Below, one piece after another: positions 1-64,000 of a stretch of 64,000 nt of DNA. Within the stretch, counting starts at the first letter, position 1, and each line of letters starts with the position of its first letter. A program made the position numbers and the translations under genes. The notes under the pieces were generated by a model. It made no database searches and was not told the DNA's origin. It saw only the letters and a list, made by a program, of their open reading frames with translations. Source of the DNA: Octopus sinensis (lineage: Eukaryota). The stretch is taken from positions 36,084,001 through 36,148,000 of the forward strand of contig NC_043002.1 in NCBI RefSeq assembly GCF_006345805.1, read 5' to 3'.

Positions 1-889
1 CAGTAGTAGTAGTAGTAGTAGCATTGTTGTTGTTGTTTGTATTATTATTTTTTCTGTATGAGAACGTCAATCAATCAATAATCACTACTTAATTTAATCA
101 ACCACTTTATACTAAGAAGATTAGAGCAACTAAGTAATAATTTTGCCTCAGGAAGCAGTAATAAAGTCTTGCTGGAACAAAATGTGTTTACTATTACACT
201 GCCTTGTCTTTTCTGCAGTAATCAGCAAAACATTCAATCTATGGTCAACCTGCTCTCATTAATACATTGCATATCATACAACCAACTCTACATTGTAGAT
301 CATATAAATTACTTAAATTATATAACATCAATGTCTAATGTAGAAAAAAAAACCAGAATGTTCATACTTTACCTAGTACTCATTCTCCAAAGAAAAGCCC
401 AAATTCTGATATTTTCATAGAAAATTTAGAATCCTTTAAAAAACATTTTAAAATTCCAACCCATTTCCTGAAAATGTATGTTGCTGCTCAAAATGTTAGA
501 ATTTTCATCTCAACTGCTTGCATCAATTTTAAAAATTTTATTAAGCTAACTTTTATTGCTGCATTAACATGACTAATCTCTTTAGATTTTTGTGTTACTT
601 TTGGAAGAATAATATTTTCAATTTTAATGGTTTGATTACCATATGTATCCTTGAGTAGTACTAACCAGCACTACTGAATCAATGTTTTGAAATCAAAGCC
701 TTGTGTGTTTGTGTTCATAATAGCTTAACCTTACTTAACAGTGTTTTGTAAAAAATTATATATTATTCTGTAGCAGGGTAACATAAATGTGTAGTTCATA
801 CAACTATAGAGAGGCTCTGTGTGAGCTGTGGTTGATTTTTTATACTATCTTTTTTTTTTTTTATTGTGATTCTATCTTTTGTATTGCAG

Positions 890-1790
890 CTGAGGTTTTT
901 CGGTTGCTGCAACAGAACTCGCAGACATCTGGATTACAAGTTCCACCTGAACTGATATTGTCGAATCTGTTCCCTTCAACCAATGGTGTAGTGCCAGTAC
1001 CATCCAGTTTTCCAGATCAAGAATCCACTACTGACACAAAGTGTGCTTTCCCTTCATCCTTTCATGAACAGAGCCATCCGTCTGAAAATTTTCCTTCCCA
1101 ACTTGATTCCTCTAGCCATTTTCATTCACAGACTTCTCTTCAAAACTCCCCAGTCCAGTCCCCCCAGCAGATTCATTCAAATATTTCGTTCCAGTCCACT
1201 AATCTTCCCCAGTCATCATCAGATCACAATTTCCAGACCACCAGTCAGCTCCAGCCATCAACTGATGCCTTTTTGTCTTCTACGCGCATGGCATCTGACC
1301 AGTTACTGTCATCTTCATCGATGGGTGCCACAGCAATGGAGATGCACACCAGTGAGGACTTCCAGAACCAGGCACAGCAACTGCAGCAGACAACAGCCAC
1401 CTCACATCAACAACTGAACAATTCTTCAACTGATTATCAGTCTGCAGCAGAGATGGTTGAATCTTCAGCTGTTAAAGCCACGCCCATGTTAACAAACAGT
1501 TCTACACCCCAGTTTCAATCACAATCGCTCTATCATGAAGCTGCTACTGCATTACTACAACAACAACAACAACAACAACAGCAACAACAACAACAACAAC
1601 AGCAGCAGCAGCAACAACAGCTGCAGCAGCAGCAACAACAGCAGCTTCATCAACAACAACAGCTTCATCAGCATCAACAACAGCAACAGTTGCAACAACA
1701 ACAACAGCAGCACCAACAACAACAACAGCAACAACAAATACAGCAACAGCTGCAACAGCAACAACACAACAACAACAACAGCAGCAGCAA

Positions 1791-1825
<35 letters not shown>

Positions 1826-2190
1826 ACAACCACAACAGCAGCAACCACAACCGCAACAAACACTCCACAATAGTTCACCATTAAGTCAGCCTAATAGTCA
1901 TATTCAGTTTAATCCTGCTCAACAGTCCAACCCACCTCTTCATCATGTGAGCAATGTGTCTGACTTGTTACCAATTCAGGTGTCGCCTCCAGACCAATTT
2001 CACACTCCCTTAAAACTGTCTTTGCCAAATTCAATTTCAAAACTTGACAATCCGCAACTCAATGCACCCCCATCTGTCCAGTGTTCACCAAATGCGCAGA
2101 CATTATTACAGTCATATTTTCAGCCATCATCAGACTCTCACACAAATCCGCTACAGACAGAATCAGCACCATTGACACAGTTGTCATCTT
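890..2190 (+). CDS. Large internal coding exon of a Q/S-rich low-complexity protein (transcription-regulator-like C-terminal region); 1-nt frameshift inside polyQ at ~1766
   Basis: Pyrimidine tract + ttgcAG acceptor at 888-889 and GTGAGT donor at 2191, both phase 1. ORF 787-1884 (EVFRLLQQNSQ...polyQ) continues after a 1-nt shift as QQQ..PQPQQTLHNSSPLSQ.. into the ORF 1947-2198 frame. Upstream exons lie outside the window. Confidence 0.8.
1558..1857 (+). repeat. CAA/CAG trinucleotide repeat encoding polyglutamine
   Basis: ~300 bp of mixed CAA/CAG codons with CAT/CTG/CCA interruptions. Confidence 0.95.
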
Positions 2191-4998
2191 GTGAGTAACA
2201 AACTTCTTATCATTATTTTATTACTTAACTGCAGATATTTAATAAAAAAAAAGAAAAAATTACTGTTCTTTAGCCACAAGTCAACTCTGATCAAACAAAA
2301 TTATGATCAAAAGCACTCCAACCTGTGGCCATCACATATTCTTTTGCATTCTAGGATCACATCAGTACATCCTGTTTTTTTTTAAAGAATCAAAGGCATG
2401 GTTTGAAGATTGGGCCACTATTTTATAGAAATTTGAACAATAATATAGAGACTCCTCCATTGGATTCTTGATTTGATCTGATATTAGACTAACTACCAAC
2501 CAAAGGGTCAGTAGTTTGTATCTTGTCAATGGTTCTGTGTCATGTCTCAAAACACAGTCTCTGAGTTTGCCTAGTTGTAAGCAGGTATTATATAGCAAGA
2601 GCAAATTATGATTGAGAGGTAAAACAGCACTACAAGGTTGCTGGTAGTTTGGTTATTTAAATTCAGCTATTGAACATCATTTTTCTAGGACTCGTCAATT
2701 TAGGACAGATGTTTGTATTTTAGTCTAAGTAAGAAGTTTATACAAAGCGAAATTAAACATCAATAATCATTGGGAGTTGAACATGTGTGATGGTTAACAC
2801 TTTTGTGTATTTATCACCATACTAAGGCCACTAACCTAAATTCAACAATCAAAATAACTGAATTTTCATTCTAGCATATTCTTTCTTAATCATAGAGCAG
2901 TTGCATATCCACTAGGAAAGGGTAAAAATCATTAAAAAGATTCTTAGCAACTCCTGCCAGGTGTAGACACCAACAATGAAATTTAAAAACATTTTTTCAA
3001 AATGTTTTTATGAAATGGCTTATCTAACTGTTGAGTTTATATATTTAGTGGTTAATGCACTTGGATTTCAACTAGAATTTCTGTACGATCAATCCCTGTC
3101 AATTTCTCACTCTAAATATTTTTCAGTAGTTGCCCTGTGTTAGGTTCAATTCTTGCTTATCTTCATGATGGATGGGTTACAGCAAGCTGACTTGTCCTTA
3201 AGACAACCTCATGAATGTGAAGTTTTCAGAACTGCACCTACAACCCCATTAGACTATAAGACAGGAGAATTGTTGTAATGTATTTTATTTCATACAACAG
3301 TCTGAACAAAGGTTTGCTGCAGAAAGTTTGTGAGTTAGAACAAGTTCAAAAGCAGTGCAACATTTTAAGAATTCCATTAACTTAGTATCTTCTTTTTCCT
3401 GTGGCATACAAACTTACTCAAACTCATATAATGTAATCATTTTTGCTGATACAGACCACCACCTGATTCTTTGGACTCTGATATTTTCATTTACTGCAGA
3501 AAGTTGAAAATAATCTGCATTATTTGAACTATTGATAATGTAATTTAAATGAGTAGAAAGAGGTATAAAGAGCAGTTACACTCTTTATACCTCCTTCTAA
3601 CTGGAACTTTTACATTATCAAAGTATAGCAGTGAGAGTGATATAAAGGAACATGTGCGAAATCTAAGTAGCTTGTTAATAAACTGATGTGTAATTATTCT
3701 TTAAATAGGCCTGCAACCACTGATACATAGGTTACTCAAAATGTTCATGCCATTTATTTGTGATAGTGTAAATACTGATGCAAATGAATTAGAGGCTAAG
3801 AATTTATCATCAATACCGTCGTGCCTTTCTTGGGATAAACTTACTTAGGCCATTAAGATATAATAGTGGAATCATCATCATATTTGTTCTTATTAGATCT
3901 TTCATAGTTGAACAAAATTTTCACCTGGTTGTGGATATCATTGCATCATGTGTTAAACCCTTATCAACCCAATTTGCCCAAGACCAACTTCCGTCCTGTG
4001 TTACCCACTTTCCCCAAGCTGCTGACAGCAAATTATTCACAAATTAAAATCTCATCTAAAATATAATTAAATAAATGTTAATGAGATTATTTTGTTAAAT
4101 TATATTGCAAATACTAGCTTAAGTGCTTTTTCTTTTCTTTTTTCTTTTTTTAAAATTAAATAATTCTCCCCACTTTCTTTTCAAATTTTTTATAGAAATA
4201 ACGTCATAGAAGGAAATATTTTTTCAATCATTTCATGATTGAAACATTGTGTTGTAGAGCTACTTCATCCATGTCAGTAGGGGATTAAAAGTATGGAGAT
4301 GATTATGATGATAAGAATGTTTTAATTACTTAAATCAATTGCTTTTAAAGATTTATTTCCTTCTGACTATTAATAATGGTTCAGAAATTCACTTCAAGAT
4401 CCAGAAGCTCCTAGGTTTGATCCCACTGCATGCCATCTTGAGCAAATGTGATTTTCTGTGGCCTCAAGTCAACCCGTACATTGTAAGTGAAATTATGTAG
4501 ATGGAAACTGTATAGAAGCTCATTGGACAAAGAGTACCTCCAATTCAAAAGGTACTCCTTGTCATGTGCTGTGACACACTGATTCTGCTTGAGAATTACA
4601 TTAAGGATGAACATGTCTTTAAAATGTTCAGCCATTAGATGTCAATTCAGGAGCACGTAGTTTTAGTTAACTGTGAAACCGAATCTTTATCATTGAATGA
4701 CAGAGATCCACCACTACCATCACTTATCATACAAACCTGAGGTAGAACTTTGTGTTTGTACTTTACCCGGTGAACCAAACTTGCTTATTGGCATAAAAAC
4801 AGTGACAGAAGCAAGATATGAGTTTATGACCATGTGGTCAAACGTCCAGTATCTTAATCTCATAACTATTGTGTCATATGTTATCTCCATATCATAAATG
4901 TTCTGTCAGCTTTCTTTGTAATGTTACAATTGCTATGATTTTTTTGTGCCTTAATTTGTAGTTCATCTTTTAAAATTTTTTTTTTTTTTCATTTCTAG

Positions 4999-5175
4999 CT
5001 TTGACTGGTACATCTGGACCACAAATCATCATTGTTGGTAATCCACGCCCTGTTTCTGGGCGAAATAATGTCTTCAGTTTAGGAGGAAGTTCTCAGCAAC
5101 CAGCACCAAGTATTTTCATCATCCCATCATTATCAGCCAATAACGTTAGTGCTGTCTCTCAACAAGACGGTGATG
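4999..5175 (+). CDS. Penultimate coding exon of the Q-rich gene (LTGTSGPQIIIVGNP...SQQDGD)
   Basis: Long T tract + ttctAG at 4997-4998; phase 1 matches the previous exon; donor g|GTAACT at 5176 (alternative g|GTGATG at 5170, same phase). Confidence 0.75.
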
Positions 5176-5551
5176 GTAACTATAATTTTTTCCTGGATAT
5201 TTAATCTCTTAGCTCTTCTTTATCTTCAATAATGTCAACATATTTCCAAAGCTGTCACTGAATTCAAGGTAATCAAAAACAAATCTTTCAGTGACAAACT
5301 TCACAAAGTCTTAAACAGTTGGCCTGAAGTTTGGTAATTATTATTGTAACCACTATTATATTGTTGGCATCTTTGACCAAAGCAATTTTCAATAATCTAT
5401 GTCATCACCATATTACAGCTTTTTTAAAATTTATTTTAGGATGCAGGAAGTTTTTCAATATATTTTCAACAGCAGTTATAATTACCTTGACTAGACATTT
5501 CTTTATGCACCTGAGCAGTTGTAGTGCACCTGAGCACTATACACAATAATT

Positions 5552-5598
<47 letters not shown>

Positions 5599-5723
5599 CT
5601 AAAGAAAAATCAGTGTATAATATACACATAAGATATTTTTTACTTTTGGGACCTTTTAGCCCATAATTAGTAGTGCATATTATATACAAGCGTGTATTAT
5701 ACTCAAATAAATAGGATAAATGG

Positions 5724-5757
5724 ATCACTTCTTGGCCTTTTGGCTAAGATCAGAGTG
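5724..5757 (+). pseudogene. U2: U2 snRNA 5' fragment (first ~33 nt), retro-pseudogene
   Basis: atcacttcttggccttttggctaagatcagagtgt vs canonical U2 ATCGCTTCTCGGCCTTTTGGCTAAGATCAAGTGT: two CpG-type transitions and one inserted G. Confidence 0.85.
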
Positions 5758-5759
5758 TT

Positions 5760-5950
5760 ATGTGAGCTTGAAGTAAATGAGACTTGTTGGTAGAGGGAGA
5801 CAGAGGAAGATTTTGGACAAAGTAATGAAGACAGATCAAAAACTGTTATAACTCACAAAGGAAATGACAAAGACCACATTGACTGGTCGTATGGTGTGTG
5901 GGAGAAGACCCACTTCTTGCTCACTCAGGCATGTCAAAACAGATATTAAA
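5760..5950 (+). mobile_element. Degenerate RTE-clade LINE 3' end (ORF C-terminus) fused to the U2 fragment
   Basis: Translates GRGRQRKILDKVMKTDQKLL*LTKEMTK...YGVWEKT, resembling the C-terminus of the RTE copy read on the - strand at ~34830-34980. Confidence 0.6.
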
Positions 5951-5982
5951 ATTTATGTTAGCTATATTTGTGTATGTGTGTG

Positions 5983-6530
5983 TCATCATCATCATCATCG
6001 TTTAACGTCCATTTTCCATGCTAGCATGGGTTGGACGGTTCGACTGGGGTCTGGGAAGCCAGAAGGCTGCACCAGGCTCCAGTCTGATCTGGCAGTGTTT
6101 CTACAGCTGGATGCCCTTCCCAACGCCAACTACTCCGTGAGTGTAGTGGGTGCTTTTTACATGACATTGGCACAGGTGCCAGGCTAGGCTGGCAACGGCC
6201 ACAATTGGTTGGTGCTTTTTATGTACCATCGGCACAGAAGCCAGTCAAGGCGGCGCTGGCATCAGCCCCGTTTGGATGGTGCTTTTTACATGCCACCGGT
6301 ACAGGGATCACAACTACAATTTCCATAGATTTTTGATGTTGATGTACTTGACTCAATAGGTCTCCTCAAGCACAGGGTTGAAACGGTGTTTCTTTACTTG
6401 CCACCTGCACAGGAGTCAGTCCAGCGGCACTGGCAACTGCCAGGTGCCAGTCATAGGATTGGTTCAATTTCGATTCTGATTTCACTTGCTCCAACAGGTC
6501 TTCGCAAGCAGAGTTTAGTGTCCAATATAT
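5983..6530 (-). mobile_element. RTE LINE 3' UTR with (GAT)n tail
   Basis: (cat)n-cgtttaacgtcc..ttccatgctagcatggg..ctacagctggatgcccttcc; same family as 15397, 31960, 34192 and 38880. Confidence 0.85.
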
Positions 6531-6718
6531 ATTCAAAGGACTTCTTTCAGTTTCCATCTACCAAGTCCACTCAAAACTTTGGTCAGCCCAGTAAAAAAAA
6601 ATGGAATTACATAATATCAACAACAATAACTAGCACTTGTCTTCAATAAATAACAGCAGATGAGTTATTTACATATTTTCCTGACATTGTTTTGTTTTTT
6701 TTCTCATTCTTCTTCTAG

Positions 6719-6876
6719 TGATGTCACTTCTTGAATCCTTTCTTCGAGGAAACAGTAACAACAACAATAGCAGCAACACCAACAGTAACAACAACAGTAA
6801 CAACAGCAACAGAAATAACGCTAACAACAGTAACAACAGCAGCAGTAACAACAACAACAACAATCTTCAGTCATAG
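6719..6876 (+). CDS. Terminal coding exon of the Q-rich gene (VMSLLESFLRGNSNNN...NNLQS*), Asn-rich
   Basis: Pyrimidine tract + ttctAG at 6717-6718; phase 1 compatible; open frame to TAG at 6874-6876. Confidence 0.75.
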
Positions 6877-8219
6877 CACAAAACAGCGACGAATGCATTT
6901 TCTACAATTTTGCAGAATGTAAAGCCGACATTCTCACTGTTCTTGGTTAACTCTATCTAACACTAATGTCGGTTGAGTGAGGGGCAGTTGTGCCTGAGGT
7001 GAGAGAATGCAGTTAGGGATTTCAATTAGCCGACTTGCATCTAATCCCCCTCTATTCCCCATTAAACCAGTATTCCTTGTCCTGTAAATAATGGAACGAC
7101 CGTAAAGTGGTGCGTTTCATTTTTTAAAAAAATTTTTTTCTTTTAATCCTTGTAGGTGAACCTTGATTGGGGGAAGCAATATTTGGCTGTGAGTAAAATG
7201 TTCATAAGATTTTTAAAAAATGAAAAAAATGCATAAAAATAAATGTAAAGACAATAACAGTGCTGTCAGCATTAACACCTCCACCAACACTATTATTACT
7301 ACTACCATCACTATAACTATCAATGGACATCTTCATCATTATCATCAGCATCATTGTCGTCGCTGTCATCATCATCATCATCATCATCATCATTATCATC
7401 ATCATCAATGTAGCAGCATCTTAATCAACAGAAAATGAGTAAACAATACAGAAAATACAATATATGAAGAAAATAATATGATGGAGTATCACATGGTGTA
7501 TACATATGTATGTGTGTGGTACATGTATGTGTATGTATATGAATATGTATGTGCATCTATATACGTGTATGTATATGTATACATACATATATGTATGAAT
7601 ACATATATGTGTATATGTATATATGTATGCGTATATGAATATACATGTGTGTGTGAATGTATATTTTCAGTGATTAGTACTCTAATTGTTCATTTACCTG
7701 CACTGCTTATTCATTGAATTGTAATTGGCTGAGTATTCCTAGACACCTGAACCCTTAATATAATCCTCAGATAGAATCAATAACAATGCTGAACCTTTGA
7801 ATTACTTATAGAGTCCAATTTGACAGTTTTTATCTCCCCAGTTTCACTTACAAGATGATAAAAACACACGCACGATATCATACATAGAGATTGCACCTAT
7901 GGCCTAATGATTGCAAAGCAAACTTCTTAGCCACATGGCTATGTCTGCATTCATATATATATATATAAACAAATGTTATTGCTATGGAATCCATAATGGT
8001 GGATATGTGTGCTTGATCATAAGTTTAAGAAACTATTACATTATACACACTGATAATCACATACCAACGAAAACCAGTGTGTTGGTCCAATAGTAAGACA
8101 AATTGAGACAATTCTTAAACTCTGATTCTGAGGTTGAGTCTTAGAGCAATTCTTAAAGACCCATAGAAGGATGAGAACTCAGCACTACAAGCTAACAAGG
8201 CGTTTTTCTGTTCTTTTGA

Positions 8220-8510
8220 GTCTGAGAAAGACCACTCTGAAAATTTCTTGCTGACCAAGCTGCACAGAAAGGATTTGTTGATAGCGATCAAATGTTTGTG
8301 CTGTACAAGAGCTCACTCCCTCCATCAAATCAACATTGCCTGTACAAGTGCATGGTGTGTTACACATTAGATGTTGAAGTGATTGCAGAGCAATGTGAAG
8401 TGAAGTGTTTTGCTCAAGAACAAAAATGCACCGCTCAGTCTGGGAATTGAAACCATTAACTTGCAATCATGAGTGCAACACCCTAATCACTCGGCCATGC
8501 ACCCTCACAT
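8220..8510 (-). mobile_element. tRNA-derived SINE; related copies ~36355-36670, 62540-62840, 63285-63400
   Basis: Shared gggaattgaa-acc...gagtgcaacaccctaa-cact-ggccatgc (reverse complement of a tRNA-like A/B-box head) in several dispersed copies. Confidence 0.65.
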
Positions 8511-9082
8511 TTTGTCTATTAACAAATTATTAACAGTGCTGATGCTTATACTGGTAAGTTGTTCCTAGTGTGTGGTACTTATTTGTGACTTAGTGTATTG
8601 GATTATTTTACAGTAAAGTGTCTTGACCATGGATACTGCCTAGTGAAGAGAATATGTTAAATATCTGTCCTAACTTTGAGAGATTAATTTTTAATTTTTT
8701 TTTTTTTAAACTATCCACCACCACCTCCCTCAACTCTTCTTTGATAGTCACTAACAATTGCCATTAAGTGGCAAATATCAGTCAAAGAAATTTTTTGCAT
8801 ACAACATTCTGTACATTACCTCGTAACTTATTTACCTGTCTGTTTTATGGCTGTGTGTGTGCGTGTGTGTGTTTGTGTCCAAGCCAAAGTAGTATAGACA
8901 AAAACTGCTGTTACAGTTATATCATTGTTGTTGATGATGATGATTATGATGATAACACTATGTGTTTTTGTATATGTTGATACAATACATATGTATATGC
9001 ATTGTTTATAATTATACATTTGCTTATTTACAAACGTAATTATAAATACATATATATATATATTACTATATATGTTCATAAT

Positions 9083-9123
<41 letters not shown>

Positions 9124-10698
9124 TCACATTCATGCATACTTAATTGCATGTATGTGCATTTATGCACACACACACACATATGCATGTATGTATGTATATA
9201 TGTGTGTGTATGTGTATTCATATATACATATGTATATATATATATATATGTGTTTGTATATAATTATGTTCACATACAACATTGAAACATAGACATGTGT
9301 TGCACACATTCATATATACACATAAATATAGACAAAAATAAAAATGATGGAAAAAAATACACAAAAATGGTGCTAATGTATACACTGTCACCATTAGAAA
9401 CACATTTTGCCTGGTTCTCATCTCATTTCTCTTATATTGTTATCTTTCTTCATCTTCTCTTCATTCAAACCCTCCTTATGTTTTATTGTTTTAATAAACT
9501 TATTCAGTTTCATCTAAAATTCACTTTTTTTCAACATCTGATCCTTTTTTTTTCAGCTTCTTTTCTCTTGTATCTAAAAGCTTTTCTGAGCAATTTCAAA
9601 AGGCATGTATGTATGTGTTTCATGCTATATTATGTACAATCTATGTTGAGCTTATCCTTACATACAGTTGTTTGTGTATATGCACTATTGTATGTATACA
9701 ATTCTCTGTGTGTGTGTGTGTGTGTGTGAGTGTGTGCTGCTGCTGTACGAGTGTGTATATCTGTATGAATATGTTCAGATGCATGTATATGTATACTGTT
9801 GTGCATTGGAATTAATATAGTCACATGTATAAAGCCTTGTGGCCAAGCTAGAAATCAGTATAGTCATATGTATATTGACATATTCATCTCTCAGATTCCT
9901 TACTATCTCTTTCTCTTTCTTACACTTTCTTTCCTTTATTTTCTCTGTATGTATATGTTTGCAGATGTATATGTATATTTAACTTAAAGTGTGTGCATGT
10001 ATGTATGTATGTATATATATGTGTGTATGTATGTATATATACATATATATGTATGTATATATGTATGTGTATATACATATGTATGTATTATGTATATTTA
10101 AGAATTTGCTTTGACTGGTCCAGCTCTATTGTGCATCACTCCTGCCTATATTTTTCAAATCAACCAATTTACATATGTGGACTACATTTGAAACTTCATT
10201 GAGATATTTGTATCCCTTCTCCACAGGATGCTATTTGAACCAACCTGGATAATTTTCTCAAACATCATCTCATTTCACTCACCAAGTGATGCTGTTAAGT
10301 CAGCCATGTTCTCATCTGCTGCAACACAAATATATAATATATTTTTTTGTGTGTGTTTACAAATTTATACACATTTCTGTAGAATGTAAATTTCTAAATG
10401 TGTGTGTTGGGTATGAATATCTGTATATCTATATGCATGGCTTTATGCATAAGAATGTGTAGTACATGAGTGTATATATATTTACGTAAGTTTATACATA
10501 TGAAGGGATGTGTATGCGTTTAGAAACCAGCATACATGTCTCTGTACCCACAACACATATCTTTATATATATATGTGTGTATGTATGTGTCTTTATAAAT
10601 CCATTACATGTATGTATATAAACATATATGCCTATACACAAGGATTTTTGTTTAAGACTAACATTTAAATTAAATTAGAATTAAAATGTGTATACATA

Positions 10699-10770
<72 letters not shown>

Positions 10771-11149
10771 GTATATATTGATCAGTCAAGTGTTTTATTG
10801 GATAATAATGTTACCCCACCTCTGATTTTTTTATTTGGGTTTTGTTTGATTGACTGATCTATACTGTATTACAAAGAAATATTTAACTATTATTAACAAC
10901 GAGTACCTCGCATGTTCTTCAATTTATCTCCACACCAATTTCCACTCTCATTTTTCTTCATTGTTCAATTTTCAAAACCAACTATTTTAAACATATACAC
11001 ACATACATATATAATCCTCATATATTTTTCTTTCTTCTTTATTCACTTTTTATTTTTTACTTTATTAGTATATTTTACTAACAATCCTCATGGAAACATA
11101 TATGATGGACAATCTGTAGCTATAACATAAAGCGCTCAAAAGACAAGTG

Positions 11150-11850
11150 ATTGTGTTGCATCTGTTTTTACAAAATTGTCTGGAGTCAAGAGCAGTCTGC
11201 CATTACAACTGTTGCACAAAATTGCTTACAGTCATGGACAGTCTGCCATCAGTACTTCATGTGTTGTGCATAGTTGCTTGCAGTCATGGATAGTCTGTTA
11301 TTTGTATGGCATCAGTTGTACAGAATTGCATGCTGTCATGGACACTCTGCCATTTGTATTGCAGTTCTATAGTCATTGAACAGTCTGTCATCTGTTTTGC
11401 ATCTACTGTACAGAATTACTTGCAAATATTAACTCTATTATCTATATTACATCTGTTATACATGATCAGTCACCTACAACCATGATCTGTCTGTCATCTG
11501 TATTGCATTTATTGCATGTGATTATCTGCAATCATGCATAACCTGCAAAACAATTCATTAATTATCTCTTATCAAAACTGCTGGCCAAAATCAATTGTAG
11601 TTGTTAACTACATTTGTTGCACAGAACCAATTACAGTCCGTCATCTATTGCTTAGAGTCATTTAAAGTCATTAAATATCTCATATATATTTACCTTGTTC
11701 ACTTCTACAAAATCTACAATGCTCATTAAATATTTGATATCCCATTGATTTTGTCTGTTCCACAGAATCATTGGCACTCATTAAATATCTAACATCTAGT
11801 CAACTTCATTTGTTCTCCAGAATCTACAGCATTCATTAAATGTATGGCAT
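11150..11850. repeat. Old degenerate ~55-60 bp tandem repeat
   Basis: Recurrent cagtcatggacagtctgccatc...tgttgcacagaatt motif with ~57 bp spacing. Confidence 0.6.
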
Positions 11851-12181
11851 ATTGAATCCATTTTAAATGGTTTCCTTTGTTTTTTTCAACTTCCAAACCT
11901 TAAGGTGACAATGGTTACATGTCATCTGCATGCGGTAGTCTTGCCAGTCTCTTCAGTAATTCAGAGCTGCCAAATGACACATAACTATAGAGTTAATTGC
12001 CAGTATTAGCTCACATTACACTACAAGGATAAGATTTGGGGGATATTACTACTTGTGTTGATAGTCATGTTAGCAATTTCATGACAAATAGTGCATCAGT
12101 CAAAAATGTGGCTTGACTGATCATAAGTGCCAATGCTCAGTAGCTTCCAAAAAAGAAAGAGAAAGAAATGGATTAATTTAA

Positions 12182-12382
12182 CCCTTTAGTATTCAGGTTA
12201 CTCTGTCAAATGTAATACTTATTCATTCACATTGTTTCGAGTTAAATCATATCCTCAAGAGTTCGATGATGTGATTTTTTTATTTTTAGATTATTAGAAT
12301 GATATTGTAGAGTGGGTGTGAAAGGCCAGCTCTGGCTTGTTTTAACATAAAACTGGATATAATTGGTTTAAATACTAAAGGG
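12182..12382. mobile_element. piggyBac-type MITE
   Basis: TTAA|CCCTTTAGTATT ... AATACTAAAGGG|TTAT; same family as the split copy at 38857-44500. Confidence 0.7.
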
Positions 12383-12869
12383 TTATTAGAGTTCATTTCA
12401 TTGAGCAGTGTGATGGCTAAAGTGAATGACAGTGAAAACATCTCTTACACTTGATAGTGATTCTGAGATCGAGGAGAGAAAGAGAGAAAGTAAAACAAAA
12501 TTGCCAAAAACAATAGTCCTAAAACAGATGCATTTTTCAGTATTTGGTTTGTAGCCTCTTATGTTTGCGATTGTCCTTCCTGGAGGTCAATAGAATAATT
12601 GTAATATACTAGTGCTTAGTTCAGTTAAGTGTGATCCCTTTCTCTTAATTGTGAATCCTGCCTTCTCCTAACAAATGTTGGCCTCTTATGGCTAGAAAAA
12701 CACAATGTGAAATATTTATATTCAGAGAATTTGCTCATCCAGTAGCTAAAATATCATTTTGTTTTCTTTTTGAAAATTTCTTATTTTGTTTTTCTTTGAG
12801 TTTTTAATATCTGTTTTTATTGTTATTTTTCACATCTACAGTTGCTATTAAAACATTGTGATATTCATT

Positions 12870-12872
12870 TTC

Positions 12873-12928
<56 letters not shown>

Positions 12929-12979
12929 ATGTATGTGTGTGTGTATGCATGTATATATATATGTGTGTGTATATATATA

Positions 12980-13014
<35 letters not shown>

Positions 13015-13110
13015 GTGTGTGTGTGTATATATATATATATTATATATATATATATAAGTGTATATATATATATACATATGTGTATATATATATATATATA
13101 TATGTGTATG

Positions 13111-13154
<44 letters not shown>

Positions 13155-13400
13155 ATGGAAAACATTTTTTTCTTGTTTTGACTTTAAACCACTGTGAAGC
13201 AAAAGTCAGTCATCCAAGAAGAAAATAATATTTTTTCTGAATTTAAACCAAAATATCTATCTTGAATATTTACAAACAGTAAAAATGAAGAATTACATAA
13301 TTCTTTTTTTTTCTTTCTTATGTATTGTATGAATCTACTAATCTTTATATCTTGTTCACCAGCTATTATCACATTTAATGTGTCTATGTATGTATGCATG

Positions 13401-13470
<70 letters not shown>

Positions 13471-14220
13471 CACACACACACACACACACACGTGCACACA
13501 CTCATATACATATACATGCACATATGTATATGTATCTGTATGTATATGTGTATGTATGTATAAATACACACACATTTATAAGGCATACCTATATGTACAC
13601 ACACACATGCATACATATATATACACATACATATACACAAACACACACACATATATTTACAGATATAAACATATATTTATACATGTATATGCATATATAC
13701 ACACATACTTGTATATGTGTGTGTGTGTTATGTAAATGTGTGTGTATGTTTGTGTTAACGTGCTTTGACATGATATGATTGTTGCAAATAAATATCATTG
13801 ATTTCTGATGAAAACATGTCTGGGCATGGGGTCCTTTTTCAATTTGCTTGGAAATAAGTAAGGGTTGACAACGGGGAGGGCATCCAGTTGTAGAAGATTT
13901 GCCTTGTTAAACATTGTCCAAACCATGCAAACATGGAAAAGTGAATGTTAACGATGAGTAGGTAAAAGTTCTTTATGTATTCCACAGTAGGTGACCAGTG
14001 TTGCCAAGTGTGCATAAAAGAATACAAGAGTTACGGAATGGAGTGGGTAAAACCCAGGCTACATATGTTTCATACCGAGTGGAACCTCAGAAATGGTAAA
14101 ATTCAAGTGAGGTGTATACTGTTGGCTACTCTTCAGGCCCAAAATATCTTGATTAGATTAAAGGTTACATTGTCACAAGGAAGTACATGGTGACGCAAAT
14201 TAGATTCAATCAGTATGTGT

Positions 14221-14251
<31 letters not shown>

Positions 14252-14422
14252 GTATGTATATATATATATATGTAGGTATGTATATGTATGTATGTATGTG
14301 TATATATATGTATGTATGTATATATATGTATATATATATGTGCATATGTATAAGTGTGTATATATGTATATATATATATGTGTGTGTGTGTATATATATA
14401 TATATGTATGTATACATATATA

Positions 14423-14465
<43 letters not shown>

Positions 14466-14512
14466 GTATACATATGTGTTCATATATAGGTATATATGCG
14501 TGTATATATATG

Positions 14513-14579
<67 letters not shown>

Positions 14580-14653
14580 CTATATATGTGTGTATATATA
14601 TAATATATATATATATATATATGTGTGTGTATATATATATATATGTATATCTA

Positions 14654-14714
<61 letters not shown>

Positions 14715-14752
14715 GTATATGTATATATATATATATATAATATATATATATG
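12870..14752. repeat. Cluster of compound (TA)n/(TG)n/(CA)n microsatellites
   Basis: Long dinucleotide tracts at ~12870-13155, 13385-13750 and 14220-14752; source of the YI/CV-repeat ORFs. Confidence 0.95.
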
Positions 14753-14959
14753 CAGACATAGCTCACCTTTTGTCATTAATTGGTTCCCGAAGACATGACT
14801 CAAGTCGAATTAACTTTCTCTAGGCTAGGCTAGGCCAAATTTACTTGTCTCTAGGCTAAATCAATAATAATCATTCTCAGTTCTGTACTTTATTTATGAA
14901 TGCATTTTCAATAATGCACAGTTTATAAAAACCTATTTTATGTTTACAAACAAATAATT

Positions 14960-15900
14960 TTTATTTTTTAATACAGTACAGTAAAAAAAAAAGTAAGCTA
15001 AATTTACAAATACAATTTGGTGGAGTTTACTGTACACATACAGATGCTCGCATTACTTTTGAATAGAGTGATAATTTCTTTGTTCCTTAAATTTCATGAA
15101 CTATCCTTGACTTGCCTTGGATTCTACATCTTTCTCGTTTGGTATTTTTTCTTCAGGTCCTCAAAGACAATGCTTTCTCTTGAATGATTTCTTGACTAAT
15201 AGTAGCATACTGACGATTCAACCTAACAATCCAAAGAGAAAGATTTTCCATTTCTTCAAAGATTTTGCCCTTTTTTTTTATTGATGACAGTGTTCTTCAT
15301 CCCTGGGGCTTCAGATTTCATATATGCTAAAATCTTGTCCTTATTATGTACAATCATCAATATAGTTGTCCAACTCATCCCAAAAGATTGTGCAATTCAT
15401 CATCATCATCATCATCATCATTTAACATCCGCTTTCCATGCTTGTATGGGTTGGACGATTTGACTGAGGTCTGGCAAACCAGACTCCAATCTGATCTGGC
15501 AGAGTTTCTACAGCTGGATGCCCTTCCTAATGCCAACCACTCCGAGAGTGTAGTGGGTGCTTTTACATGCCACCGGCACAAAGGCCAGTTTGGTGGTACT
15601 GGCAACGGCTACGCCCAAATGGTGCTTTTTACGTGCCACCTGCACAGGAGCCAGTCCAGCGGCTTTCACCTTTTTCATGGCATTTTATCATAGCTAGTTT
15701 ATCTTCCAGCATTATAGCATGATGCTGAGCACTTTCACTATGAATTTTCTTAGGAGCCATGGGGACAAAAGATAAAGTCATAAATGAATGAGAATGAGAA
15801 AGTAGCTGATAAACAGACGTAAACAAATCTGAATTCAAAACAGTCGCGGGAATCACGAGTGACAACGACGCCTAACAGTAGATATTGGAACAACAGTGCA
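14960..15900 (-). mobile_element. Tigger/pogo transposon remnant interrupted by an RTE 3' end (15397-15660)
   Basis: - strand MAPKKIHSESAQHHAIMLEDKLAMIKCHEKGES resembles the CENP-B-type HTH N-terminus of Tigger transposases; boundaries approximate. Confidence 0.5.
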
Positions 15901-16120
15901 ATATGAGCTCTGAAAGACCGATAAATAAGCTGATCTCGTGATTTTGTTCACTAAGCTACACTACTTAATGGTTTTCTAGTGATTTTAGGATTCCAATATG
16001 TGTGTGGCAGACAGACATAAAGTCAAGTAAAATGACTTAACTTGATTTTTATTTTTCCATATATTATTTTTGAAAACTGGCATATAATCAAGAACAACTT
16101 AAGCCAAGTATGCCTCTGTG

Positions 16121-16184
<64 letters not shown>

Positions 16185-16213
16185 TATATATACACACACA
16201 CATATATATATGA

Positions 16214-16250
<37 letters not shown>

Positions 16251-16254
16251 ATAT

Positions 16255-16312
16255 ATCATCATCATCATCATCATCGAAAACGGACGCTAAACGATGATGA
16301 TGATGATGATGA

Positions 16313-16316
<4 letters not shown>
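16255..16316 (+). mobile_element. Minimal RTE 3' terminus with an inverted copy of its tail
   Basis: (ATC)7-gaaaacggacgctaaac-(GAT)8; the core matches the RTE terminus gaaagcggacgttaaac(gat)n. Confidence 0.7.
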
Positions 16317-16386
<70 letters not shown>

Positions 16387-17879
16387 ATGTATGTAGGTAT
16401 GTATGTATATGTATAAGGCAAATAAGAAAAATAAAGCAATTTCTGTTTTCCCCCCACTCATACCTAGTATTCAATTATGAGACTATCCTGCAATAATAGG
16501 CACTTGGATATTTATTATCCCTTAGATGGTTGCTTAACCTCTAACTCATACAGACATTATATATATTTATTTATTCCTTCATATGTTTCATTCTTGAGGC
16601 TGCAGCTGTGCTAGGGCACCGCCATTGTAATCGCCTTTCGATTGGGCATTTCTATGTGTTTGGCTTCTGGTTAAGGAGGGAGTTCAATATCGCTGCCCTC
16701 TTTTGAGTTTCCTGCTTTGATATTGGTTCATCTGGGATTTTGGATAGTAAGAGATCAAGTTGTTTCTTGAAAATATCTACTCCCACTCCATGGAGTTCCC
16801 GCAGATGTTTTGGCAAGGAGTTGAATAGCTATTGCAGTAGATGATCCTCGCCCTAGATGAGACAGCTGGTACTTTTGGAACAATGAAGTGACATCCATTT
16901 CAAGGTCTGATATATTTATGTAGCAGCTGTTTCTAGGATATTATGAATATCCCTTCATCAGAGTCAGAGACAGTGTGAGAAAATATTGTGGAAAAGGAGG
17001 AGATAGAGAATATAGGGAGAAATAAGAGAATGAAAGTAGAAATAAGATATATAAAGGTATTGTAGTTGCAGTTCCATTATTCGAGAAAAATGGTGTAAGT
17101 TCCAGTAGTAGTTCATGTTTAGTCATTTCAAAGTATGGAGCCATGGAATCGATCAAAAGGGTTTTGTGGTGTGGATGAAAATTTGAGAATGTACTGGTAG
17201 TATTTGTGGATAGATGGAGGGAGGAGAGATGTGTATGATTAGAAAGAGGAGATAAGTCAAATTTAAAACAAGAAGAGAGAGAGAAAAAAAAACAAAGAGT
17301 GGAAAAAAGTGAAGAGAGGGTGAAAGAAGTGAGAAAGGGAGTGTTAATTGGTGGTCAAGATAATGTGATTGGGGAGGGATAGGAAGAGATGAGAAGGTAA
17401 GGAGTAAAAGAATGTGAAATATGTGAGTTGGAGTGATATGACAGAGCCATATTAAGGGATGGGTAGAGTGATACGGAAGTGAGTGGTAATTTTGATAGTG
17501 AAATTTGAGGTGTAGGGAAGAATACATGGATGTCAAATTACTATAAATAGACGTATGTGATAGATTAGTGCTAGGTAGGAATAGGAGACAAGGAAAGAAG
17601 GTATAATGGCATACATATGCATACACTCACATATATATTTGCGAATATGTATACTTATATACACAGACACATACATACACAGGCATCAATAGATGCATTC
17701 ATACATGCATATGCATGCGCATACACATATATATACATGCACATGCATCCATGCAGGTGCACACGCATTTACAGTCACACACATGCGCACATACAGGTAC
17801 TTAAGTATACACATATACACGTTCATATATATTTGTATACACATACACACATACATATGGGTCAGACAAACACACACAC

Positions 17880-18500
17880 ATGTATATACAACTTATTCGC
17901 ATCAGCCCATTTATATATTACATTCAGGTCTTTCCGCAGTCTTAGGATGTCAATAGGATCCTTGATTGCTTGTGATAGTTTTGTATCATCAGTGTGGCTG
18001 ACTATGGCTGAAGGGATGTCTGTGAGAGCAACCACAAGCAGTAGTGGTCCCAGCACTGTTCCCTGGGAGACTCCACTGAGGATTGGTGTCACTTCAGAGA
18101 GAGCACCTTTTGTTGCGACAGCCTAACTTCTGTCCTTCAAGAAATCATGCAGCCACTCTCCCAGTCTACCAGTGATACTGATGTCATACAATTTGTGATA
18201 TATCATCCCATGATCAATTTTGTCAAAGGCCTTGGCAAAGTCGAGATATACCATATCCACATTTGAATGGTTGAGTTGTTGTTTCCAGTCGAAGTGCTGT
18301 AGTAGCTGTGTAAGGCAGCTCTTTCCAGGACAGAAACCACGTTGCATGTCTGTAAGCAAGTCATTTTCTTTTAGGAATGTGGTCAGTCTTTTTCTGACAA
18401 TGCGTTCCATGATCTTGCTGACATGCGAGGTCAGAGATAGGCCTGTAGTTTGCAGCATCTGCTCTGCTTCCTCCTTTATGGACAGGGCAGATTATTCCTT
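17880..18500 (-). mobile_element. CR1-group LINE RT fragment (a further 3' piece at ~16620-16940)
   Basis: LTSHVSKIMER, QRGFCPGKSCLTQLL, YLDFAKAFDKIDHG, GVSQGTVLGPLL, DDTKL motifs; frameshifted. Confidence 0.85.
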
Positions 18501-18904
18501 CATATATATGTATATATATATATACCTGCTACTCATTCTTGTTTATTCTTTTATTTGTTTCAGTCATTTGACTGTGGCCATGTTGGAGCACCACCTTTAG
18601 TCGAACAAATTGACCCCAGGACTTATTCTTTGCAATATCTTATTTATGTCTTACATTTTACTTTGATTTATAGACACAGTTGACATACCTCTCTCTTGTA
18701 ATATCTTCATTTAGCGAGAGAAAAAATTATGAAAGCCAATAAGCAAACAAACAGGCATAACCACTTGTTTTATATGCAACAGGCCTAACCACATTTAAAA
18801 GTAAGGTTTGGATATTATAGCCATCATTGCTTGGAATATGGTACACATGCATCCACAGAACTATCCATCCACCCACATGATGATGATAATAATAATAATA
18901 ATTA

Positions 18905-19095
18905 TCCTTTGTATTAGGCACAAGGCCTGAAATTTTTAGGGAGGAGATAAGTTGATAACAGCTACCACAGTATTCAACTGCTACTTTTTTACTGATCCTG
19001 AAAGAATGGAAGGCAAAACTGGCCTCTGCACAATTTGAACTCAAAACGTAAAGACAAATGAAATGCCATTAAACATTTTGGCCAATGTGCTAACA
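18905..19095 (-). mobile_element. tRNA-derived SINE; related copies ~19455-19605, 38405-38590, 51487-51660 (+), 62045-62270
   Basis: Shared aggcacaaggcctgaaattt...gaaaggatgaaaggcaaagttgacct-ggcggaatttgaactcagaac (B-box on the - strand). Confidence 0.7.
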
Positions 19096-20399
19096 ACTCT
19101 GCCAGCTCATCAACTTAATAATAATAATGATGATGATGATGATAATCATTATTATTATTGCAAGACATGGAAAACAGTGAGCAGCAGCAGCACCTTTATC
19201 AGAAGTTATATGAATGAATTACATTGCTTCTTTGATTTTCAAGAATATTTTTGATTATGTAGTGTTAGGCCATTTACATAATTGTAATTTTTTTTTGTTT
19301 GTTTGTTTCTCCATTTGTATCACTGTAAATAAGTAAAATTTCTCAACAGTTTGTTTTGGTTTCATTTGTTCGTAAGAATTATTTTAATGATGTGCAGTGA
19401 TTTAAGATTGGCAACAATGTATTTGCCTTGTGTAAGGTAAATATGATTACATAATCTTTACTCTAGGCATAAGGCCTGAAATTTTGGGGGAGTGGTGGCG
19501 GGCCAGTCAATTAGATCGACCCCAGTATGCAACTGGTACTTAATTTATCGACCCCAAAAGGATGAAAGCCAAAGTTGACCTTGGCGGAATTTGAACTCAG
19601 AACATAAATATAATTACATACTACCAAAACCAAAGTTTCATTCAGTCTTTTTATCAACTGCCTGTATCAGCTGATTGTAAAAACAAATGTGTGTGTGTAT
19701 GTGTATTTGCATACATGGGCATAATAAATACATAATTATTGGTAGATTTGTATGTGTTTTTATATGTATTTATACTTTGTACATGTATCACAGCTTGTAT
19801 ACATGTATGCTTAATGCCTATGCATTATTTGTGTGTGTGTGTGTGTAATTTTTCTTAGATAGATTGTAGCTTTAATTGCTGTAAATAAACAGTGAAATAA
19901 CTTCATGAAAGTAAGAAGTAACTCATGGATGTACAAATTTAGATGTTTGGTAGACTTATTACATGTATGTCAAGTCCATTGCTAAGATATTTCATTCTCA
20001 GTGACTCAGTTTATGTAGATATAAGTAAATTCCATTAAGTAGAATTAATTCAACACTGTGAACACTGATAAGTAGTAGGTAGATATAGACAAGATTTCAT
20101 TGACTTTGAATCCAGAGTTCACCTCCATGAATGAGTTTCAATTGAAGAAGAGTGTGATCGGCTGATCTTTTGTGTTAATGATTTGGATTTGGTAAGACTA
20201 TTTTCAAAGCTCCCAAGATTGATAAAAAGAAGTTAACATTAAACTGGGAGCCTAACCTTAATGTTTGCAACAGAATGGATTCTGCTAAAAGCACCCAAGA
20301 GCAAGGTAGTATGTGTCTAGTGTTAAACCAAGTTATGGCTTAAATTCACCATCTTATGCACTTCCTTGGACAGATTTTCATTAAGTTTCTGTCAATCAT

Positions 20400-20403
20400 T
20401 CTT

Positions 20404-20453
<50 letters not shown>

Positions 20454-20454
20454 T

Positions 20455-20508
<54 letters not shown>

Positions 20509-20510
20509 CA
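20400..20510. repeat. (CT)n microsatellite
   Basis: ~110 bp CT/CTTT tract. Confidence 0.95.
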
Positions 20511-20838
20511 AATATATATATATATACGAAACACATATTTATATAACTTATATATATATATATAAACACATACACACATGCAAACACAAAAATAGAATAG
20601 ATAACTGCTATAAAAAATGACTAATTTTTATACTCATTCTGAACAAAATAAAGTTAGTAGAATTAGTTAAAGTTATAGAACAAACATTGATTCTTTACGA
20701 CTAATACTGGTAGATCAAATAGCACTTGCTGCTCATATTTTACTGTTAAATTCCACCTAAATTCAAACAGCTTGTAAAAAATACAAAGATGCTCCACATT
20801 GATTTGAACTGTTCACCAATCATATGTTCTCTTCATTT

Positions 20839-20933
20839 CTATTTTTTTTCTATTTGTTGTAACCTTTGGACAATGTAGTCTATGGTTATATCATCTATAG
20901 TGCCAAAAAAGTCAACAGTTAGTATTAACTGAT
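20839..20933 (-). CDS. Putative terminal coding exon of an unidentified - strand gene ((D)QLILTVDFFGTIDDITIDYIVQRLQQIEKK*)
   Basis: Acceptor aacAG (20934-20935), non-repetitive protein-like frame ending in TAG, phase matches the microexon at 21255-21274. Confidence 0.5.
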
Positions 20934-21254
20934 CTGTTGTTGAGGTTTTATGCAAAGGCAATAACTTTTTTTCTTTTTCATTTCTTGATCCAAACACGTA
21001 ATAATATAAACAAATTAAAGAAAACATCCTAATTTTTTTCTTTTAATAAATGAAAAAATTGTTATCATATATATTCAAAGCTAGTTGCATTGCACTTCCA
21101 GTATAAGTTGAATGTCATAAATAATCTCTAAGAGAGGTAATCCTTTCAAATTTTTTTTCATGCAACATTAGTTTTTAAAATATATACATATATTATTTAG
21201 TCAAAAGAAGGATAGCATCAAAATCCTTTTATAAGGTCTGTGTGTAGAAATTAC

Positions 21255-21274
21255 CTTCAGAACTAAGAACAAAC
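21255..21274 (-). CDS. Putative 20-nt microexon (FVLSSE) of the - strand gene
   Basis: ttttcAG|GTTTGTTCTTAGTTCTGAAG|GTAAtt: consensus acceptor and donor, in phase with the downstream exon. Confidence 0.45.
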
Positions 21275-21579
21275 CTGAAAATTTGTAACAAAGTGAACTC
21301 AACTAAAGACACTGAAAATCATGTAGTTAAACTACAGTTTATTGGTCAAGAACTGGAACAGTTTCTCTAATGAGCTTTTACAAAGATTCCATGTACCATA
21401 TTTCTCACAAAATACTTTCATTTTATTGGGTGAGGAAGTTCCTTTCACAGACTTGATTGAAGTAGAATAATTTTAATTTTTCACAACACCAGTACTTTCC
21501 CCTTTAGTGATAGATGTTATTGTAAGCGAGGATTTTACCTTACAATAATTTTGAAAATGTATGTGTGTATGTGTGTGAA

Positions 21580-21950
21580 TCTTTTATCTTTTACTTGTTT
21601 CAGTCATTGGGCTGCAGTTATACTGAGGTACTACCTTGAAGGGTTTAGTCAAACAAATCAACCCCATTACTTAATTATTTAAACCTAGTACTTATTCTCT
21701 TGGTCTCTAAGTTACAGGAATGCAAACAAACCAACACTGATTGTCAAATTTTGGTGGTGAAAACACAAAAACATACACATATAGATATAAACATATACAA
21801 CAGGCTTCTTTCAGTTTCCATCTGTCAAATCCATTCATAAGGCTCATTGGCCCAGCATTATAGTAAAAAAAAAGACATTTACGTAAGGTGCCACACAGTA
21901 GCCAACCCCAGAGCCATGTGGTTAGAAAGTAAACTTCTGGCCACACTGCC
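21580..21950 (-). mobile_element. tRNA-derived SINE; related copies ~18535-18640, 23090-23220, 32460-32610 (+), 52420-52530 (+), 61500-62400
   Basis: Shared tcttttacttgtttcagtcatt-gactgcggccatgctggagcacc...aggtgccac-cagt..catgtggttagaaag. Confidence 0.7.
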
Positions 21951-24624
21951 AACTTAAAAGGTTTGGCTATCATCCAACTGCAATAGTAGACAGTCACAAT
22001 TCTCCTTCACATCCATTGCTGCTTCATAATCATGGTCCCATAGTCGGTGATCAGCTCTGAGCATTAAAAAAAGATACTGCAAGAGATCATTTCCAATGCT
22101 GTAACAATTTCACTATTCCATTTTCCTGAATTGGTACTTTATTTATCAAGCCCAAAATGACAACTGGTAAAGTTGACCTTGACAAGATTTGAACTCAAAG
22201 TGCAGAGAACTAAAACAAAAACCACAATGTATTCTATTTGATGCTCTGACAATTCTGCCAATTTGCTGCTATGAAGATTTTAACTTTTAATCTTAAATTT
22301 TTTAGAAATTGTGACTGTATTCTTATATTTTGTACCAGAAAAGTAGTGCACTCTAATTCTTTAAACACTAAATCCACTTCAGTGAACATTGTCTATTTTG
22401 TCCAAAAATTTCAATCAACTGATCTTGTTAGAGTTATCTCTCTTGCTTGTTATTCTTAAATTTTAAGCCTTCTTTAGAAAGGAAGCATTTATCAAGTAAT
22501 TGCTTAGATAATTTCAGTTGATTGACATTTTTCAACTGATTGTTACATATATGGAACCCTGTCATATTTGTTATGTTACCATCTGGATGGAAACATTGCT
22601 TAAAATCTTCATTCAGAAATATTCATATAGATAGACTTGTATGTATATCATAGTATATAATGTTTATATTGTATGTTTTTGTATGTTTGCATTTTCTTTT
22701 ACTTACTTATTGGTCCAAGGCTCCTGGACATAGACATGCTGGGGACACCATCTATGTTTAGTTTCCTTCTTATAGGTTGAGCTAACCATAAAAAAAAAAT
22801 GACATAATCTTCAAACTTAAAATCCAGTTATATTGTATCAAGTGCCTGTAAATTGTTGTTCTTTACTTCGTAAATCAACGTTTTATTAGTCTACTTGATA
22901 AACAATTTGAGGTGAGGAAAACACTTATGTCAACCTCAGTAATTGATTACTATTTTATTTGGTAGGATTGGCAGGATTTGAACTAAAATAATTAAGATTT
23001 GAGAAAAAATAATTAGAATTAAATTTTCTGCCTATTCAGGTCTTATGAAACTATAAGCAATTATAGTTATCAAAGGGCAGATATATTCTTTTACTAATTT
23101 ACCAGTTTCAGTCACTTGGTTGTGGTCATGCTAGGGCACCACCTTCAAGGGTATTTAGTCAATCATATTGACTCCAGTATATAACTCAGCTTGTACTTAT
23201 TTCATTGATCTTTTTGTCAAATTGCAAAATTAAAGTATATAAAGAGACCCAACATAAATGTAACTAGTAATGTGCTTATGATTGTCTAGGAATGTAGTCC
23301 TACTTTAAAGTGATGAGAATTATTACCTAAATGGTAAAAATCCCACAAGAGAAGCATTTACAAAATTTTAATTGAGATGAATTAAACATAGGTATAATGG
23401 GGTGTGAATTTGATCTTTAGCAATACAATGATAACTCCTGACATGCTTCTCTATTATTAAGTTTCATCAGTGAAACAGTTTACTCGTAACTGCTAGATCT
23501 TAAAATGTCTACAGAAATATAAGACTTTTGAGAATGAACATCAAGTGGCTTAATGACTTAAAAGAATAATGGAAGGAAAACTAGACAGATTCACCTACTG
23601 TGAAAAAATTTAATAGCAACGTGGGCACAAGCATATTTAATGTAGTGAGCTAAGAATTTCTAATTTATTAATTTTGCACATTCAGTGATGAGAACAATCA
23701 TTATCTAATTCATTTGAGTTTGCTTTTCAGATAAACTTTCAGATCTTCTTGGAGAAATTTATATCTCATCTGATTGTCATTAAGCCATTAAAATAGTGAT
23801 ATTTATATACAACACTAAAATATAATTCATGTGGTGAATAGTTTGAGTTTTTGTTCACTCTAGAAAGCATGATTTTCAATCACCTAAAACCATAGCTTAA
23901 GGAAGCTGTAGGAACACAGCAATGCATTTCAATAGACAGATATGTTGCCATATCTCTCTCCTCTCTGGATATGGTTGACTATTGGCTCTTCTGCTCTTTA
24001 ATTGGTTTTGTATTTAATCTTGCTGGGTGCCACATCTCCTTTTTTTCATACAGTAAAAGTAAGGGGTGGTTACTGACTGGTTATACTATATTACATGATT
24101 ATTATTGTTGTCAGGCACTATGGTCTAAAACCATAATGCATATTAATTGCAGCTGAAATGCTTTTGGACAATGGACATTGTCTATTCCTGCATGCCCATA
24201 AATTCTGGTGGTGGTCAGAGCATGACAGTTACTGTTCCTCTAAGCATATTGTTAGTGGTTTGCTTTCAGTACAGGTTTGGTGCCAATGACAACACTGATG
24301 TTTCAGGTATTTCTGTCTGCATATATTCTTTATGCTTGTCTAGGTTGTGTAAAATAATAACATAGGACATTGTTGCACTCTTGCTCTGAGGTGTTGTATA
24401 TGTATCTAGGTGTTATTTTGTTTAGTGACAGATTCTGTGGGGATTTGAAGCTGGCGGTGGCAACAAACTACACGTCCAGGTAATCCTTCATTTTTATTTA
24501 TCATTTGCGTGTGTGTGTGTTTGTATGCTCTGTGATGTTTGTGAACTTTGTAGTTTATTTGTGGTTAGTTATGGAGAGATTGAGACATCAAGTAGGATTA
24601 GAATAGCTCATAATGGATCTAATA

Positions 24625-25741
24625 CAGGTGTGGGTAATTGACAGCCAGCAGCCTACCACAGAGTTTTCTGCAGCCTGCAGAAGGATTCATAAAAAAATTT
24701 TCTCCGAGTCTAAAATTTTTGTAAACTGATCACAGTAAACTGCTAGTGCCAAGGCTGACATGAACAAGACTTGCTTCCTTTGTGTCACAGAAAATTAACC
24801 CTGTGTTTTAATAGGTGGATACCTCCTGCGCATGTGCCCATTCATACACATGCGGAGTACCTTCATATGGGATGTGCGAAGTGGAGATATAAGAGGATGT
24901 TTGCAGTTGAGAAATTAAATGAATTGAATGCAACATTCAGGGAAAGGGGTTGTTTGTACATGAAATGTTTAGGCATGTGAGATCATTCAAAACAAAACTA
25001 GGTCTATTTGCAAGGCAAGCAGGTGATGACAAGTTCTGTTATTTCAAGAAAACAGAAAGTGCTTGCTAGTGTTTCTTCCAAGATTAGGGATCATTTATGG
25101 AGTTTGCAGGGTGAGGTCAAAAGAAGATTTCAGGATTTTATGAAAATTGAGCCTGATTTAAATTTATCTTATCCCTTCGCTGCTGATCTTGATACAGCAC
25201 CTGAAGAAGTGCAGCTTGAACTAATTGACATGCAGTTATATCACATGCTGAAAGAAACGTTTAATTCTGTGACATTGATAGAATTTTACAAATCTGTGTC
25301 TACTGACAAATTTCCATGTGTCAAGAAATTTGCTGGAAAAATGTTTTCTACTTTTGGATCCACATGTATTTGTGAGCAAAGTTTTTTTTTGCATGAAAAT
25401 CAACAAGAGTTAAAATAAATCCTCTGTGACTGACATAAACTTGCAGGCAGTGATGAGGATCTCAACAAGCAACCTCACTCCTAATTTCAAAAGAATTGTA
25501 AATAAGTGTGACAGGTTACCGTTATCTCATTAAATTACTTGTGCTGGCTGATGTGTAATTTGCACATAAATAAAATTAATGAAACCTTTTCTGTGTACCA
25601 CTATTGTTTTAGTTTTATTTATTTACTATTATGAGGTAATTTACACTTTGCATTAAATAAAATATAGTGTTAACTAATGAATATGATCAGGTATAGAAGA
25701 TGTGCCCCCCCCCCCCAAGCCAAAACAGTTGCTCACCCCTG
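24625..25741 (+). mobile_element. Internally deleted hAT (Charlie/Buster-type) DNA transposon
   Basis: Perfect 8-bp TSD ATCTAATA (24617-24624, 25742-25749); TIRs CAGGTGTGGGTAA / TTGCTCACCCCTG; ORF 25008-25418 with RRFQDF..PF..QLELIDMQ..FGSTCICEQSF (hAT dimerisation domain). Confidence 0.9.
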
Positions 25742-27246
25742 ATCTAATACATTGTTCACTATTGTAGTTATTTCTTTCTATTGGCCAAATGTAGTGCTTG
25801 TGATTCCTTGAACTGCGTCTGTGAATGTTGTATATAACTCTTTATATTTTTGCCTTAGGTGTGTGTGTTTTGCATATGTTGTTTAGTGTGATGCTTCGTT
25901 ATAGTTGACATTCTTTAGGGCTGCTGATGAGAAGAGACTATAGATGCCTCTTTAAGTTTTCTGGAGTCAAGTTTCTCAAACATTTGATGTCGGTTTGAAA
26001 TTGTTGTGCAACTGTACTTGAAGAATTGTGGGAGGATATGAATGCAATGTTATCTGTAAGGGATGTCGTGTGTATGCTTTCTGAATATGTAGAAAGGTCA
26101 GACAGGTATAAATTGAAATGGGTAGTTCTGAAGACAGATCCCAGTAGTACACCTTTTGGAAAATTGCAGGTTCTGAAAGTATTGTTCTAGGTTACATTGT
26201 ACCATTAGCAAATGGAATCTGACCATGGCTTTAGTTTTTATACTTAAGTGGGGACAAGTATCTGGCTGCCTAAATAGACACAGCATGCTTTGTACTTGTT
26301 ACTAATGTAAACATTTGTTCACCTGGCTGTAAATAAAATCTCCAAATGGTCAAGTAAATCTACTTAAAAACCAGGCAAATTTACCTCAAACAATACCCTA
26401 CTATCTTTAAAAAAATCATTATATTATGTAGTCTGGGGTGCACTATTTATGGAAATAAGAGATAGGATTTTCTTGGCTTTTTGTCTTAAGTCTGTTTGAT
26501 AAAGACCAACTTAGGACTAAACAGGCAACAGCCAAATCTTCCTCAAATTACTTGTACTACCATTATGGAAAGACATATCACTAATGCAGTTCAAGATATA
26601 CATTATCTAAAATCATAAGACATTAGTCAGCTGGGATGCCTTTGGTAGTGAGACTGTTCTCAGCTAAATGGCACCAACATCAAATATTCCAATATTCGTA
26701 TGTTAGCCACATAAATCTGAAATCACTATCAGCAATCCTATCAGAAAACTATGAAATTCTAAAATACAGTGACAGTATCAACACTTATCTGGAAATATCC
26801 ATGAAGTTTAGAAACAGTGCATATTTTTAAAAAATGTAATTTCTACTATGTCAATATCCTTTAATCTTCCCACAGACATTTTTGAAGAAATACACTGCTG
26901 ATATTTTTTTTATTATTTTGAAAATAATCAAGAACTTGGAGGGTTTTAGTAAAATAATTAAACATGGTTTTAGTAAAATATGTAAACATTGTCACTGTTG
27001 CTGTTTGAAAATACAACTCAAAAAATATTTTTACGTAAAATTATGAGGGGAAGGGGGGTTCTAATTTAAATTCGAATATTTTAAATGGGTGCTTCTGGAT
27101 TGGAATCAAAGGTTCTTATTGAAGAGAAATCTGATGTTGTGACATTCATACTTTTCCCTTGATTATTAGAGATATGAAATGACTACAGTGAAAAATAAAA
27201 AGGAAGCCAAGTTCTCTATCTCTCTCTCTCTCTCTTCTGTACTTAC

Positions 27247-27394
27247 TATCTTGTTTCTAAAATGATCACTATTAGATATGACTTCTTTTTCTTCCTCCCT
27301 TACCCAAGCAGTCTTTGTGTCATCTTCTTGGCTGTAATTTAGGAGACGATTTATGTTAAAATTATCACTTACATTGAAAAAATCTAGATCATAT
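27247..27394 (-). CDS. Putative internal exon of the - strand gene (YDLDFFNVSDNFNINRLLNYSQEDDTKTAWVREEEKEVISNSDHFRNKI)
   Basis: Pyrimidine-rich tacAG acceptor and GTAAGT donor; 148 nt fully open. Confidence 0.6.
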
Positions 27395-27453
27395 CTGTAT
27401 GTCAAAAATAGAAGGAAAAGCACTATAGTCCAAAGGTAGATAACTTTCATATA

Positions 27454-30400
27454 CAGTAATCCCTCGACTATCACAGATGTTATGTTCCAAAACTTCCCAC
27501 AGTAATAATGAAAATATATAAAAACATAAATACTTATTGGCCGCAGAAACCTGTGATATACTGAGGAATCCGTGATATACATTTACATATATTAGCCAGA
27601 AAAATCCGGGATGTACTGAGTGCACGATAGGTGAGCCACGATGTACAGAGTGCACAATAAGTGAACTGCAATGTATTGAGTGTTTGATTGATGAACCACG
27701 ATGTACTGAGTGCATGATAGGTGAACTGTGATGTACTGAGTGCACGATAGGTGAGCCACGATGTACAGAGTGCACAATAAGTGAACTGCAATGTATTGAG
27801 TGTTTGATTGATGAACCACGATGTACTGAGTGCATGATAGGTGAACTGTGATGTAATGAGTGCATGATAGGTGAACTGTGATGTACTGAGTGCATGATAG
27901 GTGAACTGTGATGTGCTGAGTGCATGATAGGTGAACTGTGATGTACTGAGTGCATGATAGGTGAACTGTGATGTAATGAGTGCATGATAAGTGAACTGTG
28001 ATGTACTGAGTGCATGATAGGTGAAATGTGATGTGCTGAGTGCATGATAGGTGAACTGTGATGTACTGAGTGCATGATAGGTGAACTGTGATGTATTGAG
28101 TGCATGATAAGTGAACTGTGATGTACTGAGTGCATGATAGGTGAACTGTGATGTACTGAGTGCATGAAAAGTGAACTGTGATGTACTGAGTGCATGATAG
28201 GTGAACTGTGATGTAATGAGTGCATGATAAGTGAACTGTGATGTACTGAGTGCATGATAGGTGAAATGTGATGTGCTGAGTGCATGATAGGTGAACTGTG
28301 ATGTACTGAGTGCATGATAGGTGAACTGTGATGTATTGAGTGCATGATAGGTGAACTGTGATGTAATGAGTGCATGATAAGTGAACTGTGATGTACTGAG
28401 TGCATGATAGGTGAAATGTGATGTGCTGAGTGCATGATAGGTGAACTGTGATGTAATGAGTGCATGATAAGTGAACTGTGATGTACTGAGTGCATGATAG
28501 GTGAACTGTGATGTAATGAGTGCATGATAAGTGAACTGTGATGTACTGAGTGCATGATAGGTGAAATGTGATGTGCTGAGTGCATGATAGGTGAACTGTG
28601 ATGTACTGAGTGCATGATAGGTGAACTGTAATGTATTGAGTGCATGATAAGTGAACTGTGATGTACTGAGTGCATGATAGGTGAACTGTGATGTACTGAG
28701 TGCATGATAAGTGAACTGTGATGTACTGAGTGCATGATAGGTGAACTGTGATGTGCTGAGTGCATGATAGGTGAACTGTGATGTACTGAGTGCATGATAG
28801 GTGAACTGTGATGTACTGAGTGCATGATAAGTGAACTGTGATGTACTGAGTGCATGATAGGTGAACTGTGATGTGCTGAGTGCATGATAGGTGAACTGTG
28901 ATGTACTGAGTGCATGATAGGTGAACTGTGATGTACTGAGTGCATGATAAGTGAACTGTGATGTACTGAGTGCATGATAGGTGAACTGTGATGTGCTGAG
29001 TGCATGATAGGTGAACTGTGATGTACTGAGTGCATGATAGGTGAACTGTGATGTACTGCGTGCATGATAGGTGAACTGTGATGTACTGAGTGCATGATAA
29101 GTGAAGCGTGATGTACTGAGTGCATGATAGGTGAGCTGTGATGTACTGAGTGCATGATAGGTGAACTGTGATGTACTGAGTGCATGATAGGTGAACTGTG
29201 ATGTACTGAGTGCATGATAGGTGAACTGTGATTACTGAGTGCATGATGATAGTGAACTGTGATGTACTGAGTGCATGATAAGTAAACTGTGATGTACTGA
29301 GTGCATGATAGGTGAACTGTGATGTACTGAGTGCATGATAAGTGAACTGTGATGTACTGAGTGCATGATAGGTGAACTGTGATGTACTGAGTGCATGATA
29401 GGTGAACTGTGATGTACTGAGTGCATGATAGGTGAACTGTGATGTACTGAGTGCATGATAGGTGAACTGTGATGTACTGAGTGCATGATAAGTGAAGCGT
29501 GATGTACTGAGTGCATGATAGGTGAGCTGTGATGTACTGAGTGCATGATAGATGAACTGTGATGTACTGAGTGCATGATAGGTGAACTGTGATGTACTGA
29601 GTGCATGATAGGTGAACTGTGATGTACTGAGTGCATGATAGGTGAACTGTGATGTACTGAGTGCATGATAAGTAAACTGTGATGTACTGAGTGCATAAGT
29701 GAACTGTGATGTACTGAGTGCATGATAGGTGAACTGTGATGTACTGAGTGCATGATAGGTGAACTGTGATATACTGAGTGCATGATAGGTGAACTGTGAT
29801 GTACTGAGTGCATGATAAGTGAAGCGTGATGTACTGAGTGCATGATAGGTGAACTGTGATGTACTGTGCATGATAGGTGAACTGTGATGTACTGAGTGCA
29901 TGATAGGTGAACTGTGATGTACTGAGTGCATGATAGGTGAACTGTGATGTACTGAGTGCATGATAGGTGAACTGTGATGTACTGAGTGCATGATAAGTGA
30001 AGCGTGATGTACTGAGTGCATGATAGGTGAACTGTGATGTACTGAGTGCATGATAGGTGAACTGTGATGTACTGAGTGCATGATAGGTGAACTGTGATGT
30101 ACTGAGTGCATGATAAGTGAACTGTGATGTACTGAGTGCATGGTAAGTGAACTGTGATGTACTGAGTGCATGATAGGTGAACTGTGATGTAGTGAGTGCA
30201 TGATAGGTGAACTGTGATGTACTGAGTGCATGATAGGTGAACTGTGATGTACTGAGTGCATGATAGGTGAACTGTGATGTAATGAGTGCATGATAAGTGA
30301 AGCGTGATGTACTGAGTGCATGATAGGTGAACTGTGATGTACTGAGTGCATGATAGGTGAACTGTGATGTACTGAGTGCATGATAGGTGAACTGTGATGT

Positions 30401-30683
30401 ACTGAGTGCATGATAGGTGAACTGTGATGTACTGAGTGCATGATAAGTGAACCACGATGTACTGAGTGCATGATAGGTGAAGTGTGATGTACTGAGTGCA
30501 TGATAAGTAAACTTTGATGTACTGAGTGCATGATAGGTGAACTGTGATGTACTGAGTGCATGATAAGTGAAGTGTGATGTACTAAATGCGTAATTGATGA
30601 ACCATGATGTACTGAGTGTGTAATAGGTGAACCACGATGTACTGAGTGCACGATAAGGGAACTACAAAATGGTAAAGGATTAC

Positions 30684-30685
<2 letters not shown>
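27454..30685. mobile_element. Tigger/pogo-type MITE carrying an internal minisatellite
   Basis: TA|CAGTAATCCCTCG at the left end and AAGGATTACTG at the right end (imperfect TIR). Confidence 0.7.
27610..30660. repeat. 30-bp minisatellite, ~100 copies (GATGTACTGAGTGCATGATAGGTGAACTGT)
   Basis: Directly visible tandem array with patterned variants and a few small indels (~29232-29250, 29695, 29866). Confidence 0.98.
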
Positions 30686-30731
<46 letters not shown>

Positions 30732-31130
30732 CCAACACATCCCTTCACTCTTTGTACCACAAATAAATAAACAAATAAATCAACTGAAATAATTTTGCAG
30801 AATTGACAAGAGTTAAATGTATTTTTTGTAGATTTGATGATTTCATTTTTGTAAATATAAAATAAAAGAAATCAAAACAAAAAAAGGGAATTTTTACTTA
30901 TATATCTATAACTGTAATACACACTCATACATACATATATATATATACACATACATATGCACATATATATGTATGAATATTATATATAAATATATATATA
31001 TATATATATAAATGCACATATATATACATTATATATATATAATGTATATATGTATGTATGTATATGTATATATGTATGTATGTATATATATATATGTATG
31101 TATGTATATATACATATATATGTATGTATA

Positions 31131-31193
<63 letters not shown>

Positions 31194-32617
31194 TGTTGTT
31201 TTTTTTGTTCCCTTTTATTTGAAGTTGAGGAAATTAGTACGTAAGTACTTATATACAATGAAAACTATTTTTGGGACTTCTTTGAATCTATGAAATGAAT
31301 ACTGTTGAGGGGAAAGAATATTTTCTGTGTTTGATCTTATGTCTTATATGCTGTGTGCTGTTAAGACATGAAGATAAGTGGTGGGGAAGGTATGGATCAT
31401 GTTCTTATTTTGTAGATTTGTTTAGTAACATGTCATCTCTGTTTCCTTATCACTAACAACAGTTATATGTATTTGTCTGTGCTGAATTTAGACTTGTTGG
31501 GGCCCTAAGCTATATAAAGCTTGGAGGTTCCTTATCAAAAATTTACACCTGAAGGTCTCACAAAAATTGAAAACATATATGCCTTTTAATTATTTTGAGG
31601 CCCCAATGGATTGTAAAACCACAAACTGTAGTTTGTTCAGCTTTTGCCTAAATCTGGCACCGGTGCACATGTGTGTGTGTGTGCGTGTGTGTGTGTGTGT
31701 AGTATTTTGTTTCGAAAAGAATTGGCTCCCAGAGCCTTTTTGTAACAAGAAACAAAGAGATATGAAAAAAGGTTTTAGAATTGTGAGATTAAAAAAAAAT
31801 AATAATAAGTAAAATCTTTTATTTCAATAAAGAGTCTAAACTCAATTTTAGTTTATTTATCTTTACACAAAGCGAAACTGTTTTTGTGTTTTAATTCATT
31901 CTTTTCTTCTCAGGAAAAAAAAATTTTTCTGTTATTATCTAAAGTGCTTCATTGTAAACATCATCATCATCGTCATCACCATTTAGTATCCATTTTCCAT
32001 GTTGGTATGGGTTGGTTGGCTTGACAGGAATTGGCAAGGCAAGGAGTCACACCAGGTTTCTTAGACTGTTTTGACTAAAATGCTACAGCTGGATACCCTT
32101 TCTATTGGCAGCCACTTTATAGAGTATACTGGGTGCTTTTTACGTGATCCTACCACCAGAACTTTTTTAATGTGGCACCACCAACAGTGCTTTTTATATG
32201 GCACCAGCACCAGTGCATTTTACATGGCACCAGTACCAACACTGATGCTTTTTATGTGGCACCTTGGTTTTAGGATACCAATTCTGTTGTGGTGGGCAGG
32301 CCTTCTTGAGTACAGCAATGTGCTACATATCTTAGTTCTCTGTCATCTCCTTCAAAATGATTTGTTGTATTTAGTTATGTTACTACATGTTCTGCTCTCA
32401 AATTTTGCTGAGGTTAACTTTATCTTTCATTTTATGAAACTTAATAAATTAAGATGTAAATGTGACCATGTTGTAAGAAATTTGCTTCCTAACCACATGG
32501 CTCCAGGTTCAGTCTCATTGCATGGTACCTTGGGCAAGTCTTCTACTATAGCTCCAGGCTGAGCAAAGCCTTATGAGTGTATTTGGTAGATGGAAACTGA
32601 AAGAAGCTTTTCAATAA

Positions 32618-32656
<39 letters not shown>

Positions 32657-32671
32657 TAGATATATATATAT

Positions 32672-32854
32672 AAAATAAATATAAGAGAGTGGTCACTATA
32701 TGGCTCACTCTAGCACCAGTTAATCCAAAAGGTTTCAACCACAAAAATATACATATTTATATATATTTATATATATATATTTTTGTGGTTGAAACCTTTT
32801 GGATTAACTGGTGCTAGAGTGAGCCATATAGTGACACTCTCTTATATTTATTTT
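32672..32854. repeat. Near-perfect ~80-bp inverted repeat around a TA-rich spacer
   Basis: ...cactatatggctcactctagcaccagttaatccaaaaggtttcaaccacaaaa and its reverse complement; one 1-nt indel. Confidence 0.95.
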
Positions 32855-32981
32855 GTAAAAATATTATAATATATTATAAAATATTATAATAATCCAGGTT
32901 TCTCGGAGCACTAGGCCACTTGGTGTAGAATAGATATACTATTAAATTAGTATCTAATTCTCTCACCCTTATTAATTAATG

Positions 32982-33012
<31 letters not shown>

Positions 33013-33279
33013 TATATATATAGATAGATAGATAGATAGATATATAACACTAAGCATTAAATAGATATTATAGCTATTTGATGTTATTTAATACCTGTAA
33101 CCATCTATATTATTGCTGTTATTATTATCAATATATTATATTTACTGCAGATAATATAAACAATAATATCTTTATGAATATTCACATCTGAATATTCACT
33201 CCTTATATATGTGTATGTATGTTTGTATGTGTGCGTGTGAGTGTCTTTTTGTTTGTTTCCCACCAATGTTTGAGAACTC

Positions 33280-33890
33280 ATGGTTTGAAGTCCTATCTAT
33301 CTATCTAGATTGTCCTTCAAGACACTTCAAGACTGTTTCTACACATTTTCCCCATTCATCTCTATCTTCCATAATGGTTCTCAGCTCCTGTACCCCTTCT
33401 ATACCAGTATCCTCTCACAAGCTGTCGATATAAGTCATCTTTCTCTTTCCTCTCCTGGTTCTTCCGTTGGTTGCCAGAGCACTAGCTTGTTATCAATTTC
33501 ATTGGTATGTCTGATGCAGTGTCCAGCTAGCCTCATCCTTCTACACTTTATCTTCAATGTTACTTTTGGTAATCCCTGGTATAAGTCGGTATTTCTTGTA
33601 TGACTCTTCCAGGAGACATTGAGTGCTATTCTAAGCATCCTCATATAACAACCGTCCAACTGCTTTTTCAATGCTTTAGTAAGTGTCCAAGTTTCAGGCC
33701 TGTATAGAACAGACTCCACTGTTGCCAGAAACAACCTCACTTTCAATTTCTTTGCTAACTTTGAACTCCACACCTTTCTCAATTTATGGCATGCACTCCA
33801 GGTAAGAGCTTTCCTTGCTACGATGTCTTTTTCAGTACTTTGTGTCCACACATCAGGGTATTTGAAATTTTCAACTACCTTGAGTCCTGG
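33280..33890 (-). mobile_element. RTE-group LINE ORF C-terminal fragment
   Basis: FKYPD..., KLKVRLFLATVESVLY.PETWTLTK..LDGCYMRMLRIALNVSW, RRMRLAGHCIRH. Confidence 0.8.
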
Positions 33891-34191
33891 GATTGATTTA
33901 TTTGACTTAATCCTTCAATGCTGTGCCTCAGCATGGCCACAGTACAATAACTGAAACAAGTAAAAATTGGTTCTCATATGGACTGCAGTGTGGAAGTCTT
34001 GGTATATTACTCTTCTTTTCCGTGTTTTTGTAAATTGTAATGGTAGCTACAGTAGAGATTAGAAAGATTGACTTAGATCAGGACAATTATTATTACTTTT
34101 CATTCACCTTTAATGGTTTGCATTACAGCACAGATGTTAGGGCTAATTAGGTAACTGGTTCTTCAGTTATTATTGTGTGTGTATATATATA

Positions 34192-35487
34192 TCATCGTCA
34201 TCATCATCGTCGTCATCATCATCATCACCACCACCATCATCATCATCATTGTTTAACGTCCGCTTTCCATGCTAACATGGGTTGGGTGATTTGACTGAGG
34301 ACTGGCTAACCAGATGGCTGCACCAGGCTCCAATCTGATCTGGTAGAGTTTCTACAGCTGGATGCCCTTCCTAACGCCAACCACTCCGAGAGTGTAGTGG
34401 GTGCTTTTATGTGCCACCGGCACGAGGGCCAGTCAGGCGGTACTGGCAACGGCCATGCTCAAATGGTGTTTTTTACATGCCACCTGCACAGGAGCCAGTC
34501 CAGCGGCACTGGCAACGACCCTGCTTGAATGTTTTTTCACATGCCACTGGCACAAGTGCCAGTATGGCGATGCCGGTTACGATCACACTCAAATGGTGCT
34601 TTTTATGTGCCACTGGCATGGAAGCCAGTTAGCTGTTCTGGCAACGATCACACTCGGATGGTGCTCTTAGCGCTCCACTAGCAAGGATGCCATTTATCGA
34701 ATTTCATTTTGATTTCACTTGCCTCAACAGATCTTCGCAAGCAGAGTTTAGTGTCCAATGAAGGAAAAATATGCATAAATGGGCTGGTTACACTCCTGGC
34801 ATAGGCCACGAGGTTATGGTCTCACTTGGCTTGCAGGGTCTTCTCATGCACAACATATTTCCAAAGGTCTTGGTCACTAGTCATTGCCTTGGTAAGGCCT
34901 AATGTTCGAAGGTCATGCTTCACCACTTCATCCCTAGTCTACCTGGGTCTACTTCTTTCACAGGTTCCCTCAACCGCTAGGGTGTGGCACTTTTTCACAC
35001 AGCTATCCTCATCCATTCTCGCCACATGACCATACCAGCGCAGTCGTCTCTCTTGCACACCATATCTGATGCTTCTTAGGTCCAACTTTTCTCTCAAGGT
35101 ACTTACATTCTGTCAAGTATGCACACTGACATTACACATCCATCGGAGCATACTGGCTTCATTCCTTGTGAGCTTACGCATGTCCTCAGCAGTCACGGCC
35201 CATGTTTCACCACTATGTAGCATGGCTGTTCATACACATACATCATACAGTCTACCTTTTACTCTGAGTGAGAGGCCCTTTGTCACCAGCAAAGGTAAGA
35301 GCTCTCTGAACTTTGCCCAGGCTATTCTTATTCTAGTAGCTACACTTTCAGCACACCCTCCCCCGCTACTGACTTGGTCACCTAGGTAGCGAAAGCTATC
35401 AACTACTTCTAGTTTTTCTCCCTGGAATGTGGTGGAAGTTGTTCTCTGCACATTTTCAGTGTTTGTTGCTCTTGAGTATCTGCCGCA
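34192..35487 (-). mobile_element. 5'-truncated RTE LINE (RT C-terminus + 3' UTR + (GAT)n tail)
   Basis: LEVVDSFRYLGD...RIRIAWAKFRELLPLL..LSLRVKGRLY; 3' UTR with internal ~60-bp repeats; (cat)n tail at 34192-34250. Confidence 0.9.
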
Positions 35488-37807
35488 TCAGTGGCAACTC
35501 TGGCACTCTGGCTGTTCAGACTTAGCCTGAATATAAATTTAGTAAAGCAAACATGTATTTGCAAGCTGATTTAATTTCTATGAACACTGACTTCAAGTAT
35601 GCAATTGCATCCAATAACTCGGGCTCCTTTTATTGAACCTGGTCACAGTTCATTTATTTTTGTCCAGCATCTGGTGGTGTCTTAGAAGTGCCCTGTGTCA
35701 AAAAATATCATTCGTAGTACATGCTCTCTCGACATCGGGCTCAGAAGTTACAGCCCAAGTTGTCATCTATAATTGTAAAACTTAAAAGTAATTTGAATTC
35801 AATGTTTTCTTGAAACAATAAATTTCTATAGAGATTAGTATTTAAATTCCAGCCTATGAAAATTTTCCATTCTACAATATTCTGAAAGGAATGAAAATTT
35901 ATCCAGCAACTCTGGCTAATATGAACAAGCGTAGTAGGTGTAAAAAACTAACTGGCGTCCCTTGTCAAGAGTACAGGCAACAGTCAGATCGCTGTTGTTT
36001 ATTGTGCACTCCACTGTCATTATTTGTTTGCTATTATTCTGTGTAGCATCTGTGTGCAAAGATCAGTTGTGTTTTGCAGGGTTGCTTTATTTTAAACCTT
36101 AACTTAGAAATGGATAAAGACAATGCTAGATATAAAAAATAAGCCATTTGGGGCTAGAAATAAAGAGGAAAAACATGAAATTCTTCAGGCAGGCATGTGT
36201 CTCTGCAAAATCTTTGATGAGCCCAAGTGACACTAATGACCAGAAGTCACCTCTGATATATATATATATATATATTTAAAATAATAAGGGTGAAAAATTG
36301 AATATTAATTTGACTAATATCAATTTAAAACCAGTGGTCTAGCATATAAAAAAATCTGAAGATTCAGAAAGACACTCCTGTCATTGGACAACAGATGAGG
36401 ATTCTGAAATTTCTTGCTGATCAACCACACAAACAATTTGTTTATAGTGATCAAATGTTTGTGTTCACATAAGCTCACACCTTCCATGAAATTGACATTA
36501 CCTGTACAGGTGCACAAGTGTGCCACACATTAGATGTCGAAATGATTGTAGAACAATGTGAAATGGAGCATTTTATTCAAGAATACAAACACATCACCCA
36601 GTCTGGGAACCAAAACCATGATCTTGCAATTGTGAATGCAGTGCCCTAACCACTAGGCCATGCAGCTTCACAATACACACACACACACTTGTTTTTTTTA
36701 TCTTTGAATTAATGGAAGAGAAAGATTTTTCTGGGGCTTTGTAGATGTGCTTGGGTGTTTGATATACATAGTTGCATAGATTGTAAGTGTTGGAATTTAC
36801 TGCAGCCACTCATGAGAGCAAGAACAAATCCCACACAGCACGGTATCCAACATCCAATGACACTGTCAATTCACCACCTTAGAAATACATAGTTTATCAA
36901 TGTGTTGATACCGTGTTGATTTCTTAATATCACATTTGATTACATCTTCTTTACATATAATATGTGATAAGTGGTTCATTAATCTATTTTGTTGTGTAAT
37001 CTTTGGTGGCTGAATTACCACATTTGGCATAATTGCTAATTATTGATATGAATTTACTTTCTATGACTGCATCATAAAGACTGATACTTCAGTTTCCAAC
37101 AAGTAACACTCTGAAAAATTCAAGTGGGACCCACAATGGAGTACTGCTCTCACATCTGGGGCCACAGTACTGCTTTTCCATTCAGACATCCTACAGATGG
37201 CATCCCCCATGCCAGCTGATTGGCATGAATATAAACCACCCGTTGGCTCACTGAAGAGTTGATTCTTGTCTTAACCTATACAACCGTTACCTGCAGTGAC
37301 CTCTGCTCTTCAGAACCAGCTGGTTTCATACCAACTTCACTTAGACACTTGTGACTCATTTGTTTCCCCTCCTTTTGTCAAGCAATTTGTATTAAATCCT
37401 ACTAGACTCAGTACTAACTACTATGCTCAGACCTTCCTTCACAGAACATCGATTTTCTCAATCTCCCCCATCCCAACCCTGCTAATATCCCTCTAGCAGA
37501 CATTGATCTGCAACCACCAGTCCAAGAGAGTTAGTTGGAGGCTAAAGGAACACCTCCTTCATGAAAAGAAATATGGATTTCTTATATAAACAAAGTGACT
37601 GATTAGTAAAGGAAGAAGAGCAGTGGGTGAGGGTGAGGTGGTAGCCAGAATTAGCTAACTGAAGTCACTAGTTCAGTTTTCAGTGACTGACTACAGAAAA
37701 GATGAAAGGCAAATGTTTCCACATGGATAAAAAAGAAAGGTCACTCTCAATACTGTTAAGCATTTAGTCAGGGAATGCATCATTTCTGCTTTCTATCACA
37801 CTGTCTT

Positions 37808-38254
37808 AATGGGCTACAGCAAATATTCTGCTCAATACCATAGATTTGCTTGTCCTTAACCAGTTGAGCATGTCCCTTAGTGGCTGACGATATGTGCATC
37901 ACTGATCATGAGCAGAAGTAGTGGGAGAGCATCATAGCCATGTGTTGAGAGGAATTCTTTGGGGTTTGAATAATTCACCTTTGTAAACATGGCAGTTTAG
38001 TTCAACATCCTTAAACAAGTCTTATTCAGGAACCTTTTGAGCAGGATGGGCTATTCAACTTGAAAATTCTAACTGGGCCCCACTTTCAAGGTCATGCGCT
38101 GTTTATCTTGGTATGAGATCACCATATCATGTGATATATGTGCCTGGTGTACCCTTATCAAACTGATAGTTATGATGGGTATACTGGGCTTTGTATATTT
38201 TGCCCCAGTGTCACTTTGATGGCATGCACTGCTCTCTCACTCAATAACAATAAC

Positions 38255-38287
<33 letters not shown>

Positions 38288-38290
38288 TTT
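37808..38290. mobile_element. Interspersed LINE/SINE-derived repeat adjoining an (AAT)n tract
   Basis: Segment more GC-rich than its flanks, ending gctctctcactc-(aat)n; family not firmly assigned. Confidence 0.4.
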
Positions 38291-38856
38291 CATTGATTGC
38301 AAGGCTCCAAGACATTTAGAACAACATCAAAGAATGAAATACAACACACAAAAAGGTGGAGTTTACATTAAACAAAAAGGAAACAACAAATAATAATTAT
38401 TTCTAATTAAGGCACAATTTTCGGTGGAGGTAGTTTGTTGATTAATTCAATCCCAATATTTGACTGGTATTTTATTTTATCAATCCCAAAAAACATGGCA
38501 AAAGCAAAGTTGCCTTAGCAGGATTTGAACTCACAATGTTCACAGCTGAAACAAATATGGCGAGGTATTTTATTTGATGTACTAATGATTCTCAGAGATA
38601 TTCTATGGAGGAAGTACTTTGAAGCATCTTATTGAACTACTTATGTCCAGTCTACCACTATACTATGATAGTTGTTATCATCAGCTTCTCAATCATACTG
38701 TGTTTATGTTATGATAAACTGAAGCACCTCATGTAGTAGTTGTTATGACCAATTACCACAATACTGTTATAAGTGCTGTGACAAGTTGAAGCATCCAGTT
38801 GTGGCACATTTATAAGCAATCTTCACCATATTGTTATATATGGTCTGTACTTTTAA

Positions 38857-41800
38857 CCCTTTAGCATTTAAGCCAACCATCATCATCATCATCATCATCA
38901 TCATTTAACGTCCGCTTTCCATGCTAGCATGGGTTGGACGGTTCAACTGGGGTCTGGGGAGCCCGAAGGCTGCACCAGGCCAGTCAGATCTGGCAGTGTT
39001 TCTACAGCTGGATGCCCTTCCTAACGCCAACCACTCCGAGAGTGTAGTGGGTGATTTTATGTGCCACCGACACAGGTGCGAGACGAGGCTGGCGAACAGC
39101 CACGCTCGGATGGTGTTTTTATGTGCCACCGACACAGGTGCCAGACGAGGCTGGCGAACGGCCACGCTCGGATGGTGTTTTTATGTGCCACCGACACAGG
39201 TGCCAGACGAGGCTGACGAACGGACATGATCGGATGGTGTTTGTTACGTGCCACGATCGGATGGTGTTTCTTACGTGCCCACAGCACGGAGGCCAGTCGA
39301 TGTGGTACTGGCTACGGCCACGTTCGGATGGTTTTCTTGTGTGCCACCGGCACTGGTACCACAAAGATACAAATTCCATTGATGTTCATCTATTTTGATT
39401 TGATTTGATTTGATTTGATTTTCACTTGCCTCAACAGGTCTTCACAAGTGTCACAAGAAGGAAGGAAGGTATGCACAGGTGAACTGACAACGTCCCAGGT
39501 AGGGGCCACGGGTTATGGCCTGACTAGTCTTGCCGGGTCTTCGGATGATGTTTTTATGTGTCTCCGACACAGGTGCCAGATGGATGGTGTTTGTTACGTG
39601 CCCACAGCACGGAGGCCAGTCGATGCGGTACTGGCTACGGCCACGTTCGGATGGTTTTCTTGTGTGCCACCGGCACTGGTACCACAAAGATACAAATTCC
39701 ATTGATGTTCATCTATTTTGATTTGATTTCATTTGATTTGATCACTTGTCTCAACAGGTCTTCACAAGTGTCACAAGAAGGAAGGTATGCACAGGTGGAC
39801 TGACTATGTTCCAAGTAGAGGCCACGGGTTATGGCCTGACTAGTCTTGCTGGGTCTTCGGATGGTGCTTTTATGTGCCACCAACACAGGTGCCAGATGAG
39901 GCTGGCGAACGGCCACGATCGGATGGTGTTTGTTATGAGCCCACAGCACAGAGGCCAGTCGATGCGGTACTGGCTACGGCCATGTTCGGATGGTTATCTT
40001 GTGTGCCACCGACCCTGGTACCACAAAGATACAAATTCCATTGATGTTCATCTATTTTGATTTGTTTTGATTTGATCACTTGCCTCAACAGGTCTTCACA
40101 AGTGTCACAAGAAGGAAGGTATGCACAGGCAGACTGACTACGTCCCAGGTAGGGGCCACGGGTTATGGCCTGACTAGTCTTGCCGGGTCTTCAGATGGTG
40201 TTTTTATGTGCCACCGACACAGGTGCCTGATGAGGCTAGCGAACGGACATGATCGGATGGTGTTTGTTACGTGCCCACAGCACGGAGGCCAGTCGATGCG
40301 GTACTGGCTACGGCCACGTTCGGATTGTTTTCTTGTGTGCCACCGGCACTGGTACCATAAAGATACAAATTCCATTGATGTTCATCTATTTTATTTTGAT
40401 TTTCACTTTCACTTGCCTCAAAAGGTCTTCACAAGTGTCACAAGAAGGAAGGTATGCACAGGTGGACTGACTACGTCCCAGGTTGGGGCCACGGATTATG
40501 GCCTGACTAGTCTTGCCGGGTCTTCGGATGGTGTTTTTATGTGCCACCGACACAGGTGCCTAGTCTTGCCGGGTCTTTGGATGGTGTTTTTATGTGCCAC
40601 CGACACAGGTGCCGGATGAGCCTGGCGAACGGCCACAATCGGATGGTGTTTGTTACGTGCCCACAGCACGGAGGCCAGTCGATGCAGTACTGGCTACGGC
40701 CACGTTCGGATGGTTTTCTTGTGTGCCACCGGCACTGGTACCACAAAGATACAAATTCCATTGATGTTCATCTATTTTGATTTGATTTGATTTGATTTGA
40801 TCACTTGTCTCAACAGGTCTTCACAAGTGTCACAAGAAGGAAGGTATGCACAGGTGGACTGACTATGTTCCAAGTAGAGGCCACGGGTTATGGCCTGACT
40901 AGTCTTGCTGGGTCTTCGGATGGTGCTTTTATGTGCCACCGACACAGGTGCCAGATGAGGCTGGCGAACGGCCACGATCGGATGGTGTTTGTTATGAGCC
41001 CACAGCACAGAGGCCAGTCGATGCGGTACTGGCTACGGCCATGTTCGGATGGTTATCTTGTGTGCCACCGACCCTGGTACCACAAAGATAAAATTCCATT
41101 GATGTTCATCTATTTTGATTTGTTTTGATTTGATCACTTGCCTCAACAGGTCTTCACAAGTGTCACAAGAAAGAAGGTATGCACAGGCGGACTGACTACG
41201 TCCCAGGTAGGGGCCACGGGTTATGGCCTGACTAGTCTTGCCGGGTCTTCAGATGGTGTTTTTATGTGCCACCGACACAGGTGCCTGATGAGGCTGGCGA
41301 ACGGACATGATCGGATGGTGTTTGTTACGTGCCCACAGCACGGAGGCCAGTCGATGCGGTACTGGCTACGGCCACGTTCGGATTGTTTTCTTGTGTGCCA
41401 CCGGCACTGGTACCATAAAGATACAAATTCCATTGATGTTCATCTATTTTATTTTGATTTTCACTTTCACTTGCCTCAAAAGGTCATCACAAGTGTCACA
41501 AGAAGGAAGGTATGCACAGGTGGACTGACTACGTCCCAGGTTGGGGCCACGGATTATGGCCTGACTAGTCTTGCCGGGTCTTCGGATGGTGTTTTTATGT
41601 GCCACTGACACAGGTGCCGGATGAGGCTGGCGAACGGCCACGATCGGATGGTGTTTGTTACGTGCCCACAGCACGGAGGCCAGTCGATGCAGTACTGGCT
41701 ACGGCCACGTTCGGATGGTTTTCTTGTGTGCCACCGGCACTGGTACCACAAAGATACAAATTCCATTGATGTTCATCTATTTTGATTTGATTTGATTTGA

Positions 41801-44500
41801 TTTGATTTTCACTTGCCTCAACAGGTCTTCACAAGTGTCACAAGAAGGAAGGAAGGTATGCACAGGTGAACTGACAACGTCCCAGGTAGGGGCCACGGGT
41901 TATGGCCTGACTAGTCTTGCCGGGTCTTCGGATGATGTTTTTATGTGTCTCCGACACAGGTGCCAGATGGATGGTGTTTGTTACGTGCCCACAGCACGGA
42001 GGCCAGTCGATGCGGTACTGGCTACAGCCACGTTCGGATGGTTTTCTTGTGTGCCACCGGCACTGGTACCACAAAGATACAAATTCCATTGATGTTCATC
42101 TATTTTGATTTGATTTCATTTGATTTGATCACTTGTCTCAACAGGTCTTCACAAGTGTCACAAGAAGGAAGGTATGCACAGGTGGACTGACTATGTTCCA
42201 AGTAGAGGCCACGGGTTATGGCCTGACTAGTCTTGCTGGGTCTTCGGATGGTGCTTTTATGTGCCACCGACACAGGTGCCAGATGAGGCTGGCGAACGGC
42301 CACGATCGGATGGTGTTTGTTATGAGTCCACAGCACAGAGGCCAGTCGATGCGGTACTGGCTACGGCCATGTTCGGATGGTTATCTTGTGTGCCACCGAC
42401 CCTGGTACCACAAAGATACAAATTCCATTGATGTTCATCTATTTTGATTTGTTTTGATTTGATCACTTGCCTCAACAGGTCTTCACAAGTGTCACAAGAA
42501 GGGAGGTATGCACAGGCAGACTGACTACGTCCCAGGTAGGGGCCACGGGTTACGGCCTGACAAGTCTTGCCGGGTCTTCAGATGGTGTTTTTATGTGCCA
42601 CCGACACAGGTGCCTGATGAGGCTAGCGAACGGACATGATCGGATGGTGTTTGTTACGTGCCCACAGCACGGAGGCCAGTCGATGCGGTACTGGCTACGG
42701 CCACGTTCGGATGGTTTTCTTGTGTGCCACCGGCACTGGTACCACAAAGATACAAATTCCATTGATGTTCATCTATTTTGATTTGATTTGATTTGATTTG
42801 ATCACTTGTCTCAACAGGTCTTCACAAGTGTCACAAGAAGGAAGGTATGCACAGGTGGACTGACTATGTTCCAAGTAGAGGCCACGGGTTATGGCCTGAC
42901 TAGTCTTGCTGGGTCTTCGGATGGTGCTTTTATGTGCCACCGACACAGGTGCCAGATGAGGCTGGCGAACGGCCACGATCGGATGGTGTTTGTTATGAGT
43001 CCACAGCACAGAGGCCAGTCGATGCGGTACTGGCTACGGCCATGTTCGGATGGTTATCTTGTGTGCCACCGACCCTGGTACCACAAAGATACAAATTCCA
43101 TTGATGTTCATCTATTTTGATTTGTTTTGATTTGATCACTTGCCTCAACAGGTCTTCACAAGTGTCACAAGAAGGGAGGTATGCACAGGCAGACTGACTA
43201 CGTCCCAGGTAGGGGCCACGGGTTACGGCCTGACAAGTCTTGCCGGGTCTTCAGATGGTGTTTTTATGTGCCACCGACACAGGTGCCTGATGAGGCTAGC
43301 GAACGGACATGATCGGATGGTGTTTGTTACGTGCCCACAGCACGGAGGCCAGTCGATGCGGTACTGGCTACGGCCACGTTCGGATTGTTTTCTTGTGTGC
43401 CACCGGCACTGGTACCATAAAGATACAAATTCCATTGATGTTCATCTATTTTATTTTGATTTTCACTTTCACTTGCCTCAAAAGGTCTTCACAAGTGTCA
43501 CAAGAAGGAAGGTATGCACAGGTGGACTGACTACGTCCCAGGTTGGGGCCACGGATTATGGCCTGACTAGTCTTGCCGGGTCTTCGGATGGTGTTTTTAT
43601 GTGCCACCGACACAGGTGCCTAGTCTTGCCGGGTCTTCGGATGGTGTTTTTATGTGCCACCGACACAGGTGCCGGATGAGGCTGGCGAACGGCCACGATC
43701 GGATGGTGTTTGTTACGTGCCCACAGCACGGAGGCCAGTCGATGCAGTACTGGCTACGGCCACGTTCGGATGGTTTTCTTGTGTGCCACCGGCACTGGTA
43801 CCACAAAGATACAAATTCCATTGATGTTCATCTATTTTGATTTGATTTGATTTGATTTGATCACTTGTCTCAACAGGTCTTCACAAGTGTCACAAGAAGG
43901 AAGGTATGCACAGGTGGACTGACTACGTCCCAGGTTGGGGCCACGGATTATGGCCTGACTAGTCTTGCCGGGTCTTCGGATGGTGTTTTTATGTGCCACC
44001 GACACAGGTGCCTAGTCTTGCCGGGTCTTCGGATGGTGTTTTTATGTGCCACCGACACAGGTGCCGGATGAGGCTGGCGAACGGCCACGATCGGATGGTG
44101 TTTGTTACGTGCCCACAGCACGGAGGCCAGTCGATGCAGTACTGGCTACGGCCACGTTCGGATGGTTTTCTTGTGTGCCACCGGCACTGGTACCACAAAG
44201 ATACAAATTCCATTGATGTTCATCTATTTTGATTTGATTTGATTTGATTTGATCACTTGTCTCAACAGGTCTTCACAAGTGTCACAAGAAGGAAGGTATG
44301 CACAGGTGGACTGACTATGTTCCAAGTAGAGGCCACGGGTTCTGACCAAAATATTCTACTTGTTTTATATTCAAACTGACAAGATCTAACTTCTCACACC
44401 TACTTCACAATGTCATTCGAAAAAGATAATGCATGATTAATTCAAAACAATGTGAATAAATAAATATTTCACTTGACAGGGTAATCTGAATGCTAAAAGG
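38857..44500. mobile_element. piggyBac-type MITE split by an RTE-derived tandem array
   Basis: TTAA|CCCTTTAGCATT at 38853 and AATGCTAAAAGG|TTAA at 44489-44504; the MITE body resumes at ~44341. Confidence 0.75.
38880..44340 (-). repeat. RTE 3' end followed by ~15 tandem copies of a ~320-390 bp unit derived from its ORF end and 3' UTR
   Basis: (cat)n tail at 38880; the marker aaagata(c)aaattccattgatgttcatctatttt recurs 15 times from 39360 to 44230. Confidence 0.95.
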
Positions 44501-45804
44501 TTAAACATCATTCCACTCATGCATATTGAATCTCATTGAAAAACTGTCTCTTATCCAAACCATTATTTTCTTCCTATATTCAGTAGGATGAAAGACAAAA
44601 TCAGTCTCAGTGAAATTTAAACTCATAATATAAAAGTATTTAACTGCAAGACATTTACTCAAATAACAAAAGAGAAAAAAAACAATAAAAACATTAGAAT
44701 TTCAAGAGATTAATGACAAACAAAATTGGCAGAGAATAGGTAAGATTCAGAAATATAATAATTAGGTTTACAAGAGATACAATGATTTTAAGTGCACCAA
44801 TTGTACTGATAAAAACTCTAGGAGCACTAACTGCACCAGTTGTTATGTAGCTCCAGGTTATACTTGATAAAGTATACTTTTGGCATTAGGATACTTAATG
44901 AAACAATGTGGCACAGTCCACAAATCCATTTAACTGAAGATTGTGACAATGACATACAGTGATGACATATGGAAATTATGCATGACAATCTGGATATCCT
45001 GCTTTCTTTCCACCCTCCTGTCTCTTCCTATAGATCCTGCTGGTAACCACAGAGGAAGCAGGCAAGATGGACTCAGTCAAAGCAGATTAGTGGGATGCAT
45101 CTCAGCATAGAATTTGAAGCAAGTGAGGTTATTAATGTTACAGCTGATTTTGTCATCTCATTCATGTTCTGAGGGACAGAGATGATGTTTCAAAGATGTT
45201 TTTGTGTAGCGTTATGTATATATGTTTGGTGTTTGAAGGTGTCAGTTTTCTTCCATGTAGTGACAGGTTCTGTTATGGATGGAATTTGCAGCAACAACTG
45301 ATTGTGCTCTTGCATGTTCAAGTGGGCTTTCCTTTTTTAAGTATTATTGTTTCATTGCAAAACTGATCTATGTACAACCTCTTATGACGTTTACTGTTTT
45401 GTGTTCTTTGTTGTTTATTTGTGGTGTGTTGTGACAAGATTAAGGGGATAGGTAGATCTGGCTTAGGCCATGGTGGATCTAATGTATTGTCTGTACAGCA
45501 TTGTTGTGTTTTCTTTATGTTGACCAAATATGATATCAGTGATTTCCCAAAGTATGTTTGCATGTTTTTTCGAGGTATGTTTTCAATGTTTTAGCGAAGC
45601 GGTAATTCCTAGTATTTTGAACTTCTATACATTATACATACATCAGTACTACATTCCAGGTTTTTAATGCGGTTTATTACCTCTATGGTCAGTGTTCTTT
45701 GTTTCAAGCAGTTATGCACAACCTTCTCAGTGAACCTGTCCATTTAGTTTTATTTTGTTGTAATGTTAAGTTGAATTTTCCAATGTTCCCTAGAGATGAA
45801 TCTA

Positions 45805-46681
45805 TGAGGGGCTACCCAAAAGAAACTGAAATTTTGCAATATTATTTTATTCAATTAGTTTTACATGCTTACATTTTTATCGCCTTCAAAGTATTCTCCA
45901 TTTGAAGCAATGCATCAGTCCAGGTGTATTTCTCACTGTTTGAAGCAGTGCTGAAACTCTTGTGAAGTGATGCCTTTTAATGCTTCCGTTGATTTTTTCC
46001 TTCACCTCTTCCAAATCTGCAAATTCTGTAGCATCAGCTTTTGTCACCAGTGATGACCTTCAAAGAAAGGTCCAGATCAACTTCCAACTGTTTTTTTTTT
46101 CCGTTCATGACATGCATTCAGTCGTGACTGCTTTTGATCTTTCATGACCAAGTGAGGCACAAATTTTACTGCAACTCTTTTCACTCACAATTCCTCACTC
46201 ATAATTCTTTGGTAGGTGCTCCAGGACACACCAGTCATATCAACAAGTTCGTTAATTGTCCAGTGATGGTTCTCCAAGATCAGTTCATGAATTTTCATGA
46301 TGTTTCATGTTGTTCTTCGAGCAACAAGTGACCATTCCTAAAGCATGGAAACCACTCATAAACTTGTGTTTTGCTTATAACAGCATCTTTGTAAGCTGTT
46401 TGGAGCATGACAACTGTTTCAGCCACCATTTTCCCCAGCAGACAGCAGAATTTCATGGAAGCACACTGTTCCTTCATTTCAGCCATTGCATAAATTGACA
46501 AATAGGAAAAAAGCACTGCAAAACAAAGATGCATCACATGGCAGTATGACATCACCTGACAGCACCGGTCAGCAGACTGATACCTGATGGTTGTGTCAAG
46601 TGGCTTCTAGTGGTGGAAGCCTGAACTACAATGAGTTTGTCCCACAGAGAACATTTCCAGTTACTTTGGGGTATCCCCTTG
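45805..46681 (-). mobile_element. Mariner DNA transposon, internally deleted
   Basis: TA|TGAGGGGCTACCCAAAAG ... CTTTGGGGTATCCCCTTG|TA; - strand EQCASMKFCCLLGK.VAET..MLQTAYKDAVISKTQVYEWF..FRNG (mariner HTH). Confidence 0.9.
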
Positions 46682-47589
46682 TATGTTAGCTTTCGTGTTT
46701 CTCCTAAAGTTCATTAGCATAGCTAATGATTAAATTTTGCTCACTAACTTGAACAAAAATGAGCGTTTTTTCTTCAGCTAGAGATGTTGCTTTAGTATTA
46801 TGATCTGAAATCCAGATCATAAGACAGATTCAAAATCAAAGCTGCCCTTCTTGCATGAGAAATATAATGTCCACATTCTCAGTGATGTTGACATTTCCAG
46901 TAATGCTGAGCAGTTTCTGAGTGCTTAATTACCAGTGAGTGTGTTAAATAATAAGGCACAAAAAGAAAATGACTCTCCCCAGACACAACAGAATATGCTT
47001 CAACACACGAACTCATATAAATAATCTTGCAAACCAAATCCCAAAACGAAACATTTCATTACATTTTATTATGAACAATTTAGAAAGTCAAATATAGATT
47101 TGAGGACCATATTTTCCTAACACTATGGTATTCATTTTTTGTTCTCTTGTTGATGGATCCATCACACCTGATATTCAGGGTGGTCATGAAGTTACCTGTA
47201 GTTTTCACCTGAATGTAAAGGCTGCATTATAAAACCATTCATGCTTAGTTTTTTTTTAGAATACTTAACTTTTTTTTCATCTTACCCCCAAATATACTCA
47301 TTTGCATTCATCATAGTTCATTCCAGTGTTTGAGATTCAGTTGGTTCTTGGTCCATACAGCTTTTGGTCATCGACAAAGGAAAGATAAGAGGTGTTCCTA
47401 GATTTTAAAAAAAATGGTCATTTTTATAAACAATTTGTGATCAGGTACAATAATGATGATGCTCTCACTAACTCCATTCCGCTCTCACTAACTCCATTCT
47501 CACTACCAGGTTAAAAAAGATAAAGAGCACAACTGAGAAACCATCATCCTTTATGATGTCATTTGAATAAATGCATTACATCAGATTTG

Positions 47590-48150
47590 ATTGGTTTGCA
47601 ATCACCTCTGAAGAGTGAAGCAAGCAGTGTACCCAGTCCTGTTAGGTGTTGGATAGTAGCTACCAGTAGTTGTGAAACTTTTGTTAATGTGTAATGCTTT
47701 GATAATCTGCTCAATCAGTATATTATCAAAGATTTCTGGTAGTCCAGCCACATTAGTTACATTCCTGCAGTTCTTCACTCTTTTTTCTCCTTTGTCATTT
47801 TCTTGATTCAAATCTGTTCTACAAGGCTCCATACTTTGTTCTTTCGCCCATGATTCTCAAAAGTTAAATATTGTTGGCAGCACCTTGTATAATGTATGAG
47901 GCACCCAGCTCATACATTATTTCAAGATGTTCTGGTTGGCTCTTTTTAACAAGGTTATATTTTTCATGGGAAGGATAATAGCAGTTAACAGATATTTCAG
48001 TACATCTGATGTACTCTTCATGCTTTTCAGATCTCAACCATAAAAAGTGCGTGTAAGCATTGAATATGGCAAGGGTTTGTGCTTCACCCCACTCACTCCA
48101 TCCAGTAACAAGTTTTAGACCCATGCTGATATTCATAGCTTTGTGTGCCA
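47590..48150 (-). mobile_element. Highly degraded LINE RT fragment (R4/Dong-like)
   Basis: Stop-riddled frame contains MWLDYQKSL and LFRGD, resembling RT motifs WIDYKKAFD and FQGD. Confidence 0.4.
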
Positions 48151-48189
48151 CATCAGGCTATATGCACTTTTCCACAACACTCCACCTGC

Positions 48190-49320
48190 ATCTAATGAAG
48201 AGGACTGCTTCACCAACCTGAGCTGCCAACCTTCTGGCCACCTGGACGCCACCTTCTGGCCAGTTCCAAGCAGTTGATCATTTTGCAAGCATCTGCCAAT
48301 GTGTTGTGGACTGGTTCAACTTTTGCAGGCATCCCTGACATTTTAACATCTCTTTAGCCGAACTCTCAGCACTCCGATGTCTCTGATGCTGCAAAGATAT
48401 TATCAAAAAACCAGCTGACAAGGGTGGAGCCATGGTGGTGTGGCGTGCAGACCTCTACAAGGCTGAAGCTCTCCACCAACTTCAAGGCCCCTCCTTCTAT
48501 TGCCCTCTGCGCTCCAACCCCATGCCTAACAATAGACTGTGTCTTCCACTATCCATAATTTCATTTCTTCCACCCATCTCTCTCCCACTGCCTCCAACCT
48601 CATTGTCCACATTCTATACACCCCCACCATTTACTTCTTTCCCAAAATCCACAAGCCCAACGAACCTGGCTGCCCCATCATCTCTGCCTGCAACTGCCCT
48701 ATGGAATTGATCTCTAAATACCTTGACAATGTTCTTGTCCCTCCCCCCCAGTGGCTTCCTACATTCATCACACTAACCATGCTCTCTGTTTCTTTAATTC
48801 TTTCTCCTTTCCTTCTGGCCCCTCTAAACTTCGCTTCACTCTTGATATCAAGAGTTTATATATGGTGATCCCACACAACGAAGGAATTCTTGCTTTGAAA
48901 CACTTTCTGGACCTTTGATCCAACCCACAACCTGACACCTCCACACTTCTGCGTCTGGCTGAACTTGTTCTCTCCTTCAACTGCTTCTTGTTTGCAGGGG
49001 AATTTTACCAACAGGTCTCGAGAGTGGCCATGAGAATGGGCCCCAACTATGCGAACCTGTTCATTGGCTATGTTGAGGCCTAAATATTCTCATGATTCAC
49101 TGGTCCCACTCTTGAACTATACAGTCATTATATTGATGACTGTATTGGTGTGACCTCACTCTCCCACAAACAACTAGACTCCTTCCTCTCTTTTGTCCAA
49201 TCTTTCCATCTTAGCCTCAAATTCTCCTGCACTATTTCTAACTCTTCCATTGCATTTCTTGACATTTCTATCAGTATACACCACTCCGCTCTCACTACCT
49301 CTACTCTCACTACCTGGAGA
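48190..49320 (+). mobile_element. Penelope-like element RT fragment
   Basis: KPADKGGAMVVW, YFFPKIHKPNEPGCPIISAC, LDIKSLY..IPH.EG, VAM.MGPNYANLF, YIDD and FLDI motifs across frames. Confidence 0.85.
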
Positions 49321-49620
49321 GCATCATCCACCTAAGTGGCTGGAAGACTATGAAAGGATGTAGGTAATAGTGATTGTCAGATCGGTGGGGGGGGAGTATT
49401 GAGCTGAAGCTGTGGTAAAGGCGGAAGTGGGAGAGTGGGTAGGTCCTGTCGGGAGTCCCTGAGAATGGAAGTTCTCAAGAGAGCATGTGCAGCGGGGACA
49501 GGAAGAGGTCAGAGGGCAATCGGACAGTGTGAAGGCAAGAAATGTATGTACGACCAAGAGAAGAGAATGTCGACATGGATAGTGAGAGAATGCTCCTTAC
49601 AGATCGACAGGTAAGAAAGC

Positions 49621-50580
49621 AGTGGAGGTAAAGACAATGGACTGCACCCCTTTGAGATGTTTCTTGGTTTTTTTCTTTTTACAGGAACCCACTATATCGA
49701 GATTCTGAATCTGCAAAAAAAATATGCATTTCAAAATTTTAATCCCCCTCTCCCCCACCTAAATTTCTTAAATTTTCACTTTAAAAAAAATTTTATTTTT
49801 GACGAAATACATAGGAAAATATAGAGATTATGATTCTGAAAAAGAAATTCTGTAAAATTTCAATTTTTCAAAAAAATAAATAGATAAAAATATACACCCC
49901 CTCCCCTCTGCCCTATGACAAGAAGTGAAATTAAAGTGTTTTCTCTACTAATGTTTCATGTTGTGGTTAGAGTCTTTTGGAATTAAAAGAGGTATGTAAA
50001 AATTAGATTTTTTGCTCACACAGGCGCAACAAAATGACATTTAAAAATTTTTTTTCTCTTTTTGTAATTTGTATTTAGAAAGTTGATCCTTGGTTTGGCT
50101 GTTGTTTCTAGCTTGTCAGATTTCCGGTTGGGGCGGATTTAAATTTTGAAATTTTTTCTTTGGTAATTCATATAAAAATTTTGAAAATACGTTTCTAGCA
50201 TGTCAGGTTGTCTGTTTAGATACTTTTTGCGTCTGCTATTTTATAATTCTATGCATGCATGAAACATTAGTAGAGAAAACACTTTAATTTCACTTCTTGT
50301 CATAGGGCGATGGGGAGGGGGTGTTTATTAATTTTTTGTTTTTGAAAAATTGAATTTTGCAAAATTTTCTTATTTTTCAGAATCATAATCTCCATATTTT
50401 TCTGTGTATTTTGCACCCCCCCCCCCACCAATTTTTTTAAAGGGAAAATTTAAGAAATGGAGGAGGAATTAAAATTATGTAATGCAGATTTTTTTGCAGA
50501 TTCGGAATCTCCGCATTTGATATAGTGGGTTCCTCTGAAAAAAAAGGGGGGGGGGGCAGTCCATTGTCTTTACCTCCACC
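49621..50580. mobile_element. Foldback/MITE with ~330-bp TIRs and 8-bp TSD
   Basis: Arms 49622-49960 and 50258-50579 are reverse complements; AAGAAAGC at 49613-49620 and 50581-50588. Confidence 0.85.
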
Positions 50581-50774
50581 AAGAAAGCCTCAATTCTCCT
50601 TTTGGCAAGACTTCCTTTTGTACCCCCAACCCCCAAAACACCCCTTTTTTATATTTTATTTTTTTTTTTTGGCTACGGAGAATGCAAAATCGGTAAAAAA
50701 ATTCGCAAAATCGATATTTTGAAATTAGCAGCATACAAAGTCATATTCGTTAAATTGTTCCGAGAGAACTAAAA

Positions 50775-51165
50775 TCTCTCTCTACATAAAGCTGAAGTTG
50801 TATGTGTATGGCAGGTTTGGTACCCTTCAACTAACACTATCTCTTCCGAGACCCTGCGGCACAAGTTGACCAAAATTGAGAGTATGATAGAAGAAGGCTT
50901 GTTCTTCCTTCTGTAGAAGAAAATATTCAAATCGGACCATGTTAACACCAAAAATTATTTACATCAAAAAGGTGCTTTTTTCTATGAAAATCCCTATGTT
51001 TTACGATTTTTTGACTGCTGTGTCGCCATTTTTCGGTGTATTTCAACCAGAGAAATGTTCACTTAAAGAGAATAACAAGCTAAATAATGCAAAATTTTTA
51101 CTTTTCAAAAATTCCAATTCCAGCGGGTCGAAACAAACCCGAGCAACGCCGGGCTATACTACTAG
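50775..51165 (+). mobile_element. Non-autonomous Helitron
   Basis: A|TC 5' end; 3' GC-rich hairpin cccgagcaacgccggg followed by CTAG|T; inserted in an AT dinucleotide with no TSD. Confidence 0.75.
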
Positions 51166-52910
51166 TTTCATAATAAAGCTATTTCAAACAATAATGCCGT
51201 CATTTCTGTAGTTCACGGTTTTTATTGTAAGGGATATAACTAGGAATTACTTATCATAACTTAGTTATGTCCCTTTATCTTGTAAATCAAGCAGTCAAGT
51301 ACTGGCATCGATTAAAAGTTTTGTTTACATAAATTTTGTACATATGTTAGAAATAATTATTTATTGGAATATTTAGTGGTTGACTGGGATCGATAAAACA
51401 AGTACCAGTTGAGCACTAGAGTCGTTGTAATCGTCCGAAATTGCTGGCCTTATGCCAAAATTTGAAACCAATATAACAATAGAGATAAGGCGGCGAACAA
51501 AATGCTTAGTGGCATTTCTTCGGGTTTTGTGTTCTGAGGTGAAATTCCACCGGGGTCAACTTTACCTTTCATCCATTCGGAGGCGATAAAATAAATACCA
51601 GCCGAGCCCCGGAGATCGAGATAATCGAGGAGCCCGCTCCCACCAAATTTCCGGGCTTGTCAGTCGACGGATTGGCAAAATGGTTATGAGAGGACACAGG
51701 GATTTGCAGTATTTAGTACTAGACATTTAAATTCTGGATACAAATCTCGCCAAGATGTACTATATCTTTCATCTTTCCGGCGGTCAGTAAAATAGGTAGT
51801 TGTTTAGTACTGGAGTCGATAAATGGACGAAAATCACTATCGCCAAATGTGAGCCTTTGTAACTTAGTCAAAAATTGAATTAACGGGGGAATATCACGAA
51901 GATATAACTTCTGAGTCAAACTAAGCCAATTAATCTTTTGTATTGTAGACGTTGATTCTGTTAAAGTTTAAATAATCCAGAAGGTATTAAAATCTTAAAA
52001 TACTTGTAGTGAATCTCACAGAGATATCACATGTCATTCAAATAAGTTTATGTCTTTCGAAAAATTATTAATAAAATGGTCAAAAATGCAGCGCTCCCGT
52101 GAAGAGTGACCTCCCTTGTACTACAAAAGTGCCTTTTCTCTGCTTGCATTTCCCCCCATGACTTCTATTACCTCTATTAAAATTATATCATGATTTCATC
52201 GCAAAAGTGATATTATTTTTCACGACAAACACATAACAAACCATATCCACTCGTCGGTACTGTCTATTGATATGGTACCATCTCCAAATCACCCCCAAAA
52301 TCAATATGAGGCAATAAAAACATTCGAGTAACTTCGAATGGAGAAAATAAATATACTATTGTCAGCTACGTAAGATTAACGGGGGGGGGGTACAATTGTG
52401 TAAAGAAAAGGCATAACTGTGTTGTAAGAAATGTGTTTCTCAACCACATGCTCTCGGTTTCAGTCCCACTACATGACACCTCAAGCCGACCAAAGCTTTA
52501 TGAGTGGACAGAAAGTGAAAGAAGCTCGTTGTGTGTGTGTGTGTGAGGCACGTAGCTACGGGGGGGGGGTGCTCAGCACCCCCAGTTAGGATCCTCTCAG
52601 CCCCTCCACCCCAGTTTAAGAATTTGTTTTATCCACATTGTCGCCACCTTTCTCATAAGCAATATCTGAAGTCGCTAAAGATGCAATAAATTGAATTTCT
52701 TTTGAGTTAGTAGTTCGTGATATGAAAATGTGGGTAAATTAGAGCTGGTCAAAGTGTCTGTTGTAGCTGTAATTGTTGTCACAGAATTGGCTGCTGACCC
52801 CGTCATCAACTGTGGGTTGAATTAAGGAGTGGGTGATACTGGGTCAGTTGTTGTTGTTGTTGTGGGTCTCGTGGTGGCGACGGTGGTGCTGGTGATTGTC
52901 CTTGTTGCTG

Positions 52911-55900
52911 TTGACAGTACGACAGCGTAACGAACGATCAAATGGGCTTGCAGCCCGATCCGGGCTAAAATTGCAACGAAAAAACATGCCCCCATGATCC
53001 CGGACCACGGGGGGAGAATAAAGGATCAAATAGGGACGGAAAAAAACGAAATGGACTTGGACCGGAAATGGACAATGAGAAAGGAAACGGTATAGGAAAG
53101 GTAAATGAGGAGTTCAGCTGCTGCAGAAAGGTGTTTGCTAGTTACATCGGGCTGAGAATCCACCAAGGGAAGGTGTGCCAGAAGAAAGTAATTCAACAAC
53201 GTGGGTTGATAAACCATAAGACGTGTGGCCAGAACCCCCCGGAAAACAACCATAGTGAGGTTCATTCCACAGTTGAATTGGAAGTCAAAAAGACTGATAG
53301 ACGTGAAAAGGACAAAGGTTAAGTGACTGAAAGCAAATGACACGGCGAGTTATAAAAAATTTGACGATGAGGTTGCGAGAATGACCACCAAATTCAAAGG
53401 CGACAACGAACAAAATCTCGAAAACCTGGCTAATACAATCTATCAGGAAGGAGAGAAAAGATTTGGACTGGAAACAACAGGGAAGGTAGAATCAACGGCA
53501 AAGAGCGGACCATCGAGGAGAGAAAGACGGATCGCAAAGATTCGAGAAGAAAAAAAAAAACTCAGAACCAGATGAAGGGATGCAAAGGAGGAGGAAAGAG
53601 AAGGGCTAAAGCAGCTATATGAAGAGATAAAAGAGAGGCATTGAGATCTGCTAAGAAAACAAAGAAGGAGGAGCAGAAGAAAGGAGAGAGAAAAAAAACT
53701 ATCGTAGCTTTGTGAACAATCCCTATCAATATGCGAAACATCTATTCACTGAAAGTAAAAGTGGAAAATTGGATTGCACGAAAGAAGAGTTCGAACAACA
53801 TCTGAAAGAGACATACAGCGACTCTGACAGAAATGAAGTACTCCCAGAAATGCACGAACTGAAGAAGCCACTTGGACCAAGAGTACCATTTGATTTGAGC
53901 GACATCAAACGGAAAGAAATGGATGAGTTCATAAGGAAAGCAAGAGCAAAAAGTGCACCAGGGAACGATGGAGTAAGCTACAAGGTATACAAATACTGCC
54001 CGAAATTACGATTGCAGCTGTTTGTACTGATAAGAGAAATGTGGAAGAAGAAAGATGTAGCGGAGCGATGGTGTATAGCCGAAGGTATCTATCTACCTAA
54101 AGAAAAAGAGGCAAAGACACTAGGCCAATTTAGACCGATTTCTCTACTAAATACAGATGGGAAAACCATGTTCAGAATAATTGCTAGACGAATCATAAGA
54201 TTCGTACAGCATAACAGATACGTTAATGAAGCGATTCAAAAAGCAGGGATCCCCGGAATCCCTGGGTGCATAGAACACGCATTTTCCATCTGGGAAGCCA
54301 TCACCTGTGCAAAACAAATGAAGAAAAACCTATATATTGTTTGGCTAGATCTTGCCAATGCTTATGGATCTGTTCCACACGTAATAATAAAAACAGCGAT
54401 GAACTTCTTTTGGATTCCAAAAGATGTTCAACGAATGCTCATGTCGTACTACGACAACCTGAGGATGAGATTTACAGCAGGAAGGTTCACAACGGAGTGG
54501 CAACGGCTTGAAATAGGTATTGCAGCCGGATGCACGATATCAGTCATCTTATTCGTGCTAGTCATGGAAATGCTACTCAGATCTACAAACTGTGAGAAAG
54601 CTGTTACAAAGACACCATTAAGGGCTTTTTTATGGACGACGTAACTATATTATCGGAAAGTAGAGAAGCAGCAGAGGGAACATTAGAGCGGTTGGACGAA
54701 CTGATAGGATGGGCAAGGATGAAATTCAAAGCCAAAAAATCTCGAAGCGTGGCTTTCGTGAAAGGAAGGCAAGAAGAAGTGAAATTCAGGATAGGAAGTG
54801 AAGACATACCAATGGTGAAAGAACAACCAGTAAAGAGTCTCGGCAGATGGTATAGAGATTTATTAAATGATAAGAAGCAAGGGAAAGAAACACACGAGTT
54901 AGTGGAACAAGGATTAAAGGCAATTGGCAGAACAACGTTGCCGGGAAAATTCAAATGTTGGATACTGCAATTTGGGCTGTACCCAAGAATAATGTGGCCA
55001 TTGCAAATGTACGAAATAACCTCGAGTAGAGTAGAAAGGATGGAGCAAAGATGCAGTGTGTTTATCAGAAAGTGGCTTGGTCTGCCGAAACCACTGAATA
55101 CAACTGCACTATATGGAAAACCCATGCTGCAACTACCAATAACATCAATCGCCGAAGAATATAAGGCAGGAAAGGCAAGGACAGTAATGATGCTAAGGTA
55201 TTCAAAAGATCAGAGCATCCGGGAAAACCCTCCAAAGGTATGAACAGGGAGGAAATGGAAGGCGGAAGAGGCAGTAAACAGGGTGATCGGAAAACTAAAG
55301 CACGCAGATATAGTCGAACGACGCAAGAAGCTAGAACTGGCCTAGGGTCGCAAAATTTCAGACCATTTTGCAAGAGCAGTGTAAAAGAGATGAAAGAGGC
55401 AATGGTATACGAAGTGAGAAAGAGAAGAGAAGAAGAAAGGCGAAATGTACATTTGGTGCAATGCAGTCAACAGGGACAGTGCTTGAGATGGGAGGAATAT
55501 GTGATCAACCGCAGAATCATGGAAGGAACTTTGGGCTGGGAACAAGCAAGAACATCCTCCTGATCAAGTCTACCTTCGACGTTCTACTCTCACCGGCGAA
55601 CTTAGTCGGTGGTGGAACATAAACAAAACAATGAGTGTAGATGCGGAGAGAAAGCGACGGTTAGACATGTTCTCTCAAGTTGCAGACTAGCACTTGAAAG
55701 ATATACATGGCGGCATGATCAATTCCTCGGTGTCATAAGCGCAGCACTCAAGGAGAAGATCGAGAGGTACAATAGGGGAGAGTACCCAAAAGTAGAAAAG
55801 TGCCGGAAAGTATACTTCCACAAGGAGGGAAAAGGTTATAAAACCAGGCCTACAAGTAAAGTATACGAGATAGACGAAAGATGGAAGGGATACTGGGAGG

Positions 55901-56753
55901 TGACCACGGACTTGGAAAGACAAGTAGTATTTCCACTCATAAAAACAACAAAAAGACCGGATTTAGTTCTATGGAACAGAGACCAGAGAATGGGAATTTT
56001 ACTAGAACTGACAGTACATTGGGAAGAGAACATCGGCAACGCAGAGGAACGAAAGAAGAAGAGGTATGAAAAGCTAATCGAAGAATGCAGAGAACAGGAA
56101 TGGAATGTCGAATATTATCACCTGGCAGTGGGGGCTAGAGGCTTCATTGAAAAGAAAATGACAACGCTTTTCAAAAGAAGATTTGTTTTTTCTAGCCCCG
56201 AGCTGCGTAAACTAATAAGGAGAGTACAGGAGGCGGTCGAAAAAGCCAGCTTCTATATATGGCTGAAGCGGGAAGACCGAAAATGGCTTGAAAGTCATAA
56301 ACACGCCGATGGGAAATAACATCATTAGGTGAGACAAGCTGACTGAATCAGCTTCGCTGACTGCTGACAGGTGACGGTCATTTAGAAAAAGCGCGGGCTG
56401 AAACTACGCGCCTTCACTAGTCAGTTAAGGCGAGACAGTGTCATGTGACAACTTGCTGGGGCTGCCTGCTGGAGCCTAGTGGCAGGTATTTAAAGGGAGA
56501 AATTTGACAAAGCAGTCAGTCACCAGCTGACACTCGCTGACGATACATCGAAGAGGCCAGGGAACAGAAGAAAAAAGAAGAAAGAAGACATGCACCCAAC
56601 ACCAGAGCTGAAGACACCTCCGAAAGGGGGGGCCCCACCACGTCAAAACGGTAGAGGAGTAGGGGCCGAAACCGGACGTGGTTCCTCCTGATGATGTCTT
56701 GAGCTAACTGGATCCTATAAAGGAGCTATTGTGGTAGCAGACCACGAAACACG
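52911..56753 (+). mobile_element. Near full-length HERO-like non-LTR retrotransposon (N-terminal Zn finger, RT, CCHC, restriction-like endonuclease), pseudogenised
   Basis: CCRKVF..GLRIHQGKVC; SAPGNDG, FRPISLLN, QKAGIPG.PGCIEH, WLDLANAYGSVPH, GIAAGCTIS, AF/MDD; CRCGEK...HVLSSC, RYTWRHD, RPDLVLW...LELTVHWE...K..RY; several stops and frameshifts; ~430-nt 3' UTR after the stop at 56319; termini approximate. Confidence 0.88.
56606..56705 (+). ncRNA. Non-circularly permuted (pseudoknotted) hammerhead ribozyme; predicted cleavage after GUA (56653)
   Basis: CUGAUGA 56688-56694, GAAA 56668-56671, UH 56652-56653; stem I 56654-58/56683-87, stem II 56631-36/56662-67, stem III 56649-52/56671-74, extra 8-bp helix 56637-44/56675-82, closing helix 56606-16/56695-705. 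Confidence 0.8.
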
Positions 56754-58556
56754 GTTGTAATTCCTCCTGTGAAGAATTGTTGCTGTAATTAGAGATTTAT
56801 GGTAGTAAACGCATCACTACACACGTATATATATGAACAGAGACATTAAAAAGTCATTTTATTTCTAATAGTCAGAGAGGATTATTATTCACGAAAAAAG
56901 AAAAAAGAAAATTTTTGAAATTTCCCAAAATATACATTCAGAAAGTATTTTTCTGGTGAGAACTTTCACGGAATAATTTTTCTTACTATTTGAACAAAGT
57001 TTATACTGAAATTATTTCATGTTTAACTAAAAAAAAAACATAACTTTGAAGAAATTGAAAAATAAAAATTGCTTGAACCGAAATCTCTTTCGAGTTTGAT
57101 TTAAAAATACATAAATTTTAAGAAATTGTTACTCTTACTATGATATTCTACCTTAGAATTAATTATTGCGAATATCGGTGCCCAAAATTAATGAATCACT
57201 ATCGAAAAAGAAAACTGAAGCAATCATTGCTGAATTTCCGATCTGATTCATCTAATAATGCTAAGCAGAAGAGAATTGCAAACGAAGTTTCGCAGCTCAA
57301 GGGAGGTCTTGCAAAGTCTTTGACACCCTCATTGGATGATCTAGGACATGTTGACTGCCAACCAGTGCAGCCAGTTCTAGCAAAGTTTGATCCAAAAATT
57401 TATGGAAATCAGAGACGTGACTTCTGGTATACTGGTCGTTCATGGTTAGAGTATTCTCTTTCAAGGAAAGCCTTGTTTTGTTTTGCTTGTCGGCACTTTA
57501 ATACTTCTGCTCAAGCTGATACTTGTTTTATTAAAAATGGATATCCTAATTGGCATCATGCAAAAGAAAAAACAAAGGTTTAAATAAGCACGCAAACTCT
57601 GCATCCCATATCCAAGCTATGGTAACATGGAAGGAATGCCAACAGCGTTTATCCACAACATTTGTGTCTTCAATCTTGCAAAATGATCAGCTGAGCAAAA
57701 ATCGTTATTAAATCAGTTCCATTGTTGATATTGTTCATTTTCTTTGTGCAAACGAATTGCCTTTTCGAGGAAACGAAAATGAAGCTTTTCAGGATCTTTA
57801 TTCGGAAGATGATACATAGCCTTCTGGTCTTTTTATGAACTTATTCTAGTACATATTAGAGAAAGACTCAAAGCTAATGGAATGCTAAAGCACAATTCCA
57901 AAAGATGTGACCTACACCTCAGCAGCAATGCAAAACAAAATCATTGAATTGTTGAGAAGACACAGTCAGCTTTGTGATTGATGTTTATTTGATATTATAT
58001 AAAAAATAATGCTTAACGATTTGGCTGTTATCTCTAGCATGTAGAAAGACCTTTTAGGCTTAACTATGTGCTTGTTGAAAATCATTTTTAAAAATATTGG
58101 AGTCGATACATTCAAATAAAAATTCTTCAAGGTGATGCCCAGCATGGCCTCAGTTTAATGATTGCAACAAGTAAAGTGAAAATAAAAACGAAATATATCA
58201 GAAGTTTTGACCAGGTTAGGCATCAAGAAAAGCGAAAAAAAAAAAAAAGTAACTGAAAAATATAAGCATAGGGCTTTTGTCCACTTTCACTTTAAGTAGG
58301 AGCTTTTGTCCGTACTCCTTTTCAGCACCCCCAGTTGCAATCGGCTGGCTATGTGTGCGTAGCTTACTGTTCTGTTAAGGTAAGATCAACAAAAATACTC
58401 TATCCAGTGAGAGATAAATATCATTTGATGTACATAGTATAAAAATATGAGTTACAAATAATTTCTTGCTTTAGAGCTGCGGATTTAGGCAGTTTTTTTA
58501 TAACATGCCTTGTGTTTGCAAGTGTAGTGGATACTTAGTGAAATACTCTCTCTCTC

Positions 58557-61372
58557 TGTTATATATAACATAAATATCAACGTAGCAGATAACAGCTAGC
58601 CTTCGGCCTTTTGGACCCTGTTGTGTTCACTACGCTGATTGGTTGGTATTGGTGCAGTTTGTTTCTTGCTGTATTATGCGCCAATGTGCAACCCAACCAA
58701 TCACAGCCTTCTGATAGTCTCGTGACACAGTCTTCTAAATTCTCTGTTAGAGCCTCCTAGTCACTATAAAAGCTAGTCACAACAAATCGTATTTTGTCTT
58801 TGGTTCGAGACCTTCTAAGGTCCAACCACTGACCACAGAGCACTCAGCCAGTTCCAGTGACAGACTCCACCAGCAGTATTCCGGACCTCCACCTCCATCA
58901 TCTTCATCTTAACGATGCCAACAACATCTCTATGTACACAGCAACCTACGCCCAGGTTTAACTTCACACTGTTTGTGAAATACTTCACCATGGTTAACAG
59001 TAAGTTCAACTTGCAAGAACCTTCTGTACCAAGTAACCCGGCAGCGGCATTGTAGCCACAACCTCTTACACCACACGTACAGTGAGGTAAGTTCATTTAC
59101 GCCAGATAGCATTTCAAACTTGGTTAATGAATTCAGTTATAACTCAGAGGAGAATATAACTTGTGTATTGTACTGCAGAAGGTACGAGGATATTTTTAAG
59201 CAAGATTGCAAATCATGGTCGAATGAACAAAAGGTGAGATATTATGAAAATTAGCTCAGTTAGAACACAAACATTACTGTAATTTCATATTGCCCAAAAT
59301 CCCAATGAAATCTGTTTTAAAGAAGCAAAAGAATTACTGTCTAACATATTCAGTGATAAAACTTCTCTATTTAACACACAAATGGAGTGTTGGAATATAA
59401 GGAAAAATGAGAATGATGATTTTATCACATATGTAGGAACAGTCAACCAGATGTGTGAAAGTTTTAAACTCAAAGAACTTACACCTGAGATGTGTAAGAG
59501 TTATTTTTGTACAAGGCCTTACAGCAAGTGAACATGCAGAAATTTTGACAAGAATTCTTTCTAAATTGGAACAAGCGAACCAAGATCCAACCTTACAGTC
59601 TGTGGTAGAAGAATGCCAAAGGATGGTAAACCTGAAACACAATATAGAAAAAATTCAAGAAAAGGATTCCTCAAAAAACAGATATGCTGACCAGAAAAGT
59701 ACAATTAAAAAAGAGTGCCACATCTTAATCCATGTTATGGCTGTGGGGGCATGCATTTCAGAAAAGACTGTCCATTTAAAAATCCAAAATGTTGCAGTTG
59801 CAAAATAATTCACACTGCAGAACAAAATTACAAAGGTCAAACATTAAAAATCCTGCTACATTTTGAGGGAAAACATGCAAGACGAAAGTCTTTCTCATTA
59901 AAAAGAAAGACCTATATGTTTGGTTAGAATTATTTGATTTATGAAACCTCTCCATAAATCTCTGTTGTAAAAACATAAATGGTTGTCCCTCTAAAACTAA
60001 TTAATATGAAGAGTTAAAGGGAAAATTTTTTAAAATATTCCTGCAAATACTCTCAGATAAACTAGATCTATGCACAAAGACTGACAGCCCATGGTCCAAG
60101 ATACATATCAACTATGCTGGACTAGTGAACAGTGCATATTATCTAATCATTGCAGATAACTATACAAAGTGGCCAGAGGTATGCAGATGTAATAAACCCA
60201 CAGCAAAGACAACAATAAAGTTCCTACTCAAGTTATTTGCTTGATATTTGTTCCAGACACGATAGTTTCAGATAATTGAATGCGATTCATGGGACATGAA
60301 TTAAGAAATTTCTGCAAAATACATGCCATAAAGTACATTTTATTCCACTCTACCACCTGAGATCAAATGGGCTGGCAGAAAGATTTGTCGACATGTTCAA
60401 AAGAGCTCTAAGAAAAGCTAGGAATGAGCTAAATAATGATGAAGCACTATCGAAATTTTTGAGGGTATATAGAATAATGCCAAATCCAAATACTAATTCA
60501 GTAAAGTCACCAGCAGAGTTAATGTTCGCACATAAAATAAAATCAATCTTCGATAAATTATTGTCAGGAAAAATGACATAAAATACATTTGAAGGAAATA
60601 CAAGAAATATTACAAAACATTTTGAAGTTCATTTTAGAAATTACAAAAATGTTAAAGAAGGCTAGGAGGATGGCTGTGTAATCAAAAGATTAGGTAGCAT
60701 GATTTATTTAATTAAAGGACAATGTTTGGAACATAAAAGACACCTTAACCAGTTAAAGAAGAGACATACAGAAGAAGGAAAGGTAATACCAATGGAAGTC
60801 TTCTATGATATGCTTGAAGTGCCAGCATTGAGAGATATTGAACTCCATAGAACTAGCTTCAGAAAAGCAAAAGCAGACTGACTATCTGGAAGTATTATCT
60901 AAACAAAAAAGATATCAAATTTAAATTTTAAAAAGCCCAAAAAAACAAGGGTGCTTAGTACAATGAAAAGTAAAAGTGCTGTGTGCAACAAACAATACTA
61001 CCTTAAAAGTTGGGCAACAATTAAAATACAACAGCTAAAAAAAAAAAGAGGGAGATGCTGGAAAGGAAAGAAAAAAGAAATTCCACTTTCTCACAGTAGT
61101 TGAAATCTCAAAAGAGGAGATGTGATAAAAGTTATGATGACCCCTTGCAAGAGATAGACTGGTTTGAGTAAAGTATAAATAGTAATGATCCAAGTGAGTT
61201 CAGAGTTCGGAGTTAAGTGAAGTTCATGTTAGTTCACAATGAAGTTGGAAGGTGTCAGTTGGTTAGTTCACAAGGAATATTGATTATTGGTTCATAAAGA
61301 GATTTGTTAGTCTGTTACATTGTTTTACTGTTGTCTGGTTATCTTATTGTACATATCAAATTACATTACAAC
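58557..61372 (+). mobile_element. Degraded, internally deleted Gypsy-type LTR retrotransposon (gag + integrase remnants)
   Basis: Zinc knuckle CYGCGGMHFRKDC (~59730); integrase PWSKIHINYAG...YLIIADNYTKWPEV and SNGLAERFVDMFKRAL; purine tract before TG at ~61110-61120; RT/RNase H not seen. Confidence 0.7.
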
Positions 61373-63751
61373 ACCACATAATTTTCAAGACTGCTTGCAA
61401 TTTTTCTAGTGTCCTCAATCATATTTGTGTGAATTCCAGTGAATGGGTCCATCCATGAAACTTCTTTAATGAATGATCCTATTATCTTGTAGTTTTTGCA
61501 TTAGTCATCGGATTGGTGCCATGCTGGAGCATCATCTTGAAGGGTTTTGTTGGACAAATCACCCTTAGTACATACTGTTGTAAGTGTGGCACTTATTCTA
61601 TCAGTTTCTTTTGCTGAACAACTAAGTTATGGAGATTAAGACCTCCTTTGGTCATGAATGAATATGGGATTACATCTAGAAATTTCCCTTCCAAGGCACA
61701 AGTCTGGGCAAGGTTGTTCATAGAGGACCAGCAGTCGCCCATGCATACCAGTCTCCCCTCTCCAAGCCATCAATGTTATCCAAGGGAAAGGCAAAGGCTG
61801 ATACAGCTTGGTATCAGTGACATTGCAACTCATTTCTACAGCTGAGTGAAGTGGAGCAACATTGCTCAAGAAAACAACACACACAGCCCAGTCTGGGAAT
61901 CAAACTCACTACCTCGTGATTGTGAGCCCAATGTTCTAACCACTGAGCCATAAATCAAGCAAAACAATGATCATCAAGTAGTAGAGGGAGCACATGCAAA
62001 TACAAACACACACACACACAACAAGCTTCCATTCAGTTTCCTATTTCCTTATTGCCCACAAGGGGCTAAACATAGAGGGGACAAACAAGGACAGATAAAG
62101 GGATTAAGTCAATTACATCAACCCAAGTGCGTAACTAGTACTTAATTTATCGACCCTGAAAGGATAAAAAGCAAAGTTGGCCTCGGCGGAATTTGAACTC
62201 AGAACGTAGCGGCAGACGAAATACCGCTAAGCATTTTGCCCAGCGTGCTAACGATTCTGCCAGCTCGCTTCCATTCAGTTTCTGTCTACCAAAGTCACTC
62301 ACAAGGTATCAGTTGGCTCAAGGCTATAGTAGAAAATACTTGCCCAAGATGCCACAGGGTGGGACTCAACCTGCTGGCAAAGTGAGCCTCAAGACAGCCA
62401 AGTTTGCACTTAAATATAATACATTACTAGAACCATAGATATTCCATTTTACTTAGGTCTGCGATAGGAAGGGCATTCAGTAATCTGAATAATGCTTCCT
62501 GGTGCTATATAAATTAACTGGCACTCAGTGATTAATGATGATGAGGGTTCCAGTTGATCTGATCAACAGAACAGCCTGCTCATGAAATTAATGTGCAAGT
62601 GGCTGAGCACTCCACAGACATGCATACCCTTAACATAGTTCCTTGGAAGATACAGCATGATACAAAATGTAACAAGGCTGGCTCTTTGAAATACAGTACA
62701 ACTCGTTTTTGACAGCTGAGTGGACTGGAGCAACATGAAATAAATAGTCTTGCTCAAGGACACAATGTGCCACCAAGAATTGAACTTATAACCTTACAAT
62801 TGTGAGCTGAATACCCTAACCACTAAGCCATGCGCATTCACTGGTGCTATATGCTTTCTTATAAGAAGGCAACAAGTGTCTGTAGACATGTCCTCAACAA
62901 AACATACATGTTAAATGAATTAATGTGTCAACAATATGAAATACTCATCTATGAGTTTTGTTTTGTAATTTCAATTGTTTTCATTACTTCTCATTACCTA
63001 TCCATGATTTGGATGATTTGCTATACAACTGTCCCTTATCCATGTCTAGTCTAGTCTAGTGGTGGTCTGCCCTTGGGCAGGTCCTGTGCATGTGAGCCTT
63101 CTCTAGTACTTTTTATATGATCTGGGAGGATTACAGGAATTTCAGCTACCATGACTAGATTTGGGATGGATACTGGAGTGGCTTCTCTTTGCCTTCTCCA
63201 GGCAGCTGGGATTTGAACTCAGAACTTAGGAAGCCAGAAGATATACCAAAAGGCATTTTCTGCTAATGCACCACTCTTCTACTTGCAGAGCAATGTGAAA
63301 TGAAGTGTTTTTCTCAAGAACAAAACATGCTGCCAGTCTGGGAATTGAACCCATGATCTAGCAATTGTGAGTGCAACACCCTAACCACCAGGCTACACAC
63401 ATTTACCTTATTCAGGTATAATGGAAGAAATTTAGTAGAAAATAAAGACAGTAAAATTTGGTGAAATAGCATTATACTCATGTGTAAAAAAAAAAGCGAA
63501 AATAACTGTTAACTCAAGAAAATGAAGATACTGAAGGTGATAAACCCATGACATCTAATGCCTAATGTTTATTCTTCATTATTTACAGATATCAAACAAT
63601 ATATGCATAGAAAATGCATCCTACAGAGAGTATAACTGCAATTTAGTGAGACTTTTTTCCTATGTTTTGTAACTTCAAACTATTTGGTTGGTTGGCAGAA
63701 GAACCAAAATCTGAGTGATGCCCAAATGCAAAAATAATTTTTAAATATTAA

Positions 63752-63972
63752 CCCTTTCATTACTGTATTTATTTTGAGATGCTCTGTGTTTCTTTCAATT
63801 ATTTTAAATATAACAAAGAATTTAGAAAAATGACTTAGTTATCATTTAGCTAGTGTTAGGAACATGAATTGTGACTAAGGTTTGGTGGAAGATTTTAATT
63901 TAAAACTTATGGAAACAAAATATTTGTACTACAGAGTCAGAGCTGGTTTCAGCCGGGTTGGTAACGAAAGGG
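63752..63972. mobile_element. piggyBac-type MITE (second family)
   Basis: TTAA|CCCTTTCATTAC ... GTAACGAAAGGG|TTAA. Confidence 0.8.
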
Positions 63973-64000
63973 TTAACAAACAAAATCTCCATCACATCAC

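What the first reader, a model, noticed from the sequence alone, without database searches (positions are those of the whole stretch)
56606..56705. Scrambled hammerhead: non-circularly permuted, pseudoknotted hammerhead ribozyme in the 3' UTR of a HERO-like LINE
Seen in the sequence: all invariant hammerhead core nucleotides are present, but in the 5'->3' order cleavage site (GUA, 56651-53), GAAA (56668-71), CUGAUGA (56688-94). Established: types I, II and III are circular permutations of CUGANGA->GAAA->UH, so this order belongs to none of them. Almost every base pairs. Stem III is CGGU(56649-52)/ACCG(56671-74), including the A15.1-U16.1 pair. Stem I is GAGGA(56654-58)/UCCUC(56683-87), abutting CUGAUGA. 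Stem II is GGCCCC(56631-36)/GGGGCC(56662-67), abutting GAAA. An extra perfect 8-bp helix ACCACGUC(56637-44)/GACGUGGU(56675-82) is present. The strand leaving A9, UGUCUU-G-AGCU (56695-705), pairs with AGCU-G-AAGACA (56606-16), and a CCUCC-GAAA-GGGGG tetraloop hairpin (56617-30) bridges to stem II. The helices are intact although the ORF is decayed. Inference: this RLE retrotransposon carries a self-cleaving RNA about 100 nt from its 3' end, unlike the 5' HDV-like ribozymes of R2 or the type I hammerheads of Penelope elements. It may process the template 3' end, resolve read-through transcripts or act as a structured RT-recognition element. From memory, rearranged hammerheads have been reported as a rare class, so novelty of this topology, host and lineage must be checked.
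Basis: partly seen in the sequence, partly recalled or inferred. Interest (0 to 1): 0.92.

Follow-up and report, generated by a model that had tools for sequence, protein, structure and literature searches.

The report
New hammerhead shape in HERO-like retrotransposons
The tail of this jumping gene and of dozens of distant relatives carries a hammerhead ribozyme core wired in an arrangement I could not find described, and the genomic copies suggest that it likely cuts head-to-tail transcripts into unit-length RNAs that would be closed into circles and copied more than once around.

Summary
Confirmed. All six helices pair. The block order S-G-C is known: type-SGC hammerheads of metatranscriptome RNAs (Eckert 2023). 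The wiring differs. Stem II comes from a strand 5' of the cleavage site, and A9 exits into a four-way junction. The fold lies after the ORF in 47 of 80 related metagenome loci (0 of 929 controls). In 31 non-redundant motifs, upstream stem II pairs 1-4 hold in 31 of 31; the SGC register is at chance. A search using helices only recovers the exact catalytic core in 33 of 37 hits. Genomic footprints: 5'-truncated copies pile up at the predicted cut (11 in 5 nt against 16 in 38 nt). Most copies read through it. Three of four full-length copies carry the element's own 3' end joined to their 5' end, as do other families. Best model: Penelope/retrozyme-like processing into a permuted, probably circular, template. 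Cleavage is untested. An earlier scan note on another genome (e1-7941993) saw a similar LINE-tail motif and judged it non-catalytic.

The parts
52911..56765 (+). Decayed copy of a HERO-like RLE non-LTR retrotransposon. It lacks the first ~66 nt of the family 5' end and has no upstream tail repeat, so it holds only one ribozyme.
   Evidence: Homology to other copies begins at 52911 and the family 5' end lies 66 nt further up; 3' ends of copies cluster at 56763-56768.
53655..55243 (+). Reverse transcriptase region, split over two frames
   Evidence: Pfam RVT_1 E 6e-14 and 3e-5; ORFs
55606..56319 (+). C-terminal CCHC knuckle and restriction-like endonuclease region; stop at 56319
   Evidence: Translation; 44-58% identity to RT-bearing proteins
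56606..56616 (+). P0, 5' strand (arm of the four-way junction)
   Evidence: Pairs with 56695-705; covaries
56617..56630 (+). Junction hairpin between P0 and stem II
   Evidence: length and sequence vary between families, pairing is kept
56631..56636 (+). Stem II, 5' strand (supplies G10.1), lying upstream of the cleavage site
   Evidence: Pairs 1-4 paired in 31 of 31 non-redundant motifs, G-C at 10.1-11.1 in 28; hypermutable among genomic copies
56637..56644 (+). Stem I-stem II interaction helix, 5' strand (the 'I' helix of type SGC)
   Evidence: 8 bp with 56675-82; 5 of 5 counted pairs change on both sides
56649..56653 (+). Stem III 5' strand with U16.1 and H17; predicted cut 3' of A56653
   Evidence: H17 is C, A or U and never G in the 35 core-bearing hits of a search that did not ask for it
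56654..56661 (+). Stem I 5' strand and 3-nt linker to stem II; first bases of the predicted 3' product
   Evidence: 11 of 12 true 5' truncations in the site window start at 56652-56656; a 3-nt linker is typical of type SGC
56662..56674 (+). Block G: stem II 3' strand, G12-A13-A14, stem III 3' strand
56675..56694 (+). I-helix 3' strand, stem I 3' strand and the C3-A9 core
56695..56705 (+). P0, 3' strand, directly after A9
56706..56765 (+). Tail up to the usual 3' end of copies; in full-length copies this end is joined without spacer to the element's 5' end

Best explanation
This is a conserved hammerhead core in a four-way-junction, pseudoknotted arrangement at the tail of HERO-like retrotransposons, and it likely cuts 3' of A56653 in head-to-tail transcripts, releasing a permuted unit-length RNA that would be rejoined into a circle and copied from an internal start near 56765. 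Shown: the fold, its covariation across families, the core letters, the pile-up of copy starts at the predicted cut, and precise tail-to-head junctions. Inferred, step by step: (1) an active source copy is terminally redundant (tail repeat with ribozyme, then full element with ribozyme); (2) two cuts excise an RNA that begins at 56654 and ends at 56653 of the next unit; (3) four helices (P0, II, I-helix, III, about 28 bp) bridge the cut and would hold the two ends of this RNA together for joining by the ribozyme or a host ligase; (4) target-primed reverse transcription starts at the tail/head junction. On an unjoined RNA it runs off after about 112 nt, giving the short copies that start at 56654-56. 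On a joined RNA it reads through the site, and past one full turn it rebuilds the terminal repeat.
For: Fold: 47 of 80 loci against 0 of 929 controls. P0 and the hairpin were not used by that parser, yet are found in 37 of 48 hits against a mean of 8 with shuffled tails; a strict zero-gap junction is found in 24 of 31 against a mean of 12.2 (max 19) with tails dealt among sequences. Catalytic signature: a helix-only search returns exact CUGANGA+GAAA+UH in 33 of 37 hits, with N7 free and H17 never G in the 35 core-bearing hits; one hit has U3/A8, a double change of the tertiary C3-G8 pair (also L073 of the same subclade). In vivo footprint: true 5' truncations number 11 at 56652-56 against 4, 6, 1 and 5 in control stretches of 11, 10, 6 and 11 nt; p 1e-4 for the 5-nt bin, 0.026 for the whole 11-nt window. 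L277 and L288 show flanking duplications. Head-to-tail: 3 of 4 copies that reach the 5' end carry 566, 353 and 17 bp of the element's own 3' end with no spacer; three further copies run 20 nt or more from the tail into the 5' end; after the tail 20 of 166 flanks continue with the first 3 head letters, 7 with the first 5. Other families: N-terminal protein downstream of the tail in 6 loci, motif or tail repeated upstream of the ORF in L049, L054, L079, L110 and by eye in L058, L073. Precedent: circles and more-than-unit copying were proposed for Penelope hammerheads; circular RNAs were shown for retrozymes; one extra base between A9 and G10.1 is tolerated.
Against: No cleavage, RNA end or circle was observed. 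Most copies span the site: 0 of 29 and 1 of 40 sampled copies start there, so joining, jumping or slow cleavage must be invoked. The 5-nt bin was chosen after seeing the data, and the control anchors differ in CpG content and family coverage. No known hammerhead in the papers I read has two helices inserted between A9 and G10.1, and Eckert et al. assumed that this link cannot be interrupted. In genomic copies the stem II strand is the most mutated part (56633 altered in 56 of 91). An alternative 10-bp helix (56625-34/56680-89) competes in this family. Only 4 full-length copies were seen. Metagenome contigs can be collapsed or chimeric (in L060 the downstream element is only 70% identical). Template jumping could give similar junctions.
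Confidence: 0.62

Rival explanations
1. The motif is an active hammerhead, but no circle forms. It nicks or trims a linear head-to-tail or read-through transcript, the pieces stay paired, and the reverse transcriptase jumps across the nick. Tandem junctions come from end-to-end template jumps or from tandem source copies.
For: Same truncation pile-up. Excess of changes at H17: 23 against 14 and 10 at two control A positions, with A>T 14 against 3 and 4, in copies that share no diagnostic change. Small and internal deletions with a breakpoint at the site. R2 RT is reported to copy non-continuous templates (title only, in the reference list).
Against: The six tail-to-head junctions seen at length (L014, L307, L334, L388, L393, L407) have no spacer, also in the older subfamily, and 3' ends of copies run on into head sequence, so the junction exists inside the template. 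End-to-end jumps would be expected (my knowledge) to leave ragged junctions.
Confidence: 0.22
3. It is an ordinary type-SGC hammerhead with stem II formed by the strand right after CUGANGA, or a chance arrangement.
For: Block order, 3-nt linker and I-helix match type SGC; a weak G-U-rich helix 56662-66/56696-700 is possible in the window.
Against: The SGC registers pair 38.5% and 43.3%, against 37% when shuffled; the first pair holds in 2 and 11 of 31. Controls gave 0 of 929.
Confidence: 0.03

Closest known systems
Type-SGC hammerhead ribozymes (HRIMA-1 and variants; Eckert et al. 2023, PMC10085705)
   Same: Order site, GAAA, CUGANGA; short linker from stem I to stem II; a helix joining the other sides of stems I and II; pseudoknotted core.
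   Different: There stem II and the interaction strand follow CUGANGA directly (descriptors). Here both lie 5' of the site, and A9 exits into P0 plus a hairpin. Those RNAs come almost only from metatranscriptomes or metagenomes, none from a retrotransposon or a eukaryotic genome. Here four helices bridge the cut.
Hammerheads of Penelope-like elements (Cervera and de la Pena 2014, PMC4209133)
   Same: Autonomous retroelement with a hammerhead in a terminal repeat and head-to-tail copies; proposed circle and more-than-unit reverse transcription.
   Different: Those are minimal motifs thought to act as dimers, in GIY-YIG elements. This is a complete monomeric permuted fold in an RLE element.
Retrozymes (Cervera and de la Pena 2020, PMC7229834)
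   Same: Tandem hammerheads release monomers that are circularised, mostly by tRNA ligase.
   Different: Non-coding, 170-400 nt, type I or III hammerheads; this is a coding element of about 3.9 kb.
HDV-like ribozymes of R2, RTE, L1Tc (review PMC6765202)
   Same: Self-cleavage processes a non-LTR retrotransposon transcript.
   Different: Other ribozyme class, at the 5' end, cutting at the element boundary. Here the cut lies inside the element, 112 nt from its 3' end.
HERO clade of RLE non-LTR retrotransposons
   Same: RT plus RLE, no evident target specificity, relatives in lancelet and fish.
   Different: No ribozyme or terminal redundancy found reported for HERO in my searches; clade placement was not tested against reference sequences.

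Membership tests
Hammerhead ribozyme | Core C3-U4-G5-A6-N7-G8-A9, G12-A13-A14, A15.1-U16.1, H17 | tested here: met
   Window; exact in 33 of 37 helix-only hits
Hammerhead ribozyme | Stems I, II and III abut the core, G10.1-C11.1 preferred | tested here: met
   stem I 98%, II 100%, III 95% paired; G-C first pair in 28 of 31. Stem II abuts G12, but its 5' strand is not continuous with A9.
Hammerhead ribozyme | Tertiary C3-G8 pair | tested here: inconclusive
   One U3/A8 lineage (L110, L073), a single event; L047/L048 have U3 with G8
Hammerhead ribozyme | Site-specific self-cleavage 3' of H17 | not testable with these tools
   Indirect only: truncation pile-up
Type-SGC hammerhead | Block order S, G, C | tested here: met
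Type-SGC hammerhead | Short linker from stem I to stem II and a stem I-II interaction helix | tested here: met
   3-nt linker and 8-bp helix in the window; helix covaries
Type-SGC hammerhead | Block C uninterrupted: stem II strand directly after CUGANGA | tested here: not met
   Registers at chance; published descriptors require it. So it is not filed as type SGC.
Types I, II, III hammerhead | Circular order C, G, S | tested here: not met
   Order is S, G, C; no Rfam match
HERO clade | RT with C-terminal zinc knuckle and restriction-like endonuclease | tested here: met
   endonuclease motif read by eye, no Pfam hit
HERO clade | Mostly non-specific insertion | tested here: met
   Unrelated flanks in the copies sampled; clade trait
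HERO clade | RT phylogeny with reference HERO elements | not testable with these tools
   No named HERO sequence was returned; the tree has no reference; named relatives are lancelet, cavefish and coral proteins
Retrozyme/Penelope-type circular RNA cycle | Two ribozyme copies flanking a unit-length element | tested here: met
   L388 and L393 carry the whole motif region upstream of the 5' end; not the window copy
Retrozyme/Penelope-type circular RNA cycle | Circular RNA present in cells | not testable with these tools
   No run on record as RNA, contigs only

The most novel reading that the evidence does not exclude
A whole clade of autonomous LINEs (HERO) carries an active hammerhead of an undescribed topology (block C split by a four-way junction) and uses it to replicate through a self-closed circular RNA of about 4 kb, with target-primed reverse transcription starting inside the circle and running past one turn.
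Probability: 0.5. Interest if true: 0.95.

Novelty: new variant of a known kind. Interest (0 to 1): 0.9.

Why it matters
For RNA structure: it would be a further natural rearrangement of the hammerhead. It breaks the rule that CUGANGA and stem II are inseparable, and it comes with dozens of covarying natural examples in eukaryotic DNA; every hammerhead descriptor I checked (Rfam, the Eckert patterns) misses it. For retrotransposons: LINEs are taken to use linear templates primed at the RNA 3' end. A clade that cuts inside itself, rejoins and primes internally would join LINEs to the Penelope/retrozyme cycle, which so far is a proposal for autonomous elements. It is directly testable with a 110-nt transcript. 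It also matters in practice: HERO elements are among those screened for gene insertion, and a template designed as plain 5' UTR-cargo-3' UTR would carry a self-cutting site.

Tried and rejected
Rfam: nothing relevant in window 50000-60000 at E up to 10, nothing at gathering score in 8 related loci. RNA evidence: no RNA holder listed; four contig sets laid showed no begin/end pile-up, which contigs cannot show; not used either way. Ribozyme makes the template 3' end: rejected, 17 of 19 upstream-picked copies end at 56764-65, the others at 56676 and 56705. A second hammerhead at the very 3' end (hairpin, GAAA, GUA at 56731-59): rejected, it has no CUGANGA and is absent from other families. Canonical SGC stem II: rejected. 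First truncation test on 29 and 40 sampled copies was too weak (0 and 1 at the site) and was replaced by genome-wide patterns. A GUU sub-lineage as source of the H17 A>T excess: not supported in 14 copies, though not excluded. 3-nt deletions at 56654-56 (4 loci) may be repeat slippage and had no control. Of 59 loci with 300 nt or more of flank, 21 were missed by the parser; by eye 13 hold a degenerate motif and 8 none. The helix-only search at score 24 also hit 12 of 81 reverse complements, none with core letters. PDB search gave only R2 and LINE-1 proteins. Searches of earlier scan notes by sequence, by place and by six words found nothing.

Full report
1. Observation. The motif lies 336 nt after the stop of a broken ORF with reverse transcriptase (Pfam RVT_1) and a C-terminal knuckle/endonuclease region. 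The family is abundant: 1987 first-look candidates, the best 40 at 96-100% identity, and 504 exact matches of a 28-mer that starts at 56654. Copies end at about 56765.

2. Known order, different wiring. Eckert et al. 2023 (PMC10085705; I read parts 1-6 of 8 of the text and parts 1 and 8 of 42 of the supplement, no figures) divide the hammerhead into blocks C, G and S and validate the non-circular order SGC. The window shares that order, the 3-nt linker from stem I to stem II and the helix that ties stems I and II. But they assume that CUGANGA and its stem II strand cannot be separated, and their descriptors demand it. Here the partner of the GAAA-side strand is 56631-36, upstream of the site. 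The strand after A9 pairs with 56606-16 (P0), and a hairpin fills the gap. P0, hairpin, stem II and the core meet in a four-way junction placed between A9 and G10.1. One extra base at that link is tolerated in a viroid hammerhead (PMC3705267, passage). GUA is a natural cleavage triplet (PMC1636495, passages). The pseudoknotted hammerhead of PMC11300833 (passages) keeps A9 next to G10.1 and is a different form.

3. Conservation. An alignment of nine endonuclease regions fetched 80 metagenome loci at 29-53% identity (157 were confirmed, the best 80 kept). A parser using core letters and stems I, II (upstream), III and the interaction helix hit 47 of 80, and 38 of 59 with at least 300 nt of flank. 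Controls gave 0 of 80, 0 of 49 and 0 of 800. P0 and the hairpin, unused by the parser, were then found in 37 of 48 hits (shuffled tails: mean 8, max 12), mostly with no unpaired linker. A strict version gave 24 of 31 against a mean of 12.2. Among 31 non-redundant motifs, stems I, II and III pair 98%, 100% and 95% against 55%, 63% and 68% with partners shuffled; these three stems were selected by the parser, so the informative parts are the variety of pair types and the rival registers, which pair at chance. An unfitted alignment of 7 loci gave 19 of 30 pairs with changes on both sides. To remove the bias on core letters I searched with helices and spacer lengths only. Of 37 hits in 81 stretches, 33 have the exact core, one has G12A, one has U3/A8, and two are unrelated low-score hits; 12 reverse complements also scored, none with core letters. 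The motif occurs across the main branches of an unreferenced endonuclease tree, next to lancelet and cavefish proteins, and was not found in the most distant loci L087 and L116. This fits the HERO clade as described in PMC4640811 and PMC9004415 (passages); membership itself was not tested.

4. Footprints in the genome. If the RNA is cut at 56653/54, some copies should begin there. Small samples were inconclusive (0 of 29, 1 of 40). I then listed all places where an exact 20-mer is preceded by non-element letters, for four windows, and checked the flanks. Site window: 27 rows, all fetched; 12 true truncations after dropping internal changes, one inversion and one tandem duplicate; 11 start at 56652-56 and one at 56660. 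Controls: 4 in 56596-606 (12 of 12 rows fetched), 6 in 56642-51 (44 of 77 fetched; the other 33 judged from the listed letters as element sequence, one being the 56652 copy) and 5 in 56668-78 (33 of 38 fetched; the rest belong to a tandem array). The excess is about fivefold; p 1e-4 for the 5-nt bin, chosen after the fact, and 0.026 for the whole window. The site anchor holds the most CpG sites, which should lower its count. H17 changes are modestly in excess (23 against 14 and 10). Against this, the large majority of copies read through the site.

5. Head-to-tail structure. Of 20 long upstream stretches, 4 reach the family 5' end. Three are preceded without spacer by the element's own 3' end (566, 353 and 17 bp), two including the whole motif; the fourth lacks 8 nt of the head. 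Three other copies run from the tail at least 20 nt into the head (L014, L307, L334), and 20 of 166 flanks after the tail continue with the first three head letters. In metagenome loci, an N-terminal protein region follows the tail in 6 loci, and tail or motif precedes the 5' UTR in at least 6 more; short-read assembly can blur these. So the 'ends' of the element are contiguous in the template.

6. Mechanism. These facts fit the cycle proposed for Penelope hammerheads (PMC4209133, passages) and shown in part for retrozymes (PMC7229834, passages; bioRxiv 10.64898/2026.07.22.740005, abstract and outline only). Two cuts would release a permuted monomer, its ends would be joined, and reverse transcription would start internally. 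The topology suits this, since P0, stem II, the interaction helix and stem III all bridge the cut (sequence; the consequence for ligation is inference). Unjoined monomers explain the 112-nt copies; joined ones explain read-through and the terminal repeats. The window copy is 5'-truncated, has one motif and a broken ORF, and so is a dead product. I put the fold at about 0.97, catalysis at about 0.85 and the circle at about 0.6.

7. Rivals. Nicking plus template jumping without a circle (0.22) explains the site footprints but less well the precise junctions. A non-cleaving docking fold (0.13), the reading of earlier scan note e1-7941993 (an unchecked AI note), rests on P0 conflicting with SGC stem II, which the upstream stem II resolves in my loci; I could not see that note's sequence. 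Plain type SGC is rejected.

8. Prior art. Ten library searches returned Eckert 2023 as the only paper devoted to permuted hammerheads, and no listing pointed to a HERO ribozyme, a four-way-junction hammerhead or HERO terminal repeats; most hits were seen as listings only. I also read passages of PMC6765202, PMC7650587 and PMC13580325. The library lacks most subscription journals, Repbase Reports and patents, and I saw 2 of 42 parts of the Eckert supplement, whose alignments could hold related forms. Hammerhead numbering and the C3-G8 tertiary pair are as; the expectation of ragged template-jump junctions is recalled.

9. Verdict. Real, conserved, not in Rfam. It is a new topological variant of the hammerhead in a LINE clade, with genomic signs of use and of an unusual replication cycle. 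Interest 0.9.

Noticed in passing
window 56626-56638 across genomic copies: Mutation hot spot: the G-run grows and the C-run is lost or changed (56633 altered in 56 of 91 copies), although this strand is fully paired across families. It may reflect reverse-transcriptase slippage at the hairpin/stem II boundary, which would disable many daughter ribozymes.
   Followed up: partly
G000:C23:411727-414378 and C23:31946533-31946745: Tandem arrays of a 90-nt unit equal to window 56678-56764 (the element's tail without the 5' half of the motif), at least 20 units listed.
   Followed up: no
L054:1-90: This contig begins one base after the predicted cut of its own family's motif and continues tail, 5' UTR, ORF, motif. 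A single case; may be chance.
   Followed up: no
L248, L370 (G000:C2:95532570+, C7:31642500+): Copies in which the region at the predicted cut is joined by microhomology to ORF sequence far upstream.
   Followed up: partly
window 56708-56727: A hairpin just after P0 is kept in the closest families (L041, L042, L043, L045, L059, L066); a candidate protein-binding element separate from the ribozyme.
   Followed up: no
window 56731-56759: Hairpin followed by GAAA and a GUA that mimic half a type I hammerhead, without CUGANGA; not conserved outside this family.
   Followed up: yes
L047, L048, L060, L068, L071, L091, L112, L049, L054, L079, L110: The 5' UTRs of different families share a repeated short motif pattern right after the tail/head junction; possibly a promoter or priming signal.
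   Followed up: no
window 48358-49335: Broken reading frames that look by eye like a Penelope-type reverse transcriptase; no Pfam hit, label recalled.
   Followed up: no
window 57122-57950: Broken reading frames that look by eye like a hAT-type transposase with a zinc finger; no Pfam hit for the first ORF, label recalled.
   Followed up: no
window 58979-59254: Fragment matching Pfam DUF7083 (E 5e-6, just under its cut-off).
   Followed up: no
L021, L022, L025, L026, L033, L040: An older subfamily in the same genome with a longer 3' UTR keeps the motif; its P0 has a G-U pair where the window has a G-G mismatch.
   Followed up: partly
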